From Candidatus Binatia bacterium (lineage in GTDB: Bacteria > Desulfobacterota > Binatia > UBA9968 > JAJDTQ01), in contig OY762897.2 of the NCBI GenBank assembly GCA_963666515.2, positions 992,001 through 1,056,000 of the forward strand: a DNA stretch of 64,000 nucleotides. Reading direction: 5' to 3'. Positions 1 to 64,000 of the stretch are shown piece by piece. The notes under the pieces were generated by a model. That model was not told the origin of the DNA. It searched no databases and saw only the letters and a program-made list of their open reading frames with translations. The position numbers and the translations under genes are program-made. How positions within the stretch are numbered: the stretch's first letter is position 1; the number at the start of each line of letters is the position of its first letter.

Positions 1-1522
1 GCGCATCTGCCGCGCCCTGCGCGACGGCGAGCGGATCTGCGTCTGGGGCGACTACGATGTGGACGGCACCACCGGCGCCGCGGTGCTGGTGTCGTTCCTG
101 CGCGAGATCGGCCGCGAGGCCATGTTCTACATCCCGCACCGGATCGACGAAGGCTACGGCATGAGCCGCCAGGGCATCGAGCACCTCCGTTCCCAGGAGG
201 TGGCGCTCATCATCACCGTGGACTGCGGCATCTCCAACGCCGACGAGGTGGCCTACGCCAGAACCCTTGGCATGGACGTGGTGATCGTCGACCACCACCA
301 GTTGCCGGAGCGGCTGCCGGACGCGGCGTCGGCCGTCATCAATCCCCAGCGGACCGACTGCGACTTCCCGGACAAGGGCCTGTGCGCCGCGGGGCTGGCC
401 TTCTATCTCGTAATCGGCCTGCGGGCGAACCTCCGGGAATCGGGCTGGTTCGAGCCGGACGGCGTGCCCGACATCCGCCGTCACCTGGACATCGTGAGCC
501 TGGGGACCATCGCCGACATGGTGCCGCTACGGGGCGCCAACCGGGTGCTGACCCGCCGCGGGCTGGTGGAGTTGGGCAGCTCCCGCCGGCCGGGTATCGT
601 GGCGCTGCGGGAAGTGGTGGGCGTGCCCCCGGGCGCGGTGGACGCCGGCACCGTGGCCTTCCAGCTCGGGCCGCGGATCAACGCCGCCGGCCGCATGGAC
701 GCCGCGCTCAAGGTGGTGGAGATGCTCACCACCGATTCCCGCGAGACCGCGGACGAGATCGCCAAGGAGCTGGACAACCACAACCGGGAACGGCGGGAAA
801 CCGAGGCGCAGGTGCTGGAGGAAGCGCTGGCGCAGATCGAGGAGAGAGGTCTCCGGGACCGATGGTCCATCGTGGTGGGGAGCCGGGGCTGGCACCCCGG
901 CGTGCTCGGCATCGTGGCCTCGCGCATCGTCGAGCGGTTCCACCGGCCCACCATCGTCATCGGCTTCGAGGGCGGCGAGGGCAACGGGGAAGGAAAAGGC
1001 TCCGGCCGGAGCATCCGCGGCTTCCACATGGTGCAGGCCATGCGCCGGTGCGCGGATATCCTGGGACGTTTCGGCGGCCACGAGCACGCCGGCGGCCTGA
1101 GCATCCGGGAAGAGAACCTGGAGGCCTTTGCCGGGCGTTTCGAGGAGGCGGCCAGGGAGGTCCTTGACGAGGAAGACCTGCTGCCGTATCTCGACGTGGA
1201 CACGGAAGTGGATTTCGGGCAGTTGAGCCTGGGTCTGGTGCGGCAGATGCGGCTCCTGGGCCCCTTCGGGGTGGGCAATCCCGAGCCGGTCTTCCAGACC
1301 CAGGGGGTGGAGGTCTGCGAGCGCCGGGATTTCAACACGGTCTCGCGTTTCCGCCTCAGGCACAACGACTATACCGCCACCGCGGTGGCCTTCGGGCCTC
1401 CCGAGAAACTCCCCGTTCGGGTGAACGAAAACGTCGACATCGCTTATCGCCTCAGGGAGAACGAGTGGCAGGGCACCTACGCCCTGGAGTTGCGTTTGCT
1501 GGATGTCAGGGCGCGGCCTTGA
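1..1522 (+). CDS. recJ: Single-stranded-DNA-specific exonuclease RecJ (5' end outside window)
   Basis: Frame is open from position 2. Motifs: GDYDVDG, ITVDCG, VDHH, GPRINAAGR, GSGRS, GGH, PFGVGNPEP. Confidence 0.96.
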   Translation, partial: RICRALRDGERICVWGDYDVDGTTGAAVLVSFLREIGREAMFYIPHRIDEGYGMSRQGIEHLRSQEVALIITVDCGISNADEVAYARTLGMDVVIVDHHQLPERLPDAASAVINPQRTDCDFPDKGLCAAGLAFYLVIGLRANLRESGWFEPDGVPDIRRHLDIVSLGTIADMVPLRGANRVLTRRGLVELGSSRRPGIVALREVVGVPPGAVDAGTVAFQLGPRINAAGRMDAALKVVEMLTTDSRETADEIAKELDNHNRERRETEAQVLEEALAQIEERGLRDRWSIVVGSRGWHPGVLGIVASRIVERFHRPTIVIGFEGGEGNGEGKGSGRSIRGFHMVQAMRRCADILGRFGGHEHAGGLSIREENLEAFAGRFEEAAREVLDEEDLLPYLDVDTEVDFGQLSLGLVRQMRLLGPFGVGNPEPVFQTQGVEVCERRDFNTVSRFRLRHNDYTATAVAFGPPEKLPVRVNENVDIAYRLRENEWQGTYALELRLLDVRARP

Positions 1523-1707
1523 TCCCGCTCCCGGGGGCACCCTATATTGAACTTGGGCTAAAGTTCCCTCCCGCGACGCCGATTAGTAGATTGTAGGGAA
1601 CGCATTCGCCTGCATGTAGCGGCGGGGTGGCCGCGGCGTTTGATTTCCAGTAGCGGCAAGACCTATCATGGTCACCCGGGAACCGGCGGACCGAGGGAAG
1701 GCGGGTC

Positions 1708-2289
1708 ATGTCTGTATCGGAATGGACAGGAATCATGCAAGCCGCCATCAGCCTGCTGATGGTCGGGGTTGTATGGGTCGGCATCGTGCTGATGCGCCGG
1801 GCCGGGGACCAGCGCTCCAAGCGCGACGACCAACGCCACGCCGAAGCCATGGCCGCTCACGAGGAAGTCATGGCTGAGCACAGGGAAGCCATGGCCGCGC
1901 ACAAGGCCGCTCACAAGGAAGTCATGGCCACTCACGAGGAAGTCATGGCCGGGCACAAGGCCGCTCACAAGGAGGTCATGGCCGCTCACAAGGAATCCGT
2001 GGTCGTGCACGGCGCCTCGCACGCCGAAGCCATGCGCGCGCTCGAAGCCCTCATCGAACGCACCGCTCGCGGGTGGACGGCCTCCCGGCGGAACCGCCGC
2101 GAGCGTTTGACATCGGCGCGCTTCTCCATTAAAAAGTCACGCAACCATGGTACGTTACGCAGTCGTAAAGACGGGTGGAAAGCAGTACCGGGTCGCCGAG
2201 GGCGAGTTGGTGGACGTGGAGCGCCTGGGCGGCGACGTCGGCGCCACGGTCACCCTGGACGAGGTGCTGCTGGTCAGCGCCGAGGGTGA
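1708..2289 (+). CDS. Small membrane-anchored protein with His/Met-rich heptad/hendecad repeats; 3' end uncertain (overlaps rplU)
   Basis: N-terminal hydrophobic segment, then repeats such as [32 protein letters not shown], ending [10 protein letters not shown]. The tail after ~2070 looks like read-through. Confidence 0.6.
2107..2135 (+). promoter_or_regulatory. Putative sigma70 promoter for rplU-rpmA
   Basis: TTGACA (2107-2112), 17 bp spacer, TAAAAA, just upstream of the rplU ATG. Confidence 0.45.
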
Positions 2290-2470
2290 GGACGAGGCCC
2301 GGATCGGCACGCCGCTGGTGGCGCAGGCCCAGGTGACCGCGGAGATCGTCGAGCAGGGGCTCGACAAGAAGATCATCGTCTTCAAGAAGAAACGGCGGAA
2401 GGGCTACAAGCGCAAACAGGGCCACCGCCAGAGGCAGACGACCCTGAGAATCGTCGAAATCCAGGCTTGA
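2147..2470 (+). CDS. rplU: 50S ribosomal protein L21
   Basis: [13 protein letters not shown]...[16 protein letters not shown]. Confidence 0.98.
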
Positions 2471-2483
2471 GGCGGAACAACCG

Positions 2484-2738
2484 ATGGCGCACAAGAAATC
2501 AGGCGGCAGCTCGCGCAACGGCCGCGACAGCCAGGGACAGAGGCGTGGCGTGAAACGCTACGGCGGGCAGCACGTCAAGGCCGGCAACATCCTGGTCCGT
2601 CAGTTGGGCACCAAGATCCACCCGGGCAAGAACGTCGGCATGGGGCGGGACTACACCCTGTTCGCTCTGGTCGAGGGCACGGTGGAGTATCAACGCTGGG
2701 GCCGGTCGCGCAAACGGGTCGCCATCCTTCCTGCCTGA
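2484..2738 (+). CDS. rpmA: 50S ribosomal protein L27
   Basis: [23 protein letters not shown]. Confidence 0.98.
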
Positions 2739-2857
2739 AACTCCTTCGTGCGCATGCAAGCGCCGTGGGAGGCTCCGATGCTCGCGGACTCGCCGCGGCA
2801 TTCCTCATCTCGTATCCCTGTCCCCGTTTTGTCATAATCGGTATGGGCACGCAGTGA

Positions 2858-5063
<2,206 letters not shown>

Positions 5064-5162
5064 CTCAACGTATGGGGTCCAAGAGAACTTGGGCCGGTCG
5101 ATTGCTCAAGGCGTGCGAGGCTAACTTTGGTAGTGTTCTCGGGGGACAAGAAGAGGAATCAG

Positions 5163-6137
5163 ATGCAGGAACGTGCTCCCAGGAACCGGACCCTGTCGTG
5201 CACGGACGAGGAAGTGATGACGTTGTCACGTGACATTATGCACGTGAAATCGGCCGTTGCTCTGTCGGACATCGAGGGCCAGCTCTTGTCAGGAGATATC
5301 TTTGAGTTGGCGAGATATCTTCCCTCTGCATTTGTCGATCTCCTCATTCTGGATCCACCGTACAACCTTTCCAAGAACTACGACGGCAACCTGTTCAAAC
5401 GGAAAGAACGGGACGAATATCGGTCATGGTTTGAGGGCGTCGTCGATTTGCTGGATCCGATGCTGAAGCCGGATTCGACGATTTACGTGTGCGCCGATTG
5501 GAAGACGTCGACACTCGTGTTGCCGGTCCTGGACTCCAGATTCCACGTCCGTAACAGGATTACCTGGGAACGGGAGAAGGGGCGCGGAGCCAAAAAAAAT
5601 TGGAAGAACAACACAGAGGACATCTGGTTTTGCACGAAATCGGATCGGTATTATTTTGATGTTGACGCAGTCAAGCTCAAACGTCGGGTCCTCGCGCCAT
5701 ACAGGGTCGATGGACGGCCGAAGGATTGGGTTCAAGAAGAAGATGGCAACTATCGCCTTACCTACCCCTCCAACATCTGGAGTGATGTCACGGTTCCGTT
5801 CTGGTCCATGTCGGAGAACACAGATCACCCAACTCAGAAACCGGAGAAGTTGATAGCGAAACTGATCCTTGCCAGTTCGAAAAAGGGAGGTTTCGTGTTC
5901 GATCCCTTCCTCGGCAGCGGTACGAGCGTAGTCGTAGCGGCGAAGCTGCAAAGAAGCTGGTGTGGAGTGGAGATCAATACCCGTTACCTGTGCTGGGCGC
6001 ACAAGCGCGTGACCGCCGCAAAGGAGGACTCGACTATCCAGGGCTATGAGAAGGGGGTGTTCTGGGAGAGAAACTCGGCAGCCGGCCAGCGCACTCAGAA
6101 CAAGTTGAACGAACGCCAGGAAACCCTGTTCTCATGA
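5163..6137 (+). CDS. Site-specific DNA methyltransferase (N4/N6, beta class)
   Basis: DPPY precedes HPTQKP and FDPFLGSGT (beta order); lower GC than the flanks. Confidence 0.92.
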   Translation: MQERAPRNRTLSCTDEEVMTLSRDIMHVKSAVALSDIEGQLLSGDIFELARYLPSAFVDLLILDPPYNLSKNYDGNLFKRKERDEYRSWFEGVVDLLDPMLKPDSTIYVCADWKTSTLVLPVLDSRFHVRNRITWEREKGRGAKKNWKNNTEDIWFCTKSDRYYFDVDAVKLKRRVLAPYRVDGRPKDWVQEEDGNYRLTYPSNIWSDVTVPFWSMSENTDHPTQKPEKLIAKLILASSKKGGFVFDPFLGSGTSVVVAAKLQRSWCGVEINTRYLCWAHKRVTAAKEDSTIQGYEKGVFWERNSAAGQRTQNKLNERQETLFS

Positions 6138-6802
6138 GGTCCGGCTTTTACTACGAGGGGCACCACCAAGCGGTGGCAATAGCAGTCAGAGACTACGTCA
6201 ACTCGTCTCAGGACTTTCTTTCGCCGCGCACCGCTGGGAGCCCGAGAGCGGTGGGCGACGCGATCGAAGCACTTGTTGCCGAGAAGTTTGGCGGTTTTCT
6301 GGGCGATTGGTGCACCCAGTATTCAAGTGAGTTCGCTCGTCGTGCCATGGCGGACATGGCCTTCACCGACAAGGAGGGCATCTACTCTGTAGTGGATGTC
6401 AAGACACACAGAGAAGACGCCCGATTCAGCATGCCCAACCTCACGTCTGTGGATCGACTGGCCCGATTCTACGAGTCAGATGCCAATGTTTTCTCACTTC
6501 TAATGGTCAAATATGCGATTGAAGACACCAGTGTCACGGCGTCTGAGGTGGTCTTCTGTCCCATTGAGTTCTTGGATTGGTCGTGTCTAACTGTCGGCGC
6601 GCTTGGTTGGGGCCAGATCCAGATAGCGAACTCCAACAACATTCGCGTGATTGAGCGAAATTCAAGGAAGGAGTGGATGTTGCAGTTGTGTGATGCATTG
6701 CTAGCGTTCTACCCGAAGGAAATTGGCAAGATACAAGACAGGATTGAGCGTTTCAACGGCGTGCGGAAGTACTGGGAAGCGAAGGAAGACTTATGGCACT
6801 GA
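6134..6802 (+). CDS. Putative type II restriction endonuclease (PD-(D/E)xK)
   Basis: ATGA overlap with the MTase; MADMAF...VDVKT catalytic-like motif; 222 aa. Confidence 0.72.
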   Translation: MRSGFYYEGHHQAVAIAVRDYVNSSQDFLSPRTAGSPRAVGDAIEALVAEKFGGFLGDWCTQYSSEFARRAMADMAFTDKEGIYSVVDVKTHREDARFSMPNLTSVDRLARFYESDANVFSLLMVKYAIEDTSVTASEVVFCPIEFLDWSCLTVGALGWGQIQIANSNNIRVIERNSRKEWMLQLCDALLAFYPKEIGKIQDRIERFNGVRKYWEAKEDLWH

Positions 6803-6824
6803 CGACGTCAGGATTGGAGTTGCC

Positions 6825-8081
6825 GTGGCAGTAGCCGAGGAAGCAATCGCCATCGGACGGCGCGCCCGTGAAGCGGCCGGCGCGTTGGCCAATCTTTCCA
6901 CCGACTCGAAGAACCGGGCCTTGCTGGCCATGGCCGACGGCATCGAGGCGCGGCAGGACTTCCTGCTGGCCGAGAACGCCAGGGACACAGGCGCGGCCGG
7001 GGAGAAGGGGCTTTCGAAGGCGGTGATCGACCGGCTCACGCTGAATCCCCAACGGGTGGCGGCCATGGCCGCGGGTATACGGGACATCGTGGGTCTGCCC
7101 GATCCGGTGCGGCAGGTTACCCGCAAGTGGCAGCGCCCCAACGGCCTGGAGGTGGGGCGGATGCGCATCCCGTTGGGGGTCATCACCATCATCTACGAGG
7201 CCCGGCCCAACGTCACCGCGGATGCCGCGTCGCTGTGCGTGAAGTCCGGCAACGCGGTGATCCTCAAGGGGGGCAGTGAGGCCAGGTTCTCCAACCAGGC
7301 CGTCGGCGACGTGCTGCGGGAAGCATGCGCGCAGGCCGGGGCGCCGGAGGACGCGGTGCAGGTAGTGGGTTCCACCGACCGGGCGATGATCCACGAGCTG
7401 CTCAAGCTCGAGGAATACGTGGACCTGATCATCCCGCGGGGCGGCGAGGAGCTGATCCGGTTCGTGGCGGCCAACTCCCTGGTGCCGGTGGTCAAGCACT
7501 ACAAGGGCGTGTGCCACGTCTACGTGGACAGCGATGCCGACCTGGAGATGGCGGAGCGCATCGCCCTCAACGCCAAGGTCCAGCGTCCGTCGGTCTGCAA
7601 CGCCATGGAGACGCTGCTGGTGCACGAGGCGGTGGCGCCGCAATTCCTGCCAGGGGTGGTGGACAAGCTGAGGGACAGCGGGGTGGAGGTGCGGGGCTGC
7701 GACAGGACGCAAGCCCTGGTTGCCGGGGTATCGCCGGCCAGCGAGGCGGACTGGCACGAGGAATACCTGGACCTGGTGTTGGCGGTGCGGGTGGTGGCGG
7801 ACATGGACGAGGCCATCGGGCACATCCGCAAGTATGGCTCGGACCACACCGAGACCATCGTCACCGCGGACCGCGCCAAGGGCGAGGACTTCGTGGCCCG
7901 GGTCAACTCGTCGGCTGTGCTGGTGAACGCCTCCACGCGCTTCAACGACGGCGGCGAGCTGGGTCTGGGCGCGGAGATCGGCATCAGCACCAGCAAGATC
8001 CACGCCTTCGGCCCCATGGGGTTGGAAGAGCTTACCAGCACCAAGTTCTTCGTGTTCGGCGACGGACAGGTCCGTACCTGA
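6825..8081 (+). CDS. proA: Gamma-glutamyl phosphate reductase
   Basis: PLGVITIIYEARPNVT, IPRGG, CNAMET, NASTRF, GAEIGIST; GTG start at 6825 with GGAG RBS. Confidence 0.96.
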   Translation: MAVAEEAIAIGRRAREAAGALANLSTDSKNRALLAMADGIEARQDFLLAENARDTGAAGEKGLSKAVIDRLTLNPQRVAAMAAGIRDIVGLPDPVRQVTRKWQRPNGLEVGRMRIPLGVITIIYEARPNVTADAASLCVKSGNAVILKGGSEARFSNQAVGDVLREACAQAGAPEDAVQVVGSTDRAMIHELLKLEEYVDLIIPRGGEELIRFVAANSLVPVVKHYKGVCHVYVDSDADLEMAERIALNAKVQRPSVCNAMETLLVHEAVAPQFLPGVVDKLRDSGVEVRGCDRTQALVAGVSPASEADWHEEYLDLVLAVRVVADMDEAIGHIRKYGSDHTETIVTADRAKGEDFVARVNSSAVLVNASTRFNDGGELGLGAEIGISTSKIHAFGPMGLEELTSTKFFVFGDGQVRT

Positions 8082-8088
8082 TACACCC

Positions 8089-8748
8089 ATGAGACTCGGC
8101 CTTTTCGGCGGCACCTTCGACCCCATCCACTTCGGACACCTGAAGAGCGCCGAGGAGGTGAGAGAGGCTTTTACGCTGGACGAGGTCCGCTTCGTGCCGT
8201 GCGGCGTGCCGCCGCACCGGAGCCGGAGGCCCGGCGCCGCGGCCCATCACCGCCTGGAGATGGTGCGGCTCGCGGTGGCGGACAGGCCGAGGCTCGGGGT
8301 CTCCGACGTGGAGGTCACGCGCCCGGGCGCGTCCTACTCCATCGATACCGTGCGCCACTTTTCGGCCGCGCTGTCGCCCGGCGACGACCTCTACCTGATC
8401 CTCGGCCTCGACGCCTTCCTGCTTATCGGCTCGTGGAAGGATTGGCGCGGGCTGCTGGCCCTCACCCACGTTATCGTGACCTCGCGTCCGGGCTTCGGCG
8501 ACACGCTGCCCTACGAAAAGATTCCCGTTGTCGTGCGGGAGGCGTTTTGCTATGATCCGAGCCGGTTCGGTTTCCGGAACGAGCTAGGAAAGGAGATCCT
8601 GTTCAAGCGCTTGACCGATGTCTCCGTCTCCGCCTCGGCCATCCGGGAGCTGCTGGGAAAGGGGAAATCGATTCGCGACCTGGTTCCCTCGGAAGTGCAA
8701 CGCTACGTGGAAGATCAACACCTCTACAACGAGTCGCCGGAGCGCTAG
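8089..8748 (+). CDS. nadD: Nicotinate-nucleotide adenylyltransferase
   Basis: GGTFDPIHFGH, SYSIDT, W..W, SASAIR. Confidence 0.95.
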   Translation: MRLGLFGGTFDPIHFGHLKSAEEVREAFTLDEVRFVPCGVPPHRSRRPGAAAHHRLEMVRLAVADRPRLGVSDVEVTRPGASYSIDTVRHFSAALSPGDDLYLILGLDAFLLIGSWKDWRGLLALTHVIVTSRPGFGDTLPYEKIPVVVREAFCYDPSRFGFRNELGKEILFKRLTDVSVSASAIRELLGKGKSIRDLVPSEVQRYVEDQHLYNESPER

Positions 8749-9218
8749 TGCCCGACACGCCGGTTCTCGACGCAAGAGAGAAGGCGCTGCTGCTCTGCGG
8801 CTTCGCGCTCGAAAAGAAGGCCCAGGACCTCGCGCTCCTGGAGGTCGGCGGGCTCACCACCATCGCCGACTACTTCATCATCTGCTCGGGCCGTTCCGAC
8901 CGGCACGTCCAGAGCATCGCCGAAGGGATCAAGGAAGACGGCCGCCCCCGCGGCCTGCGCCCGCTATCCAGCGAAGGCAACGCCCGGGGCCAGTGGGTGC
9001 TGATGGATTTCTCGGACGTGCTGGTGCACATCTTCTACGAGCCCGTGCGCCGCTTCTACGACCTCGACGGCCTCTGGGCCGGCGCCGCAGCGGTGGAACT
9101 GCCCGAGCCCTACGCCACGCTTGCCGCGCAGTTCACCGGTGAGGACGCTCCGCAGGAACCCTGGCCCTCCGCGGAGGGCGGCTTCGATTCACGCTACATC
9201 GGAAAGCCGGTTCGCTGA
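8748..9218 (+). CDS. rsfS: Ribosome silencing factor RsfS (Iojap)
   Basis: ADYFIICSG, WVLMD..DVLVHIF, RRFYDLDGLW; follows nadD. Confidence 0.93.
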   Translation: MPDTPVLDAREKALLLCGFALEKKAQDLALLEVGGLTTIADYFIICSGRSDRHVQSIAEGIKEDGRPRGLRPLSSEGNARGQWVLMDFSDVLVHIFYEPVRRFYDLDGLWAGAAAVELPEPYATLAAQFTGEDAPQEPWPSAEGGFDSRYIGKPVR

Positions 9219-9261
9219 GAACCGCGACCGGCCTGCACGCATCAAGAAAGAGTAAGTGGGG

Positions 9262-9336
9262 TGGTGATCCCAACGGGACTCGAACCCGTGTTTCTGGCGT
9301 GAGAGGCCAGCGTCCTAACCGCTAGACGATGGGACC
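9262..9336 (-). tRNA. tRNA-Glu (CTC)
   Basis: Reverse complement GGTCCCATCGTCTAGCGGTTAGGACGCTGGC-CTCTCAC-GCCAG...GGTTCGAGTCCCGTTGGGATCACCA. Confidence 0.96.
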
Positions 9337-9337
9337 G

Positions 9338-9413
9338 TGGCTGAGGAGGTAGGACTCGAACCTACAATCGCCTGATCCAGAGTCAGGTGGCTTACCAATT
9401 AGCCGACTCCTCA
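9338..9413 (-). tRNA. tRNA-Gln (CTG)
   Basis: Reverse complement TGAGGAGTCGGCTAATTGGTAAGCCACCTGA-CTCTGGA-TCAGG...GGTTCGAGTCCTACCTCCTCAGCCA; TTGACG-17-TATCCT promoter upstream. Confidence 0.96.
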
Positions 9414-9470
9414 ATGTGATTTCCAAGGATAAATCAATACGCTTCAGGCGTCAAGGTTGGAATCGGGGCC

Positions 9471-10403
9471 ATGGACCATCGCATGCTCGGGATCGCCTGC
9501 GTCGTCAGCGCGGTGACCCTCTTCATCCTCCAGGATGCCACCATCAAGTGGCTGAGCGGTGTCTATCCGCTGCATGAGATCATCCTGGTGCGGGCGACCA
9601 GCGCGGTGGCGGTCACGTTGTTCGCCATGCGTCTCGAAGGCGGTCTTCGGCTGTGGCGCACCCGCCGGGTGGGCCTCATCCTGGCCCGTTCCACCCTGCT
9701 GGTCATCGCCAACAGCACGTTTTTCCTCGGCCTGGCCTCCATGAGTATCGCCGAGGCCACGTCGATCTTCTTTATCGCGCCGGTGCTGATCACCGCGCTG
9801 ACGGCGTTCGTGCTGCGGGAGACGGTGGGCCTCCGCCGCTGGGCCGCGGTGTGCGTCGGCCTCGCGGGCGTCATCGTGATGCTTCGTCCCGATGAGGGCG
9901 CCGTGCGGCTGGTGGCGCTGTTCCCCTTGGCCGCGGCCTGCTGCTACGCGGGCATGCAGATCATGACCCGCCGCCTCGGGACCACCGAGCGCGCCTCCAC
10001 CATCTCCTTCTACTCCCAGGTGGCCTTCATCGTCGCGAGCGTTACCATGGGGCTGGTGGCGGGAGACGGGCGGTTCGCCCCCGACGACAGCGCAATCCTG
10101 GTGTTTCTGCTGCGGGCCTGGACGGCCCCGTCGATCGCGGACGGCGCGCTGTTCCTCGGCATCGGCGCCCTCAACGGAGTCGCCGCCTACCTCATGTCCC
10201 AGGGATACCGCGTCTCGGTGCCCGCGGTGTTGGCGCCGTTCGAGTACGTGGCGCTGCCCATGTCGGTGTTCTGGGGGGTGCTGTTCTTCGGCCACTGGCC
10301 GGACACGGTGACCTACGCCGGGATGGCCCTGGTCTGCGGCGGCGGCCTCTACGTGCTGAACCACGAGAGAGTTCGCAGGAGACGCGGCGGCACCGCCGCG
10401 TAA
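9471..10403 (+). CDS. DMT/EamA family transporter
   Basis: About 10 TM segments; LRETVGLRRW, LAPFEY motifs. Confidence 0.88.
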   Translation: MDHRMLGIACVVSAVTLFILQDATIKWLSGVYPLHEIILVRATSAVAVTLFAMRLEGGLRLWRTRRVGLILARSTLLVIANSTFFLGLASMSIAEATSIFFIAPVLITALTAFVLRETVGLRRWAAVCVGLAGVIVMLRPDEGAVRLVALFPLAAACCYAGMQIMTRRLGTTERASTISFYSQVAFIVASVTMGLVAGDGRFAPDDSAILVFLLRAWTAPSIADGALFLGIGALNGVAAYLMSQGYRVSVPAVLAPFEYVALPMSVFWGVLFFGHWPDTVTYAGMALVCGGGLYVLNHERVRRRRGGTAA

Positions 10404-10462
10404 GCCGATTGCCGGCGGGGCGATCCATGGTCTATCTTACGGGACACCTCGTGGCCGGGAGG

Positions 10463-11332
10463 ATGGAAATGGACAAGACGGAGAAGAAGCCCAAAAAACG
10501 GAAGGACAAGGCGGGGAAGGCGGCGGCGTCTCCGCCGGGCAAGATCGACAACAAGCGCTACGAGAAGGAGTTGCTCCGGCTCCAGATCGAGCTGGTGACC
10601 ATGCTGGAGTGGATCAAGGAAAAGGGGCTCAAGGTGGTGGTGTTGTTCGAGGGCCGCGACGCCGCGGGCAAGGGCGGCGTCATCAAGCGCATTACCCAGC
10701 ACTTGAGCCCCCGCAACTGCCGGGTGGTGGCCCTGCCGGCGCCCACCGAGCGCGAGCGGACCCAATGGTACTTCCAGCGCTACGTCGCTCACCTGCCCGC
10801 GGCCGGCGAGATGGTTCTGTTCGACCGGAGTTGGTACAACCGGGCCGGCGTCGAGCGGGTCATGAACTTCTGCAGCGAGGAGGAGTACCGCGAGTTCCTG
10901 CGCACGTGCCCGGAGTTCGAGCGCATGCTCATCCGCTCCGGCATCAACCTGATCAAGTACTGGTTCTCCGTATCCGACGAAGAGCAGGAGAGGCGCTTCC
11001 GGGACCGGCTCGATTTGAAGCACAAACGCTGGAAGCTGAGTCCCATGGACCTGGAGTCGCGGCGCCGCTGGGTCGATTACTCCAGGGCCAAGGACGACAT
11101 GTTCGCCCACACCGACACCAGGCAAGCTCCCTGGCACGTGGTCGATGCCGACGTGAAGAAGCACGCGCGGCTGAACTGCATCCACCACCTGCTGAGCATG
11201 ATCCCGTATCAGGACCTGGAGCAGGAGTCCATCGAGCTGCCGGAACGCACGGAGGCCGGCTCGTACGTCCGCCCGCCCATGACCGACCAGACCTTCGTCC
11301 CGGAGGTGTATCCGGAAACCGGAGAGAAGTAG
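10463..11332 (+). CDS. ppk2: Polyphosphate kinase 2
   Basis: FEGRDAAGKGG, WYFQRY, FDRSWYNR, WKLSPMD. Confidence 0.95.
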   Translation: MEMDKTEKKPKKRKDKAGKAAASPPGKIDNKRYEKELLRLQIELVTMLEWIKEKGLKVVVLFEGRDAAGKGGVIKRITQHLSPRNCRVVALPAPTERERTQWYFQRYVAHLPAAGEMVLFDRSWYNRAGVERVMNFCSEEEYREFLRTCPEFERMLIRSGINLIKYWFSVSDEEQERRFRDRLDLKHKRWKLSPMDLESRRRWVDYSRAKDDMFAHTDTRQAPWHVVDADVKKHARLNCIHHLLSMIPYQDLEQESIELPERTEAGSYVRPPMTDQTFVPEVYPETGEK

Positions 11333-11359
11333 CATCGGACGCGACGGGGTGTCGGTCGT

Positions 11360-12793
11360 TCAGCTTTGGGTTGACACGCGGGCGTCGATGTAGCGGATTC
11401 CTGCGGCTAGCCGCGCCAGGGTGATGTCCCGGCCGAGGACGTCGATGACCTCGTAGATGCCGGGGCTCACGGTCGAGCCGGTGAGCGCCACCCGCACCGG
11501 CTGGGCCACCTTGCCGAGCTTGATGTCCCGTTCCGCGACGATGTCGCCGAACACCTGCTCGATACCGGCCTCGTTGAAGGCCGCGAGATTTTCAAGTCTT
11601 ATCGACACTTCTTGAAGCAGATTCTTGGCTTCGGGAACCAGGTGCTTGCGTCCGGCCTTCTCGTCGATCTCCACCGTGTCCGCGAGGAAGTAGTGCGCCA
11701 TGTCCACCAGCTCCACCAGGGACTTGGCCCGTTCCCTCAAGGTCTCCACCATCCTCTCCAGCCACGCCCGGTCGTCGGGGTTCGGGTAATCCTTCGCTGA
11801 GAGGTAGGGGAGCACGTCCTCGGCCAGTCGGGACGGCGGCCGCTCTTTGAGGTAGTGGGCGTTGAGCCACAGCAGTTTCTCGGGATTGAAGACCGCCGAG
11901 GACCTGCCAACGGCGTCGATGTCGAACTTCTCCACGAGTTCAGGGCCATCGAAGATCTCCTGGTCGCCGTGGGACCAGCCCAATCGCACCAGGTAGTTGT
12001 TCAGAGCGTCGGGATAGTACCCCATATCCCGGTAGGCGGTGACCGAGGTGGCGCCGTGGCGCTTGCTGAGCCGCTTCTTGTCCTCGCCCAGGATCAGCGG
12101 CACGTGGGCGAACACCGGCGGTTTCGAGCCCAAGGCTTCGTAGAGTTGCATCTGCCGCGGCGTGTTGGACAGGTGGTCGTCGCCCCGGATGATGTGGGTG
12201 ATGCCCATGTCGAGGTCGTCGCACACCACGCAGAAGTTGTAGGTGGGGCTCCCGTCCGAGCGGGCGAGGATGAGGTCGTCCAGCTCGGTGTTGTCGAACT
12301 CCACCCGGCCCTTGACCTTGTCGTCCACCACCGTGGCGCCGCGCTCCGGCGAGCGGAACCGGATGGTGTAAGGGACGCCCTCGGGCAAGGGCACCTCCGC
12401 CCGTTCCGGCGGCCGGCACGTGCCGTCGTACATCGGCTTGCGTTTCTCGGCCAGCGCCGCCGCGCGCTTGGCCTCCAGAGTTTCCGGGGTGCACACGCAG
12501 GGGTAGGCGTCCCCGGCGTCCAGGAGTGTGCGGATCTTCTCCCGATAGAGATCCATCCGATCGGTCTGGTAGAACGGCCCCTCGTCCCACACCAGGTTCA
12601 GCCACTCCATGCTCTCAAGAATGGCGTCGATGGCCACCGGCGTTGATCGCTCACGATCCGTGTCCTCGATGCGCAGGACGAACTTCCCGTCGCAGTGACG
12701 CGCGTAAAGGTAGTTGAACAGCGCCGTGCGCGCGCCGCCGATGTGCAGGTAGCCTGTAGGGCTGGGGGCGAAACGTGTTCGGATTTCGGGCAT
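11360..12793 (-). CDS. gltX: Glutamate--tRNA ligase
   Basis: RFAPSPTGYLHIGG, LRIEDTD, IRGDDH, RLSKR. Confidence 0.97.
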   Translation of the reverse strand: MPEIRTRFAPSPTGYLHIGGARTALFNYLYARHCDGKFVLRIEDTDRERSTPVAIDAILESMEWLNLVWDEGPFYQTDRMDLYREKIRTLLDAGDAYPCVCTPETLEAKRAAALAEKRKPMYDGTCRPPERAEVPLPEGVPYTIRFRSPERGATVVDDKVKGRVEFDNTELDDLILARSDGSPTYNFCVVCDDLDMGITHIIRGDDHLSNTPRQMQLYEALGSKPPVFAHVPLILGEDKKRLSKRHGATSVTAYRDMGYYPDALNNYLVRLGWSHGDQEIFDGPELVEKFDIDAVGRSSAVFNPEKLLWLNAHYLKERPPSRLAEDVLPYLSAKDYPNPDDRAWLERMVETLRERAKSLVELVDMAHYFLADTVEIDEKAGRKHLVPEAKNLLQEVSIRLENLAAFNEAGIEQVFGDIVAERDIKLGKVAQPVRVALTGSTVSPGIYEVIDVLGRDITLARLAAGIRYIDARVSTQS

Positions 12794-12970
12794 GAAATTG
12801 GTGCTTCGGGATCGGGGCAACGCCGGTCGGCGTGGCAACACCTTTTGCCTTCGGCGTGCAGCCGTGCCGGCGGTGAGTCTACTTGTTACTGTGGTGCTCG
12901 GGCGTTGTCAAATCGCGTCGGGCGAGCTTGACCGGTCAATGCTGGGTGAGGTGACCGCGGAGACCGAAAT

Positions 12971-12999
12971 TTGACCCGGTCGGCCGCGTATGCCATATT
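12971..12999 (+). promoter_or_regulatory. Putative sigma70 promoter of tRNA-Ser/Arg
   Basis: TTGACC, 17 bp, CATATT with upstream TG, about 20 bp before tRNA-Ser. Confidence 0.5.
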
Positions 13000-13018
13000 C
13001 CGGTTCGGGGCCTGCTTC

Positions 13019-13109
13019 GGAGAGATGGCCGAGCGGTCGAAGGCGCACGCCTGCTAAGCGTGTGTACCTCAAAAGGGTACCGAGGGTTCGAATCCCTCTC
13101 TCTCCGCCA
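13019..13109 (+). tRNA. tRNA-Ser (GCT)
   Basis: GGAGAGATGGCCGAGCGGTCGAAGGCGCACGC-CTGCTAA-GCGTG, long variable arm, GGTTCGAATCC, CCA end. Confidence 0.97.
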
Positions 13110-13218
13110 CCTTCAATGGCAAGTGGGGTCGCCTACCAAGTATGAGCGGTGGTGTCCGCGAGGCATTGCGGTTTCCCCGCCAGTGTGGTTAATTCCTTTC
13201 AACTCTCCCCGACAATTT

Positions 13219-13295
13219 GCGCCCGTAGCTCAACTGGATAGAGCGCCAGACTACGGATCTGGAGGTTAGGGGTTCGACTCCCTTCGGGCGCGCCA
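13219..13295 (+). tRNA. tRNA-Arg (ACG)
   Basis: GCGCCCGTAGCTCAACTGGATAGAGCGCCAGA-CTACGGA-TCTGG...GGTTCGACTCC...GCGCGCCA. Confidence 0.97.
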
Positions 13296-13415
13296 CCTCA
13301 CACCGTTGAATATCTCTTCAACAGATCCTGCTCTTGTGATTCCGAGTTTTTCTGGTTGCCATAACGTCTTTGATCTTATACGCTCCAGCTAGTAGCGTAA
13401 GGGTATGTGGACGTT

Positions 13416-13763
13416 ATGCCTGCCAGATCACAGGCAGCACTGCCGATCCCGGTCCGGCGTGCCCTGAGGAAACTCGGCACGGACATCCGGGATGCGCGCC
13501 GTCGCCGCCGCATCCCGACGGCGGTTATGGCCGAGCGCGCCTTCATCAGTCGCATGACTCTCAATAAGGTAGAGAAGGGAGACCCGGGCGTCTCCTTGGG
13601 CATTTACGCCACCGTGCTCTTCGTCCTCGGGATGACGGACCGTTTGGCGGAGTTGGCCGACCCCAGGCACGACCCGGTTGGATTGGGTCTGGAAGCAGAG
13701 AGGCTCCCGCAACGTATCCGCATCCGCCCGCTTCTCAGGCCAGAAACCAAGAGTGACGGTTGA
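13416..13763 (+). CDS. XRE-family HTH protein (HipB-like antitoxin)
   Basis: LGTDIRDARRRRRI...AERAFISRMTLNKVEKGDPGVSLGIY...VLFVLG; C-terminal LPQRIR. Confidence 0.8.
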   Translation: MPARSQAALPIPVRRALRKLGTDIRDARRRRRIPTAVMAERAFISRMTLNKVEKGDPGVSLGIYATVLFVLGMTDRLAELADPRHDPVGLGLEAERLPQRIRIRPLLRPETKSDG

Positions 13764-13780
13764 CGGATGGGGAATGTCCC

Positions 13781-14428
13781 TCATTCCTCAACCAGCACCA
13801 CCAGCCGTAGCGGCCGGCTTTGCCATTCCGGAAAGCGGTTGCCGCGTCCGGGGCACGACGACACGGCGACCAGGCAGTCCTTCTCCGCGCGCAACTCCAG
13901 GTAGTCTCCGGCCACGGATTCGGCGGGTTCCTCGAACAGGCGGTCATCCTCGTTGATGCCGGTCTTCATGAAGATGTTAAAGGCGTCGTGGACGTTGTGC
14001 GCAGTGAGGCCGTAGGATTCGATGGCGCGCACGAGGTTGTCCTGGCAGTTGGGGGCGTTGTCGACGCCGCGGAGCTTCCACAGTCCCGAGCTGCAGCGCG
14101 CGTAGATGAGATCGTGGGAGATGCCGCCCAGGGGCGAGTCGACGCGTTTCACGGTGTCGTCGGTGATGGTGAACAGCACCTCCATGTTGGGCGAGGAGAA
14201 CAGGCGGTTGCCCGTGGATAGGTGCGCTCCCTCCACGATCCGGGTGCGCCCGGACCAGAATTGCTCCTTGTAGTCGGGCAGCGTCCAGGCATTGAAGTCG
14301 GCCACTTGCCCGCCCTCGACGTCGACGACCCGCACGTACTGGCCGGCCTGGACGGTGCATGCCGCCCCCTGGCCCGCGGGAACCTGAACGGAATTGATTT
14401 CGCGTAGTGCCACGGCCTTCCCTCCCAT
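13781..14428 (-). CDS. Urea carboxylase-associated family protein (DUF1989)
   Basis: VDVEGGQVADF, HDL...RC, NCQDNL, FNIFM, GDYLELRAE.DCLVAVSSCP. Confidence 0.85.
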   Translation of the reverse strand: MGGKAVALREINSVQVPAGQGAACTVQAGQYVRVVDVEGGQVADFNAWTLPDYKEQFWSGRTRIVEGAHLSTGNRLFSSPNMEVLFTITDDTVKRVDSPLGGISHDLIYARCSSGLWKLRGVDNAPNCQDNLVRAIESYGLTAHNVHDAFNIFMKTGINEDDRLFEEPAESVAGDYLELRAEKDCLVAVSSCPGRGNRFPEWQSRPLRLVVLVEE

Positions 14429-14440
14429 TGGTCAAAGGCG

Positions 14441-14520
14441 TCCTTCGACTTCGCTTCGCTACGCTCAGGACGAACGGTTCGATTTCCTCAGGACAGGCGT
14501 AGCGGAACGAAGTCGCAGGA
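14441..14520. repeat. REP-like intergenic palindrome
   Basis: Arms TCCTTCGACTTCGCTTCGCTACGC and GCGTAGCGGAACGAAGTCGCAGGA. Confidence 0.6.
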
Positions 14521-14539
14521 CACAGATATCCACGGACTC

Positions 14540-15484
14540 CTATCCGGCACCGCTCCGGTCCCGCGCTCGCAGTCGCTCAAGCGCGTCCTCATAGTAGTGC
14601 TGGTAGTACCAGTCGGCGATCTCCTCGGCGGTGGCGGCCCACACGCCGTCGTGCCCGAGGATGTAGTCGAGCCCCTTGTCGATCCACTTGGCCCGGAATG
14701 CCTGCCCGCCGATGAACGGGTGGAGGCAGAGCCCGAGGATGCGTCCCGTGTGGGCGCCTTCTGCGTGCAGCACGTCGAACTGGTCGCACATCATCTTGAA
14801 GAAACTCTCGGCGTCCAGCCCGGCGCCGACGAAGGCGTAGACGTCGTTGATCTCCATGCAGTAGGGTACGCCCACCAGCCGGCTGCTGCTCACTTCGATG
14901 GGGTAAGGCTGGTCGTCGTTGCACCAGTCGGAGACGTACTCGATGCCCGCCTCGGCCAGCAGATCGAGGGTGTTGAAGGTCTCCACCAACCCCGGTCCCA
15001 ACCAGCCCTTGGTGGGACGTCCGGCCGCCGCCGTCAATTTCGCCACGCTCGCCTGAATAACCTCGCGTTCCTCTTCCCGCGACAGGCCGCCCAGAGTACG
15101 GGAATTGTTGAACCCGTGGCCCATGAGTTCCCAATCGCGCCGCAGGGCCTCCCGGATGATATCGGGATAATAGTCACATACCTGGTCGTTGGTGGGCGCG
15201 GAGGCGCGGAGGCCGTGCCGGTCCAGCATCTCCATGAGGCGCCAGATGCCCACGCGGGCGCCGTAGTCGCGCCAGCCGGCGTTCTTGGGGTCGGGGATGG
15301 GGCCGGGCGAGCGGCTGGGCGGCAGGGTCATGCCGGGGCCGTCGATGTCGAAGTGCTCCAGGTTCATCTGCACCCACAGCGCCACCCGCGCGCCGTCCGG
15401 CCAGCGCAGGGGAGGGCGCTCGATCAGAGGGGAATATCCGATGAGAGGTTCCATGTCCCATTCCGTGGGCGACGCCGCCGGCAA
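14540..15484 (-). CDS. Polysaccharide deacetylase family protein (PuuE/allantoinase-like); start may be ATG at 15454
   Basis: WPDGARVA, DYGARVGIWR, ELMGHG, GWLGPG, DDQPY, LHPFIGG. Confidence 0.85.
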   Translation of the reverse strand: MPAASPTEWDMEPLIGYSPLIERPPLRWPDGARVALWVQMNLEHFDIDGPGMTLPPSRSPGPIPDPKNAGWRDYGARVGIWRLMEMLDRHGLRASAPTNDQVCDYYPDIIREALRRDWELMGHGFNNSRTLGGLSREEEREVIQASVAKLTAAAGRPTKGWLGPGLVETFNTLDLLAEAGIEYVSDWCNDDQPYPIEVSSSRLVGVPYCMEINDVYAFVGAGLDAESFFKMMCDQFDVLHAEGAHTGRILGLCLHPFIGGQAFRAKWIDKGLDYILGHDGVWAATAEEIADWYYQHYYEDALERLRARDRSGAG

Positions 15485-15490
15485 TCCGTG

Positions 15491-16789
15491 CTACGACGCC
15501 GGGCCGCACAACTCCATGGCGGCCAGGGCGTAGACGCCGGCGGCCTTGACCAGGTGCTCGATCTTCAGCACCTCGCTGTGTTGATGGGCCGGGTCGTAGT
15601 TGGCGAACTGGCCGCCGGTGGAGATGCCGCCGGGGCCGTACGTCAGGCCCCGAATGCCGTACTCGAACATGGGGCCGGCGTCGCTGGAGACCGCATAGCG
15701 GTTGGGCGCGGCAAAGGGGACGGGCTCGCCGTAGACGTTCTGGTGGGCCCGCTCCATGGCCTGCACCAGGGGCTCGTCGCGCTCCAGCTCGAAGCCGTTG
15801 CCCGTGAGGTACAACTCGACATCGGTTTGCAGCTCGGGGTCGTCGACCTTGAGCTTGTCCAGCACCGCCTCGATCTCCTGCTTGACTTCCATGAAGCTCT
15901 GTCCCGGCACCACGCGCACGTCCACGTAGAGGTTGCAGAAAGGCGCGGGACACTTGGAGGGTTTGTAGGGGTGTCCGCCCTGGATGGCGCCGATGCCGAT
16001 GCGGGCCTCCATGAAGGGATGGGGATGGCGTTCACGGAACACGGGCTCCCACGCTTGGAGGGCGGTGAAGACGCGCATCATCTTCTCGATGGGGTCGATG
16101 CCGTGCTCCTTCGACCAGGTGTGCTGCGACCTGCCGTAGACCGTCACCTTCACGAAGCAGTAGCCCGTCTCGCCGATCTGCAGGCGCATTCCGGTGGGCT
16201 CGCCGATGACCGCATAGTCGGCGGTGACGCCGTGGGTCACCAGAAAACGCGAGCCGACCTTGCCGCCGCGGAATTCCGCCCCCTGGTACTGGTCCACCGG
16301 CGCCTTCTCGGTCTCGCCCACCACGCCGGTTATGAGGAGGTCGCCGGCCAGCTCCACGCCGGCCCGCTGGAGCGCCCGCACCGCGCCCCAGTAGGCGGCG
16401 AAGGCGCCCTTCATGTTGCTGGCGCCGAGCCCGTGGATCCACCCGTCCGCGGTGGTGGCCCGGGGCACGCCGCCGCCCACGATGTCGGCCGTATATCCGC
16501 TGCCCAACACCTCGGCCTCGCGCCCGGTGGTGCTGGTGTCGAAGTGTCCGCTGAAGAGCAGCGTAGGCGAGCCCTTGCTGCCGGGCAGCCGGCCCACCAC
16601 GTTGTTGCGTCCGGGCTCCACCTCCTGGAGCTGCACGCGCATGCCCAGTTCCGCAAGGCGTCCGGCGAGATAATCGCCGGCCGGCGCCTCCGCGCCCGGC
16701 GGGCTGGAAATGCTCACCAAGTCCATGGCCATGGTCACCAGCTCGTCCTCGTGGATTTCGGCCAGCACCTGCTTCTGAAGATCATCCAT
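15491..16789 (-). CDS. M20 family metallo-hydrolase (ArgE/DapE-like)
   Basis: SGHFDT, GLGASNMKG, IGEPT, dimerisation domain, SDA, YGPG. Confidence 0.85.
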   Translation of the reverse strand: MDDLQKQVLAEIHEDELVTMAMDLVSISSPPGAEAPAGDYLAGRLAELGMRVQLQEVEPGRNNVVGRLPGSKGSPTLLFSGHFDTSTTGREAEVLGSGYTADIVGGGVPRATTADGWIHGLGASNMKGAFAAYWGAVRALQRAGVELAGDLLITGVVGETEKAPVDQYQGAEFRGGKVGSRFLVTHGVTADYAVIGEPTGMRLQIGETGYCFVKVTVYGRSQHTWSKEHGIDPIEKMMRVFTALQAWEPVFRERHPHPFMEARIGIGAIQGGHPYKPSKCPAPFCNLYVDVRVVPGQSFMEVKQEIEAVLDKLKVDDPELQTDVELYLTGNGFELERDEPLVQAMERAHQNVYGEPVPFAAPNRYAVSSDAGPMFEYGIRGLTYGPGGISTGGQFANYDPAHQHSEVLKIEHLVKAAGVYALAAMELCGPAS

Positions 16790-16815
16790 GTGCTTCCTCG
16801 TTGGCGAACGGGCTC

Positions 16816-18465
16816 CTACCCGGCCTCGTGCACTACCTTGCCGTCCACCACGGTCATGTCCACTGTGATGTCCCGGATTTCCTCTCTCGGTGCGGTCAGG
16901 ATGTCCCGGGACAACACGGCCAGATCGGCGAGCTTGCCTTCCTCGATGGAGCCCTTGTCGGTTTCCTCGAAGTGCGCGTAGGCGCCGTTCCAGGTGTAGA
17001 TCCGCAGGGCCTCCATGACCGTCAGGCGCTCGTCGGGGTTCAGCACCGTGCCGCCCGGTCTCGGGTCGAGGCGCCGGTTCACCAGGCAGTCGATGCCCAC
17101 CATGGGGTTCGCGGTGACGATGGGCATGTCGGAGCCGCCCGAGGAGATCACCCCGCGCTCCAGCAGCGACTTCATGGGAAAGGCGTACTGCGAGCGCTCC
17201 GCGCCCCAGGGCTCCAGGGTGCAGGCTTCGCCCAGCACTTCTAGGATCGGCGGCTGGGCGTTGTAGACGACGCCGAGGCCGGCAGCCCGGTCGAGCAGCT
17301 CGGCGTTCCACAGGTAGGCGTGCTCCAGGCGGTGGCGCGCGTCCGGGCGCGGGTAGGCGCGCTGGGCCTTCTCAATGGCGTCGAGGGTGACGGTGATGCC
17401 GTGGTCGCCGTGGGGGATGGCGGCGATCTGGAAGCCTGCCTTGTGGGCCTCCAGGCAGAACTCGTCGGCCATCTCCTGGGAGCAGCGGAAGCTGCCGCGA
17501 AACGTCCCGTCGGGGTCGTTGGAGTAGGGCTCGAAGAGCGCCGCGGTCTGCCCCTGCACGCCGCCGTCGATGCCGATGACCGCGGGTCCAAGACGGATCC
17601 AGTCGTCACCGAAGCCGGTGCGCATGCCCGAGCGGAAAATCCGGTAGGCCGCGGTCTCCACGTCCCACTGGGTGCCGTAGACCGGATAGATGTTGAGATA
17701 GATCCGCGCGGTCAGGCCGCCCCGGCTGCGCAAGAGCTGCCACGCGCGAGATTCCTGCTCGTTGCGGATGGAGGCCTCGTCCACGCTGGTGATGCCGAGT
17801 CGGTTCAGGTACTGGCACGCCCACCCGTAGCCCTCCGCCAGCTCTTCCAGCGTCGGCGGCGTGATGGTGGGGAAGATGTACACCACCCGGCAGTTGTCCC
17901 ACATGGGCCCCAACGGCGCCCCCTGATCATCCCGGAGCATCGGCCCGCCGGGAGGGTCCGGGGTATCGTCCTCGATGCCCATGCGCCGCAGGGCCGCGGT
18001 ATTGGCGGTCCAGCTCATGGACTCCCGCTGGCGCAGCAGCACCGGGTGGTTGGGCGAGACCGGGTCGAGGTCGCGCCGCGTGGGGTAGCGCCGTTCCCGC
18101 AGCCGGTGGTGGTCGAAGCCCCATCCCACGACAAGCTCGCCGGCGGGGGTCTCGTCCACACGTTTCTTGACGGCGGCGGCGATCTCGTCGATGGAGGAGG
18201 CGACCTCGGGAGTGACGTCGATCCACTTCCGGTCCTCCACCGCGTTGATGATGTGCATGTGGTTTTCCACGAACCCGGGAGTCAGCGCGCGCCCCGCCAG
18301 ATTCACCACACGGGTCTCGTTGCCGACCAATGCCTCGACGGATTCGTTGGAGCCCACCCGGACGATGCGGTTGCCCGACACGGCCACCGCCTCGGCCACG
18401 TCGTCCCCTTGGTTCACCGTGATAACGCGTCCGTTGACGAACGCCAGATCCGCGTTGCTCGCCAT
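16816..18465 (-). CDS. Amidohydrolase_3 family protein (YtcJ-like)
   Basis: PGFVENHMH, DPPGG, IDGG, RHRLEHA, GGSD, GSIEEGKLADL. Confidence 0.9.
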   Translation of the reverse strand: MASNADLAFVNGRVITVNQGDDVAEAVAVSGNRIVRVGSNESVEALVGNETRVVNLAGRALTPGFVENHMHIINAVEDRKWIDVTPEVASSIDEIAAAVKKRVDETPAGELVVGWGFDHHRLRERRYPTRRDLDPVSPNHPVLLRQRESMSWTANTAALRRMGIEDDTPDPPGGPMLRDDQGAPLGPMWDNCRVVYIFPTITPPTLEELAEGYGWACQYLNRLGITSVDEASIRNEQESRAWQLLRSRGGLTARIYLNIYPVYGTQWDVETAAYRIFRSGMRTGFGDDWIRLGPAVIGIDGGVQGQTAALFEPYSNDPDGTFRGSFRCSQEMADEFCLEAHKAGFQIAAIPHGDHGITVTLDAIEKAQRAYPRPDARHRLEHAYLWNAELLDRAAGLGVVYNAQPPILEVLGEACTLEPWGAERSQYAFPMKSLLERGVISSGGSDMPIVTANPMVGIDCLVNRRLDPRPGGTVLNPDERLTVMEALRIYTWNGAYAHFEETDKGSIEEGKLADLAVLSRDILTAPREEIRDITVDMTVVDGKVVHEAG

Positions 18466-18702
18466 GAGTCTCCTCCTCGGAGCGTGGCACGAAATATCTT
18501 CGCCCATACAATTTTTGGCGAGTCCCGTGCAACCTTGACACCCCCGGAAAGCCTGTGCGAGTATCGCGCCCGAAACAGGGTTGAGGGAGACTGTGACGGT
18601 CGGTTCGACAAGGCGCCGTAGGCGCGGCGCCTGCGTAACGGGCGGTGTTTCCAACCTGTGCCTCGCGATTTCGGATGGGACCCCGCCGAGGAGGAAACCA
18701 AG

Positions 18703-20271
18703 ATGCAACGCACGAACCTCATGAGAAGGTTGGGCTGTTCTGATTCCTCGCCGAAGTGGTGGTATCGAGCGCTTGCCATCGCCGTGGTCCTGGCCGTTGT
18801 CTGCGTCTCCGCGGCGCAGGCCGCCAAGTCCGGCGGCATCCTGCGCATCGGCGGGGAGCGGGACGTGAGCGATCTCGATCCCCATACCACGCGCATAGGC
18901 TGGGACATCAACATCATGCAGAACGTCTACTCGGGGCTGGTCCGGGCCGGCACCGACATCCAGCCGCGGCCGGATCTGGCGACGAGCTGGGAGTTCAAGT
19001 CGTCGACCCGGCTGGAGTTCACGCTGCGCCAGGGCGTGAAGTTTCATAACGGCCGTGAGTTCACGTCCGCGGACGCCAAGTACTCGCTCCAGCGGATTCT
19101 CGATCCCAACGTCCCGGCGGGGTACGCGAGCACCATCAAGTCCATCGACACCATCGAGACTCCCTCCAAGTACAAGCTGGTCCTGACCCTGAAGCGGCCC
19201 GATGCCGCCATCGTGACCAACCTGTCGTTGCCGGCCATGGCCATGGTGGCCAAGGAAACGGTGAAGCCGATGCCGGTGGGTTTGAAGGACGGGATGACGG
19301 GAACCGGCCCCTACATGTTCAAGGAGCACATCAAGGGCCGGCGGCTGGTGCTGGTCAAGAACCCCGACTACTACGACAAGTCGGTGCCGCTACTGGATGA
19401 GCTCCACTTCATTCCGCTCATCGACCAGACCGCGCGCACCAACGCGTTGCGCGCCGGCCAGGTGGACTACATCGAGCCGGTGCCGCCGAAGGACGTCAAC
19501 GCCCTCAAGCGCGACAAGAGGATCAACGTGGCCGGGGGGCCGAACATCAGCTTCGTCAACATCTCGCTCAACGTCGCCAAGAAGCCCTTCGACGACGTGA
19601 GGGTGCGGCAGGCGGTGGCCTACGCCATCGACCGCAAGGAAATGGTGGAAAAGGGCTTCGACGGCTTTGCGCAGCCGCTCTGGGGACCGCCGCTGATACC
19701 GCCGTACTGGGCGGGAAACGACGACAAGTACTACAACCTGGACCGAGAGAAGGCGAAAAAGCTGTTGGCGGAGGCCGGCTACCCCGATGGGGTCGACGTG
19801 GCCATACGGATCGGCACCACTTCCTACCATGCGCCGTTCGCCGCGGTAGTCCAATCCGAGCTAAAGAAGGTCGGCATCCGGGTCAAGATCGACGCGTCGG
19901 ACAGCGCTAGCTCCTCACGCGACTGGCGCACGGGCAACTTCCAGATGTATCCGATTCGCTGGTGGGGCTCGGACTTCGTTGACCCGGACGGCGCGCTGAC
20001 GCCGCTCTTCACCTGCGAGGGCAGCTACAACAACAGCAAGTTCTGCGATCCGGAGTTCGACAAGCTGCTTGCCAAGGGGGTGGTGGCCACCACTATAGCG
20101 GACCGCAAGGCCGCCTACCGGGTCGCCATGAAGCGCCTGGCCGAACAACAGCCCTGGGTGTTCCTGGTCGCCTTCGACCGTTTCCAGGCCATGCGCACCC
20201 ATGTCAAGGGTTACACTCCCTTCCCGAACGCCAGCCAGTATTCGCTGCGCGAGGTCTGGCTCGACAAGTAG
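18703..20271 (+). CDS. Peptide/nickel ABC transporter substrate-binding protein (family 5)
   Basis: Signal peptide, LDPH, LRQGVKFHNG, GTGPY, RVRQAV.YAIDR. Confidence 0.93.
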   Translation: MQRTNLMRRLGCSDSSPKWWYRALAIAVVLAVVCVSAAQAAKSGGILRIGGERDVSDLDPHTTRIGWDINIMQNVYSGLVRAGTDIQPRPDLATSWEFKSSTRLEFTLRQGVKFHNGREFTSADAKYSLQRILDPNVPAGYASTIKSIDTIETPSKYKLVLTLKRPDAAIVTNLSLPAMAMVAKETVKPMPVGLKDGMTGTGPYMFKEHIKGRRLVLVKNPDYYDKSVPLLDELHFIPLIDQTARTNALRAGQVDYIEPVPPKDVNALKRDKRINVAGGPNISFVNISLNVAKKPFDDVRVRQAVAYAIDRKEMVEKGFDGFAQPLWGPPLIPPYWAGNDDKYYNLDREKAKKLLAEAGYPDGVDVAIRIGTTSYHAPFAAVVQSELKKVGIRVKIDASDSASSSRDWRTGNFQMYPIRWWGSDFVDPDGALTPLFTCEGSYNNSKFCDPEFDKLLAKGVVATTIADRKAAYRVAMKRLAEQQPWVFLVAFDRFQAMRTHVKGYTPFPNASQYSLREVWLDK

Positions 20272-20281
20272 GGTAGGGCAC

Positions 20282-20340
20282 GTGCCGGCGGCCGGTTTCC
20301 GACGGGGATTGTCGGAGATCGGCCGCCGGTGTTCCGGCAC
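20282..20340 (+). terminator. Long stem-loop after the SBP gene (mRNA stabiliser or partial terminator)
   Basis: CCGGCGGCCGGTTTCCGAC / GTCGGAGATCGGCCGCCGG inverted repeat. Confidence 0.55.
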
Positions 20341-20395
20341 GTCACAGGCTCGCTTCCCTTAGCCCCTGACGTTTCTCAGACCTGACGGGGTCCCG

Positions 20396-21340
20396 GTGAA
20401 CCGATACATCGTGCAGAAGCTGATCTCCCTGCTGCTGGTGCAGTTCGGCATCTCGGTGGTGGTCTTCTACATGATCCGCCTGGTTCCCGGCGACGCCGTG
20501 GACTACATCTACGGACTGTACATGAGTTCCGGGCGCATCGAGGAGATACGCGCGCTCTGGGGACTCGACCGCCCGCTCGTGGTCCAGTACCTCGAATGGA
20601 TCGGGCGCGTGCTGCAGCTCGACTTCGGGCGTTCCCTGATCTCCGGCTACCCCATTGCCGACGAGATCTTCTCGCGCCTGCCCGTGACGCTGCACCTGTC
20701 GTTCATGGCGGGGACGTGGAGCGTCATCTTCGGGGTGACCCTGGGCGTCATCGCCTCGCGGTACCCCAACGGCAAGATCGACGGGCTCGTCACGACCACC
20801 GGGATACTCGGGCTGGCGATGCCGCATTTCTGGCTGGCCACACTGTTGGTGCTGGTCTTTGCGGTCTACCTCAACATTCTTCCTTCCGTCGGCTACGTGT
20901 CCCTGTTGGAAGATCCCGTCGAGAGCACGCTTTCCCTGATGCTGCCATCCCTCGCCCTGGGCACGACCATGGCGGCGGCGGTGATGCGGATGGCGCGTTC
21001 GGCCATGCTGGACGTGCTTGCCCATGAGTACATCCGGACGGCGCGCGCGAAGGGAGTGCGCGAGCGCCGCGTGTTCTCCAGACATGCTCTCAGGAACGCC
21101 TTCATCCCCGTGCTGACGTTGATCGGCACCGAGACCGGCAAGCTGCTCGGCGGCTCGCTCATCATCGAACAGATCTTTGCCATCCCGGGCATCGGCCAGT
21201 ACGCGGTGGAGGCCGTGCTGAGCCGGGACTACCCGGTGCTTCAGGCCACCATGATCGTCATCGCCGGCAGCTACGTGATCATCAACACGCTGGCGGACAT
21301 TGGCTACGGGCTGCTGGATCCGCGGGTACGGTACGATTAG
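20396..21340 (+). CDS. ABC transporter permease (DppB/OppB-like)
   Basis: GLDRPL..QY, YIRTARAKG, HALRNA, RDYPV. Confidence 0.92.
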   Translation: MNRYIVQKLISLLLVQFGISVVVFYMIRLVPGDAVDYIYGLYMSSGRIEEIRALWGLDRPLVVQYLEWIGRVLQLDFGRSLISGYPIADEIFSRLPVTLHLSFMAGTWSVIFGVTLGVIASRYPNGKIDGLVTTTGILGLAMPHFWLATLLVLVFAVYLNILPSVGYVSLLEDPVESTLSLMLPSLALGTTMAAAVMRMARSAMLDVLAHEYIRTARAKGVRERRVFSRHALRNAFIPVLTLIGTETGKLLGGSLIIEQIFAIPGIGQYAVEAVLSRDYPVLQATMIVIAGSYVIINTLADIGYGLLDPRVRYD

Positions 21341-21375
21341 GAGCGCCATGACGCCGCGCGTAAAATTCAACCCTT

Positions 21376-22296
21376 GTGGGGGAGGGCACTAACCCCGTGG
21401 CGGAAGCTGTGAACACCGCCGATATGCGGCAGCCGGCCGCGCGCCGCCGCGAAGGCCCCGGTCGGGCATGGCGCCGGTTCGTGCGCCACCGGCCGGCCGT
21501 GGTGGGCGCGGCCGTCATCGTGGTGTATCTCCTGGCGGCGCTCCTGGCGGACGTGTTGGCGCCCTACGATCCGCTCGACATGGGCGCGGGGTCGCGGCTG
21601 AGCGGGCCGGACGCTGCCCACTGGTTCGGCACCGACGAGTTCGGACGGGACGTGCTCAGCAGGGTGATCTACGGCGCCCGCATCGCCTTCGTCGTGGGGG
21701 TGCTCTCGGCCATGGGCGCTGCGGTGGTGGGCATGTCGATCGGGGTGCTCGGCGGCTACTTCGGCGGCTTGCTGGACCGCGGGGTCACCATGCTCATCGA
21801 CCTCGTGTTCGCGTTTCCCACCATCCTTCTCGCCATCGCGGTGGCGGCGTTTCTCACCGGCGGGGGCATGCCCCCGTCGGTGCCGGTCATCATCGCCCTT
21901 TGCGTGGTGCAGGCGCCGCACTTCGCCCGGGTCGCGCGCGGGGCTACCATGGCGATCAAGGCGCAGCCGTTCGTGGAGGCCGCCCAGGTGCTGGGAGGTT
22001 CCCATCCGCGCATCATCCGCAGCCACATCGCCCCCAACGTGGTCGCGCCGTTGCTGGTGCAGTTCGCCCTGTCCTTCTCCTATGCCATCCTCGCGGAGTC
22101 GTCCCTGAGCTTCCTCGGCGTGGGCCACCCGCCTCCGGCGCCTTCCTGGGGCGCTATGCTGACCGGCGCCTACGGCTACGTGGAACGGGCTCCGTGGGCC
22201 GCGTTTTTCCCCGGAATGGCCATCACGCTGCTCATCCTGGGGTTCAATATACTGGGCGATGGACTGAGGGATTTCTTCGATCCGACAAGGCGTTAG
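21376..22296 (+). CDS. ABC transporter permease (DppC/OppC-like)
   Basis: HWFGTDEFGRD, FVEAA, LSFLG, PSWG, GDGLRD. Confidence 0.92.
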   Translation: MGEGTNPVAEAVNTADMRQPAARRREGPGRAWRRFVRHRPAVVGAAVIVVYLLAALLADVLAPYDPLDMGAGSRLSGPDAAHWFGTDEFGRDVLSRVIYGARIAFVVGVLSAMGAAVVGMSIGVLGGYFGGLLDRGVTMLIDLVFAFPTILLAIAVAAFLTGGGMPPSVPVIIALCVVQAPHFARVARGATMAIKAQPFVEAAQVLGGSHPRIIRSHIAPNVVAPLLVQFALSFSYAILAESSLSFLGVGHPPPAPSWGAMLTGAYGYVERAPWAAFFPGMAITLLILGFNILGDGLRDFFDPTRR

Positions 22297-22455
22297 CAGG
22301 ATTATTTCATGTATGACAACAACGTGGACGGCAGCCGTACCCGGCCGCGGCAGGGGCGACCGGCGGTCGCCTCTACTTGCGACGCCACCGGCGAGCGGCT
22401 ATTGTCCATCAAGGTGCACTGAAGGCGCCTTTCGCGCCTTCCAAGGAGGTGTCCA

Positions 22456-24147
22456 ATGCCAGAATCGAGCGTGTCGACACCGACTCCCACCGCCGACGTC
22501 GCCTTTGTCGGCGGCCCCATCGTGACCGTCAATGCCCGCGACGAGGTGGCCGAGGCGCTGGCCATCCGCGGCCGGAACATCCTTCGGGTGGGCAGCCGGG
22601 CCTACGTCGAGCAGACCATCGGCCGGGAGACGGAGGTGGTGAACCTCGACGGGCGCGCGGTGACGCCCGGGTTCATCGACAACCACATCCACATGACCAA
22701 CGGCCAGCAGCGCCACTGGGTGGACTGCACCTACGCCGCCTGCCCGTCCATCGCGGACATCGTCGCCAGCGTCAAGGAGCGCGTCGCGCAGGTCAAGCCC
22801 GGCGAGTGGATATGGGGGCGGGGTTTCCAGGCGACGCGTCTCACCGACCGGCGCAACCCCAACCGCTTCGACCTCGATCCGGTGTCGCCCGACAACCCGG
22901 TGGCCATCTCCAACCGCGAGTCCATGGGTTGGACCTTCAACACCGCGGGGTTGCGGCGCATGGGGGTCCAGGACGATACGCCCGACCCTCCCGGAGGCCC
23001 GATGGAACGGGACGACCAGGACCGTCCCCTGGGTCCCATGTGGGACAACACCCGCACCGTGTTCATCATGCCGGTCCTGCCCAAGTGGGGCGTGGACGAG
23101 ATGATGGACGGTTTCCAGTGGATGGCCGAGGAGCTGAACCGCAACGGCGTCACCACGGCGTTCGAGGCCGCCATCCGCTACCGCCGGGACACCGCGGCGT
23201 TGCAGCGGCTGCACCGCCAAGCGTCGCCGAGCCTGCGCGTGGTCATGGGCCCCTATCCTGTGCACGGCGAAGGTTGGGACCTCGAGGGCGCCGCCGGGAA
23301 GATATGGGAAACCGGGTTGGCGACCAACTACGGCACCGAGTGGCTCAAGCTCGGCGCGCTTCAGATCGGCATCGACGGCGGCGTGATCGGCCAGACCGCG
23401 GCCCTGTTCGAGCCCTACAGCAACGACCCGGAGGGGAAGAAGCTCGGCAGCTTCCGGCTCACCCAGGAGGTGGCCAACGACTTCATGGAGCAGGTCCAGG
23501 CCAACGATTGGCAGGCCGGACTCATCTGCCACGGCGACCACGGCATCCATCGGTCGCTGGAAGCCATCGCCCACGGCCGCGAGAAGGTGGCGGCGCACGA
23601 CCTGCGCCACCGGCTGGAGCACGCCTACCTCTGGAACCCGCGGGTCATGGACCGCATGGCGGAACTGGGCGTCATCTGGAACACGCAGCCGCCGATCCTG
23701 GAGAGCATCGGCAGCGAGGGAGTCCACGGCCAGTGGGGCGACCGGGCGCGCTACGCGTTCCCGTTCAAGTCGCTGACCGACCGGGGCGTCATCATCTCCG
23801 GCGGCTCGGACTGGCCCGTGGGGCTGTACAACCCGCTTCAGGGCATCGACATCCTGGTGAACCACCGTTTCGGACCTGAAGAGGGCGGCGAGGTGCTCAA
23901 CGCTGACGAGGGCGTGAGTGTGCTGCAGGCTATCCGGATCTATACGTACAACTGCGCCTACACGTCGTTCGACGAAGATCGGACGGGTTCCCTGGAGGAG
24001 GGCAAACGAGCCGATCTGGCGCTCCTCTCGGAGAACATTCTCATGGCGGCGCCCACGTCGATACGGGACATCAAGGCCGACCGCACCTACGTGGACGGCC
24101 GCCTCGTGTTTGAACGGAAGGAGTCCGCGGCCGGCGGAGACGCGTAG
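22456..24147 (+). CDS. Amidohydrolase_3 family protein, paralog of 16816-18465
   Basis: PGFIDNHIH; shares DDTPDPPGGPM, LGPMWDN, GQTAALFEPYSNDP and RHRLEHAYLWN with the paralog. Confidence 0.9.
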   Translation: MPESSVSTPTPTADVAFVGGPIVTVNARDEVAEALAIRGRNILRVGSRAYVEQTIGRETEVVNLDGRAVTPGFIDNHIHMTNGQQRHWVDCTYAACPSIADIVASVKERVAQVKPGEWIWGRGFQATRLTDRRNPNRFDLDPVSPDNPVAISNRESMGWTFNTAGLRRMGVQDDTPDPPGGPMERDDQDRPLGPMWDNTRTVFIMPVLPKWGVDEMMDGFQWMAEELNRNGVTTAFEAAIRYRRDTAALQRLHRQASPSLRVVMGPYPVHGEGWDLEGAAGKIWETGLATNYGTEWLKLGALQIGIDGGVIGQTAALFEPYSNDPEGKKLGSFRLTQEVANDFMEQVQANDWQAGLICHGDHGIHRSLEAIAHGREKVAAHDLRHRLEHAYLWNPRVMDRMAELGVIWNTQPPILESIGSEGVHGQWGDRARYAFPFKSLTDRGVIISGGSDWPVGLYNPLQGIDILVNHRFGPEEGGEVLNADEGVSVLQAIRIYTYNCAYTSFDEDRTGSLEEGKRADLALLSENILMAAPTSIRDIKADRTYVDGRLVFERKESAAGGDA

Positions 24148-24203
24148 ACGGTCTCTTGCGCGCGGCTTGCGGTTCACGCGGGGATTGAAGACAGGAGGGA
24201 ATC

Positions 24204-25370
24204 ATGGCGCTGGCACTCGTGGGCGCCCGCATCATGACCGCATCCAACGGCGTGATCGACGAGGGCACCCTGCTGATCGAAGGCCGAACCATCGAAGCCA
24301 TCGGTGCCGGCGTTCCCACGCCCGCGGGCGCCGAGGTCTGGGACGTGCGGGGCAAGGTGCTCATCCCGGGGATGATCGACGCCCACACCCACCTGGGGCT
24401 GTGCCAGGACGGGGTAGGGGCGAGCCAGAGCGACGAGGACGAAGTGGGCGACCCGGTGGTGCCGCACCTGCGCGCGCTGGACGCCATCAACCCCGAAGAC
24501 ATCGCCTTCCAGGACGCGCTCAAGGGCGGGGTCACCACGGTGGGAGTGATGCCCGGCAGCTACAACGTCATCTGCGGTCAGCCCGCCGCGGTGAAGGTGG
24601 TGGGGCGGACGCTGGAGGAGATGCTGGTGCGCGCCCCGGTGGGCATGAAGATCGCCTTCGGGGAGCGTCCCAAGCAGGTGTACGGCGGCATGAAGAAGAG
24701 CCCGATGACGCGCATGGGCATCGCCGCCATCCTGCGGGAAGGGCTGATCCGTGCCCAGGAGTACATCGCATCGCAGGCGCGCACCAACTTGGCGGGTGGT
24801 TTTCGACGGGATCTTCGGCAGGAGGCCATGGTGCCGGTGGTCCGCAAGCAGATTCCGCTGCGCGCCCACGCGCACCGGGCCGATGACATCATGACGGCCA
24901 TCCGCATCGCGCAGGAGTTCGACCTCGACCTGATCATCGAGCACGGCACCGACGGGTACAAGGTGGCCGCGGAGCTGTCGGAGGCCGGAGTCGGGGTGGT
25001 CCATGGCCCGTGGCTCAAGACCCGCGGCAACCTGGAGCAGTCGGGCCGCAGCCCGGACTCGCCGCGCATGCTCATCGAAAACGGCGTGCTCACGGCCTTT
25101 TCCACCGATCACCCGGTGATTCCCATCCAGAATCACCGGATGCAGGGCATGACCGCGGTGGACCACGGGGTGAGCCCCGACGAGGCGCTCAAGGCGCTGA
25201 CGCTCAACTCCGCCCGGCTCATGGGCATCGACGAGCGGGTTGGAAGCCTGGAGAAGGGCAAGGATGCGGACGTGGTGGTGCTGTCGGGTCCGCCCTTCGA
25301 CGCGGCGACGCAGGTGGAGGGCGTTGTCGTGAACGGAAGCATCGGCTGGAAACGCGAGTCGGACGGTTGA
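24204..25370 (+). CDS. Amidohydrolase_1 family protein (HutI-like)
   Basis: PGMIDAHTHLG, KIAFGE.PK, HAHRADD, EHG, TDHP, GKDAD. Confidence 0.88.
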   Translation: MALALVGARIMTASNGVIDEGTLLIEGRTIEAIGAGVPTPAGAEVWDVRGKVLIPGMIDAHTHLGLCQDGVGASQSDEDEVGDPVVPHLRALDAINPEDIAFQDALKGGVTTVGVMPGSYNVICGQPAAVKVVGRTLEEMLVRAPVGMKIAFGERPKQVYGGMKKSPMTRMGIAAILREGLIRAQEYIASQARTNLAGGFRRDLRQEAMVPVVRKQIPLRAHAHRADDIMTAIRIAQEFDLDLIIEHGTDGYKVAAELSEAGVGVVHGPWLKTRGNLEQSGRSPDSPRMLIENGVLTAFSTDHPVIPIQNHRMQGMTAVDHGVSPDEALKALTLNSARLMGIDERVGSLEKGKDADVVVLSGPPFDAATQVEGVVVNGSIGWKRESDG

Positions 25371-25423
25371 CTCTGTCCAGGCGCGCGAACCCTTTGTCCA
25401 AAGGTCTTGGGAAGGAGACCCTC

Positions 25424-25792
25424 ATGGCACGCATCCGTCATATCGCCATTCTCACGGACGACAAGGAAAAGCTGGTGGAGTATTACACCGGCGTGTTCGG
25501 GCTCAAGGTGGTCAAGGGCGTGGGCACGGCCACCTACCTTTCGGACGGGCACGTGAACTTGGCCATCATCCCCAAGGGGCCGGAGGAGCAGGTGGAGGGG
25601 CGCGCGCTGGACAGCGGCCTCAATCACATCGGCTTCGAGGTGGACGACGTCCAGGCCTTGAAGTCGGTGTCGGACCGGATGGGAGCGGCCGACGACGTGA
25701 GGAAGAGGCCGCCCAATCGCGAAGCGGAATACCGGGTGCAGGACCCCGACGGCAACCTTATCGACCTGTCGCAGCACGGCTGGCCGGTGTGA
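25424..25792 (+). CDS. VOC/glyoxalase family protein
   Basis: IRHIAI, YLSDG.VNLA, GLNHIGFEV, DPDGN.IDLS. Confidence 0.85.
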   Translation: MARIRHIAILTDDKEKLVEYYTGVFGLKVVKGVGTATYLSDGHVNLAIIPKGPEEQVEGRALDSGLNHIGFEVDDVQALKSVSDRMGAADDVRKRPPNREAEYRVQDPDGNLIDLSQHGWPV

Positions 25793-25824
25793 AGGACGCC
25801 GCTTTCTGACTTTGGAGACCCCAC

Positions 25825-28407
25825 ATGGCTGAACAGGAACGGGTGCTGCTACCCGACGACGTTGCCCCGAAGCGTTACGACCTCACTCTGAAACCCGACC
25901 TGGAGCGCTTTTCCTTCGACGGCAGCGAGTCCGTGGATGTCGAGGTGAAGACGGCCACCCGCCGGGTCGTCGTGCACGCGACCGAACTGGATATCCACTC
26001 GGCGGTGCTGGAGCGGGACGGGGTGTCCCGCGAGCCCGAGTCCATCGAGGCCAACGAGGAGGAAGAGACCGTCGCGTTCGTTTTCAGCGAAGCGCTGGAG
26101 CCTGGGCCTGCCCGGATCGACATCGAGTTCACCGGGCAACTGAACGACAAGATGCACGGCTTCTACCGCGGCGTCTACCACCAGGACGGTGAGAAGCGGA
26201 TCATGGCGGTGACGCAGTTCGAGGCCACCGACGCCCGGCGCGCCTTCCCCTGCTGGGACGAGCCGGCGCGCAAGGCCGTGTTCGCGGTGACGCTGGTGGT
26301 GCCGGAGGACCGGACGGCGGTCTCCAACATGCCGCCCAGTGAAGTCGAGACCGGAGACGATGGGCTCAAGACCGTGCGCTTCGCCGACACCCCGGTCATG
26401 TCCACGTATCTCCTGGCATTCATCGTGGGCGAGTTCGACCACGTCGAGACTCAGACTGCGGAAGGCGTGACGGTCCGGGTCTACACGCCGGTGGGCCGGC
26501 GGGAGCAGGGGCGGTTCGCCCTGGACGTGGCCGCCCGCACATTGTCGTTTTTCCACGAATACTTCGACATCGCCTATCCGTTGCCCAAGATGGACCTGCT
26601 GGCGATTCCGGACTTCGCCGCCGGGGCCATGGAGAACTGGGGCGCGGTGACCTACCGCGAGACCGCCATCCTGGTGGACCCCGAAGAGTCGTCCGCGGGC
26701 ACGCGCCAGCGGGTGGCCATCATCGTCGCCCACGAGCTGGCGCACCAGTGGTTCGGCAACCTCGTCACCATGGAGTGGTGGACCCACCTGTGGCTCAACG
26801 AAGGCTTCGCCTCGTGGATCGAGTTCATGGCGGTGGACCACCTGTTCCCGGAATGGGACATGTGGACGCAGTTCGTCTACAGCGATTTCGGCCGCGCCCT
26901 CTCCCTGGACGGGCTCAAGAGCTCCCACCCCATCGAGATAGAGGTGCGGGACCCCAAGCAGATCAGCGAGATATTCGACGGCATCAGCTACAGCAAGGGC
27001 GCTTCGGTGATACGGATGCTGGCCGCCTACCTGGGCGCGGACACCTTCCGCAGCGGATTGCAGCGCTACCTCGAACGGCACCAGTACGCCAACGCCACCA
27101 CCGAGGACCTGTGGCAGGCCCTGGCGGAGGAGTCCGGCAAGCCGGTGAAGCAGATCATGGACACCTGGACCAAGCAGACCGGCTATCCGCTGCTGTCCGT
27201 GGACGCGAGCCGGGGAGAGGTGGAGCTTCACCAGACGCGGTTCTTCCTGAGCGGCGTCCCGGATCGGGACGACAGCAGCCGGTGGTCGGTTCCGCTGGGC
27301 ATCCGCACGGAGGGGGCGGAGGATACGTTCCGCGTCGTGGAGGACGAGAAGACGAGGATCGGCCTCGGCGGCAACCGCGGCGGATGGGTCAAGGTCAACC
27401 CGGACCAGACCGGGTTCTACCGGATCAACTACAGCGCCGAGCTGTGGGACCGGCTCGGGGCTGCGGTGCAGGCGGGGGAGCTTTCGTCGGCCACGGACCG
27501 GCTGGGTCTCCAGAACGACGCGTTCGCTCTGGCGCGGGCCGGCTATCTCGACCCGGGACGGCCCCTGGCCCTGGCGCCGGCCTACCTGAACGAGACGGAC
27601 TACACGGTGTGGGCCGACCTGTCGGAGAATATCCGCGCCTACGACATCCTGCTGCTGGGACAGCCCTGCCACGAGCCGTTCCGCGCTTTCGCCCGCAGCC
27701 TGTACCAGACCATCTACGGCAGCCTGGGGTGGGACGCCCGGCCGGGCGAGAGCCATCTCACGAAGTTGCTCCGGCCCATGGTGATCGGTCTGCTGGCGCG
27801 CTACGGCGGCGGGCAGGTGAACGCCGAAGCCCTGCGCCGGTTCGATCAGGGCGCCCGGGACGGGACGCCGGTGGCGCCGGACCTGCGGACTGCGGTGTAC
27901 GGCCAAGTGGTGGAAAGCCGCGGGCTGGAAGGATACGAGGCGGTGCTGGGCATCTACAGGGAAGCGGAGCTTCACGAAGAGAAGAACCGCTGCCTGCGGT
28001 CGTTGGGCAGCAGCGCCGACCCGGACCTGCTTCGGCGGACGTTGGAGTTCTCGCTGTCCGACGAGGTGCGCGGACAGGATACCCCGCTGGCGATTGCCGG
28101 CGTCGCCATGAACCCGTTGGGACGGGACCTGGCGTGGGATTTCCTGCGGGAGAAATGGGCCGAGTTCGACCGCCGGTACGGGCAGGGCGGCTTCATCATC
28201 GCGCGGATCATCTCCATCACCACCGAGGACTTCACCACCCTGGAGAAGGCCGGAGAGGTGGAAGCCTTCTTCGAGGCGCACCCCGCGCCCGCGGCGGCGC
28301 GCACGGTGCGCCAGTCGCTGGAGCGGATCCGCTCCAACGCGCTCTGGCTGGAGCGCGACGGCGACGCCATCGCAAGCTGGCTCGACGCATATGAGCCGGC
28401 GTCGTAG
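25825..28407 (+). CDS. M1 family aminopeptidase with ERAP1-like C-terminal domain
   Basis: TQFEATDARRAFPCWDEP, GAMENWG, HELAHQWFGN...WLNEG, YSKG. Confidence 0.95.
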   Translation: MAEQERVLLPDDVAPKRYDLTLKPDLERFSFDGSESVDVEVKTATRRVVVHATELDIHSAVLERDGVSREPESIEANEEEETVAFVFSEALEPGPARIDIEFTGQLNDKMHGFYRGVYHQDGEKRIMAVTQFEATDARRAFPCWDEPARKAVFAVTLVVPEDRTAVSNMPPSEVETGDDGLKTVRFADTPVMSTYLLAFIVGEFDHVETQTAEGVTVRVYTPVGRREQGRFALDVAARTLSFFHEYFDIAYPLPKMDLLAIPDFAAGAMENWGAVTYRETAILVDPEESSAGTRQRVAIIVAHELAHQWFGNLVTMEWWTHLWLNEGFASWIEFMAVDHLFPEWDMWTQFVYSDFGRALSLDGLKSSHPIEIEVRDPKQISEIFDGISYSKGASVIRMLAAYLGADTFRSGLQRYLERHQYANATTEDLWQALAEESGKPVKQIMDTWTKQTGYPLLSVDASRGEVELHQTRFFLSGVPDRDDSSRWSVPLGIRTEGAEDTFRVVEDEKTRIGLGGNRGGWVKVNPDQTGFYRINYSAELWDRLGAAVQAGELSSATDRLGLQNDAFALARAGYLDPGRPLALAPAYLNETDYTVWADLSENIRAYDILLLGQPCHEPFRAFARSLYQTIYGSLGWDARPGESHLTKLLRPMVIGLLARYGGGQVNAEALRRFDQGARDGTPVAPDLRTAVYGQVVESRGLEGYEAVLGIYREAELHEEKNRCLRSLGSSADPDLLRRTLEFSLSDEVRGQDTPLAIAGVAMNPLGRDLAWDFLREKWAEFDRRYGQGGFIIARIISITTEDFTTLEKAGEVEAFFEAHPAPAAARTVRQSLERIRSNALWLERDGDAIASWLDAYEPAS

Positions 28408-28482
28408 GCGCGGGTCTCAGACCCGCCTGTGTCCGCACCATTGCCCGGCACGGAGGACACAATCAGACAAGGGAGACACCTT

Positions 28483-29325
28483 ATGGCGGGAAATGCCGAG
28501 TTGCTTTCGTTCGTAACCTCGGACCAGGAGACGCTGCACGGTGCGCTGTTTCGCATGGAGGACTCGCCTCGCCCCGACTTGGCGCTGGTGCTGATCCACG
28601 GCGTCGCCATGAGCTTCTACACCGGCCCGCTGCCGGTGTTCGCCGAGGCTCTGGCCGGACGCGGCCACCATGCCTTCTCCATCAACACGCGCGGACATGA
28701 CTGGATCTCCCGCGGCGGCGACCTCACCGCTTTCCGGGGCGCCACCTACGAGAACTTCGAGGAATGCCTGCTGGACGTGGACGCGGCCATCGACCGTTTG
28801 AAGCAGGAAGGCTATGCGCGCTTCGTGCTGGTGGGCCACAGCCTGGGCTCGGTCAAGTCTCTCTACTACCAGGGGACACGGCAGCGCGACGATGTGGTCG
28901 GTGTGATCTCATGCTCTGCCCCCAAGCAGTTCTACGCCGCCCGCTGCGCGGAGGACCCGGAGTTCGAGGCGCGCATGGCCGGCGCCGAGAGCCGGGTGGC
29001 CGCAGGGGAAGGGGAGGAGTACCTGTGGGCGCCGGCCAGCGGCGCCACCGGCCTGTTCACCTACAGGACCTACGTCAGCAAGTACGGCCGCCACGAGACC
29101 AACGACGTGCGCCCCCACGCCGCTCGGCTGGGCTGTCCCCTACTGGTGACTGCGGGAGAGATCGAGGCCGCCTATTTCCGCGAGTACGCCCATGAACTGG
29201 ACAAGGCAGCGGGTCCCGACAACTGCACCTGCATCATCGTCCCCGGCGCCAACCACTTCTACGCCGGCTGCGAGGCCTTCATGATCGACGCCCTCGACGG
29301 CTGGTTGAAGGAGCATGTTGCCTAG
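28483..29325 (+). CDS. Alpha/beta fold hydrolase
   Basis: IHG, NTRGHD, nucleophile GHSLG, C-terminal GANHFY. Confidence 0.85.
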   Translation: MAGNAELLSFVTSDQETLHGALFRMEDSPRPDLALVLIHGVAMSFYTGPLPVFAEALAGRGHHAFSINTRGHDWISRGGDLTAFRGATYENFEECLLDVDAAIDRLKQEGYARFVLVGHSLGSVKSLYYQGTRQRDDVVGVISCSAPKQFYAARCAEDPEFEARMAGAESRVAAGEGEEYLWAPASGATGLFTYRTYVSKYGRHETNDVRPHAARLGCPLLVTAGEIEAAYFREYAHELDKAAGPDNCTCIIVPGANHFYAGCEAFMIDALDGWLKEHVA

Positions 29326-29369
29326 CGCACTCGCCTCCTTGTTGGCGCAATGTCGTGCTTGTGCGAAAC

Positions 29370-29732
29370 TCAGGGGCTTCGATTCAATGAGCGCATCCGA
29401 ACCCGATCCTCGGTGACCACGGAGAAGAAGCCCTTCCATTCGACGTGAGACGAGAGGCTCGTCGTCATGAACTCCGCAAGGGACGTTTTGGGTACGTTCG
29501 ACAGCCGGAAAAGGACGATGCCACACGTTACCGGCAAGCCCACAACGTAGGCCAAGTCTCCGAAATCCTTGTCAAACGTTACGAGAACCCGGTCTTGTTC
29601 GGTAGCCTTCTTCAGGACATCGGAATCATCCGAGCCCGGAGCCTCCTCCGACACCCACGCGACATCGTGCCCAGCGCGCCGCAAGCGGTCTACCGCGGCG
29701 CGTGGAATGTTCTCGTCGGCGAGGATTCTCAT
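29370..29732 (-). CDS. DUF5615 PIN-like toxin
   Basis: LADEN, GHDV, D.DVL, VTFDKDFG. Confidence 0.9.
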   Translation of the reverse strand: MRILADENIPRAAVDRLRRAGHDVAWVSEEAPGSDDSDVLKKATEQDRVLVTFDKDFGDLAYVVGLPVTCGIVLFRLSNVPKTSLAEFMTTSLSSHVEWKGFFSVVTEDRVRMRSLNRSP

Positions 29733-29980
29733 GCGCCCGTTGGGCGTTGTGCAGAGTCAATGGGGAAGACCTTCTCCGACCGGAGCAACTCGCCCGCGTA
29801 GTGCAGACAGGCCCTGACGTCCTGGATTCCCAGGGAGGGATAATTCTCCAGGATGTCGGTTTCGTTCCACCCTTGGGCCAGCAGTCCGATGATAAACTCC
29901 ACGGTCAGCCGGGTGCCTCGGACCACCGGTTTTCCGACCATGACGTTCGGGTCCACCACGATGCGGTCTTGCCAACTCAT
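29729..29980 (-). CDS. DUF433 antitoxin
   Basis: DPNVMVGKPVVRGTR, ILENYP.L...DVRACL.YA; overlaps the toxin start. Confidence 0.92.
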   Translation of the reverse strand: MSWQDRIVVDPNVMVGKPVVRGTRLTVEFIIGLLAQGWNETDILENYPSLGIQDVRACLHYAGELLRSEKVFPIDSAQRPTGA

Positions 29981-30028
29981 CGCGCACCTCCGCTGTAAAG
30001 CCGGATGTTCGTCTCGGTTTCTCCAAGG

Positions 30029-30736
30029 CTACAGCCGCGCCAGCAGCCGTCCGTATCCCTCCACCGCCTCGTTCAGCTTCATCGCCTTCAGCGCGGTCCA
30101 TATCCAGGCCTGGGTGTTGGTGACCACGGGTTTGCCGAACTCCTGCTCCAACTGCTCGATGATGGGAGTGATGCGCCACTTGTTGCAGGGCATGTAGAGG
30201 CCGTCGATATCCGGGTGTTCCTTCAGTAGCGGGCGCGCCACCTCCAGCCCCGATTCGGCGGGCAACGCCCATATCTCCCTGGAGTTGGCGCAAGCGAGGC
30301 CCCGGAATTCCTCGACGTGGATGTCGTCGTGCTCCAGGAAACGGACCAGCCGGGCGTCCTGGTCTTCCGGAAAGGGCGTCGCCATCACCACGCGCTTCAT
30401 CCCCAGCTCCCGGCAGGCGTCCACCACCGACGTCAACACCGTGGAAGCCGGCACCGGGGTGACCTCGGCCACGGCCTCCAGTAGATGCCGGTCCGAGCCG
30501 GGTCCCTTGTAGGACAGGAACAGCTCGCCGGTGACCATCAGGAAGTCGAGAGCATACCCGGTCAGTTCCCGGACCAGTCCGAAGAACTCGCTCTCGGCTC
30601 GGGCGAACTCGTGGTCGGTGAACTCGCGCACCTGGAGTCCGCGGCCCTCCACCGTGATGTCCGGCGGCAGGATCCGGTACACGTCGGTGAGGAACTCGTC
30701 ACTGATGTTGGGAGATATCAGGCCAATGCGTTTCAT
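30029..30736 (-). CDS. Maleate isomerase / arylmalonate decarboxylase family (Asp/Glu racemase fold)
   Basis: RIGLISP, MATPF, YMPC, IEQLEQEFGKPVVTNTQA..W, GYGRLL. Confidence 0.82.
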   Translation of the reverse strand: MKRIGLISPNISDEFLTDVYRILPPDITVEGRGLQVREFTDHEFARAESEFFGLVRELTGYALDFLMVTGELFLSYKGPGSDRHLLEAVAEVTPVPASTVLTSVVDACRELGMKRVVMATPFPEDQDARLVRFLEHDDIHVEEFRGLACANSREIWALPAESGLEVARPLLKEHPDIDGLYMPCNKWRITPIIEQLEQEFGKPVVTNTQAWIWTALKAMKLNEAVEGYGRLLARL

Positions 30737-30781
30737 GTTCCACCCTCGCGTGCGTCGTTCTTGCAAGAACCGAACGCCGGT

Positions 30782-31099
30782 TCACACGTTTCCCAGAGAC
30801 AGCAGCGACAGCGACGTCACCTCGAAGTCCTTGACCCAGTACTCGCCGGTGTACATGCCCTCCGCGCCCTTGGCGATGTTGGCCCGGGCCGGACTGGTGA
30901 CGTAGTTCTGCATGTCTTCCTTGGTCTCCCAGAAGGTGAGGGAGATACCTTCGTCCGGATTCTCGGAGCTCCGGAGCAGTTGTCGGCCGCGAAAACCCGG
31001 CATGTTCGCGGTGGCGGGCACCACCACCTCGTTGTAGTACCGTTCGTATTCCGTCCACTTCCCGAGTCGAAGCTTGCCCCAGAAAATTCTGCAGACCAT
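30782..31099 (-). CDS. Antibiotic biosynthesis monooxygenase (ABM) domain protein
   Basis: PGFRG..LLR, SLTFWET.EDM..Y. Confidence 0.75.
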   Translation of the reverse strand: MVCRIFWGKLRLGKWTEYERYYNEVVVPATANMPGFRGRQLLRSSENPDEGISLTFWETKEDMQNYVTSPARANIAKGAEGMYTGEYWVKDFEVTSLSLLSLGNV

Positions 31100-31212
31100 G
31101 GTTTCCTCCTGACAGAGCGATTTAAGAGCCGCGGGGTCGAAGCCGTGTCCTCGCGGACGCGTTCACTACCTGTATTGTAGACGCGAAACCGCGCGGCTCG
31201 CAATCGGCGGTA

Positions 31213-31737
31213 TCACAAAGGCGGGATGATGCCGCCCCCGAGAATGCCGGGCGCCACCTCGGGGACGCTCCCGGTCCACAGGTCCACGCCCAGGAACGCC
31301 ATGCCGGCATACAGGCAGGTTGAAGCCACGAGGCTGGCGAAAAACGCGCCGGCAAGGCGCATCCGCGCTTCGGTGACGAGGTAGGCGACGATGAAGAGCG
31401 GCGGGATCACGAACATCCCCAACAGAAAGACGGCCGCGAAGAATCCGATGGCCCAGCTCATCATGCGCACGACGGGCCCCCACGAAGTCGAGGACTGATC
31501 CACCGCCGCGTCGGGGGTCTCCTGCCGGCCGCCCCACAGGTCGTCCAGCGCGGAGTCGAGCCATTGCATGACGGGGGGATGGAACTCGCCCGCCAACAGC
31601 ACGATCGTCAATGCCAGGGTAGGGAGGCCCACCACCAGCGGCAGCATCTGGACTTCCGGCGGATAGCCGAGTCCGGCCCACAGCAGGAGTGCGATGAATC
31701 CGCTGACCGACGCGGTGAAGAGCAGGGAGCCTCTCAT
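31213..31737 (-). CDS. Tripartite tricarboxylate transporter TctB-like small membrane subunit
   Basis: 4-5 TM segments, coupled to the tctA stop. Confidence 0.75.
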   Translation of the reverse strand: MRGSLLFTASVSGFIALLLWAGLGYPPEVQMLPLVVGLPTLALTIVLLAGEFHPPVMQWLDSALDDLWGGRQETPDAAVDQSSTSWGPVVRMMSWAIGFFAAVFLLGMFVIPPLFIVAYLVTEARMRLAGAFFASLVASTCLYAGMAFLGVDLWTGSVPEVAPGILGGGIIPPL

Positions 31738-33251
31738 GACCCCCCGGTTCCCTTCTCCGTTACCCAACGGCGTAACGACTTCACAAAAGGCAGCGTCACG
31801 GTGGCGAGCGTCAGGATCATGAGCACGATGACGATGGGCTGGGTGTAGAAGATGTCGTAGCGGCCGTCGGAGATCATGAGCGATTGCAGGAATGCCTGTT
31901 CGGCCAGCGGCCCCAGTATGAAACCGATCACCACGGTGATGAGCGGGAAACCGTAGCGGCGCATGCAGTAGCCGAACATGCCGGCCGCCACCGCCAGCCC
32001 CACGTCGAAGATGCTGGTCCGCAGCATGTACATGCCGACGAACACCAGCACGAGGACGAACGGCGCGATGGCCCGCGAGGGGAGGGTGCTGAGCCGCGCC
32101 AGCCAGGGCACCGCCATGAGTCCCAGCCCGCTGGTGAGGATCTGGCTGATGACGATTCCCAGCAGCAGGGCATAGACCAGGTCCATGTGATCCCGAAGCA
32201 GGAGCGGCCCTGGTTGCAGGCCATGTAGCACGAAGGCGCCGAGGAGCAGGGCCATGTCGGCGCTGCCTGGGATGCCGAAGGCCACCGTCGGCAGGAGCGA
32301 GCCCCCGTCCTTGGCGTCGTTGGCGGTCTCGCTGGCGATGATCCCTTCGAGGTTTCCCGAGCCGAAGGTCTCGGGCTTGTCCGAGCCCTGGATGGCGACG
32401 ACATAGGAGAGGAATGATGCCACACCGGCGCCCACCCCGGGGATCACGCCGATGCCGGCGCCGATGGCCGTGGCGCGCCCCACGGCGAGGGGTCTGGAGA
32501 ACGTATCGCGGATTCCCTGGAGGGTCTGGCGCCGCCAGTCCGCGCCGGTGGCGCCAGCCGCGGCGCTCGCGGTTACGCCGCCGCTGGCCGAGTAGCTGAT
32601 CAGCTCGCTGACGGCCAGCATCCCCACCACGAAGGGGACCATGGGAATGCCGTCCCACAGGTACTCGCTATCCAGGGTGTAGCGGTAGACGCCGTACATC
32701 TCGGTGTACCCGATGAGGGACAGCAGTATCCCCAGTCCGCCGCCCACAAGCCCCTTGACCATGTTGCCCTTGGCCGCGAACGCGATGGTGACGAGCCCGA
32801 ACACCACGAGCCAGAAGAACTCCGGCGGGCCGAAGGCGTACACCACGGGCTTCACCACGGGCAGGAGGGCGAGGAGGATGACCGCGCCGCCCAGGGAGCC
32901 CACGAAACAGGCCGTGGCGGACACGGCCAGCGCCCGGGCGCCCTCGCCCCTGCGGGTCATTGGATAGCCGTCGAGGCAGGTGGCGGCGTTGGGAGGGGTG
33001 CCGGGGGTGTTGAGGAGGATGGCGGGCACGGACCCGCCGAAGGTGCCGCTGCTGATGATGCCCGAGTACATGAACATGGCCAGCATGGGGTCCATGCCGA
33101 ACGTAAACGGGAGCACCACCGCCAGGGCCGTGATGGTTCCGAGCCCGGGAAGCGCCCCGAAGATGACGCCCAGCGTCGTCCCCATGAAAAGCATGAGGAC
33201 CGCGGCCGGGTCGGCCACCCTCAGGGCGGCTTCTGCGAGTGCCGTCTGCAT
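31734..33251 (-). CDS. Tripartite tricarboxylate transporter permease TctA
   Basis: GALPGLG, GGSVPAILLNTPGTP, DGYPM, ETANDA, FGIPGS, HGLQPGP. Confidence 0.93.
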   Translation of the reverse strand: MQTALAEAALRVADPAAVLMLFMGTTLGVIFGALPGLGTITALAVVLPFTFGMDPMLAMFMYSGIISSGTFGGSVPAILLNTPGTPPNAATCLDGYPMTRRGEGARALAVSATACFVGSLGGAVILLALLPVVKPVVYAFGPPEFFWLVVFGLVTIAFAAKGNMVKGLVGGGLGILLSLIGYTEMYGVYRYTLDSEYLWDGIPMVPFVVGMLAVSELISYSASGGVTASAAAGATGADWRRQTLQGIRDTFSRPLAVGRATAIGAGIGVIPGVGAGVASFLSYVVAIQGSDKPETFGSGNLEGIIASETANDAKDGGSLLPTVAFGIPGSADMALLLGAFVLHGLQPGPLLLRDHMDLVYALLLGIVISQILTSGLGLMAVPWLARLSTLPSRAIAPFVLVLVFVGMYMLRTSIFDVGLAVAAGMFGYCMRRYGFPLITVVIGFILGPLAEQAFLQSLMISDGRYDIFYTQPIVIVLMILTLATVTLPFVKSLRRWVTEKGTGGS

Positions 33252-33283
33252 CGCGTCCGTCGAGACGCTTGCTTATCGGTAGG

Positions 33284-34243
33284 CTACTTTTTCTTCAGCA
33301 GCGGCTTGAGCCCTTCCATGATCTTGGCGTTGGCCTGCAACACCTTCCAGGTTGCGTCGGGGCCGTCGGGATTGAGGAAGAAGCCCCCCTTCAAGGCCCA
33401 CTCCTTGAAAGCGGCGTCGTCCACGATCTCCTGCATCGCCTTGCGGATGACCTGCAGCTTGTCGTCCGGCGTTCCCGGCGGCGCGGCCATGATGCGCGGG
33501 ACTCCCAGCACCGACAGTTGCGAATACCCCAGCTCGGTGGTGGTGGGGATGTCCGGCAGGTTGGGATCCTTCTTGTCCGAGATGAAGGCCAGTATGCGCA
33601 GGTCGTCCAGCACGTTGCGGACGTGCACATAACCGCCGGCTCCCGCCTCGGCGTCGCCGCGGGCCACGGCAAGCGCCGCCTTCGGGAGGTTCTTGTAGCC
33701 GGTGACGAACTTGACCGGGAACCCCAGGGTGGCGCCCAAGGCGTTGGCCTCGACCCAGGTGACGGCGCCGACTCCGGTGGTGGCGAACTTGATGGGGCGC
33801 CCGGCTTTCTTGAAGTCCGCCAGGCTCTTGATGGGCGATTTCTTGTTGACGAAGACGAACTGCTTGGCGTCCGTGAGCTTCAGGATGATCTTGAACTTGT
33901 TGTAGTCGATGGACGCCTTCTTGCCGCGAAGGATCTCGTTCGACTGGAACGAGACGAAGTGGACGAAGCCGATGGTGTATCCGTCGGGCTTGGACTTGAA
34001 CAGCACCACCGCGCCCTTGCGTCCACCCGCGCCCGGGTTGTTCTTGACCACTACGGGCACGCCGAGCTTCTTCTCCAGGTCCGCGCCCATCTTGCGCCCG
34101 AGGCGGCCGTAGGCGCCGCCGGCGCCGAACGGCACGATGACGGTGATGGGCTTGTCCGGGTAGGCGGCCGGCGTTTCGGGGGCGTTCGCCAGCACCAACG
34201 CGCCTGACACCAGGCCGATTGCCAACAGTTTCACAAAATGCAT
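33284..34243 (-). CDS. TTT substrate-binding protein TctC/Bug
   Basis: Signal peptide, YPDKPITVIVPFGAGG, NNPGAGG, PDGYT, PDIPTT.E, PPGTP. Confidence 0.92.
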   Translation of the reverse strand: MHFVKLLAIGLVSGALVLANAPETPAAYPDKPITVIVPFGAGGAYGRLGRKMGADLEKKLGVPVVVKNNPGAGGRKGAVVLFKSKPDGYTIGFVHFVSFQSNEILRGKKASIDYNKFKIILKLTDAKQFVFVNKKSPIKSLADFKKAGRPIKFATTGVGAVTWVEANALGATLGFPVKFVTGYKNLPKAALAVARGDAEAGAGGYVHVRNVLDDLRILAFISDKKDPNLPDIPTTTELGYSQLSVLGVPRIMAAPPGTPDDKLQVIRKAMQEIVDDAAFKEWALKGGFFLNPDGPDATWKVLQANAKIMEGLKPLLKKK

Positions 34244-34298
34244 GTTCCCTCCTTGAAACAGGTGTTTGAGTAATTCGCCGGCGAGGATGAGCCGCGGC

Positions 34299-36053
34299 TC
34301 AGCCGGCGGGGTTACGGCATATCACGTTCAACAGGGCCTGTCGCCCATCTTCCTTGACGGCCTTGAGGCTGCGCTGCAGGGCGGACGGGAGGTCCGCCGG
34401 ATCGTCCACGCGCTCGGCGTAGGCGCCGCACGCCTGCGCGGTCAGCTCGAACTGCGGCGACGGCGACAGGTCCGTGCCCGGGAAGTTGCTGGTCTGGTGG
34501 GCGACCCCGTCCGGGTACAGCTCGCGCACGGTGCTGAGCGTCGCGTTCCAGGCCTGGTTGTTGTAGATGACGGTGAGGAACGGCACCTGGTACTTCTGCG
34601 CGGTGAAATGGCATGCGGTGGGGACGCAGAACATGTAGGAGCCATCCCCCTCGCAGGCGATGACCGTGTGGTCGGGGGCCGCCAGCTTGGCGCCGATGGC
34701 CGCGCCCATGCCCCAGCCCAGGTGGCCCGCCGGCGCCTGGTCGAAGAACGATCCGGGCCGCTCCAGCCCCAGCACGGGACCCAGGGGCGAGGTCACGGCC
34801 TCACCCATGACGATGGTCTTCTCGTCCACCACGTCGGCGATGCAGCGAGACACCCACAGGGGATGGATGGGGCGCTCGTCCTTCACCTTGTCGATGCGCG
34901 CCGCCATCTCCGCGCGCGTCTCTTCGTGCGCGGCCCTGACCCGTGCGCGCCGCTCCTCCACGGCCTTGCGTAGCGTGTCCGAGCCCTCCAGTCCCTGCCG
35001 GACCAAGCCGTTGAGCACCGGCAGCGTCACGTCGGACGAGCCGGTCATGGCGTGATCCACCGGGAATCCCCACACCGGAATGGACGAGAACAGCGGGTCC
35101 ACCTCCAGTTGCAGCACCGCGGCCTCGGGCCGGAGAATGTCCCGGGTGGCGGGCGTCCACGGCACGTCGATGTCCACCAGAAAGACCACGTCCGCCTTCT
35201 TCACGTGCCCGGGAATGTCGTGGCCGCCGTGGCATGGGTGGCTCGACGGAAAGTTCATGTACGGCGACTGCGGGTGCTGCACCACCGGTATGGCCAACAG
35301 GTCCGCCAACTCCACCAGCGGCGCCACCGCGCCGGGGGTCTTTCCCAGGTAGCGCGTCACGATCACCGGCTCGGACGCACCCATGAGGACTTCCGCGGCG
35401 CGCTCCAGGTCCCCTGCGGGCGTCTGGATCTTGCTCGGCGGCTCGAATACCTCCGCGGACACACGGGTGGTCTCCATGGACTCGTACAGCCATTCACGAG
35501 GGAGCGAGAGGTACACGGGGCCGCGGGGCTCGGCCATGGCGATCTTGAAGGCGCGAGGCACGATGGCGCCGAGCTGCTCGTTGGCGCGGTTCTCGAAGTC
35601 CCACTTGACGAACTCGCGCACGATACTGCCCTGGTCGCGGGACTCCTGGCGCCAGTGGATGTGGCGGCTCTTGCCGCCCGCCACCTCTCCCTCGGTGACC
35701 GGCGTCCTTCCCGCCACAAACAGCATCGGCACCTGGCACGCCTTGGCGTTCATGAGCCCGCCCAAGCCGTTGGCGGTGCCCGGCAGGGTGTGCACCAGCA
35801 CCACCTGCGGCTTGCCCGAGGCGCAGTAGTAGCCGTGGGCCATGGACACCGCGGCCTGCTCGTGCGGTACCACGACGATCTCCGCCCCCTTGGACTCGCT
35901 GCGGTGCATCTTGGCCAGCGCCTCCAGGATCGGGCCGTGGTCCGTCCCGGTGTTGGCGAAGATGTAGTCCACGTCGGGATTGGCGTTGAGTTGCGCCAGA
36001 AAGGCTTCGGCGCCGTTGGCCACGGTCACGTCTTCGAATTGAGGTCCCGGCAT
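34299..36053 (-). CDS. Thiamine-pyrophosphate-dependent enzyme (ALS/benzoylformate decarboxylase-like)
   Basis: VPHEQAAVSMAHGY, GPVYLSLP, LGWGMGAA.G, GDGS...YNN; alternative start up to 36086. Confidence 0.88.
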   Translation of the reverse strand: MPGPQFEDVTVANGAEAFLAQLNANPDVDYIFANTGTDHGPILEALAKMHRSESKGAEIVVVPHEQAAVSMAHGYYCASGKPQVVLVHTLPGTANGLGGLMNAKACQVPMLFVAGRTPVTEGEVAGGKSRHIHWRQESRDQGSIVREFVKWDFENRANEQLGAIVPRAFKIAMAEPRGPVYLSLPREWLYESMETTRVSAEVFEPPSKIQTPAGDLERAAEVLMGASEPVIVTRYLGKTPGAVAPLVELADLLAIPVVQHPQSPYMNFPSSHPCHGGHDIPGHVKKADVVFLVDIDVPWTPATRDILRPEAAVLQLEVDPLFSSIPVWGFPVDHAMTGSSDVTLPVLNGLVRQGLEGSDTLRKAVEERRARVRAAHEETRAEMAARIDKVKDERPIHPLWVSRCIADVVDEKTIVMGEAVTSPLGPVLGLERPGSFFDQAPAGHLGWGMGAAIGAKLAAPDHTVIACEGDGSYMFCVPTACHFTAQKYQVPFLTVIYNNQAWNATLSTVRELYPDGVAHQTSNFPGTDLSPSPQFELTAQACGAYAERVDDPADLPSALQRSLKAVKEDGRQALLNVICRNPAG

Positions 36054-36204
36054 ATTGAGTTCTCCGTTCGTTTCGGTGCTCATCAAGTATCAACCGCATC
36101 CCTCGCCTGTCAAATCGACGTTCCGGCGTGGTTCGGGTTTGACCGGGTATTCGAATCATTTTATGTTCGACGTTCAGCACACGGGAGACACGGAGGGAGC
36201 GGCC

Positions 36205-36567
36205 ATGAGCGAGTCTGGAAAGGATTCGGAGAAGATCGAGGGCACCTACGTGTTCGACGGAGCCCAGTCGCGCAAGGGCTACCGCCTCAACAGGTTCTTC
36301 TTCTCCCTCAACAAGGCCGAGAACCGCGCGGCCTACAAGGAGGATGCCGAGGCGCTGATGGACAGCTTCGGGCTGTCCGACTGGGAGAAGGAGAAGCTGC
36401 GCGAGAAGGACTGGCTGGCGTTGGCGCGGGAGGGCGGCGCCAACATCTACTTCATGTACAAGATGGGCTCGGTGACGGGCGACAGCCTCCAGCATATCGG
36501 CGCGGCGTTCCGCGGGGAGACGCTGGAGGAGTTCCTCAGCACGCGAAAGGTCCAGGGGGCCAGGTAA
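36205..36567 (+). CDS. ligA: Protocatechuate 4,5-dioxygenase alpha subunit-like
   Basis: GTYVFD, GYRLNRF..SL, D.L.L...GG.NIYF..K; immediately upstream of the beta subunit. Confidence 0.8.
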   Translation: MSESGKDSEKIEGTYVFDGAQSRKGYRLNRFFFSLNKAENRAAYKEDAEALMDSFGLSDWEKEKLREKDWLALAREGGANIYFMYKMGSVTGDSLQHIGAAFRGETLEEFLSTRKVQGAR

Positions 36568-36568
36568 C

Positions 36569-37417
36569 ATGGGCAGGATCGTCGCAGGAATCGGATCGTC
36601 GCACGTCCCCGCCGCGGGCGCGGCGTTCGACCAGGGCAAGCAGGACGCTCCCGAGTGGAAGCCGCTGTTCGACGGCTACCGGCCGGCCATGGAGTGGCTC
36701 CGGGAAGCCCGCATCGACGTGGCCGTCTTCATCTACAACGACCACGGCTCGGGCTTCTTCTTCGACAAGTACCCCACCTTCGCCATGGGCGTGGCCGACA
36801 GCTACCCGCCGGCGGACGAGGGCTGGGGCCCGCGCCCGCTGGAGCCGGTGCCCGGTGACCCCGAGTTCTCGTGGCACGTGGCCGAGTCGCTGATCCGTGA
36901 GAGCGAGTTCGACATGACCGTGTGCCAGGAGCTGACGGTGGACCACGGGCTGCTGACGCCGTTGCCGATGCTTTGGGCCCACCAGCCCAGTTGGGACATC
37001 AAGGTGGTGCCGGTGGCGGTCAACGTGGTGCAGCACCCGCTGCCCACGGCGCGCCGCCTGTGGAAGCTGGGGCAGGCCCTGCGCTTGGCCGTGGAGAGCT
37101 ATACCGAGGACATCCGCGTGGCAGTCCTGGGCACCGGCGGGTTGTCGCATCAACTCCACGGCGAGCGCTTCGGCTTCCGCAACGAGGAGTGGGACCGGCG
37201 CTTCATGGAGCGCATCGTGAACGACCCCGAGGAACTGGTGGGACTGTCGCACCACGACTACATGGTGCAGGGGGGCGCAGAGGCGGTGGAGATGATCATG
37301 TGGCTGGGCATGCGCGGCGCCATGTCCCCCGAGGTGAAGCTGGTGCACCAGAACTACTACGCGCCGATGCTGACCGGCATGGGCCTGCTGCTCCTGGAAG
37401 ACACCGCGACGTCGTGA
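36569..37417 (+). CDS. ligB: Class III extradiol dioxygenase beta subunit (protocatechuate/gallate 4,5-dioxygenase)
   Basis: SSHVPA, YNDH, VDHG, GTGGLSHQL.GER.G, E.IMWL.MRGA. Confidence 0.88.
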   Translation: MGRIVAGIGSSHVPAAGAAFDQGKQDAPEWKPLFDGYRPAMEWLREARIDVAVFIYNDHGSGFFFDKYPTFAMGVADSYPPADEGWGPRPLEPVPGDPEFSWHVAESLIRESEFDMTVCQELTVDHGLLTPLPMLWAHQPSWDIKVVPVAVNVVQHPLPTARRLWKLGQALRLAVESYTEDIRVAVLGTGGLSHQLHGERFGFRNEEWDRRFMERIVNDPEELVGLSHHDYMVQGGAEAVEMIMWLGMRGAMSPEVKLVHQNYYAPMLTGMGLLLLEDTATS

Positions 37418-37419
37418 AT

Positions 37420-38301
37420 ATGGAGCGCGCGCAGGAAGGAACGGACGCGCTCCGGGTGACGCTTCTGGGCACGGGCCGGCCCAAGCCCCAGCCGGGGCGC
37501 ACGGGTCCTGCGGCCATGGTGGAGGCGGCCGGAAAGTATTTCGTCTTCGACTGCGGCCGCTGCACCCTGCAACGTCTGGAGGAAGCCGGGGTCCCCATGG
37601 GCGAGCTTCGGTACCTGTTCCTTACCCACCTCCACTCCGACCACATCGTGGGCATCCCCGATTTCTGGCTGACGCCGTGGATCTTCGGCCGCGGCGACCG
37701 TCCGTTGCGCGTGTGGGGACCTGAGGGCACCAGCCGGATGATGTCCAAGCTGGCAGAGGCCTTCGAGTACGACATCCACCTGCGCCGGGACGTGGACGAG
37801 CGCCTCGACCCCGGCGGCGTGGAGGTCATCGCCGAGGACGTGAAGCAGGGCTTCGTCTATGAGGAGGAGGGCCTGAGGATCACCGTCTTCGACGTGGACC
37901 ACGCGCCCATCAAGCCCGCCTTCGGCTACCGCATCGACTACAACGGACGGTCTGCGGTCCTTTCCGGCGACACCCGCTACAGCGAGAACCTCATCGAGTT
38001 CTCGCGCGGCGTGGACCTGCTGGTGCACGAGGTCGCCGCCGCCCCTGCGGCCGAGCTTCAACGCTCCGAGCGGCTGGCCCACGTCATCGGCCACCACACC
38101 TCGCCCGAGGAAGCCGCATCGGTCTTCTCCCAGGCCAAACCCAAGGTCGCCGCCTTCACCCACGTGGTCGCGTACGGCGTCGAGCGCGGCGAGATCCTCG
38201 AACGGACGCGGGCAGGCTACTCCGGCGAGTTGGTCATGGGCGAGGACCTGATGCGGTTCGAGATCACCGACGAAGTGACGGTCGTCCCGCCGGGGTCGTG
38301 A
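37420..38301 (+). CDS. MBL-fold hydrolase (RNase Z/arylsulfatase-like)
   Basis: LLGTG, FDCG, THLHSDH, SGDT, HE, HHT, TH. Confidence 0.88.
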   Translation: MERAQEGTDALRVTLLGTGRPKPQPGRTGPAAMVEAAGKYFVFDCGRCTLQRLEEAGVPMGELRYLFLTHLHSDHIVGIPDFWLTPWIFGRGDRPLRVWGPEGTSRMMSKLAEAFEYDIHLRRDVDERLDPGGVEVIAEDVKQGFVYEEEGLRITVFDVDHAPIKPAFGYRIDYNGRSAVLSGDTRYSENLIEFSRGVDLLVHEVAAAPAAELQRSERLAHVIGHHTSPEEAASVFSQAKPKVAAFTHVVAYGVERGEILERTRAGYSGELVMGEDLMRFEITDEVTVVPPGS

Positions 38302-38426
38302 CGGCTGCCATGTCGTTGCGTTCGAATCACGAAAACGGTTTACTTGGAAACCGCATTCGCGGTAGAGGGGGGGTATTCCGGTGGGATAAGCCAAGACCAT
38401 TTTTCCCGAGCAGAAAGGTGCTGAAG

Positions 38427-40997
38427 ATGAAAACCAAGACCTCCGTATTGGTTATTGTCGGCGTGCTCCTGCTGGCGAGCGTCCTTTCCAATGCACGCCA
38501 AGCCTCGGCACAGCAAGCCTGTCCGCCCCTTCCCGATGGATCCCCTTCTGCGAACCTGAGTGTCACGGCACAACAGGTAGAGGCAGGCGACGCTAGCCTC
38601 AAGGACTTCGTGCTGGCTGCGAGAGATCGATATAGCGCCTTGGCCAAAGAATTCCCGCCTATGGAAGCAGTAGCACGCTTCGGATGTCTCGTCAGGCACG
38701 AGGTTTCTCCTTCTCGTTCCACCTACATTGTGGCGCTGACGCTTGACGGCAGGGTGTTTGTTCACGCGAAGGACATGTCCTTGTCGGGCAGGCAGATAAA
38801 CTTCTTGATATACGGCGAAATTCTTTCCGCGCTCGGAGCATCCTCCAGCGATCTATTGGGCCTGGCTTCCTCCGATCCCGGTGTCCGCGACCAAGCTGGT
38901 GCCTCCATCTTCAGGACGCTTGCTCAGCAACTGGATGGCCCGTTCGATGCAACCACTGCCGTGCCAGGCCTGCGGCCAGGGATTCCGGGTGCCTCCGGAT
39001 ATGCTGGCGTATACCTGTCGGGCAATGTAGGGGTTCCGCTGGTGCTGGTCGCCGGTTTCGACCTCAATGAATCTCATGTGACCCGCGAAGACATCGACTA
39101 TGGCGATCCGGCCATAACTGCCAAGGACGTAGTGGATCGCGAAACCTTGAAAGCCTTCGTCGCGGAGGCATCCAAGTTCATTGTCGATACCATCGAGAGC
39201 AGCGATCCAAACGCTCTTTCGAAAGCCCGGATCGCCTTGCGGGATCCGGACGGCCCTTGGCGACACGGTTCGGTGTACCTCTACGTACTGGATCGCAACA
39301 GCAACATCATCCTGTCCCACGGCGCGTTTCCGGACAGATTTGAGCTTCGACCTCTGGTACCGACGGTCCGAGATGTCGTGACCGGAGAGTTCGTCCTGTC
39401 CCAGGTCCTCGCCGCGGCGGCCAGCAGCCCGGAAGGCGGCTTCGTGCAGTATTACTTCGACAATCCCACCGACGACACCGACAGCGCCGACATCCCCAAG
39501 GTGGGCTACGCCCGCCAGGTCACCGGTGTCACCAGTAGAGATGCAATCCCCTACGACTACGTCATCGGGTCGGGTTTCTATCTGAGCGCACCCAACGTGA
39601 CCGCCGCGCGCCAGAACACTGCCGTCACGGTCGTGCTGCCCCAGGTCATGCGGGCCATGACCGCGAGCACGGTCGATGCCGTCTCCGGCCGCATCCAGCA
39701 GGCCACCGCCGCCGGCGCCGCGCCGGCCAAAGGCTTCCGCCTCGGCGGCGCCTCCACGCTCTCCGATGCCCTGCTGGCCAACGGGCGGGCACTGGGGAAC
39801 GGCACTTTCGACCTCAGCCGGCTGCTCGCGGGCTCGTCCTTCACCCTGCCGCTCAACGCGGCGAGGACCAAAGGGAGCGGGCCGTTCGGGAACCTGACGC
39901 TCTGGGGCAGCGGCGACTACCGCAACTTCGACGGCGGCAACAGTAATACGATGACCTACGACGGCAACGTGGTCAGCGCCAACCTCGGGGTCGATACCCG
40001 GCTGGGCGCGGACCTGCTGGCGGGGATGGCGGTGGCGTGGGCGCGGGGGGCGGTGGATTACATCGACTCCAGCCTGACGGGCGAGTTCACCACCACCGTG
40101 ACGAGCGTCAACCCCTACGTGGGCTGGCAGGCGCCGAGCGGCATGAACCTGTGGGCCACGGCCGGCTATGGCTGGGGCGAGGTGGAGATCGACGATCCGG
40201 CGGAAGACGCGCAAGCGAGCGACCTGACGCAGCGGATGGTCGCGGCGGGGGTGAGCGGGCCGCTGGCGTCCAGCGATCAGTTGATCGAAGGCGGCACCAC
40301 GAGCCTGCGGCTGAAGGGCGAGACGGCCTTCACGTGGGCTGATATCGAGGGGGCCGGAACCCTCCAAGGCGTGAAGTTGAATGCCAGCCGGCAACGGCTG
40401 ATGGTCGAAGGGGTGCACGACCGGACACTCGCCTCGGGGGCCACCCTCACCCCCTCGGTCGAGGTGGGCATGCGGTATGACGGCGGGGACGGCGACACGG
40501 GCCAGAGCCTGGAGATCGGAGGCGGCCTTCGCTATGCCGACCCGGCCACCGGGTTGACCGTCGAAGGCCGTGCCCGGACCGTGCCGGTGCATGGCGGCGA
40601 CTACCGGGAATGGGGCGTGAGCGGGCTGGTGCGGCTCGATCCCGGCGCGTCTGGTATCGGGCTCGCCCTCAGCGTGCAGCCGGCGTGGGGCCGGACGGCC
40701 AGCGGGGTGCAACGGTTGTGGGAGACCGGCATGACCGGAGGCGTGGCAGCCAACCCGGCGGCCGGGCGCGTGGACGCGCGGCTCGCCTATGGCATCGGCA
40801 CCACGTGGGGCGGCCAAGGTGTGCTGACGCCCTACACCGACGTGTCGCTGTCCGGGGAAGGGTCCCGGCGGCTGAGCGTGGGCGGGCAATTCAACATCGG
40901 GCCGTCAGTGAGGATGAGCCTGGAAGGCGTGCACAACCGGCCGGCGCGGGGCCTCACAAGCCACGGCGTGATGCTGCGCGGCAGCATGAACTGGTAG
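38427..40997 (+). CDS. Autotransporter with Cache-like passenger domain(s)
   Basis: Signal peptide; single-Cache-like segment WRHGSVYLYV...HG...GGFVQYYF...KVGY...IGSG; C-terminal beta-barrel (LWGSGDYR, PYVGW, LTPSVEVG) ending in W. Confidence 0.8.
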   Translation: MKTKTSVLVIVGVLLLASVLSNARQASAQQACPPLPDGSPSANLSVTAQQVEAGDASLKDFVLAARDRYSALAKEFPPMEAVARFGCLVRHEVSPSRSTYIVALTLDGRVFVHAKDMSLSGRQINFLIYGEILSALGASSSDLLGLASSDPGVRDQAGASIFRTLAQQLDGPFDATTAVPGLRPGIPGASGYAGVYLSGNVGVPLVLVAGFDLNESHVTREDIDYGDPAITAKDVVDRETLKAFVAEASKFIVDTIESSDPNALSKARIALRDPDGPWRHGSVYLYVLDRNSNIILSHGAFPDRFELRPLVPTVRDVVTGEFVLSQVLAAAASSPEGGFVQYYFDNPTDDTDSADIPKVGYARQVTGVTSRDAIPYDYVIGSGFYLSAPNVTAARQNTAVTVVLPQVMRAMTASTVDAVSGRIQQATAAGAAPAKGFRLGGASTLSDALLANGRALGNGTFDLSRLLAGSSFTLPLNAARTKGSGPFGNLTLWGSGDYRNFDGGNSNTMTYDGNVVSANLGVDTRLGADLLAGMAVAWARGAVDYIDSSLTGEFTTTVTSVNPYVGWQAPSGMNLWATAGYGWGEVEIDDPAEDAQASDLTQRMVAAGVSGPLASSDQLIEGGTTSLRLKGETAFTWADIEGAGTLQGVKLNASRQRLMVEGVHDRTLASGATLTPSVEVGMRYDGGDGDTGQSLEIGGGLRYADPATGLTVEGRARTVPVHGGDYREWGVSGLVRLDPGASGIGLALSVQPAWGRTASGVQRLWETGMTGGVAANPAAGRVDARLAYGIGTTWGGQGVLTPYTDVSLSGEGSRRLSVGGQFNIGPSVRMSLEGVHNRPARGLTSHGVMLRGSMNW

Positions 40998-41231
40998 ACG
41001 TACCCGGTTAGATGGATAAATCCAGGTAACTCCACTCTGGGACTCGGTCTAAGCGCATACAGGGGGAATGTGATCGTCTATAATTCATGTAATATTCATG
41101 TAAAAACCATGATTATTAGTGCTAAGTTCACACATTTTTGATATACTAACAAATGCAATTTATAAATTTACAAAGACACGCGGGCAGAGTCATGCGCGCT
41201 CACACGGAGGTAAACCGAGGAGGAAACGATC

Positions 41232-42314
41232 ATGAAGGTTCCGGGCTGCGTTTATAAACTGGCTGTTTTTCTGGTTGTCTGTACTTGCGGGTTTTTCTCG
41301 GGCGCGCCCTCCGCCTTCGCAAGCGAGAGTGACTGCCCACGCCCTGCGGGCGTGACCATTAATCCTCTTGCCACGCCGGCGGTAAGGGCGGACAGCGGCG
41401 ACGTGACGGGCCTGGCGCTGGCGGCAAGATCATACAGGAGTGTCATCACCAATCACCTGGAACGAACCTACTTCTATTGCCTCATCAGGGAGGACAACGG
41501 CGTCTGGCGTGCCGGCGATACCTACCTCATCTTCCTTCTCCCGGAAGACGCCAGCGGCTCGCCCGGTTCGCCCGGGTGGCGGGTGTCTGTACACGCGAAG
41601 GACATGGGCTTGGGCGGCAGGCTGCTCAATCCCGCTGCCACCAAGGCCATCCTTCAAGCGATCGGTGAAGTCGATAGCGACGGCGGCCGGGTATCCGGGG
41701 GAGGGCACGCCGTCTGGTATAAAACCCCCCTGTCCCATATTCCCGGTATCCTGCTCGCCGGCGTGGATATTCAGGAATCCGACCTGGTGGACGAACCATA
41801 CGACCCCGCAATTATCCCGGACGTAACGGCCAGAGACGTGGTGGACCGCCAAACGCTGAAACAATTCGTGAACGGGGCGATAGCCGAAGTGGCCGAGATA
41901 TACTTGGAGGAAGATATTATTGGCCAGGCAAAAATAAGGCGTGTCCTCCGGGACCCGAACGGCCCCTGGAGGCACGGCTCCGTCTACCTGTTCCTGATGG
42001 ATGACACCGGCTACGTGACCGTTCACGGGGCGTTCCCGGACAAATACGAATACCAGAGGCCCACGGACACCCTGCGGGACGCCGTCACCGGCAAGCTCAT
42101 CCTGCCGCAGATCATCGAGGCGGCGAAAAGCAGCCCGGAGGGCGGCTTCGTGGAGTATTACTTCGACGACCCGAACGACGACACCGACAGCGCCGACATC
42201 CCCAAGGTGACCTTCGCCCGCGCGTATGAATTCGAGGCCGACTTTGCCGGAAGGCTTGTAAAATTTGAACGAATCGTGGGCGCGGGCATTTACTTGGCCT
42301 CACCCAACAGGTGA
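41232..42314 (+). CDS. Secreted Cache-domain protein, paralog of the autotransporter passenger, lacking an in-frame barrel
   Basis: Signal peptide; shares VHAKDM, DVVDR.TLK.FV, GPWRHGSVYL and SSPEGGFV.YYFD.P.DDTDSADIPKV with 38427-40997. Confidence 0.78.
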   Translation: MKVPGCVYKLAVFLVVCTCGFFSGAPSAFASESDCPRPAGVTINPLATPAVRADSGDVTGLALAARSYRSVITNHLERTYFYCLIREDNGVWRAGDTYLIFLLPEDASGSPGSPGWRVSVHAKDMGLGGRLLNPAATKAILQAIGEVDSDGGRVSGGGHAVWYKTPLSHIPGILLAGVDIQESDLVDEPYDPAIIPDVTARDVVDRQTLKQFVNGAIAEVAEIYLEEDIIGQAKIRRVLRDPNGPWRHGSVYLFLMDDTGYVTVHGAFPDKYEYQRPTDTLRDAVTGKLILPQIIEAAKSSPEGGFVEYYFDDPNDDTDSADIPKVTFARAYEFEADFAGRLVKFERIVGAGIYLASPNR

Positions 42315-42800
42315 TCCCGGGCGGCACCACGAGCCTCAGACTCAAGGGCGAGACCGCGTTCACCTGGGCCGAGATCGACGGGGCCGGGAGCCTGGAAGGC
42401 ATGAACTTGAATGCCAGCCGGCAGCGGCTGATGTTCGAAGGGGTCCACGCCCACACCCTCGCCTCGGGGGCTACTCTCACCCCCTCGGTCGAGATGGGGA
42501 TGCGGTATGACGGCGGGACGGGGACACCGGCCACAGCCTCGAGCTTGGGGGCGGCCTGCGGTATGCCGACCCGGCCACGGGGTTGACCGTCGAAGGCCGG
42601 GCCCGCACCGTGCCCATCCATAGCGGCGCGTACCGGGAATGGGGCGTGAGCGGGCTGGGGAAGGGTCCCGGCGGCTGAGCCTGGGCGGGCAATTCAACCT
42701 CGGCTCGGCGGTGCGGATGAGCCTGGAAGGCGTGCACAGCCGGCCGGTGCGCGGCCTCACAAGCCACGGCGTGATGCTGCGTGGCAGCCTGAACTGGTAG
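42311..42800 (+). pseudogene. Degenerate autotransporter beta-barrel remnant
   Basis: Close nucleotide similarity to ~40280-40997, with a frameshift near 42515 and an internal deletion near 42657; same CTGGTAG end. Confidence 0.85.
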
Positions 42801-42827
42801 TCGTGCCGGTGAAACGCCAGCCGGCCG

Positions 42828-43595
42828 CTACTCATCGGCCGGCAGCCCCACCGTGTCCGCTACGCGTTGGGCGTAGTGGTTCCAGGTCCACTCGTAGACC
42901 TTCGATACCGCGGCCTGAAGGCCCTGCTGCACCACGAAAGCGAAGGCGTCGATGTCCTCCTGAGGAAGCGGCTCCGGCGCACGTCCGCCGGTGGCGCGGG
43001 CGGCGTCCAGGGTGATCTTCGCCAGCATCTCCAGGCGGAGCGCCAGCAGGGTCACGGCTTCCACGGTGGGTCCGATGACGGTGAGGCCGTGCCCGCGCAT
43101 GAGGCAGCAGTCCCGGTCGCCCATGACCGCGATGAACTCCGCGGCCAGCTCCGGGGTGTCGATGAGCACCGAGCGCGGATAGAGGGGAATTCCCTGGATG
43201 GCCCTGCTCAGGCTCAACGGATCGTAGGAGCCGTAGATGGGCTTGAGTTCCAGGCCGGCGATGGTGGCGATGAGGCAGTGGTAGGGATGGGCGTGGAGGA
43301 CCACCTGTGCTTCCGCCCGCGCCTTGTAAAGCTCGCCGTGGATCGGCAGTTCCAACGGCACCCGGTATCCGTCCACCTGCTCCACGGTGCGGTCGAAACC
43401 CAGCCTGCGCACGTGGCGCACGTCGCTGTAAAGAAGCCCCTTCTCCTCGTCCCCGAGCAGCCGCATGAACATCTCGTCCGTGCCCGGAATGCGCGCCGAC
43501 AGGTGCCCCAGTATGTCGCCCAGGCATCCCTGGCTGGCCAGGATGCGGGTGCCCAGCGCGATCTTGCGCCGAAGGATCTCGAGCGATTCATCCAT
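42828..43595 (-). CDS. Class II aldolase/adducin family protein
   Basis: GHLSAR, ELPIH..Y, HAHP, LMRGHG. Confidence 0.9.
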   Translation of the reverse strand: MDESLEILRRKIALGTRILASQGCLGDILGHLSARIPGTDEMFMRLLGDEEKGLLYSDVRHVRRLGFDRTVEQVDGYRVPLELPIHGELYKARAEAQVVLHAHPYHCLIATIAGLELKPIYGSYDPLSLSRAIQGIPLYPRSVLIDTPELAAEFIAVMGDRDCCLMRGHGLTVIGPTVEAVTLLALRLEMLAKITLDAARATGGRAPEPLPQEDIDAFAFVVQQGLQAAVSKVYEWTWNHYAQRVADTVGLPADE

Positions 43596-43683
43596 GGGTT
43601 ACTCCGATGGCGTGGTCCATCCAGACGTGTAAACCGTGAACCCGGCGGGGTGTCAACCATCATTCGCCCAACCCCGAACCTGA

Positions 43684-43794
43684 CATTCCCGCGGAACAAG
43701 CTGTGTCAAACCCGAGGGCAGGGACGTACCGAACCCGTCATTCCCGCGGAACAAGCTGTGTCAAACCCGCAGGGCAGGGGCGTACCGAATACGT
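43684..43794. repeat. Two tandem ~55-bp direct repeats
   Basis: CATTCCCGCGGAACAAGCTGTGTCAAACCCG..GGGCAGGG.CGTACCGAA at 43684 and 43739. Confidence 0.85.
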
Positions 43795-43885
43795 CATTCC
43801 GGCGAAAGCCGGAATCCAGAGGCGGTGGAGCGGCGGAAGCCTCCCAGCCCCGCCCCTCCTGGATTCCGGCTTTCGCCGGAATGAC
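43793..43885. repeat. REP doublet (GTCATTCCGGCGAAAGCCGGAATCCAG and its inverse)
   Basis: Perfect 27-bp inverted copies at 43793-43819 and 43859-43885; identical copy at 60715. Confidence 0.88.
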
Positions 43886-43952
43886 GGAGGGGGCTATCGG
43901 GAATGACGGTTGGTGCTCCGTGTCACAATTGAAACGAAGGTTGCCTTGATCT

Positions 43953-45527
43953 ATGGTCGGTTCGTTCATGATCGTGTATTCCACCCTGTCGCAACTGTTG
44001 TCCCGTCAGGTCGAAGAGAGGCCCGATGCGCCGTGTCTCGTCCACGAGGATCGGAGGTGGAGCTATGCTGAGTTCGCCGGCGAGGTGGAATGGGTGGCGC
44101 GGGCCTTTGCGGCGTTGCCCCTACGGCCCGGAGACAGGGTCGCGATGCTGTTGCCCAACTGTCCGGAGTTTCTCTGGACGGTGTTCGCCATGGCCCGCAC
44201 CGGCGGGGTGTTCGTTCCTCTGAACACCGCCCAGACGGCCGACGAGCTGCGATACCTTCTGGCGCACTCCGAGGCGCGCTTTCTGCTGACCACGGATGCG
44301 TTCCTGCCGGTGATCGAGAGCATCCGGGGCGGCTGTCCCTGGCTGGAACACGTGATCACACTCGACGCCGGTAGCGGCGGCGACGTGACGGGATGGGATG
44401 CGTTCATTGGAGCGGCCCGTCCTGGAGCGAAACTCGCCGATGCGTCCCCCGAGGACCTCGCCTCGATCATCTACACCTCCGGCACCACCGACCGCCCCAA
44501 AGGTGTCATGCTCAAGCACTATGCTTTCGCTTTTGCTCCGAGCCACCGTGCCCGGGCGCTCGGTTGGACCGAGGACGACCGGGTGATGGTAGTGATGCCG
44601 CTGTTCCACGTGAACGCGCTGTGCCACATGACCATCGCCATGATGTCGGTGGGAGGGGTGGCGGTCCTGAAAGAGCGCTTCAGCGCCTCACGTTTCTGGA
44701 ACGACGTCAGGAAGCACGGCGTTACCACCTCCAGCATCATGCAGACGATTCCGCGCATCCTGCTGAACCTGCCGCCGGACCCCGCGGACGCGGACACGCC
44801 GTTGCGGCAGGTGATGGCGCTGCTGCCGCCGGACGTGCACCTGGAGTTCGAGCGCCGTTTCGGCGTCACCGCGGTGCCGTCCTACAGCCTTACCGAGGAC
44901 CTGCTGAGCGTCCTCGGGCCGCTGGAAACGTCCGTGCGGAAGCTCGGCAGTTGCGGCGTCGCCATCGCCCCGGGCGTGCACCGGCTGCGCATCTGCAACG
45001 AGGAGGGGGAGAGCTGCGCCCCCGGCGAGCTGGGTGAGATCGTCAAGCAAAGCCCTGCGGTCATGATGGGCTACTACAAGAACCCGGAGGCGACGGCCGC
45101 GGCTCTCCGGGACGGCTGGCTCCACACCGGCGACCTCGGCTACCTGGACGAGGACGGCTTCCTCTACTTCGTCGACCGCAAGAAGGACATGATCAAGCGA
45201 AGCGGGGAGAACATCGCCTCCGCCGAGGTGGAACGGGTGCTGAACTCCCATCCGCTCATCGCCGAGTCCGCGGTGGTGGCGGTGGACGATCCCATCCGCC
45301 AGGAGGAGGTCAAGGCGTGCATCGTGCTGGCGGAGGGCGCTTCTTCGGACGGCCTGCCGCCGGCGCAGCTCTGGGAATTCTGCGCGGAGCACTTGGCGCC
45401 GTTCAAGATCCCCCGCTATCTCGACTACCGGCCGGAACTCCCTAAGACGCCCAGCTCCAAGGTGCAGAAGAACCTGCTCCGGGAAGAAGGGCTGGCCGCG
45501 GGCGTGGTGGATCGACAGGCGCCTTGA
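43953..45527 (+). CDS. AMP-dependent acyl-CoA ligase (CaiC-like)
   Basis: YTSGTTDRPKG, PLFH, YSLTE, HTGD, RSGENI, PKTPS.KVQK. Confidence 0.92.
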   Translation: MVGSFMIVYSTLSQLLSRQVEERPDAPCLVHEDRRWSYAEFAGEVEWVARAFAALPLRPGDRVAMLLPNCPEFLWTVFAMARTGGVFVPLNTAQTADELRYLLAHSEARFLLTTDAFLPVIESIRGGCPWLEHVITLDAGSGGDVTGWDAFIGAARPGAKLADASPEDLASIIYTSGTTDRPKGVMLKHYAFAFAPSHRARALGWTEDDRVMVVMPLFHVNALCHMTIAMMSVGGVAVLKERFSASRFWNDVRKHGVTTSSIMQTIPRILLNLPPDPADADTPLRQVMALLPPDVHLEFERRFGVTAVPSYSLTEDLLSVLGPLETSVRKLGSCGVAIAPGVHRLRICNEEGESCAPGELGEIVKQSPAVMMGYYKNPEATAAALRDGWLHTGDLGYLDEDGFLYFVDRKKDMIKRSGENIASAEVERVLNSHPLIAESAVVAVDDPIRQEEVKACIVLAEGASSDGLPPAQLWEFCAEHLAPFKIPRYLDYRPELPKTPSSKVQKNLLREEGLAAGVVDRQAP

Positions 45528-45610
45528 CATCGAAGCGATCAACGGACGATGATGACCCGAACCCGAAGCGGCGATGCCGCAACCATTCCGAACGGAGAAA
45601 GGAAGACGCA

Positions 45611-47434
45611 GTGGCAAAACGCAACAGCACCGCACTGAAGCATCGCCCCGAGAGCCTGGGCACTCCCAAGATGAGGTGGGGCAGCGACGTGGTGGCCGCG
45701 GTGGCCCGCACGCTGGACCTCAAGTACATCGCGCTGGTCCCGGGGGCCAGCTACCGGGGATTTCACGACAGCCTGGTGAACTATCTCGGCAACGAGAACC
45801 CGCAGATGGTCACCTGCCTTCACGAGGAGCACGCGGTCTCCATCGCCGACGGATATGCCAAGGCCACGGACGAGCCCATGGCGGTGGCGCTGCACTCCAA
45901 CGTGGGGCTGATGCACGCCACCATGACCATCTTCAACGCCTGGTGCGACCGCACCCCCATGGTGATCTTCGGCGCCACCGGCCCGGTGGACGCGCACAAG
46001 CGGCGCCCGTGGATCGACTGGATCCACACGGCCGCGGACCAGGGGGCGATCATCCGCAACTACACCAAGTGGGACGACCAGCCGGCGTCGCCGCAGGCCG
46101 CGGTGGAGTCCGTGCTGCGGGCGAACCAGATGGCGCGGACGGCCCCCTGCGGCCCGACGTACGTCTGCCTGGACGTGGGTCTTCAGGAAGAACAGCTCAC
46201 CGAGGAGGTGCTGATCCCGGACGCTTCCCGTTACGCTCCGGCGGACCCCCCGTGCGCGCCGGCGGCCGCGGTCAAGCGGGCGCGCACACTGCTCAAGAGG
46301 GCGAAATTCCCGGTGATCCTCATGGGGCGTGTGTCCCGGAGCAAGGCCGACTGGGAGCGCCGGGTGAAGCTGGCCGAGGCGCTGAACGCGCCGGTGCTGA
46401 CCAGTTCCAACGATCCGTCCTCCTTCCCGACCACGCACGCGTTGCACCTGGCCCCGCCGGGACTGCGGCCTTCCAAGCAGGCGACGGCGCTGGTCCAGAA
46501 GGCCGACGTCATCCTGAGCCTGGACTGGCTGGACTTGGCGGGCTTCCTGCGAGGCTGCCTGGGGTCGTCGCAGACCCAGTCGCCGCCCGACAAGACCATC
46601 ATCCACTGCTCCATGGACACCTACCGCACCAACGGCTGGAGCATGGATCACCAGGCGCTGCCCGCGGTGGACGTGCCGGTGGCGTCAACCCCGGACACCT
46701 TCGTCGAGCAACTGCTGGAGGGCTTCGGCCGCAAGCGCGCCGCGGCCGCGGGCTTGAAGTACATCACCCACTGGACCCGCACGCCCACCGGCAAGGCGCG
46801 GCCCAGGCAAGGCAGCCCCATGACGCTCATGGACATGGCCCTGACCGTGCGCGAGTTCGCTCGCAGCAGGCCCGTCAGCTTCGCGCGCCTGCCCATCGGC
46901 TGGCCCGGCGAAGGGGCAGAGCACAGCGGCCCCTTGTCCTTCATGGGCAACGACGGCGGCGGCGGCGTGGGCAGCGGACCGGGACACGCGGTGGGGACCG
47001 CGCTGGCGCTCAAAGGCAAGGGCCGGTTGGTGGCGGCCGTTCTTGGCGACGGCGATTACCTGATGGGCTGCAACGCGCTGTGGACCGCCACACACATGGA
47101 CCTGCCGCTGCTCGTGATCATCGCCGACAACCGTTCCTACTACAACGACGAGATGCACCAGGAGCGGGTAGCGCAGATCCGCAAGCGCCCGGTGCAGAAC
47201 CGCTGGATCGGCCAGCGGCTGGACGATCCCCCGGTGGACCTCATCGCCATGGGCCGCGCCCAGGGCTTCGACGGCGAGGATCCGGTGTCCACGTCTGAGG
47301 ACTTGGCCGCCGCGCTGGAACGCGGGGCCAAGGTGGTGGCTCGGGGCGGCCGCTACGTCATCGACGCGCTGGTGGAGCCGGGCTACGCCGAAACCGGCGT
47401 GGACCAGCGGGTGGGGATGACCAAGAAGAAGTGA
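45611..47434 (+). CDS. Thiamine-pyrophosphate-binding protein
   Basis: PGASYRG.HDS, LHEEHAV, GDGD...DNRSY. Confidence 0.88.
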   Translation: MAKRNSTALKHRPESLGTPKMRWGSDVVAAVARTLDLKYIALVPGASYRGFHDSLVNYLGNENPQMVTCLHEEHAVSIADGYAKATDEPMAVALHSNVGLMHATMTIFNAWCDRTPMVIFGATGPVDAHKRRPWIDWIHTAADQGAIIRNYTKWDDQPASPQAAVESVLRANQMARTAPCGPTYVCLDVGLQEEQLTEEVLIPDASRYAPADPPCAPAAAVKRARTLLKRAKFPVILMGRVSRSKADWERRVKLAEALNAPVLTSSNDPSSFPTTHALHLAPPGLRPSKQATALVQKADVILSLDWLDLAGFLRGCLGSSQTQSPPDKTIIHCSMDTYRTNGWSMDHQALPAVDVPVASTPDTFVEQLLEGFGRKRAAAAGLKYITHWTRTPTGKARPRQGSPMTLMDMALTVREFARSRPVSFARLPIGWPGEGAEHSGPLSFMGNDGGGGVGSGPGHAVGTALALKGKGRLVAAVLGDGDYLMGCNALWTATHMDLPLLVIIADNRSYYNDEMHQERVAQIRKRPVQNRWIGQRLDDPPVDLIAMGRAQGFDGEDPVSTSEDLAAALERGAKVVARGGRYVIDALVEPGYAETGVDQRVGMTKKK

Positions 47435-47463
47435 TGCGGGAATGACGGAGGAGAGGCGGCAGT

Positions 47464-48048
47464 CTACACGTCGAAGAAAACCGTCTCCTGCGGTCCCTGG
47501 AGGTGAATGTCGAACTCGTAGACAGGCGGTGTGCCGTCGCCTTCCTGCTTGACGGCCAGGAGCGTTTCGCGCCGATCGGCGTCGTCAATGGATAGCAGCA
47601 CTGGGTCCTTGTCGTTGGCGGCTTCCTCGTCCGAGAAGTAGATCCGCGTCACCAGGTGTTTCAGCAGCCCCCGGGCGAATACGCACAAGGCGATGTGCGG
47701 CGCCTGCACCGTGTCGCTAGGTCCGGGGACGCAGCCCGGCTTGACGGTGACGATGGTGAACCGGCCCTCGCCGTCGGCGATGGCGCGGCCGAAGCCGTCG
47801 AATCCCGCCACAAGGGGCACTTCGCGCGTGTCCTCGGTATGGGCGTAGCGGCCGTGGACGTTGGCCTGCCAGACCTCCACGACGGAGTCGTCCACCGGTT
47901 GTCCCGCGCCGTCGAGGATCCGTCCCTCGATGCGTATGGCGTTGGGATCGTCCGGTGCCACCAACTCGGCGCCGCCTTCCCACGGCACCATGATGCGGTG
48001 GAAAGGGCCGACTGTCTGTGAAGGAGTGGTTCCGCGCCGCGCCGACAT
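47464..48048 (-). CDS. pcaG: Protocatechuate 3,4-dioxygenase alpha subunit
   Basis: TPSQTVGPF, EVWQAN, GFGR, QAPHI, RGLLKHL.TRIYF, ETVFFDV. Confidence 0.93.
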   Translation of the reverse strand: MSARRGTTPSQTVGPFHRIMVPWEGGAELVAPDDPNAIRIEGRILDGAGQPVDDSVVEVWQANVHGRYAHTEDTREVPLVAGFDGFGRAIADGEGRFTIVTVKPGCVPGPSDTVQAPHIALCVFARGLLKHLVTRIYFSDEEAANDKDPVLLSIDDADRRETLLAVKQEGDGTPPVYEFDIHLQGPQETVFFDV

Positions 48049-48051
48049 TTC

Positions 48052-48762
48052 TCAACCCTCCATGGGCGTGGCGTCCCGTCCCCGCAGCACGATGTCGAAC
48101 TCATAGGCCAGCGCCCACTCGGGTTCCGTGTGTTCCAGGTCCAGGCTGCACACCAGCCGTTCCCTCGCTCCCGCGTCGGGAATGGATTGGAAGATCGGGT
48201 CGCAGGCAAGCAGTGGATCGCCGGGGAAGTACATCTGCGTGATCAGCCGGGTGGCGAAGGCCGTGCCGAAGAGCGAGAAGTGGATGTGCGCCGGCCGCCA
48301 GGCGTTGGGGTCGTTGCCCCAAGGATAGGCGGCGGGCTTGATGGTCACGAAACGGTAGCGGCCGTCCGCGTCGGTGGTGCAGCGTCCGCCGCCGCTGAAG
48401 TTGGGGTCCAGCGGGGCAGGGTGGTTGTCGGCGTCGTGGCGGTAGCGCCCCGCGGAGTTGGCCTGCCAGATCTCCATGAGCGCGTCCGGTACCGGCCTGC
48501 CGTTCGAGTCCATCACCCGTCCGAGCACGATGATCCTTTCGCCCAGCGGTTCCCCGTCATGCTGGCGAGTGAGGTCGTGGTCCAGCGGCCCCACCTTCTC
48601 GTGCCCGTACACCGGCCCGGTGATCTCCGACAGCGTGTGGGGCAACGGCACCAGCGGCCGCTTGGGCGCCCGCAGCACCGTGGAGCGGTACTCTGGATGG
48701 AGATAGGGCGGTTGCTCGCCCGCTTCGTCGCGTTTGTATCCGATTGGCTGGTCCATGGTCAC
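48052..48762 (-). CDS. pcaH: Protocatechuate 3,4-dioxygenase beta subunit
   Basis: SEITGP, EIWQAN..GRYRH, DPNF.G.GR, AYPW, WRPAHIHFS (all Fe ligands present). Confidence 0.95.
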   Translation of the reverse strand: MTMDQPIGYKRDEAGEQPPYLHPEYRSTVLRAPKRPLVPLPHTLSEITGPVYGHEKVGPLDHDLTRQHDGEPLGERIIVLGRVMDSNGRPVPDALMEIWQANSAGRYRHDADNHPAPLDPNFSGGGRCTTDADGRYRFVTIKPAAYPWGNDPNAWRPAHIHFSLFGTAFATRLITQMYFPGDPLLACDPIFQSIPDAGARERLVCSLDLEHTEPEWALAYEFDIVLRGRDATPMEG

Positions 48763-48780
48763 CTCTCCTCCTCCAAGGGA

Positions 48781-49968
48781 TTACGCCGTATGCCGGGCCT
48801 TGTAAAGCAGCGCCACAAATGCCCCCGCAAGCGTGAAGACGCCGACCCAGACGAAGCCCATGTCGAAGGCGCCCAGGTCGCCGCACAGGCCCAGGAACCA
48901 GGGGGTGGCGCCGCCGCCGATGACGAACGCCATGGGCACCACCAGGGACACGGCGGTGCCGCGGGTCTGCATGTCGCCCAGGGTGGACAGGGCGGTAAAG
49001 CCGGCGGGGAAGAAGCCCACCGCCACCATCGGCTGGATGACCACCGCCAACGTCAGCCAGGAATCCGGGACCAGCCCCACGAGGGCCACGGTGACACCGC
49101 TCAGGGCCAGTGTTGTCGACAGGGTGCGGCGGACTCCGAAGCGGTCCGCCGCCCATCCCGCCACCAGGGCCAGGACCGGACAGGCGCCCCGGGAAAGACC
49201 AACCAGCGCGTTGGCCCAGCCTTCCCCCAGGCCGCGTTCCGATACCAGGTAGAGGGGGAGCATGGTGAACACGCCCAGGGTGATGGCGACTCCCAGGATG
49301 AAGAGCGCGAGGATGATCCACAGCATGGGGTCCTTCAGAAACCGCCAGACCACGGCAGGGACGGGAGGTTCGCCCGCGAACCGGCCGCCGCGGCCGAACG
49401 CGGCGTAGAGCCCGGTCGCAAGGAAGTTGACGAGGCCGAAGTAGAACAGGATGGCCCGCCAGGAGAGACTTCTGAGCAGCAGCTCCCCGAGCAACGGCAC
49501 GACGACGAAGCTTGTGTTGGGCGCCAGTTCGTGGATGGAGATGGCCTTGCCCCAGTGCGGCCGGGTGACCAGCGAGGTGATGGTGGCGATGGCCGACGGA
49601 AGGTACAGGCCGGCCCCCAGGCCCATGGCGAAGAGCCCGAGCCGGATGCCCGTCAACGTGGAGGCTTGCGCCACCCACAGTGTCGAGAGTCCCAGGAGGG
49701 CGAAGGACAGGACGATGGTCCGGTGGTGCATCAAGCGGGCCGACACGTAACCGGCCCCGGACATGGCGGTCAGGTACCCCGCGGAGATGAACAGGAAGAA
49801 CATGCCGGCCTGAGCATGGGTGATGCCCAGGTCCGTCTCCACGGAGGGCAGCAGCGGCGCCAGGATGACGCGGCCGGTGAAGTTCAGAAAGAAGATCACC
49901 GCCATCAGCAGCACCGCGGCGGCCTGCTGCCGGAAGGCGTCTTCGGTGAGGGCGTGGGAGAGGCCTAT
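48781..49968 (-). CDS. MFS transporter (start uncertain)
   Basis: About 12 TM segments, GW.ADRFG.RR motif. Confidence 0.85.
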   Translation of the reverse strand: MGLSHALTEDAFRQQAAAVLLMAVIFFLNFTGRVILAPLLPSVETDLGITHAQAGMFFLFISAGYLTAMSGAGYVSARLMHHRTIVLSFALLGLSTLWVAQASTLTGIRLGLFAMGLGAGLYLPSAIATITSLVTRPHWGKAISIHELAPNTSFVVVPLLGELLLRSLSWRAILFYFGLVNFLATGLYAAFGRGGRFAGEPPVPAVVWRFLKDPMLWIILALFILGVAITLGVFTMLPLYLVSERGLGEGWANALVGLSRGACPVLALVAGWAADRFGVRRTLSTTLALSGVTVALVGLVPDSWLTLAVVIQPMVAVGFFPAGFTALSTLGDMQTRGTAVSLVVPMAFVIGGGATPWFLGLCGDLGAFDMGFVWVGVFTLAGAFVALLYKARHTA

Positions 49969-50633
49969 TGCCTGCCTCCGTCCTTGAGCATGGATTCGTA
50001 GCTCAGGCCCATGACCTCGCTGACGGCGCGGCCCTTGCGGATCTCCGCGGCCATGAGGCTTTCCCGGTGGGCGATCTGCTCGGCCGCTTCCAGCACTTCC
50101 GTTTCCTTCTGGCGCGGAACGAACACCACGCCGCTGCCGTCGGCGATGACGACGTCTCCGGGGTGCACCTGGACGCCGGCGAACTGGACCTCCTCGTTGC
50201 AGGACTGCTCCAGGATACGGCCCCGCGCGGTCATGGGCGCGGCGCTCCTGGCGTAGACGGGGAACCCCAGCTCGCGGCTCTCGTCCACGTCGCGGCAGGC
50301 GCCGTCCACGATGACGCCGGCGACGCCCTTCAGCTTGGCCGCCAGCGACAGCAGCCCGCCCCACGCGGAGATCGGTCGTCCGGCGTTGTCGATGACGATG
50401 ATGTCGCCTCCCTCGGCGGCTTCAATGGCGCGGGTGCCCAGGTGCTGCTTCGACTGGTCCAGCCCCGCGGGCTTGAGCTTCATGGTCACGGCGCGGCCGC
50501 AGATCCTCGGGCACGGCCAGAGCGGGCCGACGCCGGTGGTGGCGCCGCGCAGGCCGAGACGATCCAGGGCGTCGGATACGGCGCAGGTATCGAGGCGGGA
50601 AAGGCGTTCGATGATATCTCTTTCACCGGACAT
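49965..50633 (-). CDS. RraA/HMG-CHA aldolase family protein (LigK-like)
   Basis: VSDALD, GRAVT, WGG, DGACRD, V.PGD.VIAD.SGVV. Confidence 0.88.
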   Translation of the reverse strand: MSGERDIIERLSRLDTCAVSDALDRLGLRGATTGVGPLWPCPRICGRAVTMKLKPAGLDQSKQHLGTRAIEAAEGGDIIVIDNAGRPISAWGGLLSLAAKLKGVAGVIVDGACRDVDESRELGFPVYARSAAPMTARGRILEQSCNEEVQFAGVQVHPGDVVIADGSGVVFVPRQKETEVLEAAEQIAHRESLMAAEIRKGRAVSEVMGLSYESMLKDGGRQ

Positions 50634-50664
50634 GGTTTGTCGTGTTGTTTGGAGCCGGAGGTGG

Positions 50665-51606
50665 TCAGGTCCAGTAGGCGAAGCCCATCCCGCAGCCCGT
50701 GCCCGCCGGGGAGCGGTATCCGGGCACGTAGTCCACCAGCGTCATTTCCATGGGCTCCACGGCGCCGCCCAGCGCCACCCAGTTGAGAATCTCGGAGGTG
50801 CCGCTCCGTAGCTTCTCCCGCGGAAGCGAACGGAGTCCGTTCACGTCCTTCTCGGCAAGGGCCTTCAACGTGGCCCGGTCGATTTCCTCGTCGACCACGA
50901 AGTGGCTCAGGCCGCCGGAGGCCATGACCGCCACCCGGGCCTCGGAGTCCCAGGATTCGATGGCGTCGCGGATGCACCGTCCCAGCGCGTAACAGCGCCC
51001 GGGCGTGGGCTGGTTCGGCGGGTAGTAGGTGTTGACCATCACCGGCACCATCGGCAACGTGCAGCCGGGCAGTATCCGCCGGTAGAGGAAGCTGAACGCG
51101 TGTCCGATGCCCTCGCGCAGCCGGTTGGTCCGGGCGATGTCGAACTCGTGGTCCGAGAGCCACGCGATGAGATGCTCGGCCAGCTCCGTATGGTTGGCAT
51201 ACACCAGGGCGGTCTCGGCCCAGCCCCGCTGCTCCGCCTGTTTCCATTCCGGCATGTCCCCCGTGCGCGGGGGCACCGGCAGCTCCGCCCCGTGATAGAC
51301 GGCGAAAGTGGGCATGTTGTCGTCCAGGAACTGCTCGTGTTGGTCGTCTCCCAAGGTGACGACCACGTCCGCTTCGGCCGCCGTCAGCTTCTCGCCAAGA
51401 ACCCTCAGCGCGCTCTGACACGCCTCGTACCGCTCCCGGAATCTCTCGGGCGTGGTCTCCCGGCGGATGTTCGCTCTTGCCGCGGCCACCAGCCCCGGAT
51501 AGTCCAGCCGGGGGTCCGTCTCGTCCTTGACCTGCAGCAGGCGCCAGTCGGCGATGCTCAACTGTGGGGTGTGGGAAGTCGCCAGCGCCAGAACGATTTC
51601 TGCCAT
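50665..51606 (-). CDS. Class III extradiol dioxygenase (LigB/MhpB-like)
   Basis: ATSHTPQ, GDDQ.E, GHAF, ASGGLSHF, SGTSEI.NW. Confidence 0.82.
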   Translation of the reverse strand: MAEIVLALATSHTPQLSIADWRLLQVKDETDPRLDYPGLVAAARANIRRETTPERFRERYEACQSALRVLGEKLTAAEADVVVTLGDDQHEQFLDDNMPTFAVYHGAELPVPPRTGDMPEWKQAEQRGWAETALVYANHTELAEHLIAWLSDHEFDIARTNRLREGIGHAFSFLYRRILPGCTLPMVPVMVNTYYPPNQPTPGRCYALGRCIRDAIESWDSEARVAVMASGGLSHFVVDEEIDRATLKALAEKDVNGLRSLPREKLRSGTSEILNWVALGGAVEPMEMTLVDYVPGYRSPAGTGCGMGFAYWT

Positions 51607-51769
51607 GGTGGGTCTTTCAGGCGTGGCCCGGTATCGTGTCCCATGAGCGCACTCCCGTCTACGAGAGCGCTTATTGGAAAAGGAAGGGGCTGTCAAGTTG
51701 AGAGGTTAGCGCCGCTCGCGCACGGCACACACGGTCCATCGAACACCACAACCATCGAGCCAACCCCTG

Positions 51770-51797
51770 TTGACTTGCTCCCCGAGCTGTGTATGAT
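51770..51797 (+). promoter_or_regulatory. Putative sigma70 promoter for the surface-protein island
   Basis: TTGACT, 16 bp, TATGAT with upstream TG. Confidence 0.4.
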
Positions 51798-52159
51798 CGG
51801 CGCTTCAGATGATGCTTTCAATTGCGACCAAGGTTCTACTCAGTTCCGTAATCGACAGAAGCGAGGACGCTTCAGTGCCCCCCCCCCCAACTTATTGATT
51901 TATAACGGCTTTTCCTCAAAGTCCGCGTCTTTCTTTCAATCAGTTCCTTTTCCGTTCCACGCGGGTACAAATTCGCCTGAAGGAGCCGACGGGCATTCCC
52001 GTTGCCGCCCGCTTCACTTCACCCGGCCGTACACGGAACTTGCGCTCCGCCCTGCCAATACGCACACCGGCACGGTCGATACGCTTCTGCACTCGTTTGC
52101 GTACGGCACGGGTCCCGGATGGTCGTTTGTGACTCACGGTGACTGACGGAGGGTACGAG

Positions 52160-53488
52160 ATGGTTACGACAGTGCGACGGATGGCTCGCTACGCGCGTTT
52201 CCTTTGGCTCATGGCGGGATTGGCCGGCGCCTCTTCCCCCGCGCTTGCCGACATTGTCGAGCGGCTTCAGGCGGAGTCGTGGACCGTGGCGAGTAGCTGC
52301 GGGACGGAGTTCACCGATGATGCGTCCGTGGGCGCCCGCTGTCTCCTTCGGCACGGCCTTGATTTCATGGTGGACGAAGGGCTGCGCTATGCCGACGCGA
52401 TGGGAAAGGGGGCGTTCGGGGAGCGCTTCCAACTCGTCGGCGACTTGGCTTGGTCTTCGACTTCGACCGGCGTGGGGTTCGAGGGCGTTCTCGATGCCGT
52501 GGTTCCATTCTCCATCTCCGCTTCGTCGGACGGTCCGAGCGCGGGTTCGTCCCTGTTCTTACAGCAGGGAATCACGCGCTGGCAGGACGGTGGCGGCTCA
52601 ATCCGCAACGACCTGCGCCACGGCGTGACCCGCCGTTTCGCGTTGTCGGGTGGTCCGAATCTGGCAGTTGTCGGCGTGTCGCTACTGTACTTGCACAGCG
52701 CAGAATTAGGTCACCGGGTGATGACTCCCGTCGTTGACTACGCGGGACGTTGGGGAACGGGTTCGTTGCGCTACTTCCTGCCGACGACGAGTTGGCGGGC
52801 CGCGCGTCGCGGTTACGAAGAGCGCGCTCTGGAGGGCCTCGAACTCGTGATGCGCCTTGACCTGACGACGACCATCGGGTTGAAAGCGTCCGCCCATCGC
52901 TGGGAGGACGCAGACGGATCAGCTCGGTGGACCACCGGCGCCCGGGTGGGCCTCGACTGGCGTCCCCATCCGTGGCTGAAGCTGGGCGCGGGTTATCATG
53001 GGATCGGCCGGGACGACGATTCTGCATCGTTCCGCGCGATGCTGACGATTCCGTTGGGAGCCGGGTCGAAGCCGCCTCGCTGGGACGGCCTGGGTGTGGT
53101 AGCGCGAGGCTCTTCGCTCGATTACTCGGCACTATGGCGGAGGGTTGAGGACATAGGCCCGATCCGGGTCGCCACACGCGTTAGGACGTTTGACTCCTCC
53201 GGCGACGTAAAGGCCCGATTCCTGCAAGATAGCGTGGGCAGCGGTGAGGCCGTCCAAGTGGAGGTTTCACTTCGAGACGCGGTCCCGCAAGACGTCAAGG
53301 TGATCGTACGCCTAGTGCCGGGGCCGGGGAAGCACCCTGCCGTCGCCGGAGAAGACTTCTTCGATGAGCCAGTCGAGACGACGATAAGGGAAGGCACGAA
53401 GAGTACGGTGGTCTCGATTCCACTCCCGCGAAACCAGCATATCCAGGAGGTCCGAAGCCTGGGCGTTACCGCGTCGGTGGCGTCGTGA
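52160..53488 (+). CDS. Inverse autotransporter (intimin/invasin-like beta-barrel) with C-terminal Calx-beta-like domain
   Basis: Signal peptide; amphipathic strands (LDAVVPF, LFLQ.G, G...R, YFLP, EERALEG.E, G.RVGLDW); C-terminal A.AGEDF...I..G.....VSIP. Confidence 0.62.
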   Translation: MVTTVRRMARYARFLWLMAGLAGASSPALADIVERLQAESWTVASSCGTEFTDDASVGARCLLRHGLDFMVDEGLRYADAMGKGAFGERFQLVGDLAWSSTSTGVGFEGVLDAVVPFSISASSDGPSAGSSLFLQQGITRWQDGGGSIRNDLRHGVTRRFALSGGPNLAVVGVSLLYLHSAELGHRVMTPVVDYAGRWGTGSLRYFLPTTSWRAARRGYEERALEGLELVMRLDLTTTIGLKASAHRWEDADGSARWTTGARVGLDWRPHPWLKLGAGYHGIGRDDDSASFRAMLTIPLGAGSKPPRWDGLGVVARGSSLDYSALWRRVEDIGPIRVATRVRTFDSSGDVKARFLQDSVGSGEAVQVEVSLRDAVPQDVKVIVRLVPGPGKHPAVAGEDFFDEPVETTIREGTKSTVVSIPLPRNQHIQEVRSLGVTASVAS

Positions 53489-54024
53489 CGGGTTGTCACA
53501 ACGGTCCGTATCCTTGCCAAGGAGTCTTGTTGCAATGTCTTGGAAACGCTTCTCGATACAGTCGTTGGCACTCGTCGGTATTGTGGTATCAGGATGTTCT
53601 GGCTCAGGCCCTGATCCATACCGCGGCCCCGTCGTCGGGATAACTCCACCGGGCCTGTCGGTGACTTGGCGGGACGGGTGCGCCGACGGCCGTGAGATCG
53701 ATACGCGTTTCTTCGAGTTCTCGGGTGGAAGACGGACCCGGACGTGGCCATCGGACAGCTCCCGGGTGTACAGGGTCGGGACATCTTCCCGCACGGTCCG
53801 GTTGGACTGCACTCCGGGTCGCACTGTCGCCTACGGCGCACGTCCTCGGGGTATGAGCCAGGGGCAGTACTGGGGACTGGGCTTGGCTGGCGACCAATCC
53901 TGCCCGGCCGGAGTTTCCTGTTCGGTCACGTGTCCGCAAGGGAGTGAAACCTGGAGCATTGGTGCGCTTGTCTGCACACAGCCCACGAACAACCGGCCGG
54001 AGGTGCGGCGGTCGATCCCGAACA

Positions 54025-55898
54025 CTAGAATCCTTGATCGACAGGATCTTGACTCAGGAAGACAAGATATTTGAACTGGACTTCGTTCGTACATGAATAC
54101 TATCGTAGGCCATCGCGAGTTGTAACGCTCGGTAGTTTAAGCGACGAGCTTCGCCTCATCGCAAATGGCATCGAGGTTCCTGGTGATGGCGGCAAAGCGC
54201 CGATGGGTCTTGGTATTGCCGCTCACGGCGTCGGGCGCAAGATGGGCCAGGCCGGGGCGAAGGATGCGGTTGTAGACACGCGTGTAGAACATCGCCACCT
54301 TGAGGCCGTGTTCGGTCAAGTGGTAGCGGTAGGCGCCGGGGATGCGCTCGATCAGGCCGTGCAGGCGCAGGCGTCTCAGGTCGTAACTCATTCGGCCCGG
54401 GCGCATTGGACTGGGATCGAGGCCCAGGAGTGCACCGAGGTGCCCGCGCAGGTCGCGGTTGGAGAAGCCGCGGGCCGAAAGAGTGAACAAGAGCAGGGCC
54501 TGCATCAGAGCCTGCACGCGCTCATCGGCGAAGCGCAGGGCCGAGGCGCGTTGTCCGTGGAACTCCAGGCCGCGTTGATGGCGTTGGAGTTCGTCTTCAC
54601 CCAGGGCACAGTCGTGGCTGATGGTTTCTATCTGCAACAGACGACGGTTGGCTGTGAAGCCGACCTGGCACAACGCCGCCAGGTTAGACAGCCGCCGGCC
54701 CAGGGCGAAGTCATAGGTGTCGTTGACGGTGGTCTCGGTGCGCAGCGCCTGCCCTTCCTTGTGGTACTGCTTGATGCGCGAGTGCTTGTAGTCCACGTGC
54801 AAGGAAGGGGTGACGCCTGCGGTGATGACCCGGGTACGGAACCGACCGGGGGTGCGCCGGGTGACCCGGCGCTGGAAGATCAACTGCACCTGGCTGGGGC
54901 GACCGAGATCGAGGTTCTCGCGGATCACGTCCTCGAAAAAGACGCGGCCCGAGGCCGGGCGGTCGAGCACCTGGGTCAGGCTGAACTCCGCTTGCAGGAT
55001 GGAGATGTCGTAGCGCAGACCGGCGCGACGGTCCTGAGGCGTATACGGATGCGGCAGGCGATCGAACCACTTGCGCGCCAGTCTGTCGATGAAAGCGGCA
55101 TCGAAGCCTTCGCAGATCTGTTGCAGCGCCTCGGGGTCTCCGCAGCAGCGCACGCCGTTGTCCAAAGCCTCGAACGGGATGCCGCGCTCGCGCAACTGGC
55201 ACTTGGCGTACTCGTTGCCGTTGAGGCACAGCTTGCCGTTGTACGGGAAGTAGGTGCAGAACTTGATGAAGAACGGCCCCGCCTGTTTGTCCACGCAATA
55301 GAAATACACATGGTTGACCATCGCGGTAGACGAGACCACCCACGGATAGGTGACCCCGGTGTCCGGGTTCCGGCGCCGCTCGGTGCGCATCACACGGGCC
55401 TTCTCCTGCGCTATCCCGATGTACAAAACCCCTTCGGTTCCCTTGAACCGCCCCAGGTACTCCTGCGTCACCTCGTCCTTGCGCTGGCCCTTCTTGAAGT
55501 GCACCACCTCGATCTGCTCCCGCTCCGCAAAGTCCTTCACCGCCTGCACGAACTCCCGACTCTTGGGCGCCAGCGCCACCGTCGACGCAAACCGCTGGCC
55601 ATGGTGCTTGTGCAGATACCCCACTACCCCGCCCACGCTCTGCAACTGCGGCACATACAGGTTCAAGTACAGGCGATCCACCGACTCGTATTCCAGCGTC
55701 ACGTGATCGCGCAATACTTCCGCTACGGTTTGTGGTAGGCTCATGTCCGGCTCCGGTTGCTTCGGGCTTTTATGCCCATTTGACCCTTTGAGGTCCGACC
55801 TTGCAAGGTCCCATGACCAGGGATTCAATCCCTGCTACAAGCGACCGGAGCCAATCCCCTTACCCCCTCGTCGGTCTGAGGCGAAGCCTCGCTAGAAT
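54025..55898 (-). mobile_element. Insertion element without TIRs, bounded by CTAGAAT at both junctions
   Basis: CTAGAAT at 54025-54031 and 55892-55898; clean gene interruption; single ORF; hairpinned ends. Confidence 0.85.
54137..55744 (-). CDS. Putative transposase of the element (535 aa; Rep_trans-like motifs plus C-terminal winged helix)
   Basis: VDRLYLN, YFY, ILQAEFS, HVDYKHSRIKQYHK, LRTETT; wHTH GFSNRDLR...MSYDLRRLRLHGLIERIP...RYHLT; GGAG RBS before the ATG at 55744. Confidence 0.75.
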   Translation of the reverse strand: MSLPQTVAEVLRDHVTLEYESVDRLYLNLYVPQLQSVGGVVGYLHKHHGQRFASTVALAPKSREFVQAVKDFAEREQIEVVHFKKGQRKDEVTQEYLGRFKGTEGVLYIGIAQEKARVMRTERRRNPDTGVTYPWVVSSTAMVNHVYFYCVDKQAGPFFIKFCTYFPYNGKLCLNGNEYAKCQLRERGIPFEALDNGVRCCGDPEALQQICEGFDAAFIDRLARKWFDRLPHPYTPQDRRAGLRYDISILQAEFSLTQVLDRPASGRVFFEDVIRENLDLGRPSQVQLIFQRRVTRRTPGRFRTRVITAGVTPSLHVDYKHSRIKQYHKEGQALRTETTVNDTYDFALGRRLSNLAALCQVGFTANRRLLQIETISHDCALGEDELQRHQRGLEFHGQRASALRFADERVQALMQALLLFTLSARGFSNRDLRGHLGALLGLDPSPMRPGRMSYDLRRLRLHGLIERIPGAYRYHLTEHGLKVAMFYTRVYNRILRPGLAHLAPDAVSGNTKTHRRFAAITRNLDAICDEAKLVA

Positions 55899-56702
55899 AG
55901 AGGAGAGGCAGACTGCGAGCCTGTCCGGTGTCTTCGTTGACCCCGACGGCGATACGCTCAGCATCTCGGCGACATCGAGCGCGATCGAATACGTGACCGT
56001 GAGCGTGTCGGGAGGTGAGGTCAGGTTTACCGGGAGAAAGGCCGGCTCCGCGACCATAACGGTGACCGCGCGGGACCCCGGCGGCCTGAGCGCCCAGGTT
56101 CGATTTGTCGTGACCGTCAGCACAAGCACAACACCGCCCCGGAACGGCGGCACTAACCTGTTCGCGAAGCATTGTATTCGGTTTGAAAGGAAAGGACAAG
56201 TCGGGTCTCTTAAGGATCCTGACAAGTACGGTTTCCGAAACATTTGCAATCGTAAGGTTATTGTAAACTGGTGTACAGTATCCGGCGCTTCAAGGCTGTG
56301 GCACCGCTGCGTTGGTGAGGGGTATGAGGCTGCGACGACTTTGGACCCTCATGAGATAGCATGGTCTTATAATCCCATTATTGGTGAAGATGATGAACGT
56401 CGTTATACTTACGGTGTCCATTATGCGGCATGTTACTGGCATCACCATGCGGTGGCGGCCGAATTCAATGGAGTTATTCCGACCAAGTACAGGTGCCGTT
56501 GAATGCGGTCTCAACACATGCTGGATTATTCCGCTCGCTCGCCGTGGCGTGGCGACTTTGCCCACACCGGTTGATTACGACATGAAGAGGGGAAAGTGAC
56601 AGATACCCCACCCTCAGGACGACGAGAGTCGTCGGAGCTTTGCTGCTGTAGCTTTCTGGACGCTGAGCGCCGTGCCCTTTTCATTGCAGTTTCACGCTAC
56701 TG

Positions 56703-57251
56703 GTGGTAGGTTTCGCGAGTTTCGTGGAATTCGGAGACGCAACTTCAGCGCCGTGGTCTGTCGAGCCTGAGGTCTTGGACACCGATGACAATAGGCGCCT
56801 CCGCTCTCTTCTTACGGCGCGATGCGAAAACGCGCCGAAGTCTTCGCGGAAGAGTGAACACCAGGGCCAGGGCGAAGAGACAAGTGAGGGCCGGGACAGG
56901 CGCTGGCCCGACGCCAGTCGCTATGAAAGAGGCATGAAACTCGTTTTGAGCATCGCAGGCGTTTCCGTCGGCGTCATGGGATTGTTCGGTGATTCCCTGC
57001 AGCCGGCCCGGATACCCGACGTCCTCGTCCGCATTCTCGGAACGGGGAGTTCGGTTTCGACCTACCTGGCCGTGCTTCTGTTCCTGGCCTTTCTCCACTT
57101 CCCGAATATCCTCAGACTCGCGGCTCCAGGTAGTCGGCAGGACTCTGTAGGGGCGCTGGTCGCCACCACAGGGGTCTATCTCAACGCAGGCTCCCTGCGT
57201 GCGCTGTTGAAGGTGGAGGCGAGGCATGGTGCGGCCGGTTGTGGATGTTGA
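56703..57251 (+). CDS. Hypothetical small membrane protein (doubtful)
   Basis: Two hydrophobic stretches after M at ~56934; no recognisable motif. Confidence 0.25.
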   Translation: MVGFASFVEFGDATSAPWSVEPEVLDTDDNRRLRSLLTARCENAPKSSRKSEHQGQGEETSEGRDRRWPDASRYERGMKLVLSIAGVSVGVMGLFGDSLQPARIPDVLVRILGTGSSVSTYLAVLLFLAFLHFPNILRLAAPGSRQDSVGALVATTGVYLNAGSLRALLKVEARHGAAGCGC

Positions 57252-57284
57252 ACTGTACAAGTTGAAAAGCTCCCCCGCTCTGGC

Positions 57285-57314
57285 TTGACACCCCGAAAGA
57301 TACGTGGATAAAGT
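57285..57314 (+). promoter_or_regulatory. Putative sigma70 promoter for the tctC array
   Basis: TTGACA, 18 bp, TAAAGT; AGGAGG RBS downstream. Confidence 0.5.
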
Positions 57315-57352
57315 CTCCCGGTGCGAAAGATCAACCCTGACAGGAGGTACCG

Positions 57353-58372
57353 ATGAGACTATTCATGGCCATGATGGCCCTGCTTTTGGCTGTCATGATA
57401 TCGAGTCCGCTCCACGGCGCGGATTTCTACAAGGGCAAGAAGATACGCCTGATCGTGTCGTCGTCTCCGGGCGGCGGTAACGATACCTACTCCCGGCTCA
57501 TCGCGCGGCACATCTCCCGGCATATTCCGGGCAATCCTTCCATCATCGTTCAGAACATGCCGGGCGCGGGCGGCGTCATGGCGGCGGATTACCTTTACCG
57601 CAAGGCCAAGCGGGACGGCACCGTGATGGAGCAGATCAACTGGGGCGTGTGGTTCCACCAGGTGGTCGGCGACAAGCGCGCCCGTTTCGACTTCAACAAG
57701 ATCAACGCCCTCGGCGTCGCCGCCATCGAGAGCGCCATCCTTTTCACCCGCAAGAGCGAGTTCCCCACCTGGGAGTCGGTGATGGCCTCCAAGAAGCTCA
57801 TCACCAGCGGCAACAGCGGGCGCCAGTCGCTGGGCCACACCATGGGCAAGGTGATGGAGAAGCTCGTCGGCAAGAAGATCTTCGACTACATCTTCGGTTA
57901 TCCCGGCGCGCGCCAGTACAGTCTCGCGTTCCGGCAGGGCGAGGTGCAGTCTTCCGGCAACACCCCGGGCTCGTTCAGGGACCAGCTAGGCGACATGTGG
58001 GACGATGGCAAGATTGCCATGCTGGTGCAGGCCCCCACGCCCGAGGGAGGCAGGACCAAGGAGTTCCCGAACACGCCGACGTTGCTGGACTTCGCCAAGA
58101 CCGCCGAGCACCGGCAACTCATCAAGGTGACCTTCGGCCTCACGCACTACGGCCGTCCGTACGCGATGCCGCCGGGCACGCCCAAGGACCGTGTCGAGCT
58201 CATGCGCAAGGCCTTCACCGCCACCATGAACGACCCCAAGTTCCTGGCGGAGGCCAAGCGGCTCAAGCGCGACATCATCCCGTCCACGGGCGCCCAGCTC
58301 CAGCAGCTCTGGAAGGACGTCCTCAGCGCGCCACCCGAGAACGTGGCCATCATCAAGGACATCTGGCTGTAG
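57353..58372 (+). CDS. TTT substrate-binding protein TctC/Bug, copy 1
   Basis: DFYKGKKIRLIV...GGGND.Y.R, QNMPGAGG, GRPYA.PPG.P. Confidence 0.9.
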   Translation: MRLFMAMMALLLAVMISSPLHGADFYKGKKIRLIVSSSPGGGNDTYSRLIARHISRHIPGNPSIIVQNMPGAGGVMAADYLYRKAKRDGTVMEQINWGVWFHQVVGDKRARFDFNKINALGVAAIESAILFTRKSEFPTWESVMASKKLITSGNSGRQSLGHTMGKVMEKLVGKKIFDYIFGYPGARQYSLAFRQGEVQSSGNTPGSFRDQLGDMWDDGKIAMLVQAPTPEGGRTKEFPNTPTLLDFAKTAEHRQLIKVTFGLTHYGRPYAMPPGTPKDRVELMRKAFTATMNDPKFLAEAKRLKRDIIPSTGAQLQQLWKDVLSAPPENVAIIKDIWL

Positions 58373-58410
58373 GGTATCGACACGCTGTTGAGCGGTACTT
58401 ACTGTAAGGC

Positions 58411-58438
58411 GGCGCCGGGAGTGAAGGCTCCCGGCGCC
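58411..58438. terminator. GC-rich hairpin between tctC copies 1 and 2
   Basis: GGCGCCGGGAG / CTCCCGGCGCC, followed by an A-run. Confidence 0.55.
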
Positions 58439-58461
58439 TCAAAAAAACCAGGGAGGTAACA

Positions 58462-59502
58462 ATGAAGGCAGTATTGGGTCTCGCGACGCTCGCGTTGTTC
58501 CTTTTCGGAGTTGGAAACGCGGCGGCGGCGGACTTCTACAAGGGCAAGAAGATCCGGCTGATCGTTTCGTCTTCGCCCGGCGGCGGCAACGACACCTACT
58601 CGCGGCTGTTGGCGCGTCACATCGGCCGGCACATACCGGGAAACCCCTCCATCATCGTGCAGAACATGCCGGGAGCCGGCGGCGTCCGCGCGGCCAGCTA
58701 CCTTTACAACAAGGCGAAGCGCGACGGCACCGTCATGGAGCAGATCAACTGGGGCGTGTGGAACTGGCAGGTGGTGGGTGACAAGGCTCGTGGCAGCCAG
58801 TTCGACTTCAACAAGATGCAGGCCATCGGCGTCATCATCATCGAGAACGGTCTGATCTACAGCCGCAAGGACCGCTTCAAATCGCTGGACGACATCAAGA
58901 AGTCGGGCAAGCTGGCCAGGGTGGGCATCAGCGGCAACCAGTCCAGCGGCTTCGTGATCGGCAACATCCTCGAGAAGCTGCGCGGCGAGACGCTGTTCGA
59001 GTACGTCTTCGGCTATCCCGGCGCGCGCCAGTACAGCCTCGCGTTCCGGCAGGGCGAGGTGGACGTCTCGGGCAACGTGACTTCCTCGTTCATGGATCAG
59101 CTCGGGGACATGTGGAAGGCGGGGGACATCATCATGCTCGCCCAGACCGGTACGGTGAAGGGAGAGAAGGCCCCGGAGTTCCCGAACGCTCCGTTGCTCG
59201 AGGACTTGGCCAAGACCGAGAAGCAGAAGAACCTGGTGCGGGCGACTTTCCTGCTTTCTCGCTACGGGCGGCCGTACGCCTTCCCCCCGGGAGTTCCCGC
59301 GGACCGCGTCGCGCTCGTGCGCAAGGCGTTTGACGCCACCATGAAGGACCCGAAGTTCATCGCGGAAGGCAAGAAGCTCGGCCGCGACGTCGACCCCACC
59401 AGCGGTGCGGACCTGCAAAAGATGTGGAAGGATTCGCTGGGCGCCTCGCCGGAGGACAAGGCCATCGTGTCGCAGATCTTCAACCCCAAGGGCAAGAAGT
59501 AG
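58462..59502 (+). CDS. TTT substrate-binding protein TctC/Bug, copy 2
   Basis: Same motifs as copy 1; GGAGG RBS. Confidence 0.9.
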   Translation: MKAVLGLATLALFLFGVGNAAAADFYKGKKIRLIVSSSPGGGNDTYSRLLARHIGRHIPGNPSIIVQNMPGAGGVRAASYLYNKAKRDGTVMEQINWGVWNWQVVGDKARGSQFDFNKMQAIGVIIIENGLIYSRKDRFKSLDDIKKSGKLARVGISGNQSSGFVIGNILEKLRGETLFEYVFGYPGARQYSLAFRQGEVDVSGNVTSSFMDQLGDMWKAGDIIMLAQTGTVKGEKAPEFPNAPLLEDLAKTEKQKNLVRATFLLSRYGRPYAFPPGVPADRVALVRKAFDATMKDPKFIAEGKKLGRDVDPTSGADLQKMWKDSLGASPEDKAIVSQIFNPKGKK

Positions 59503-59534
59503 CACCTGTCAGGACTGCCGGGTGCAGTAAATCG

Positions 59535-59565
59535 GGGTGCCGGGGGCCGAGTGTCCCCGGCACCC
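59535..59565 (+). terminator. Hairpin between tctC copies 2 and 3
   Basis: GGGTGCCGGGG / CCCCGGCACCC followed by TTCGTTT. Confidence 0.5.
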
Positions 59566-59590
59566 TTCGTTTGAAAGCCGGGAGGTGACC

Positions 59591-60631
59591 ATGAAGGCTG
59601 TACTGAGTCTCGTAATGCTCGCGCTGTTCCTGTTCGGCGCGGGCCCGGCAGGGGCGGCGGACTTCTACAAGGGCAAGAAGATCCGGCTGATCGTCTCGTC
59701 TTCGCCCGGCGGCGGCAACGACACCTACTCGCGGCTGCTGGCGCGTCATCTTGGCAGAAACATTCCGGGAAACCCTTCCATCATCGTGCAGAACATGCCG
59801 GGGGCCGGCGGCGTGCGCGCGGCCAGCTACCTCTACAACAAGGCCAGGCGCGACGGCACGGTCATGGAGCAGATCAACTGGGGGGTGTGGAACTGGCAGG
59901 TGGTGGGCGACAAGAAGCGCGGCGGCCAGTTCGACTTCAACAAGATGAACGCCATCGGCGTCATCGTCATCGAGAATGGCCTCTTCTACACCCGGAAGGA
60001 CCGCTTCAAGTCGCTGGACGAGATCAAGCAGTCGGGCAAGCTGGCCCGGGTCGGCATCAGCGGCAACCAATCCGGCGGCTTCGTCATGGGCAACATCCTG
60101 GAGAAGCTGCGCGGCGAGAAGCTGTTCGAGTATGTCTTCGGCTATCCGGGGGCGCGCCAGTACAGTCTCGCGCTCAGGCAGGGCGAGGTGGACGCCTCCG
60201 GCAACGTGACCTCGTCGTTTCTGGATCAGCTCGGCGACATGTGGCACGAAGGGAAGCTCGTCATGCTCGCCCAGACCGGCACGGTGGAGGGCAAGAAGGC
60301 TCCCGAGTTCCCGGACGCTCCGTTGCTGGAGGACATGGCCAAGACCGAGAAACAGAAGAACCTCGTAAAGGCCACCTTCCTGCTCTCGCGCTACGGGCGT
60401 CCCTACTCCATGCCGCCGGGAGTGCCGGCGGAGCGCGTCGCGCTGGTGCGCAAGGCCTTCGACGCGACCATGAAGGACCCCAAGTTCCTGGCGGAGGCCA
60501 AGAAGCTCAAGCGTCCGGTCAACCCCACGAAGGGCGCGGACCTCCAGAGGATGTGGAAGGATTCGATCGCCGCCTCACCGGAAGACAAGGCCATCGTGTC
60601 GCAGATATTCAACCCCAAGGGCGGGAAGTAG
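59591..60631 (+). CDS. TTT substrate-binding protein TctC/Bug, copy 3 (very similar to copy 2)
   Basis: Long identical peptide blocks shared with copy 2; GGAGG RBS. Confidence 0.9.
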   Translation: MKAVLSLVMLALFLFGAGPAGAADFYKGKKIRLIVSSSPGGGNDTYSRLLARHLGRNIPGNPSIIVQNMPGAGGVRAASYLYNKARRDGTVMEQINWGVWNWQVVGDKKRGGQFDFNKMNAIGVIVIENGLFYTRKDRFKSLDEIKQSGKLARVGISGNQSGGFVMGNILEKLRGEKLFEYVFGYPGARQYSLALRQGEVDASGNVTSSFLDQLGDMWHEGKLVMLAQTGTVEGKKAPEFPDAPLLEDMAKTEKQKNLVKATFLLSRYGRPYSMPPGVPAERVALVRKAFDATMKDPKFLAEAKKLKRPVNPTKGADLQRMWKDSIAASPEDKAIVSQIFNPKGGK

Positions 60632-60661
60632 TACCGGTCGAGAACAACCGGAGTCACAAAG

Positions 60662-60700
60662 AAGGGCGCCGGGGACATGCAGTCCCCGGCGCCCTTTGTA
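60662..60700. terminator. Rho-independent, probably bidirectional terminator
   Basis: AAGGGCGCCGGGGAC / GTCCCCGGCGCCCTTT between convergent genes. Confidence 0.7.
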
Positions 60701-60714
60701 TTCTGGTCGGAATC

Positions 60715-60741
60715 GTCATTCCGGCGAAAGCCGGAATCCAG
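60715..60741 (+). repeat. Single REP unit
   Basis: Identical to 43793-43819. Confidence 0.8.
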
Positions 60742-60772
60742 GGGGTGGGGGAGGGGCGGGGCCGAACCCCGG

Positions 60773-61288
60773 TCAGCCCAGCCAGGGCATGATGCTCTTG
60801 AGGAAATTCTCCGGCCCCGTAATCAACGGCTCCAGCCAGTGGATGTGCAGGATCTGGTCGAATACGCCGACGAAGAACACCAGCATGATGGCGGTCAGCC
60901 ACAGGGTCAGCGTCCATCCCTCCTTGGCCTGGTACTTGAGGTACAGCAGGGTGAACACGGGCACGGTGATGAAGAAGCCGATCAGCAGGATGCCGAAGAA
61001 CATGCCCAGGAGCCACCCGGCGAAGGCGAGGCCCCGGGCCGCCACCTCGGCGGCCGACATGGTCCAGTCCACCTGCAGGTCGCCGGTTTCCCGCTCCTGG
61101 CTGGCGGTTGTCTTCATGGAGCGGTAGGCGTCCATGACCAGTTGAATCAGCGCCATGACCAGGACCGGGACGCCGACGGAAAGGGGAAACAGGCCGGTGC
61201 CCATGGGCCAGTCCCTGGCGGTGTAGACCATGGCGGCGGCCACCACGGCGACGAACAGCGTGAACAGGAGCGACGGTGTAGCGCGCAT
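60773..61288 (-). CDS. TctB family small membrane subunit
   Basis: 4 TM segments, LFPL.VG.P, FFVGVFD.IL; downstream of tctA. Confidence 0.85.
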   Translation of the reverse strand: MRATPSLLFTLFVAVVAAAMVYTARDWPMGTGLFPLSVGVPVLVMALIQLVMDAYRSMKTTASQERETGDLQVDWTMSAAEVAARGLAFAGWLLGMFFGILLIGFFITVPVFTLLYLKYQAKEGWTLTLWLTAIMLVFFVGVFDQILHIHWLEPLITGPENFLKSIMPWLG

Positions 61289-61290
61289 GG

Positions 61291-62790
61291 CTAATCTCCC
61301 TCCCGCGTGTCGCCGGTGAGCTGCCGGACCTTACGTTCCTGCTTGACGCTGTAGTAGATGGTCGCGATGGTGACCGCGAGAACCACCAGCACCAGCGGCT
61401 GGATCAGGAAGGAGGCGCCGTAGGCGCGGACGGAGATGAACAGATACCGCTCGATGAGCCCGCCCAGCAGGAACCCCAGGAGGAGCGGCGGCCGGGGCCA
61501 TCCGCACCGTTTCATGACCCATCCCAGCAGCCCGAAGAGCAGCACCGTCACCAGGTCGAAGATGCTGGCGGTGGCCTGGTAGGCCGCCAGGAACACCACG
61601 ACGGTCACCAGCGGCGCGAGGATGTTGATCCGTACCGAAGAGATCTTGGCGAGCTGGTTGGTGAAGCACAGCGCGATGACCGTGGCCATGATGTTGGCGA
61701 TGGCCGTGCTCCAGACGATGGCGAAGGTGATGTCCAGGTGCTGCTCCAGCATGGCCGGCCCCGGTTGCAGGCCGTGGATCATGAAGGCGCCGATGAGCAG
61801 AGCCATGGACGCGCTGCCGGGAATGCCGAAGGCCAGCGTGGGCACCAGCGCGCCGCCCTGCTTGGCGTTGTTGGCGCTCTCCGGCGCGATGACGCCGCGC
61901 ACGTCGCCCGAGCCGAAGGTCAGGGCAGCGTCCTTGCAGGTGGACTTGGCGTGTCCGTAGGCGAGCCAGTCCACCACCGCGGAGCCCAGGCCCGGGATGA
62001 TGCCGACCCAGGTGCCCAGGAAGGCGCAGCGGAGCATCAGCCACCAGTTGGTGAACACGTCACGGATGCCGTGGCCCACGCCTTTCATGGCCTGCTTGGG
62101 CACGCTGCTGATCTGCTTGCCCTCGATGACCATGTCGGCCAGCTCGGGCAGCGCGAAGATCCCCAGGCTGATGACGATGATGTTCAGGCCGTCGAACAGG
62201 TAGAGCGAATCGAAGGTCCAGCGCAGCAGCCCTTCCTGCTTGTCGATGCCGATCATCGACAAGAGCAGCCCCATGCCGCCGGCGACGATGCCCTTGAGAG
62301 GCACCCGGCCGCTCAGGATGGCCACCATGGAGATGCCCATGATGCCCAGGGAGAACAGCTCGGGGGCCCTGAACAGCAGCACCAGCGGCTTCAGGATGGG
62401 GATCAGCATCCCCAGGATGACGGCGCCGATGACGCCCCCCAGCAGGGAGGAGAAATACGCGGCCCCGAAGGCCCGTCCCGCCTCGCCTTTCCGGGCCATG
62501 GGGTGGCCGTCCAGGATGGTGGCCTGGGAGCCGACGGTCCCGGGCACGGCGAACAGCACCGAGGGGATGGTGTCGGTGGTCACCGGCACCGAGGACAGGG
62601 CCACCAGCATGGCGATGGCCGCGGTGGGATCCATGTCGAACGTGAACGGCAGCAGCAGGGCCAGGCCGACGACGCCTCCCAGCCCGGGTATGGCTCCCAG
62701 CGCCATACCCACCACGACGCCGAACATCATGAATAGAAACCGTTCCACGCTCAACAGCGCGGTCAGGCCATCGGCCATTGCTTCGAACAC
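61291..62790 (-). CDS. TTT permease TctA
   Basis: GAIPGLG, DGHPMA..GEAGRA, APESANNA, FGIPGS, PGP. Confidence 0.93.
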   Translation of the reverse strand: MFEAMADGLTALLSVERFLFMMFGVVVGMALGAIPGLGGVVGLALLLPFTFDMDPTAAIAMLVALSSVPVTTDTIPSVLFAVPGTVGSQATILDGHPMARKGEAGRAFGAAYFSSLLGGVIGAVILGMLIPILKPLVLLFRAPELFSLGIMGISMVAILSGRVPLKGIVAGGMGLLLSMIGIDKQEGLLRWTFDSLYLFDGLNIIVISLGIFALPELADMVIEGKQISSVPKQAMKGVGHGIRDVFTNWWLMLRCAFLGTWVGIIPGLGSAVVDWLAYGHAKSTCKDAALTFGSGDVRGVIAPESANNAKQGGALVPTLAFGIPGSASMALLIGAFMIHGLQPGPAMLEQHLDITFAIVWSTAIANIMATVIALCFTNQLAKISSVRINILAPLVTVVVFLAAYQATASIFDLVTVLLFGLLGWVMKRCGWPRPPLLLGFLLGGLIERYLFISVRAYGASFLIQPLVLVVLAVTIATIYYSVKQERKVRQLTGDTREGD

Positions 62791-62917
62791 GTCATGCTCC
62801 TATTTCATGGAATACGGGTGCGCCATCGGAGGGAATCGGCCGATACCCCCATGGGCCGATATCAGCCGAGGTTCTTAACGGTTAAGCCGCGAGTCTGTCA
62901 AGGCGAGGGGCGGCGCC

Positions 62918-64000
62918 TCACGGCTTGAACTCATACGCCTCCGGCGCCGGCTTGTAGGCGCGCAGGAGCCACAGGGGACGGCGCAGGTTCCCCGGACCGG
63001 GGGCCGGCCGCGTCAGCGTGAGCCAGCGCTTGTAGACCTCGTGGGACTTGTTGGTGTCCACGAAGATGTCGCCGTAGCGGTCGTCGGCGCCGGGCTTCTC
63101 CACCCGCACCTTCTGGTGCCAGCAGTGCTGGCCGCTGATGTTGTCCGGCTGCACCGGGAAGGTCAGGTTCTGGTGCACCCCGGCCTCCTGCCACCACACC
63201 CGCCCGGAGTCCTTGTCGTCGCTCTCGAAGGGCTGGACGCCGTGGAGTTGGCGCATCATCCACTGTCCGGGCTCCACCTGCTCCAGGTTCACCAGCGCGG
63301 TGGCGAAACGGCCGCCGCCGGTCTCCTCCTGGAGGCGCCAGCGCCCCAGGTGGTGCGAGCACGCCACCACGCCCGGCCGGATCCCCTCGGTCACCCACAC
63401 CCGGTCCACGAAGTAGCCGATCTCGGTGTGCACCTTCACCAGGTCGCCGGTGTCCACCGCGAGCCGCTGGGCGTCCTGTGGATGCAGCCACACCGGGTTC
63501 TTGTGGGATATCTCGTAGAGCCACTTGGCGTTGGCCGAGCGGCTGTGGATGAGGGTCGGCAGCCGGAAGGTGGGCAGCAGCAGCATCTCGCCCTTGGCGG
63601 CGTCGATGTTGGAGCGGTGGACGTGGCTCTTGATGTAGCCCGGGTAGCGGTGCTCGGGCCACTTCCAGTCCTTCAGGGTCTCGGAGTAGAACTCCAGCTT
63701 GCGCGACGGCGTCGGGAAGCCGGCGTAGCCCTTGCCGTCCACCTCCACGCCGATGACCGCGCCGCCCTTGGATACCACCTTGGTCACCGGGTCCACCGCG
63801 GCCTCGGCCATGTCCGCTTCCTTGATCTCGGTGGCGTGGCTGCTGTAGATGTTCTCGGCCACCAGGAAGGCGCCGTACCGGCGCATGTATTCCAGCGGCG
63901 AGATGCCCTCCGCGGCCGCGGCCTCCGGCAGTCCCGGCACGCTGTTCTCGAACATCCACTGGTAGTACTCGGACACGGTGAGCTTCTCGCCCGGCCGGTA
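62918..64000 (-). CDS. Molybdopterin-dependent oxidoreductase, C-terminal part (5' end outside window)
   Basis: GFPTPSRKLEFYS, IHSRS.N..WL.E, LHPQDA, VTEGIRPGVV; molybdopterin dinucleotide-binding domain. Confidence 0.85.
   Translation of the reverse strand, partial: YRPGEKLTVSEYYQWMFENSVPGLPEAAAAEGISPLEYMRRYGAFLVAENIYSSHATEIKEADMAEAAVDPVTKVVSKGGAVIGVEVDGKGYAGFPTPSRKLEFYSETLKDWKWPEHRYPGYIKSHVHRSNIDAAKGEMLLLPTFRLPTLIHSRSANAKWLYEISHKNPVWLHPQDAQRLAVDTGDLVKVHTEIGYFVDRVWVTEGIRPGVVACSHHLGRWRLQEETGGGRFATALVNLEQVEPGQWMMRQLHGVQPFESDDKDSGRVWWQEAGVHQNLTFPVQPDNISGQHCWHQKVRVEKPGADDRYGDIFVDTNKSHEVYKRWLTLTRPAPGPGNLRRPLWLLRAYKPAPEAYEFKP

Follow-up and report, generated by a model that had tools for sequence, protein, structure and literature searches.

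What lies between the two copies of CTAGAAT that break a host gene in the 64,000-nucleotide stretch analysed here (the window), and what kind of enzyme could have placed it there? The repeats were found where an earlier note on this DNA had reported them, at positions 54025-54031 and 55892-55898, separated by 1860 bp. In-silico deletion of 54032-55898, that is, of 1867 bp comprising the 1860 bp and one copy of the repeat, yields an open frame of 380 codons reading ...PNTRIEERQT..., which reproduces the restored host frame seen at first reading. The host ORF is thus divided into a 5' part (53493..54028, plus strand; from the ORF list and the in-silico excision) and a 3' part (55896..56502, plus strand; from the excision and a domain match). 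As the match of the 3' part to Big_9, a bacterial Ig domain, begins only at profile position 18 of 89, this Ig-like domain was cut by the insertion. On the basis of nine 100% identical copies with the same limits, the whole insertion sequence is assigned to 54026..55892 (minus strand, 1867 bp), its first base being the left-end G at 55892 and its last the A of the right-end CTA at 54026.

That the segment is mobile is evident from the genome in which it resides. Nine full copies, 100% identical and set in differing flanks, are present together with one degenerate remnant, and in two sequencing runs the read depth rises about 11-13-fold on the element relative to its flanks. Both the extra copies and the empty sites that the earlier note proposed to look for were found, the latter in five congeners and for another copy of the element: the flanks of the copy at C1:943993-945863 are contiguous in all five congeners whose loci were fetched, with a single CTAG (two congeners) or CTAC (three) at the empty site. 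For the window's own insertion site no orthologue was found in 30 relatives, and no empty-site joint, excision product, circle junction, or transcript was seen in the sequencing runs, of which the assembled contigs were examined. The element is multi-copy and has been recently active, and the pattern of its copies is far beyond chance.

Insertion is precise at the rare tetranucleotide CTAG, with CTA as the last three bases both of the 5' flank and of the element itself, and G as the first base of the 3' flank. In the window, the left-flank CTA (55893..55895, minus strand), which is the target-derived half of the CTAG site, is common to all nine genome copies, and the right-flank G (54025..54025, minus strand) is assigned from junction counts as the base that completes CTAG after the terminal CTA of the element. 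Aligning the junctions, as had been proposed, gives CTAG on both sides of all nine copies with varying neighbouring bases. What stands of the 7-bp repeat originally described is this shared CTAG, whereas the additional ATT occurs in two of the nine copies only and is coincidental; CTAG as the repeated unit, in turn, is seen at the junctions of every copy, but across the family the unit that is repeated is CTA, not CTAG. Family junctions take the form flank-CTA|A/G-CGAGG on the left and ...CTA|G-flank on the right, and a relative on contig L013 has the same limits, starting CTA-ACGAGG and finishing ...CTAG. CTA is found at the left junction in 65 of 71 distinct family left flanks, and the right junction reads CTAG in 64/66 cases and CTAA in the other two (2/66).

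The target is also asymmetric, A-N3-CTA|G. Of 65 left flanks, 49 have A at position -7 (background 0.22, p = 4e-20), whereas only 7/65 have T at the mirror position, and 25 of 28 right tips have a purine at their own position -7. CTAG is very rare in GC-rich genomes, and 1197 sites were observed in this genome against 14,762 expected. The passages of PMC6735867 that deal with CTAG tetramers concern Frankia and have no bearing on the element.

When these junctions are considered without the rest of the element, more than one kind of chemistry could account for them. CTAG with duplication of TA is the classic target of IS630, and a 2-bp TA duplication through staggered cuts, C|TA|G, as in IS630, would fit the observed junctions equally well; the junction sequence alone is compatible with a TA duplication, a CTA duplication, or none, and rolling-circle or single-strand transposition would likewise be compatible with the junction logic. 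It is conceivable that a very divergent DDE transposase of RNase H fold makes such 2-nt staggered cuts and duplicates TA like IS630/Tc1-mariner elements, with which the element has its CTAG preference in common. An IS630-type miniature element with inverted ends, itself located in CTAG, adjoins the element in L073 and L074, and the invariant residues D23, E114, D152, E253, and E337 of the encoded protein could supply a triad. We nevertheless regard this origin as unlikely, as no subfamily examined has terminal inverted repeats, the two ends have different terminal dinucleotides, the target is asymmetric relative to the orientation of the element, and the protein matches no DDE family (hhalign probability against the DDE_3 domain of IS630, 0.1%). 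Inverted repeats and a DDE_3 transposase are both features of IS630/Tc1-mariner elements, and neither is present here.

The ends are instead unlike each other, in agreement with the first description of them as not being inverted repeats. The left end is a 26-nt block (55867..55892, minus strand) that alignment A2 shows to be conserved across phyla and that, with up to six mismatches, is found at 67 of 80 related loci. Within it, and 2 nt from the tip, lies a hairpin or palindrome of the form GAGGC-loop-GCCTC (55878..55890, minus strand), assigned from pairing and covariation: all 170 of 170 cells are paired among 34 sequences, compensatory changes are found at two of the five pairs, and the loop varies freely. 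Such compensatory changes would also be expected of a palindrome at which a symmetric dimer binds double-stranded DNA. The right end is a 45-nt module ending in CTA (54026..54070, minus strand), homologous to the family module AAACTTGAC...TCAAG-N5-6-CTA, of which 55 distinct versions are known here, every one 44-45 nt long. The pairing of CTTGA with TCAAG is lost in two verrucomicrobial elements, and this part of the right end could be two binding sites for protein instead of a hairpin. A distant subfamily, represented by three copies, has different ends, also without inverted repeats, and a left flank that resembles its right tip.

Derivatives of the family that lack the ORF help to delimit what is needed at these ends. 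Two sizes were found, 85 bp and 319 bp, the former consisting of the left 26 nt, a 14-nt linker, and the right 45 nt; the 85-bp units are present as tandem dimers at four different sites, and the 319-bp units at two sites. As the ORF-less derivatives keep just the two short ends, a 26-nt left end and a 44-45-nt right end probably suffice in cis. It was also considered whether the element might be a group I intron or IStron; this was rejected, since the element and the host gene that it interrupts are on opposite strands and the last base of most family members is A, not G.

The single gene between these ends encodes a protein of 535 amino acids plus stop (54137..55744, minus strand; from the ORF list and homologue search), which is presumed to be the transposase. 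No recognisable DDE, HUH, tyrosine, or serine recombinase signature had been noticed in it, and comparisons with Pfam, NCBIfam, and hhalign lead to the same result: no Pfam or NCBIfam family matches the protein at E <= 1, PHROGs and PADLOC return nothing for it, and neither does a sequence search of the PDB with the single protein. For six distant members, the only NCBIfam matches at E <= 0.1 are weak ones to winged-helix-type models (two of six proteins), and RefSeq names and cluster look-ups for the homologues return only 'hypothetical protein'. Longer fused forms of the protein were sought and none was found, which is weak evidence. The C-terminal winged helix claimed at first reading is, on the other hand, now backed by profile matches, as a MarR/ArsR-type winged helix-turn-helix is assigned to about residues 425-500 (54245..54472, minus strand) from PDB profile matches, all of them to MarR/MepR proteins (best E 0.0073), and from the HTH_5 match of the distant homologue L104 (27.3 bits, cut-off 22).

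The N-terminal region of roughly 400 amino acids is similar in sequence to no known enzyme family, and its first 345 or so (54710..55744, minus strand) carry a set of invariant polar residues. In alignment A7, which comprises 19 sequences with identity down to 21%, the invariant polar residues of this part are D23, R24, E114, Y147, Y149, N175, N196, Q251, E253, K325, Y327, K329, R335, and E337, with D152 as a further invariant acidic residue; no histidine is invariant across the 19 sequences. A PD-(D/E)xK or GIY-YIG nuclease was tried as an explanation of the N-terminal motifs and set aside, the lysine of the 'QEK' motif being unconserved and no Pfam match being found.

As the winged helix is the sole recognisable domain, it might be asked whether the ORF encodes no more than a passenger or regulator that binds DNA, while a host enzyme or an unlinked one moves the element; one distant homologue is indeed annotated as an ArsR regulator and lies between cytochrome genes. 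We hold this to be very improbable. The ORF is the only gene inside conserved ends in many phyla, and its roughly 400 further amino acids keep invariant D, E, Y, K, and R residues down to 21% identity. Homologues are spread patchily over unrelated hosts, with 18 of 400 other genomes from the phylum and 16 of 255 genera having one, and this argues against reliance on a particular host enzyme.

The earlier note had gone further and proposed that the element transposes as a rolling circle or single strand by means of a tyrosine initiator akin to Rep_trans (pT181 RepC/D, phage CRI). There is some likeness to support it: the order Q-x-E, K-x-Y-x-K, R-x-E, on apparent beta-strands, recalls the D-x-A-x-D, Y, R-x-E of Rep_trans with its central tyrosine, and a hairpin would lie within 2 nt of the cut site, as it does at plasmid origins and in the manner of pT181 RepC/RepD and MOBT relaxases. 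The head-to-tail multimers of the mini-elements and a tandem right end in L074 would fit failed termination. Re-insertion into the CTAG regenerated at the right end of each copy also accounts for these arrays, however, and the proposed kinship with Rep_trans finds no support in profile comparison. Pfam Rep_trans (PF02486) has no match on the protein (E <= 1) or in the whole genome (E <= 0.01), and hhalign against the Rep_trans alignment gives a probability of 0.63% in one comparison and 0.6-1.0% in a second, with the three motifs not aligned, whereas the same set-up, applied as a positive control to proteobacterial and staphylococcal Rep_trans (about 19% identity), gives 91%. The spacings between the motifs differ as well (74 and 8 residues here vs 62 and 14 in Rep_trans), as do the size of the protein and its possession of a C-terminal winged helix. 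A relationship to Rep_trans is, in our estimation, quite improbable. What survives is the motif order itself, as Q251-x-E253, K325-x-Y327-x-K329, and R335-x-E337 are invariant down to 21% identity; this shows importance for function, not homology.

Comparison with the elements that move by HUH enzymes is instructive in the same way, as the likeness is found in the DNA and not in the protein. IS200/IS605 elements (HUH Y1 TnpA, 'peel and paste') also have no inverted repeats but unlike ends with hairpins near the tips, insert directly 3' of a short specific sequence, excise precisely at the level of sequence, and give rise to short ORF-less derivatives. The protein of the present element, in contrast, has no HUH motif or invariant histidine, is about four times larger with its C-terminal winged helix, and has no Y1_Tnp match; the hhalign value of 0.3-0.6% excludes only family-level membership, as the same set-up also misses the known link between Y1 and Y2 (0.4%). 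Six of the nine copies are co-directional with replication, the direction of which is inferred from GC skew, so that no orientation bias is seen in these nine copies, a small number, which would differ from IS200/IS605 and weigh against a strict lagging-strand, IS608-like mechanism. IS91/ISCR elements and Helitrons (HUH Y2) resemble the element in that inverted repeats are missing, the target is a tetranucleotide, and one end mimics that target, and the head-to-tail multimers of the derivatives would be compatible with read-through. They differ in that the element shows no Y2_Tnp or HUH signature (hhalign 0.0-0.1%), encodes no helicase, and has no copies seen with captured flanking DNA.

As to how the element may move, we propose that the presumed 535-aa transposase reads R/A-N3-CTA at three places, namely, the left flank of the donor, the right tip, and the target, and would cut each of them 3' of CTA. 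Exit and entry could then proceed by sequence-specific strand exchange via a circular or single-stranded intermediate, following the logic of IS200/IS605, IS91, and IS110 and not that of DDE transposases, which cut and paste at inverted ends. Conservation alone underlies the guess at the catalytic residues, with Tyr327 of the K-x-Y-x-K motif, accompanied by R335 and E337, as the best candidate for a covalent nucleophile and D23, E114, and E253 as candidate metal ligands.

A further conserved feature is a structured 5' UTR in which a long closing stem surrounds three hairpins (55741..55863, minus strand). It was defined through single-sequence folds, a subgroup alignment, and a covariance model; minimum free energy folds of single leaders agree with the covariance structure, and the model scores 34.1 bits (E 1.3e-07) at the leader of the element and places the same structure in 35 other loci. 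Compensatory changes are seen at 26 of the 32 pairs, and paired cells make up 90.8% of the total vs 77.5% in shuffles, in an alignment that was fitted to the model and leans towards it. RNAalifold returned 0 pairs on a MAFFT alignment of all 26 leaders, which is a poor alignment. The structure can be assigned to the sense strand, as 32 of 38 sequences retain a U-G pair. A GGAG ribosome-binding site (55751-55754) falls within the 3' strand of the closing stem, shortly before the ATG (55742-55744), and the conserved, covarying four-way junction shown here sequesters it by pairing, most likely throttling translation of the transposase. No promoter was detected by a simple sigma-70 scan, either in the element or in L076.

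A structured RNA beside a transposase gene also brings to mind IS110/IS1111, which are served by bridge or seek RNAs as guides or cofactors. It could be speculated that the protein is an RNA-assisted recombinase and that the 5' UTR RNA acts in trans as its cofactor or guide, given a multi-stem structure of about 100 nt directly upstream of the ORF, with strong covariation and a cross-phylum distribution, in an element that, like IS110, lacks inverted repeats and has a short core at donor and target. As the mini-elements are without the UTR structure, it must act in trans if it is needed. Several observations make such a role improbable: hhalign against IS110 gives 0.9-1.7%, confined to residues 434-533 in the winged helix, with no DEDD similarity and no match to DEDD_Tnp_IS110 or Transposase_20; inspection by eye found no UTR segment that is complementary or identical to the tips and covaries with them among subfamilies, as a guide might; and the target is only 4-8 nt. 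The UTR of the element, different in this from the IS110/IS1111 non-coding region, overlaps the ribosome-binding site, so that translational control suffices to explain its conservation. Rfam has no match for the leader, its two sub-threshold matches being chance ones inside the ORF.

We return to sequence-specific strand exchange by the encoded protein as the preferred account. The transposases known from prokaryotes belong to a few catalytic classes, and the enzyme described here is possibly a new one: not HUH, DDE, DEDD, serine, or classical tyrosine, it would cut 3' of a sequence read identically at donor flank, right tip, and target, use a hairpin bearing K-x-Y327-x-K and R335-x-E337 as its tyrosine site together with the acidic metal ligands D23, E114, and E253, be aimed by the MarR-like winged helix, and have its synthesis or activity tied to the four-way-junction RNA. 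We put this composite forward tentatively, as a serious candidate that falls short of being the probable outcome. More securely, and in our judgement rather probably, the element is an autonomous insertion sequence and belongs to a widespread family to which no queried family library has a match, although ISfinder may already name it. The family is real and apparently unclassified; none of the openly searchable literature consulted tells of an element with such ends or such a protein, though the family may have been published elsewhere.

The breadth of the family gives these assignments a wider meaning. Homologues amount to 10,355 cluster representatives, with relatives in Proteobacteria, Acidobacteria, Actinobacteria, Verrucomicrobia, Chloroflexi, and others; all 8000 of 8000 scored candidates are significant, and among the 120 matches listed none carries a Pfam domain. 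That more than 10,000 homologue clusters from soil, water, and host-associated bacteria go unrecognised by standard libraries points to two gaps. The first is one of annotation, as such insertion sequences are labelled 'hypothetical protein' and are consequently missed in counts of mobile DNA, in the diagnosis of assembly breaks, and in calls of gene disruption. The second is that the catalogue of transposases may lack a catalytic mechanism. With one gene, two short ends (26 nt and 45 nt), a rare 4-bp target, and natural mini-elements, the element is a tractable one, and, should the mechanism be as proposed, a compact tool for site-restricted insertion could be developed from it. Independently of this, the conserved leader is a new candidate for a structured RNA.

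Multi-copy sets elsewhere in the family are consistent in their limits, as the copies in the nine sets compared are 84-99.9% identical, and the ends of eight of the nine, when read, gave the same boundaries. In two cases, small-share metagenome runs contained diverged relatives of the element, without the flanks.

The segment at window positions 54026-55892 (minus strand) is a mobile element, and its insertion site is CTAG. The earlier note correctly observed that the two CTAGAAT copies, at 54025-54031 and 55892-55898, lie 1860 bp apart, that removing 1867 bp rejoins the host frame, and that the segment encodes 535 amino acids in a single long ORF on the minus strand. In silico deletion of 54032-55898 leaves one plus-strand host frame of 380 codons, reading ...PNTRIEERQT..., whose 3' half carries a Big_9 Ig-like domain matched only from profile position 18 of 89. 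Read on the minus strand, with a slash at each junction, the layout is host ...TATT-CTA/GCGAGGCTTCGCCTCAGACCGACGAG ... ORF ... GATCAAGGATT-CTA/G-TGTTCG... host.

Both extra copies and empty sites, which that note had named as checks, exist. The genome of the window (G000; 4.67 Mb, two contigs) holds nine full copies, 100% identical, and one short degenerate remnant; fuzzy searches recover exactly nine left and nine right ends and no ORF-less derivative. The proposed CTAG site holds up as well, being present at both junctions in 9/9 copies, while the three bases preceding the left CTAG vary. The 7-bp repeat is a coincidence of the window copy, as ATT precedes the left CTAG in just two of the nine. 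CTAG is scarce in this 66% G+C genome, where base composition predicts 14,762 sites and 1197 are observed. The element reaches depths of ~176-204 and 373-395 in the assemblies of two public runs, its flanks 13-17 and 28-40, and many different sequences branch off at position 55895-55898. The insertion site in the window has no orthologue among 30 relatives. The copy at C1:943993-945863 (C1 being a contig of G000) adjoins a conserved gene; 24 of the 27 congeners searched had a match, and with the element removed in silico the alignment runs unbroken across the junction in the five congeners fetched as loci, where the empty site is a single CTAG (G436, G008) or CTAC (G018, G009, G434). Multiple copies, together with congener sequences that are contiguous without the element, thus establish CTAG as the site.

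An exact-match search with the element core places seven copies one way and two the other; six of nine are co-directional with replication (origin ~3.75 Mb, terminus ~1.4 Mb by GC skew), so there is no strict orientation. Just past the skew minimum, at ~3.8-4.0 Mb of C1, the cumulative skew rises by ~1.2 within 200 kb, much more steeply than elsewhere, possibly because of an inversion, a genomic island or some feature of the assembly close to the origin. The degenerate remnant (C1:2645461-2645643, outside the window) consists of two adjoining 92-nt pieces at 90-92% identity that correspond to the ORF interior and to the leader with the beginning of the ORF, and thus represents an old copy with an internal deletion; a similar fragment lies in a congener (G016:C208:52810-52885). 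To the left of the C1:943993 copy, ~370 bp (L008:1098-1470) are themselves repeated on several congener contigs at 80-93% identity and are probably another mobile element.

The limits of the element were read from related copies. Nine within-assembly sets of two to five copies were compared, and the limits are identical in all eight sets whose ends were read. The left end has the form flank-CTA/ACGAGGC-nnn-GCCTCAGACCGnCGAG; at the right end the stop codon is directly followed by AAACTTGACTCAA, ~22 nt, TCAAG, 5-6 nt and CTA/G-flank. The left motif (up to 6 mismatches in 26) and the right motif (up to 2 mismatches in 13) each occur in 67 of 80 loci, many misses being loci cut by contig ends, and one isolate contig of 1817 bp has CTA-ACGAGG as its very first and ...CTAG as its very last bases. 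All 55 distinct versions of the right module measure 44-45 nt; that of the window is a diverged version with ~60 extra nt in front. The left end forms a hairpin, GAGGC/GCCTC, paired in 170/170 cells of 34 sequences, with compensatory changes at two pairs and a freely varying loop. The absence of terminal inverted repeats is borne out, in that the two ends have no inverted repeat in common and at most a direct C-R-A-G-G word.

Of 71 left junctions from distinct insertions, 65 read CTA, 5 read CCA and 1 has a deletion; of 66 right junctions, 64 read CTAG and 2 CTAA. Since most relatives begin with A and the element of the window with G, CTA rather than CTAG is the unit that recurs on either side. 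The four CCA cases inspected among the five (loci L014, L045, L053 and L080) belong to different lineages and are all G-first. Very-short-patch repair converts T to C at CTWG-type sites; in G-first elements the left junction itself reads CTAG, and such repair could explain why CCA junctions are confined to these elements.

The target is asymmetric. Among 65 distinct left flanks that end in CTA, 49 have A at position -7 (background 0.22, binomial p = 4e-20) and one has G; at the mirror position, +5 of the right flank, only 7/65 have T. Orientation of the element is therefore set by a non-palindromic target, A-N3-CTA/G. The copies of G000 have A at -7 in only 3/9, and this subfamily may have a different preference. 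Of 28 distinct right tips, 25 carry a purine at the tip's own -7 position, and by sequence comparison the 5' part of the target looks like the right tip. A distantly related subfamily from an AT-rich host (G413; L113, L117 and L118; protein E ~6e-52), with three ~1.74-kb copies 99.5% identical, has quite different ends without CTAG or inverted repeats. Its right tip is fixed, and a ~25-nt left boundary, homologous but different in each copy, resembles the right tip, as if a repeated host motif were targeted. From this resemblance, mimicry of the right tip by the left flank seems to be a general rule.

What the element may need in cis is illustrated by derivatives. When metagenome contigs were searched for right tips directly adjoining left tips, a design whose scope excludes the frequency of single units, seven contigs were found, none encoding the protein. 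On four of them, at four different sites, an 85-bp unit (left 26 nt, 14-nt linker, right 45 nt) stands in two tandem copies with a single CTA between them and CTA and CTAG as outer bounds; A occupies -7 in 4/4 of these dimers. One dimer directly precedes another left end (L119, where the contig ends before its length is visible), and 319-bp units on two contigs are likewise followed by another left end. In cis, the derivatives keep only the two short ends, and the leader structure is absent from them. Tandem arrays can arise by re-insertion into the right-end CTAG that each copy regenerates, or by rolling-circle read-through. In four runs, summed contig depth peaks at window 55828-55924 (left tip; up to 1603) and at 54761-54857 (the segment coding for K-x-Y-x-K and R-x-E; up to 1864), so that many other family members or mini-elements in those samples share just these parts.

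The protein was aligned over 27 members and over a wider set of 19 members (A7) down to 21% identity. Invariant residues are D23, R24, E114, Y147, Y149, G156, P167, N175, N196, Q251, E253, K325, Y327, K329, R335, E337, L459 and G480; no histidine, serine or cysteine is invariant in these alignments. The C-terminal 110 residues form a MarR/ArsR-type winged helix: PDB profile searches return MarR/MepR-type regulators exclusively (best E 0.07 with family alignment A1, 0.0073 with A7), 7 of 27 members have weak AbiEi_4 matches, a distant homologue exceeds the HTH_5 cut-off (27.3 vs 22 bits), and winged-helix models are again the sole matches of other distant members. The first ~400 residues match nothing in the protein and profile searches.

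The earlier note had proposed kinship with the pT181-type Rep_trans initiators, which the profile comparisons do not support. Against ten Rep_trans sequences (a pT181 RepC fragment, staphylococcal relatives and five proteobacterial genes), hhalign gave the family 0.63% probability, and 0.6% (A1) and 1.0% (A7) when run locally, where proteobacterial against staphylococcal Rep_trans scored 91%; the Pfam Rep_trans model matches nothing anywhere in G000. Scores with A1 and A7 were 1.7% and 0.9% against IS110 (19 sequences, aligned over the winged helix alone), 0.3% and 0.6% against HUH Y1 (15), 0.1% and 0.0% against HUH Y2 (11) and 0.1% and 0.1% against IS630 DDE_3 (11). ORFs for these comparison alignments were chosen by an automatic rule alone, namely the long ORF lying closest to the middle of each locus. 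Close against distant members of the element family scored 100%, IS110 halves 99.8% and DDE_3 halves 100%. Judged from these profiles, membership of Rep_trans, IS110, Y1, Y2 or IS630 DDE_3 is excluded; a shared fold may still exist, because the known superfamily link of Y1 with Y2 scores only 0.4% while family controls reach 91-100%.

The family is large. The protein matches no Pfam model beyond a sub-threshold AbiEi_4 winged helix (E 0.06), no NCBIfam family at E <= 1, and nothing in PHROGs, PADLOC or PDB sequences. In a set of 5.8 billion proteins all 8000 scored candidates were significant; among the 120 listed, none has a Pfam domain or a name other than "hypothetical protein", and most lie on 1.7-3 kb contigs, the signature of a collapsed repeat. 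An exhaustive search of 50%-identity representatives found 10,355 proteins at E <= 1e-3, of which 1,214 pass E <= 1e-30. Plasmids contribute 28 matching records, mostly from Rhodococcus, Burkholderia and relatives, and Mycobacterium, annotated under the match, where at all, as hypothetical or uncharacterized protein and once as an ArsR regulator. Among contigs drawn from one genome per species, close relatives are encoded on 130 stretches, of which 80 were retained; these include Beta-, Alpha- and Gammaproteobacteria, Acidobacteriota, Actinomycetes, Verrucomicrobiota, Chloroflexi, Gemmatimonadetes, Armatimonadetes, Myxococcota and others. Of 400 other genomes in the phylum to which the window belongs, 18 have a homologue by profile search, over 16 of 255 genera (that of G000 included), a patchy distribution of the horizontally mobile kind. 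No family name was found in the libraries, annotations or literature searched, a search that did not extend to ISfinder. The element is very probably an autonomous insertion sequence of an unrecognised family; its type, a target-specific insertion sequence without inverted repeats, we rate as a kind already known. With an appreciable, though less than even, likelihood the transposase represents a new catalytic class.

Insertion is precise and orientation-specific at A-N3-CTA/G, with two short unlike ends and one gene. It can be hypothesized that the 535-residue protein is the transposase, that it recognises the C-R-A-G words repeated in the ends through its winged helix, and that it cleaves with its N-terminal domains on the 3' side of CTA in the donor left flank, the right tip and the target. 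Joining would then leave CTA on each side and restore the donor CTAG, and the junction of the excised form would carry one CTA. Such cutting and joining would be like that of IS200/IS605, IS91 and IS110 and unlike that of DDE elements. The chemistry could use either a tyrosine (Y327) or metal-activated water, and the intermediate could be single- or double-stranded. We consider this scheme, taken as a whole, reasonably probable.

Between the left block and the ATG, the leader has a conserved structure in which a long stem closes around three hairpins, the 3' strand of the stem (..ACCGGAGCC) including the GGAG ribosome-binding site. Single minimum-free-energy folds contain the closing stem in 24/26 leaders of different phyla and differing sequences; L020 and L050 fold otherwise. 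A covariance model built on 12 proteobacterial leaders recovers this structure in 36 of 66 sources, on the sense strand and with its end at the start codon. The window (34.1 bits) and elements of actinobacteria and verrucomicrobia are among these sources; the model misses most acidobacterial leaders, and two antisense matches are weak (19 bits). In an alignment fitted to the model, and thus favouring it, the paired fraction of cells is 90.8%; shuffles reach 77.5% and slid partners no more than 49.5%. Both partners have changed in 26 of 32 pairs, compared with 12.9 in shuffles, and none of 500 shuffles scored as high. At one pair, 32 of 38 sequences have U-G, and this assigns the structure to the sense strand. 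Rfam has no family matching the leader. Translational control of the transposase would be the most economical interpretation; the leader might also act as a protein-binding or trans-acting RNA.

Individual loci show further features. In acidobacterial-type and some other copies (L048, L051, L056, L063, L066, L071, L073 and L075, and also L038, L043, L044 and L050), an inverted left-tip copy lies ~60 nt inside the element, making the left end a long palindrome with arms of ~24 bp. At L014 (2820-2846 and 4655-4670) the 8-nt word GTGCGGTG flanks the element on both sides, 7 nt ahead of the left end and immediately behind the right CTA; coincidence, a local repeat or an aberrant event could account for this. 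At L029:4590-4805 the ORF 3' end and right module lie in a ~150-bp tandem duplication with the first module copy truncated, and in L074 the 44-nt right module is duplicated in tandem, the unit beginning just after another CTA from the stop-codon context. Directly after the right CTAG of L073 (4621-4895) and L074 (4665-4937) stands a ~280-bp miniature element, in opposite orientations at the two loci, with perfect terminal inverted repeats and bounded by CTAG; it looks like an IS630/Tc1-type MITE with the same rare target.
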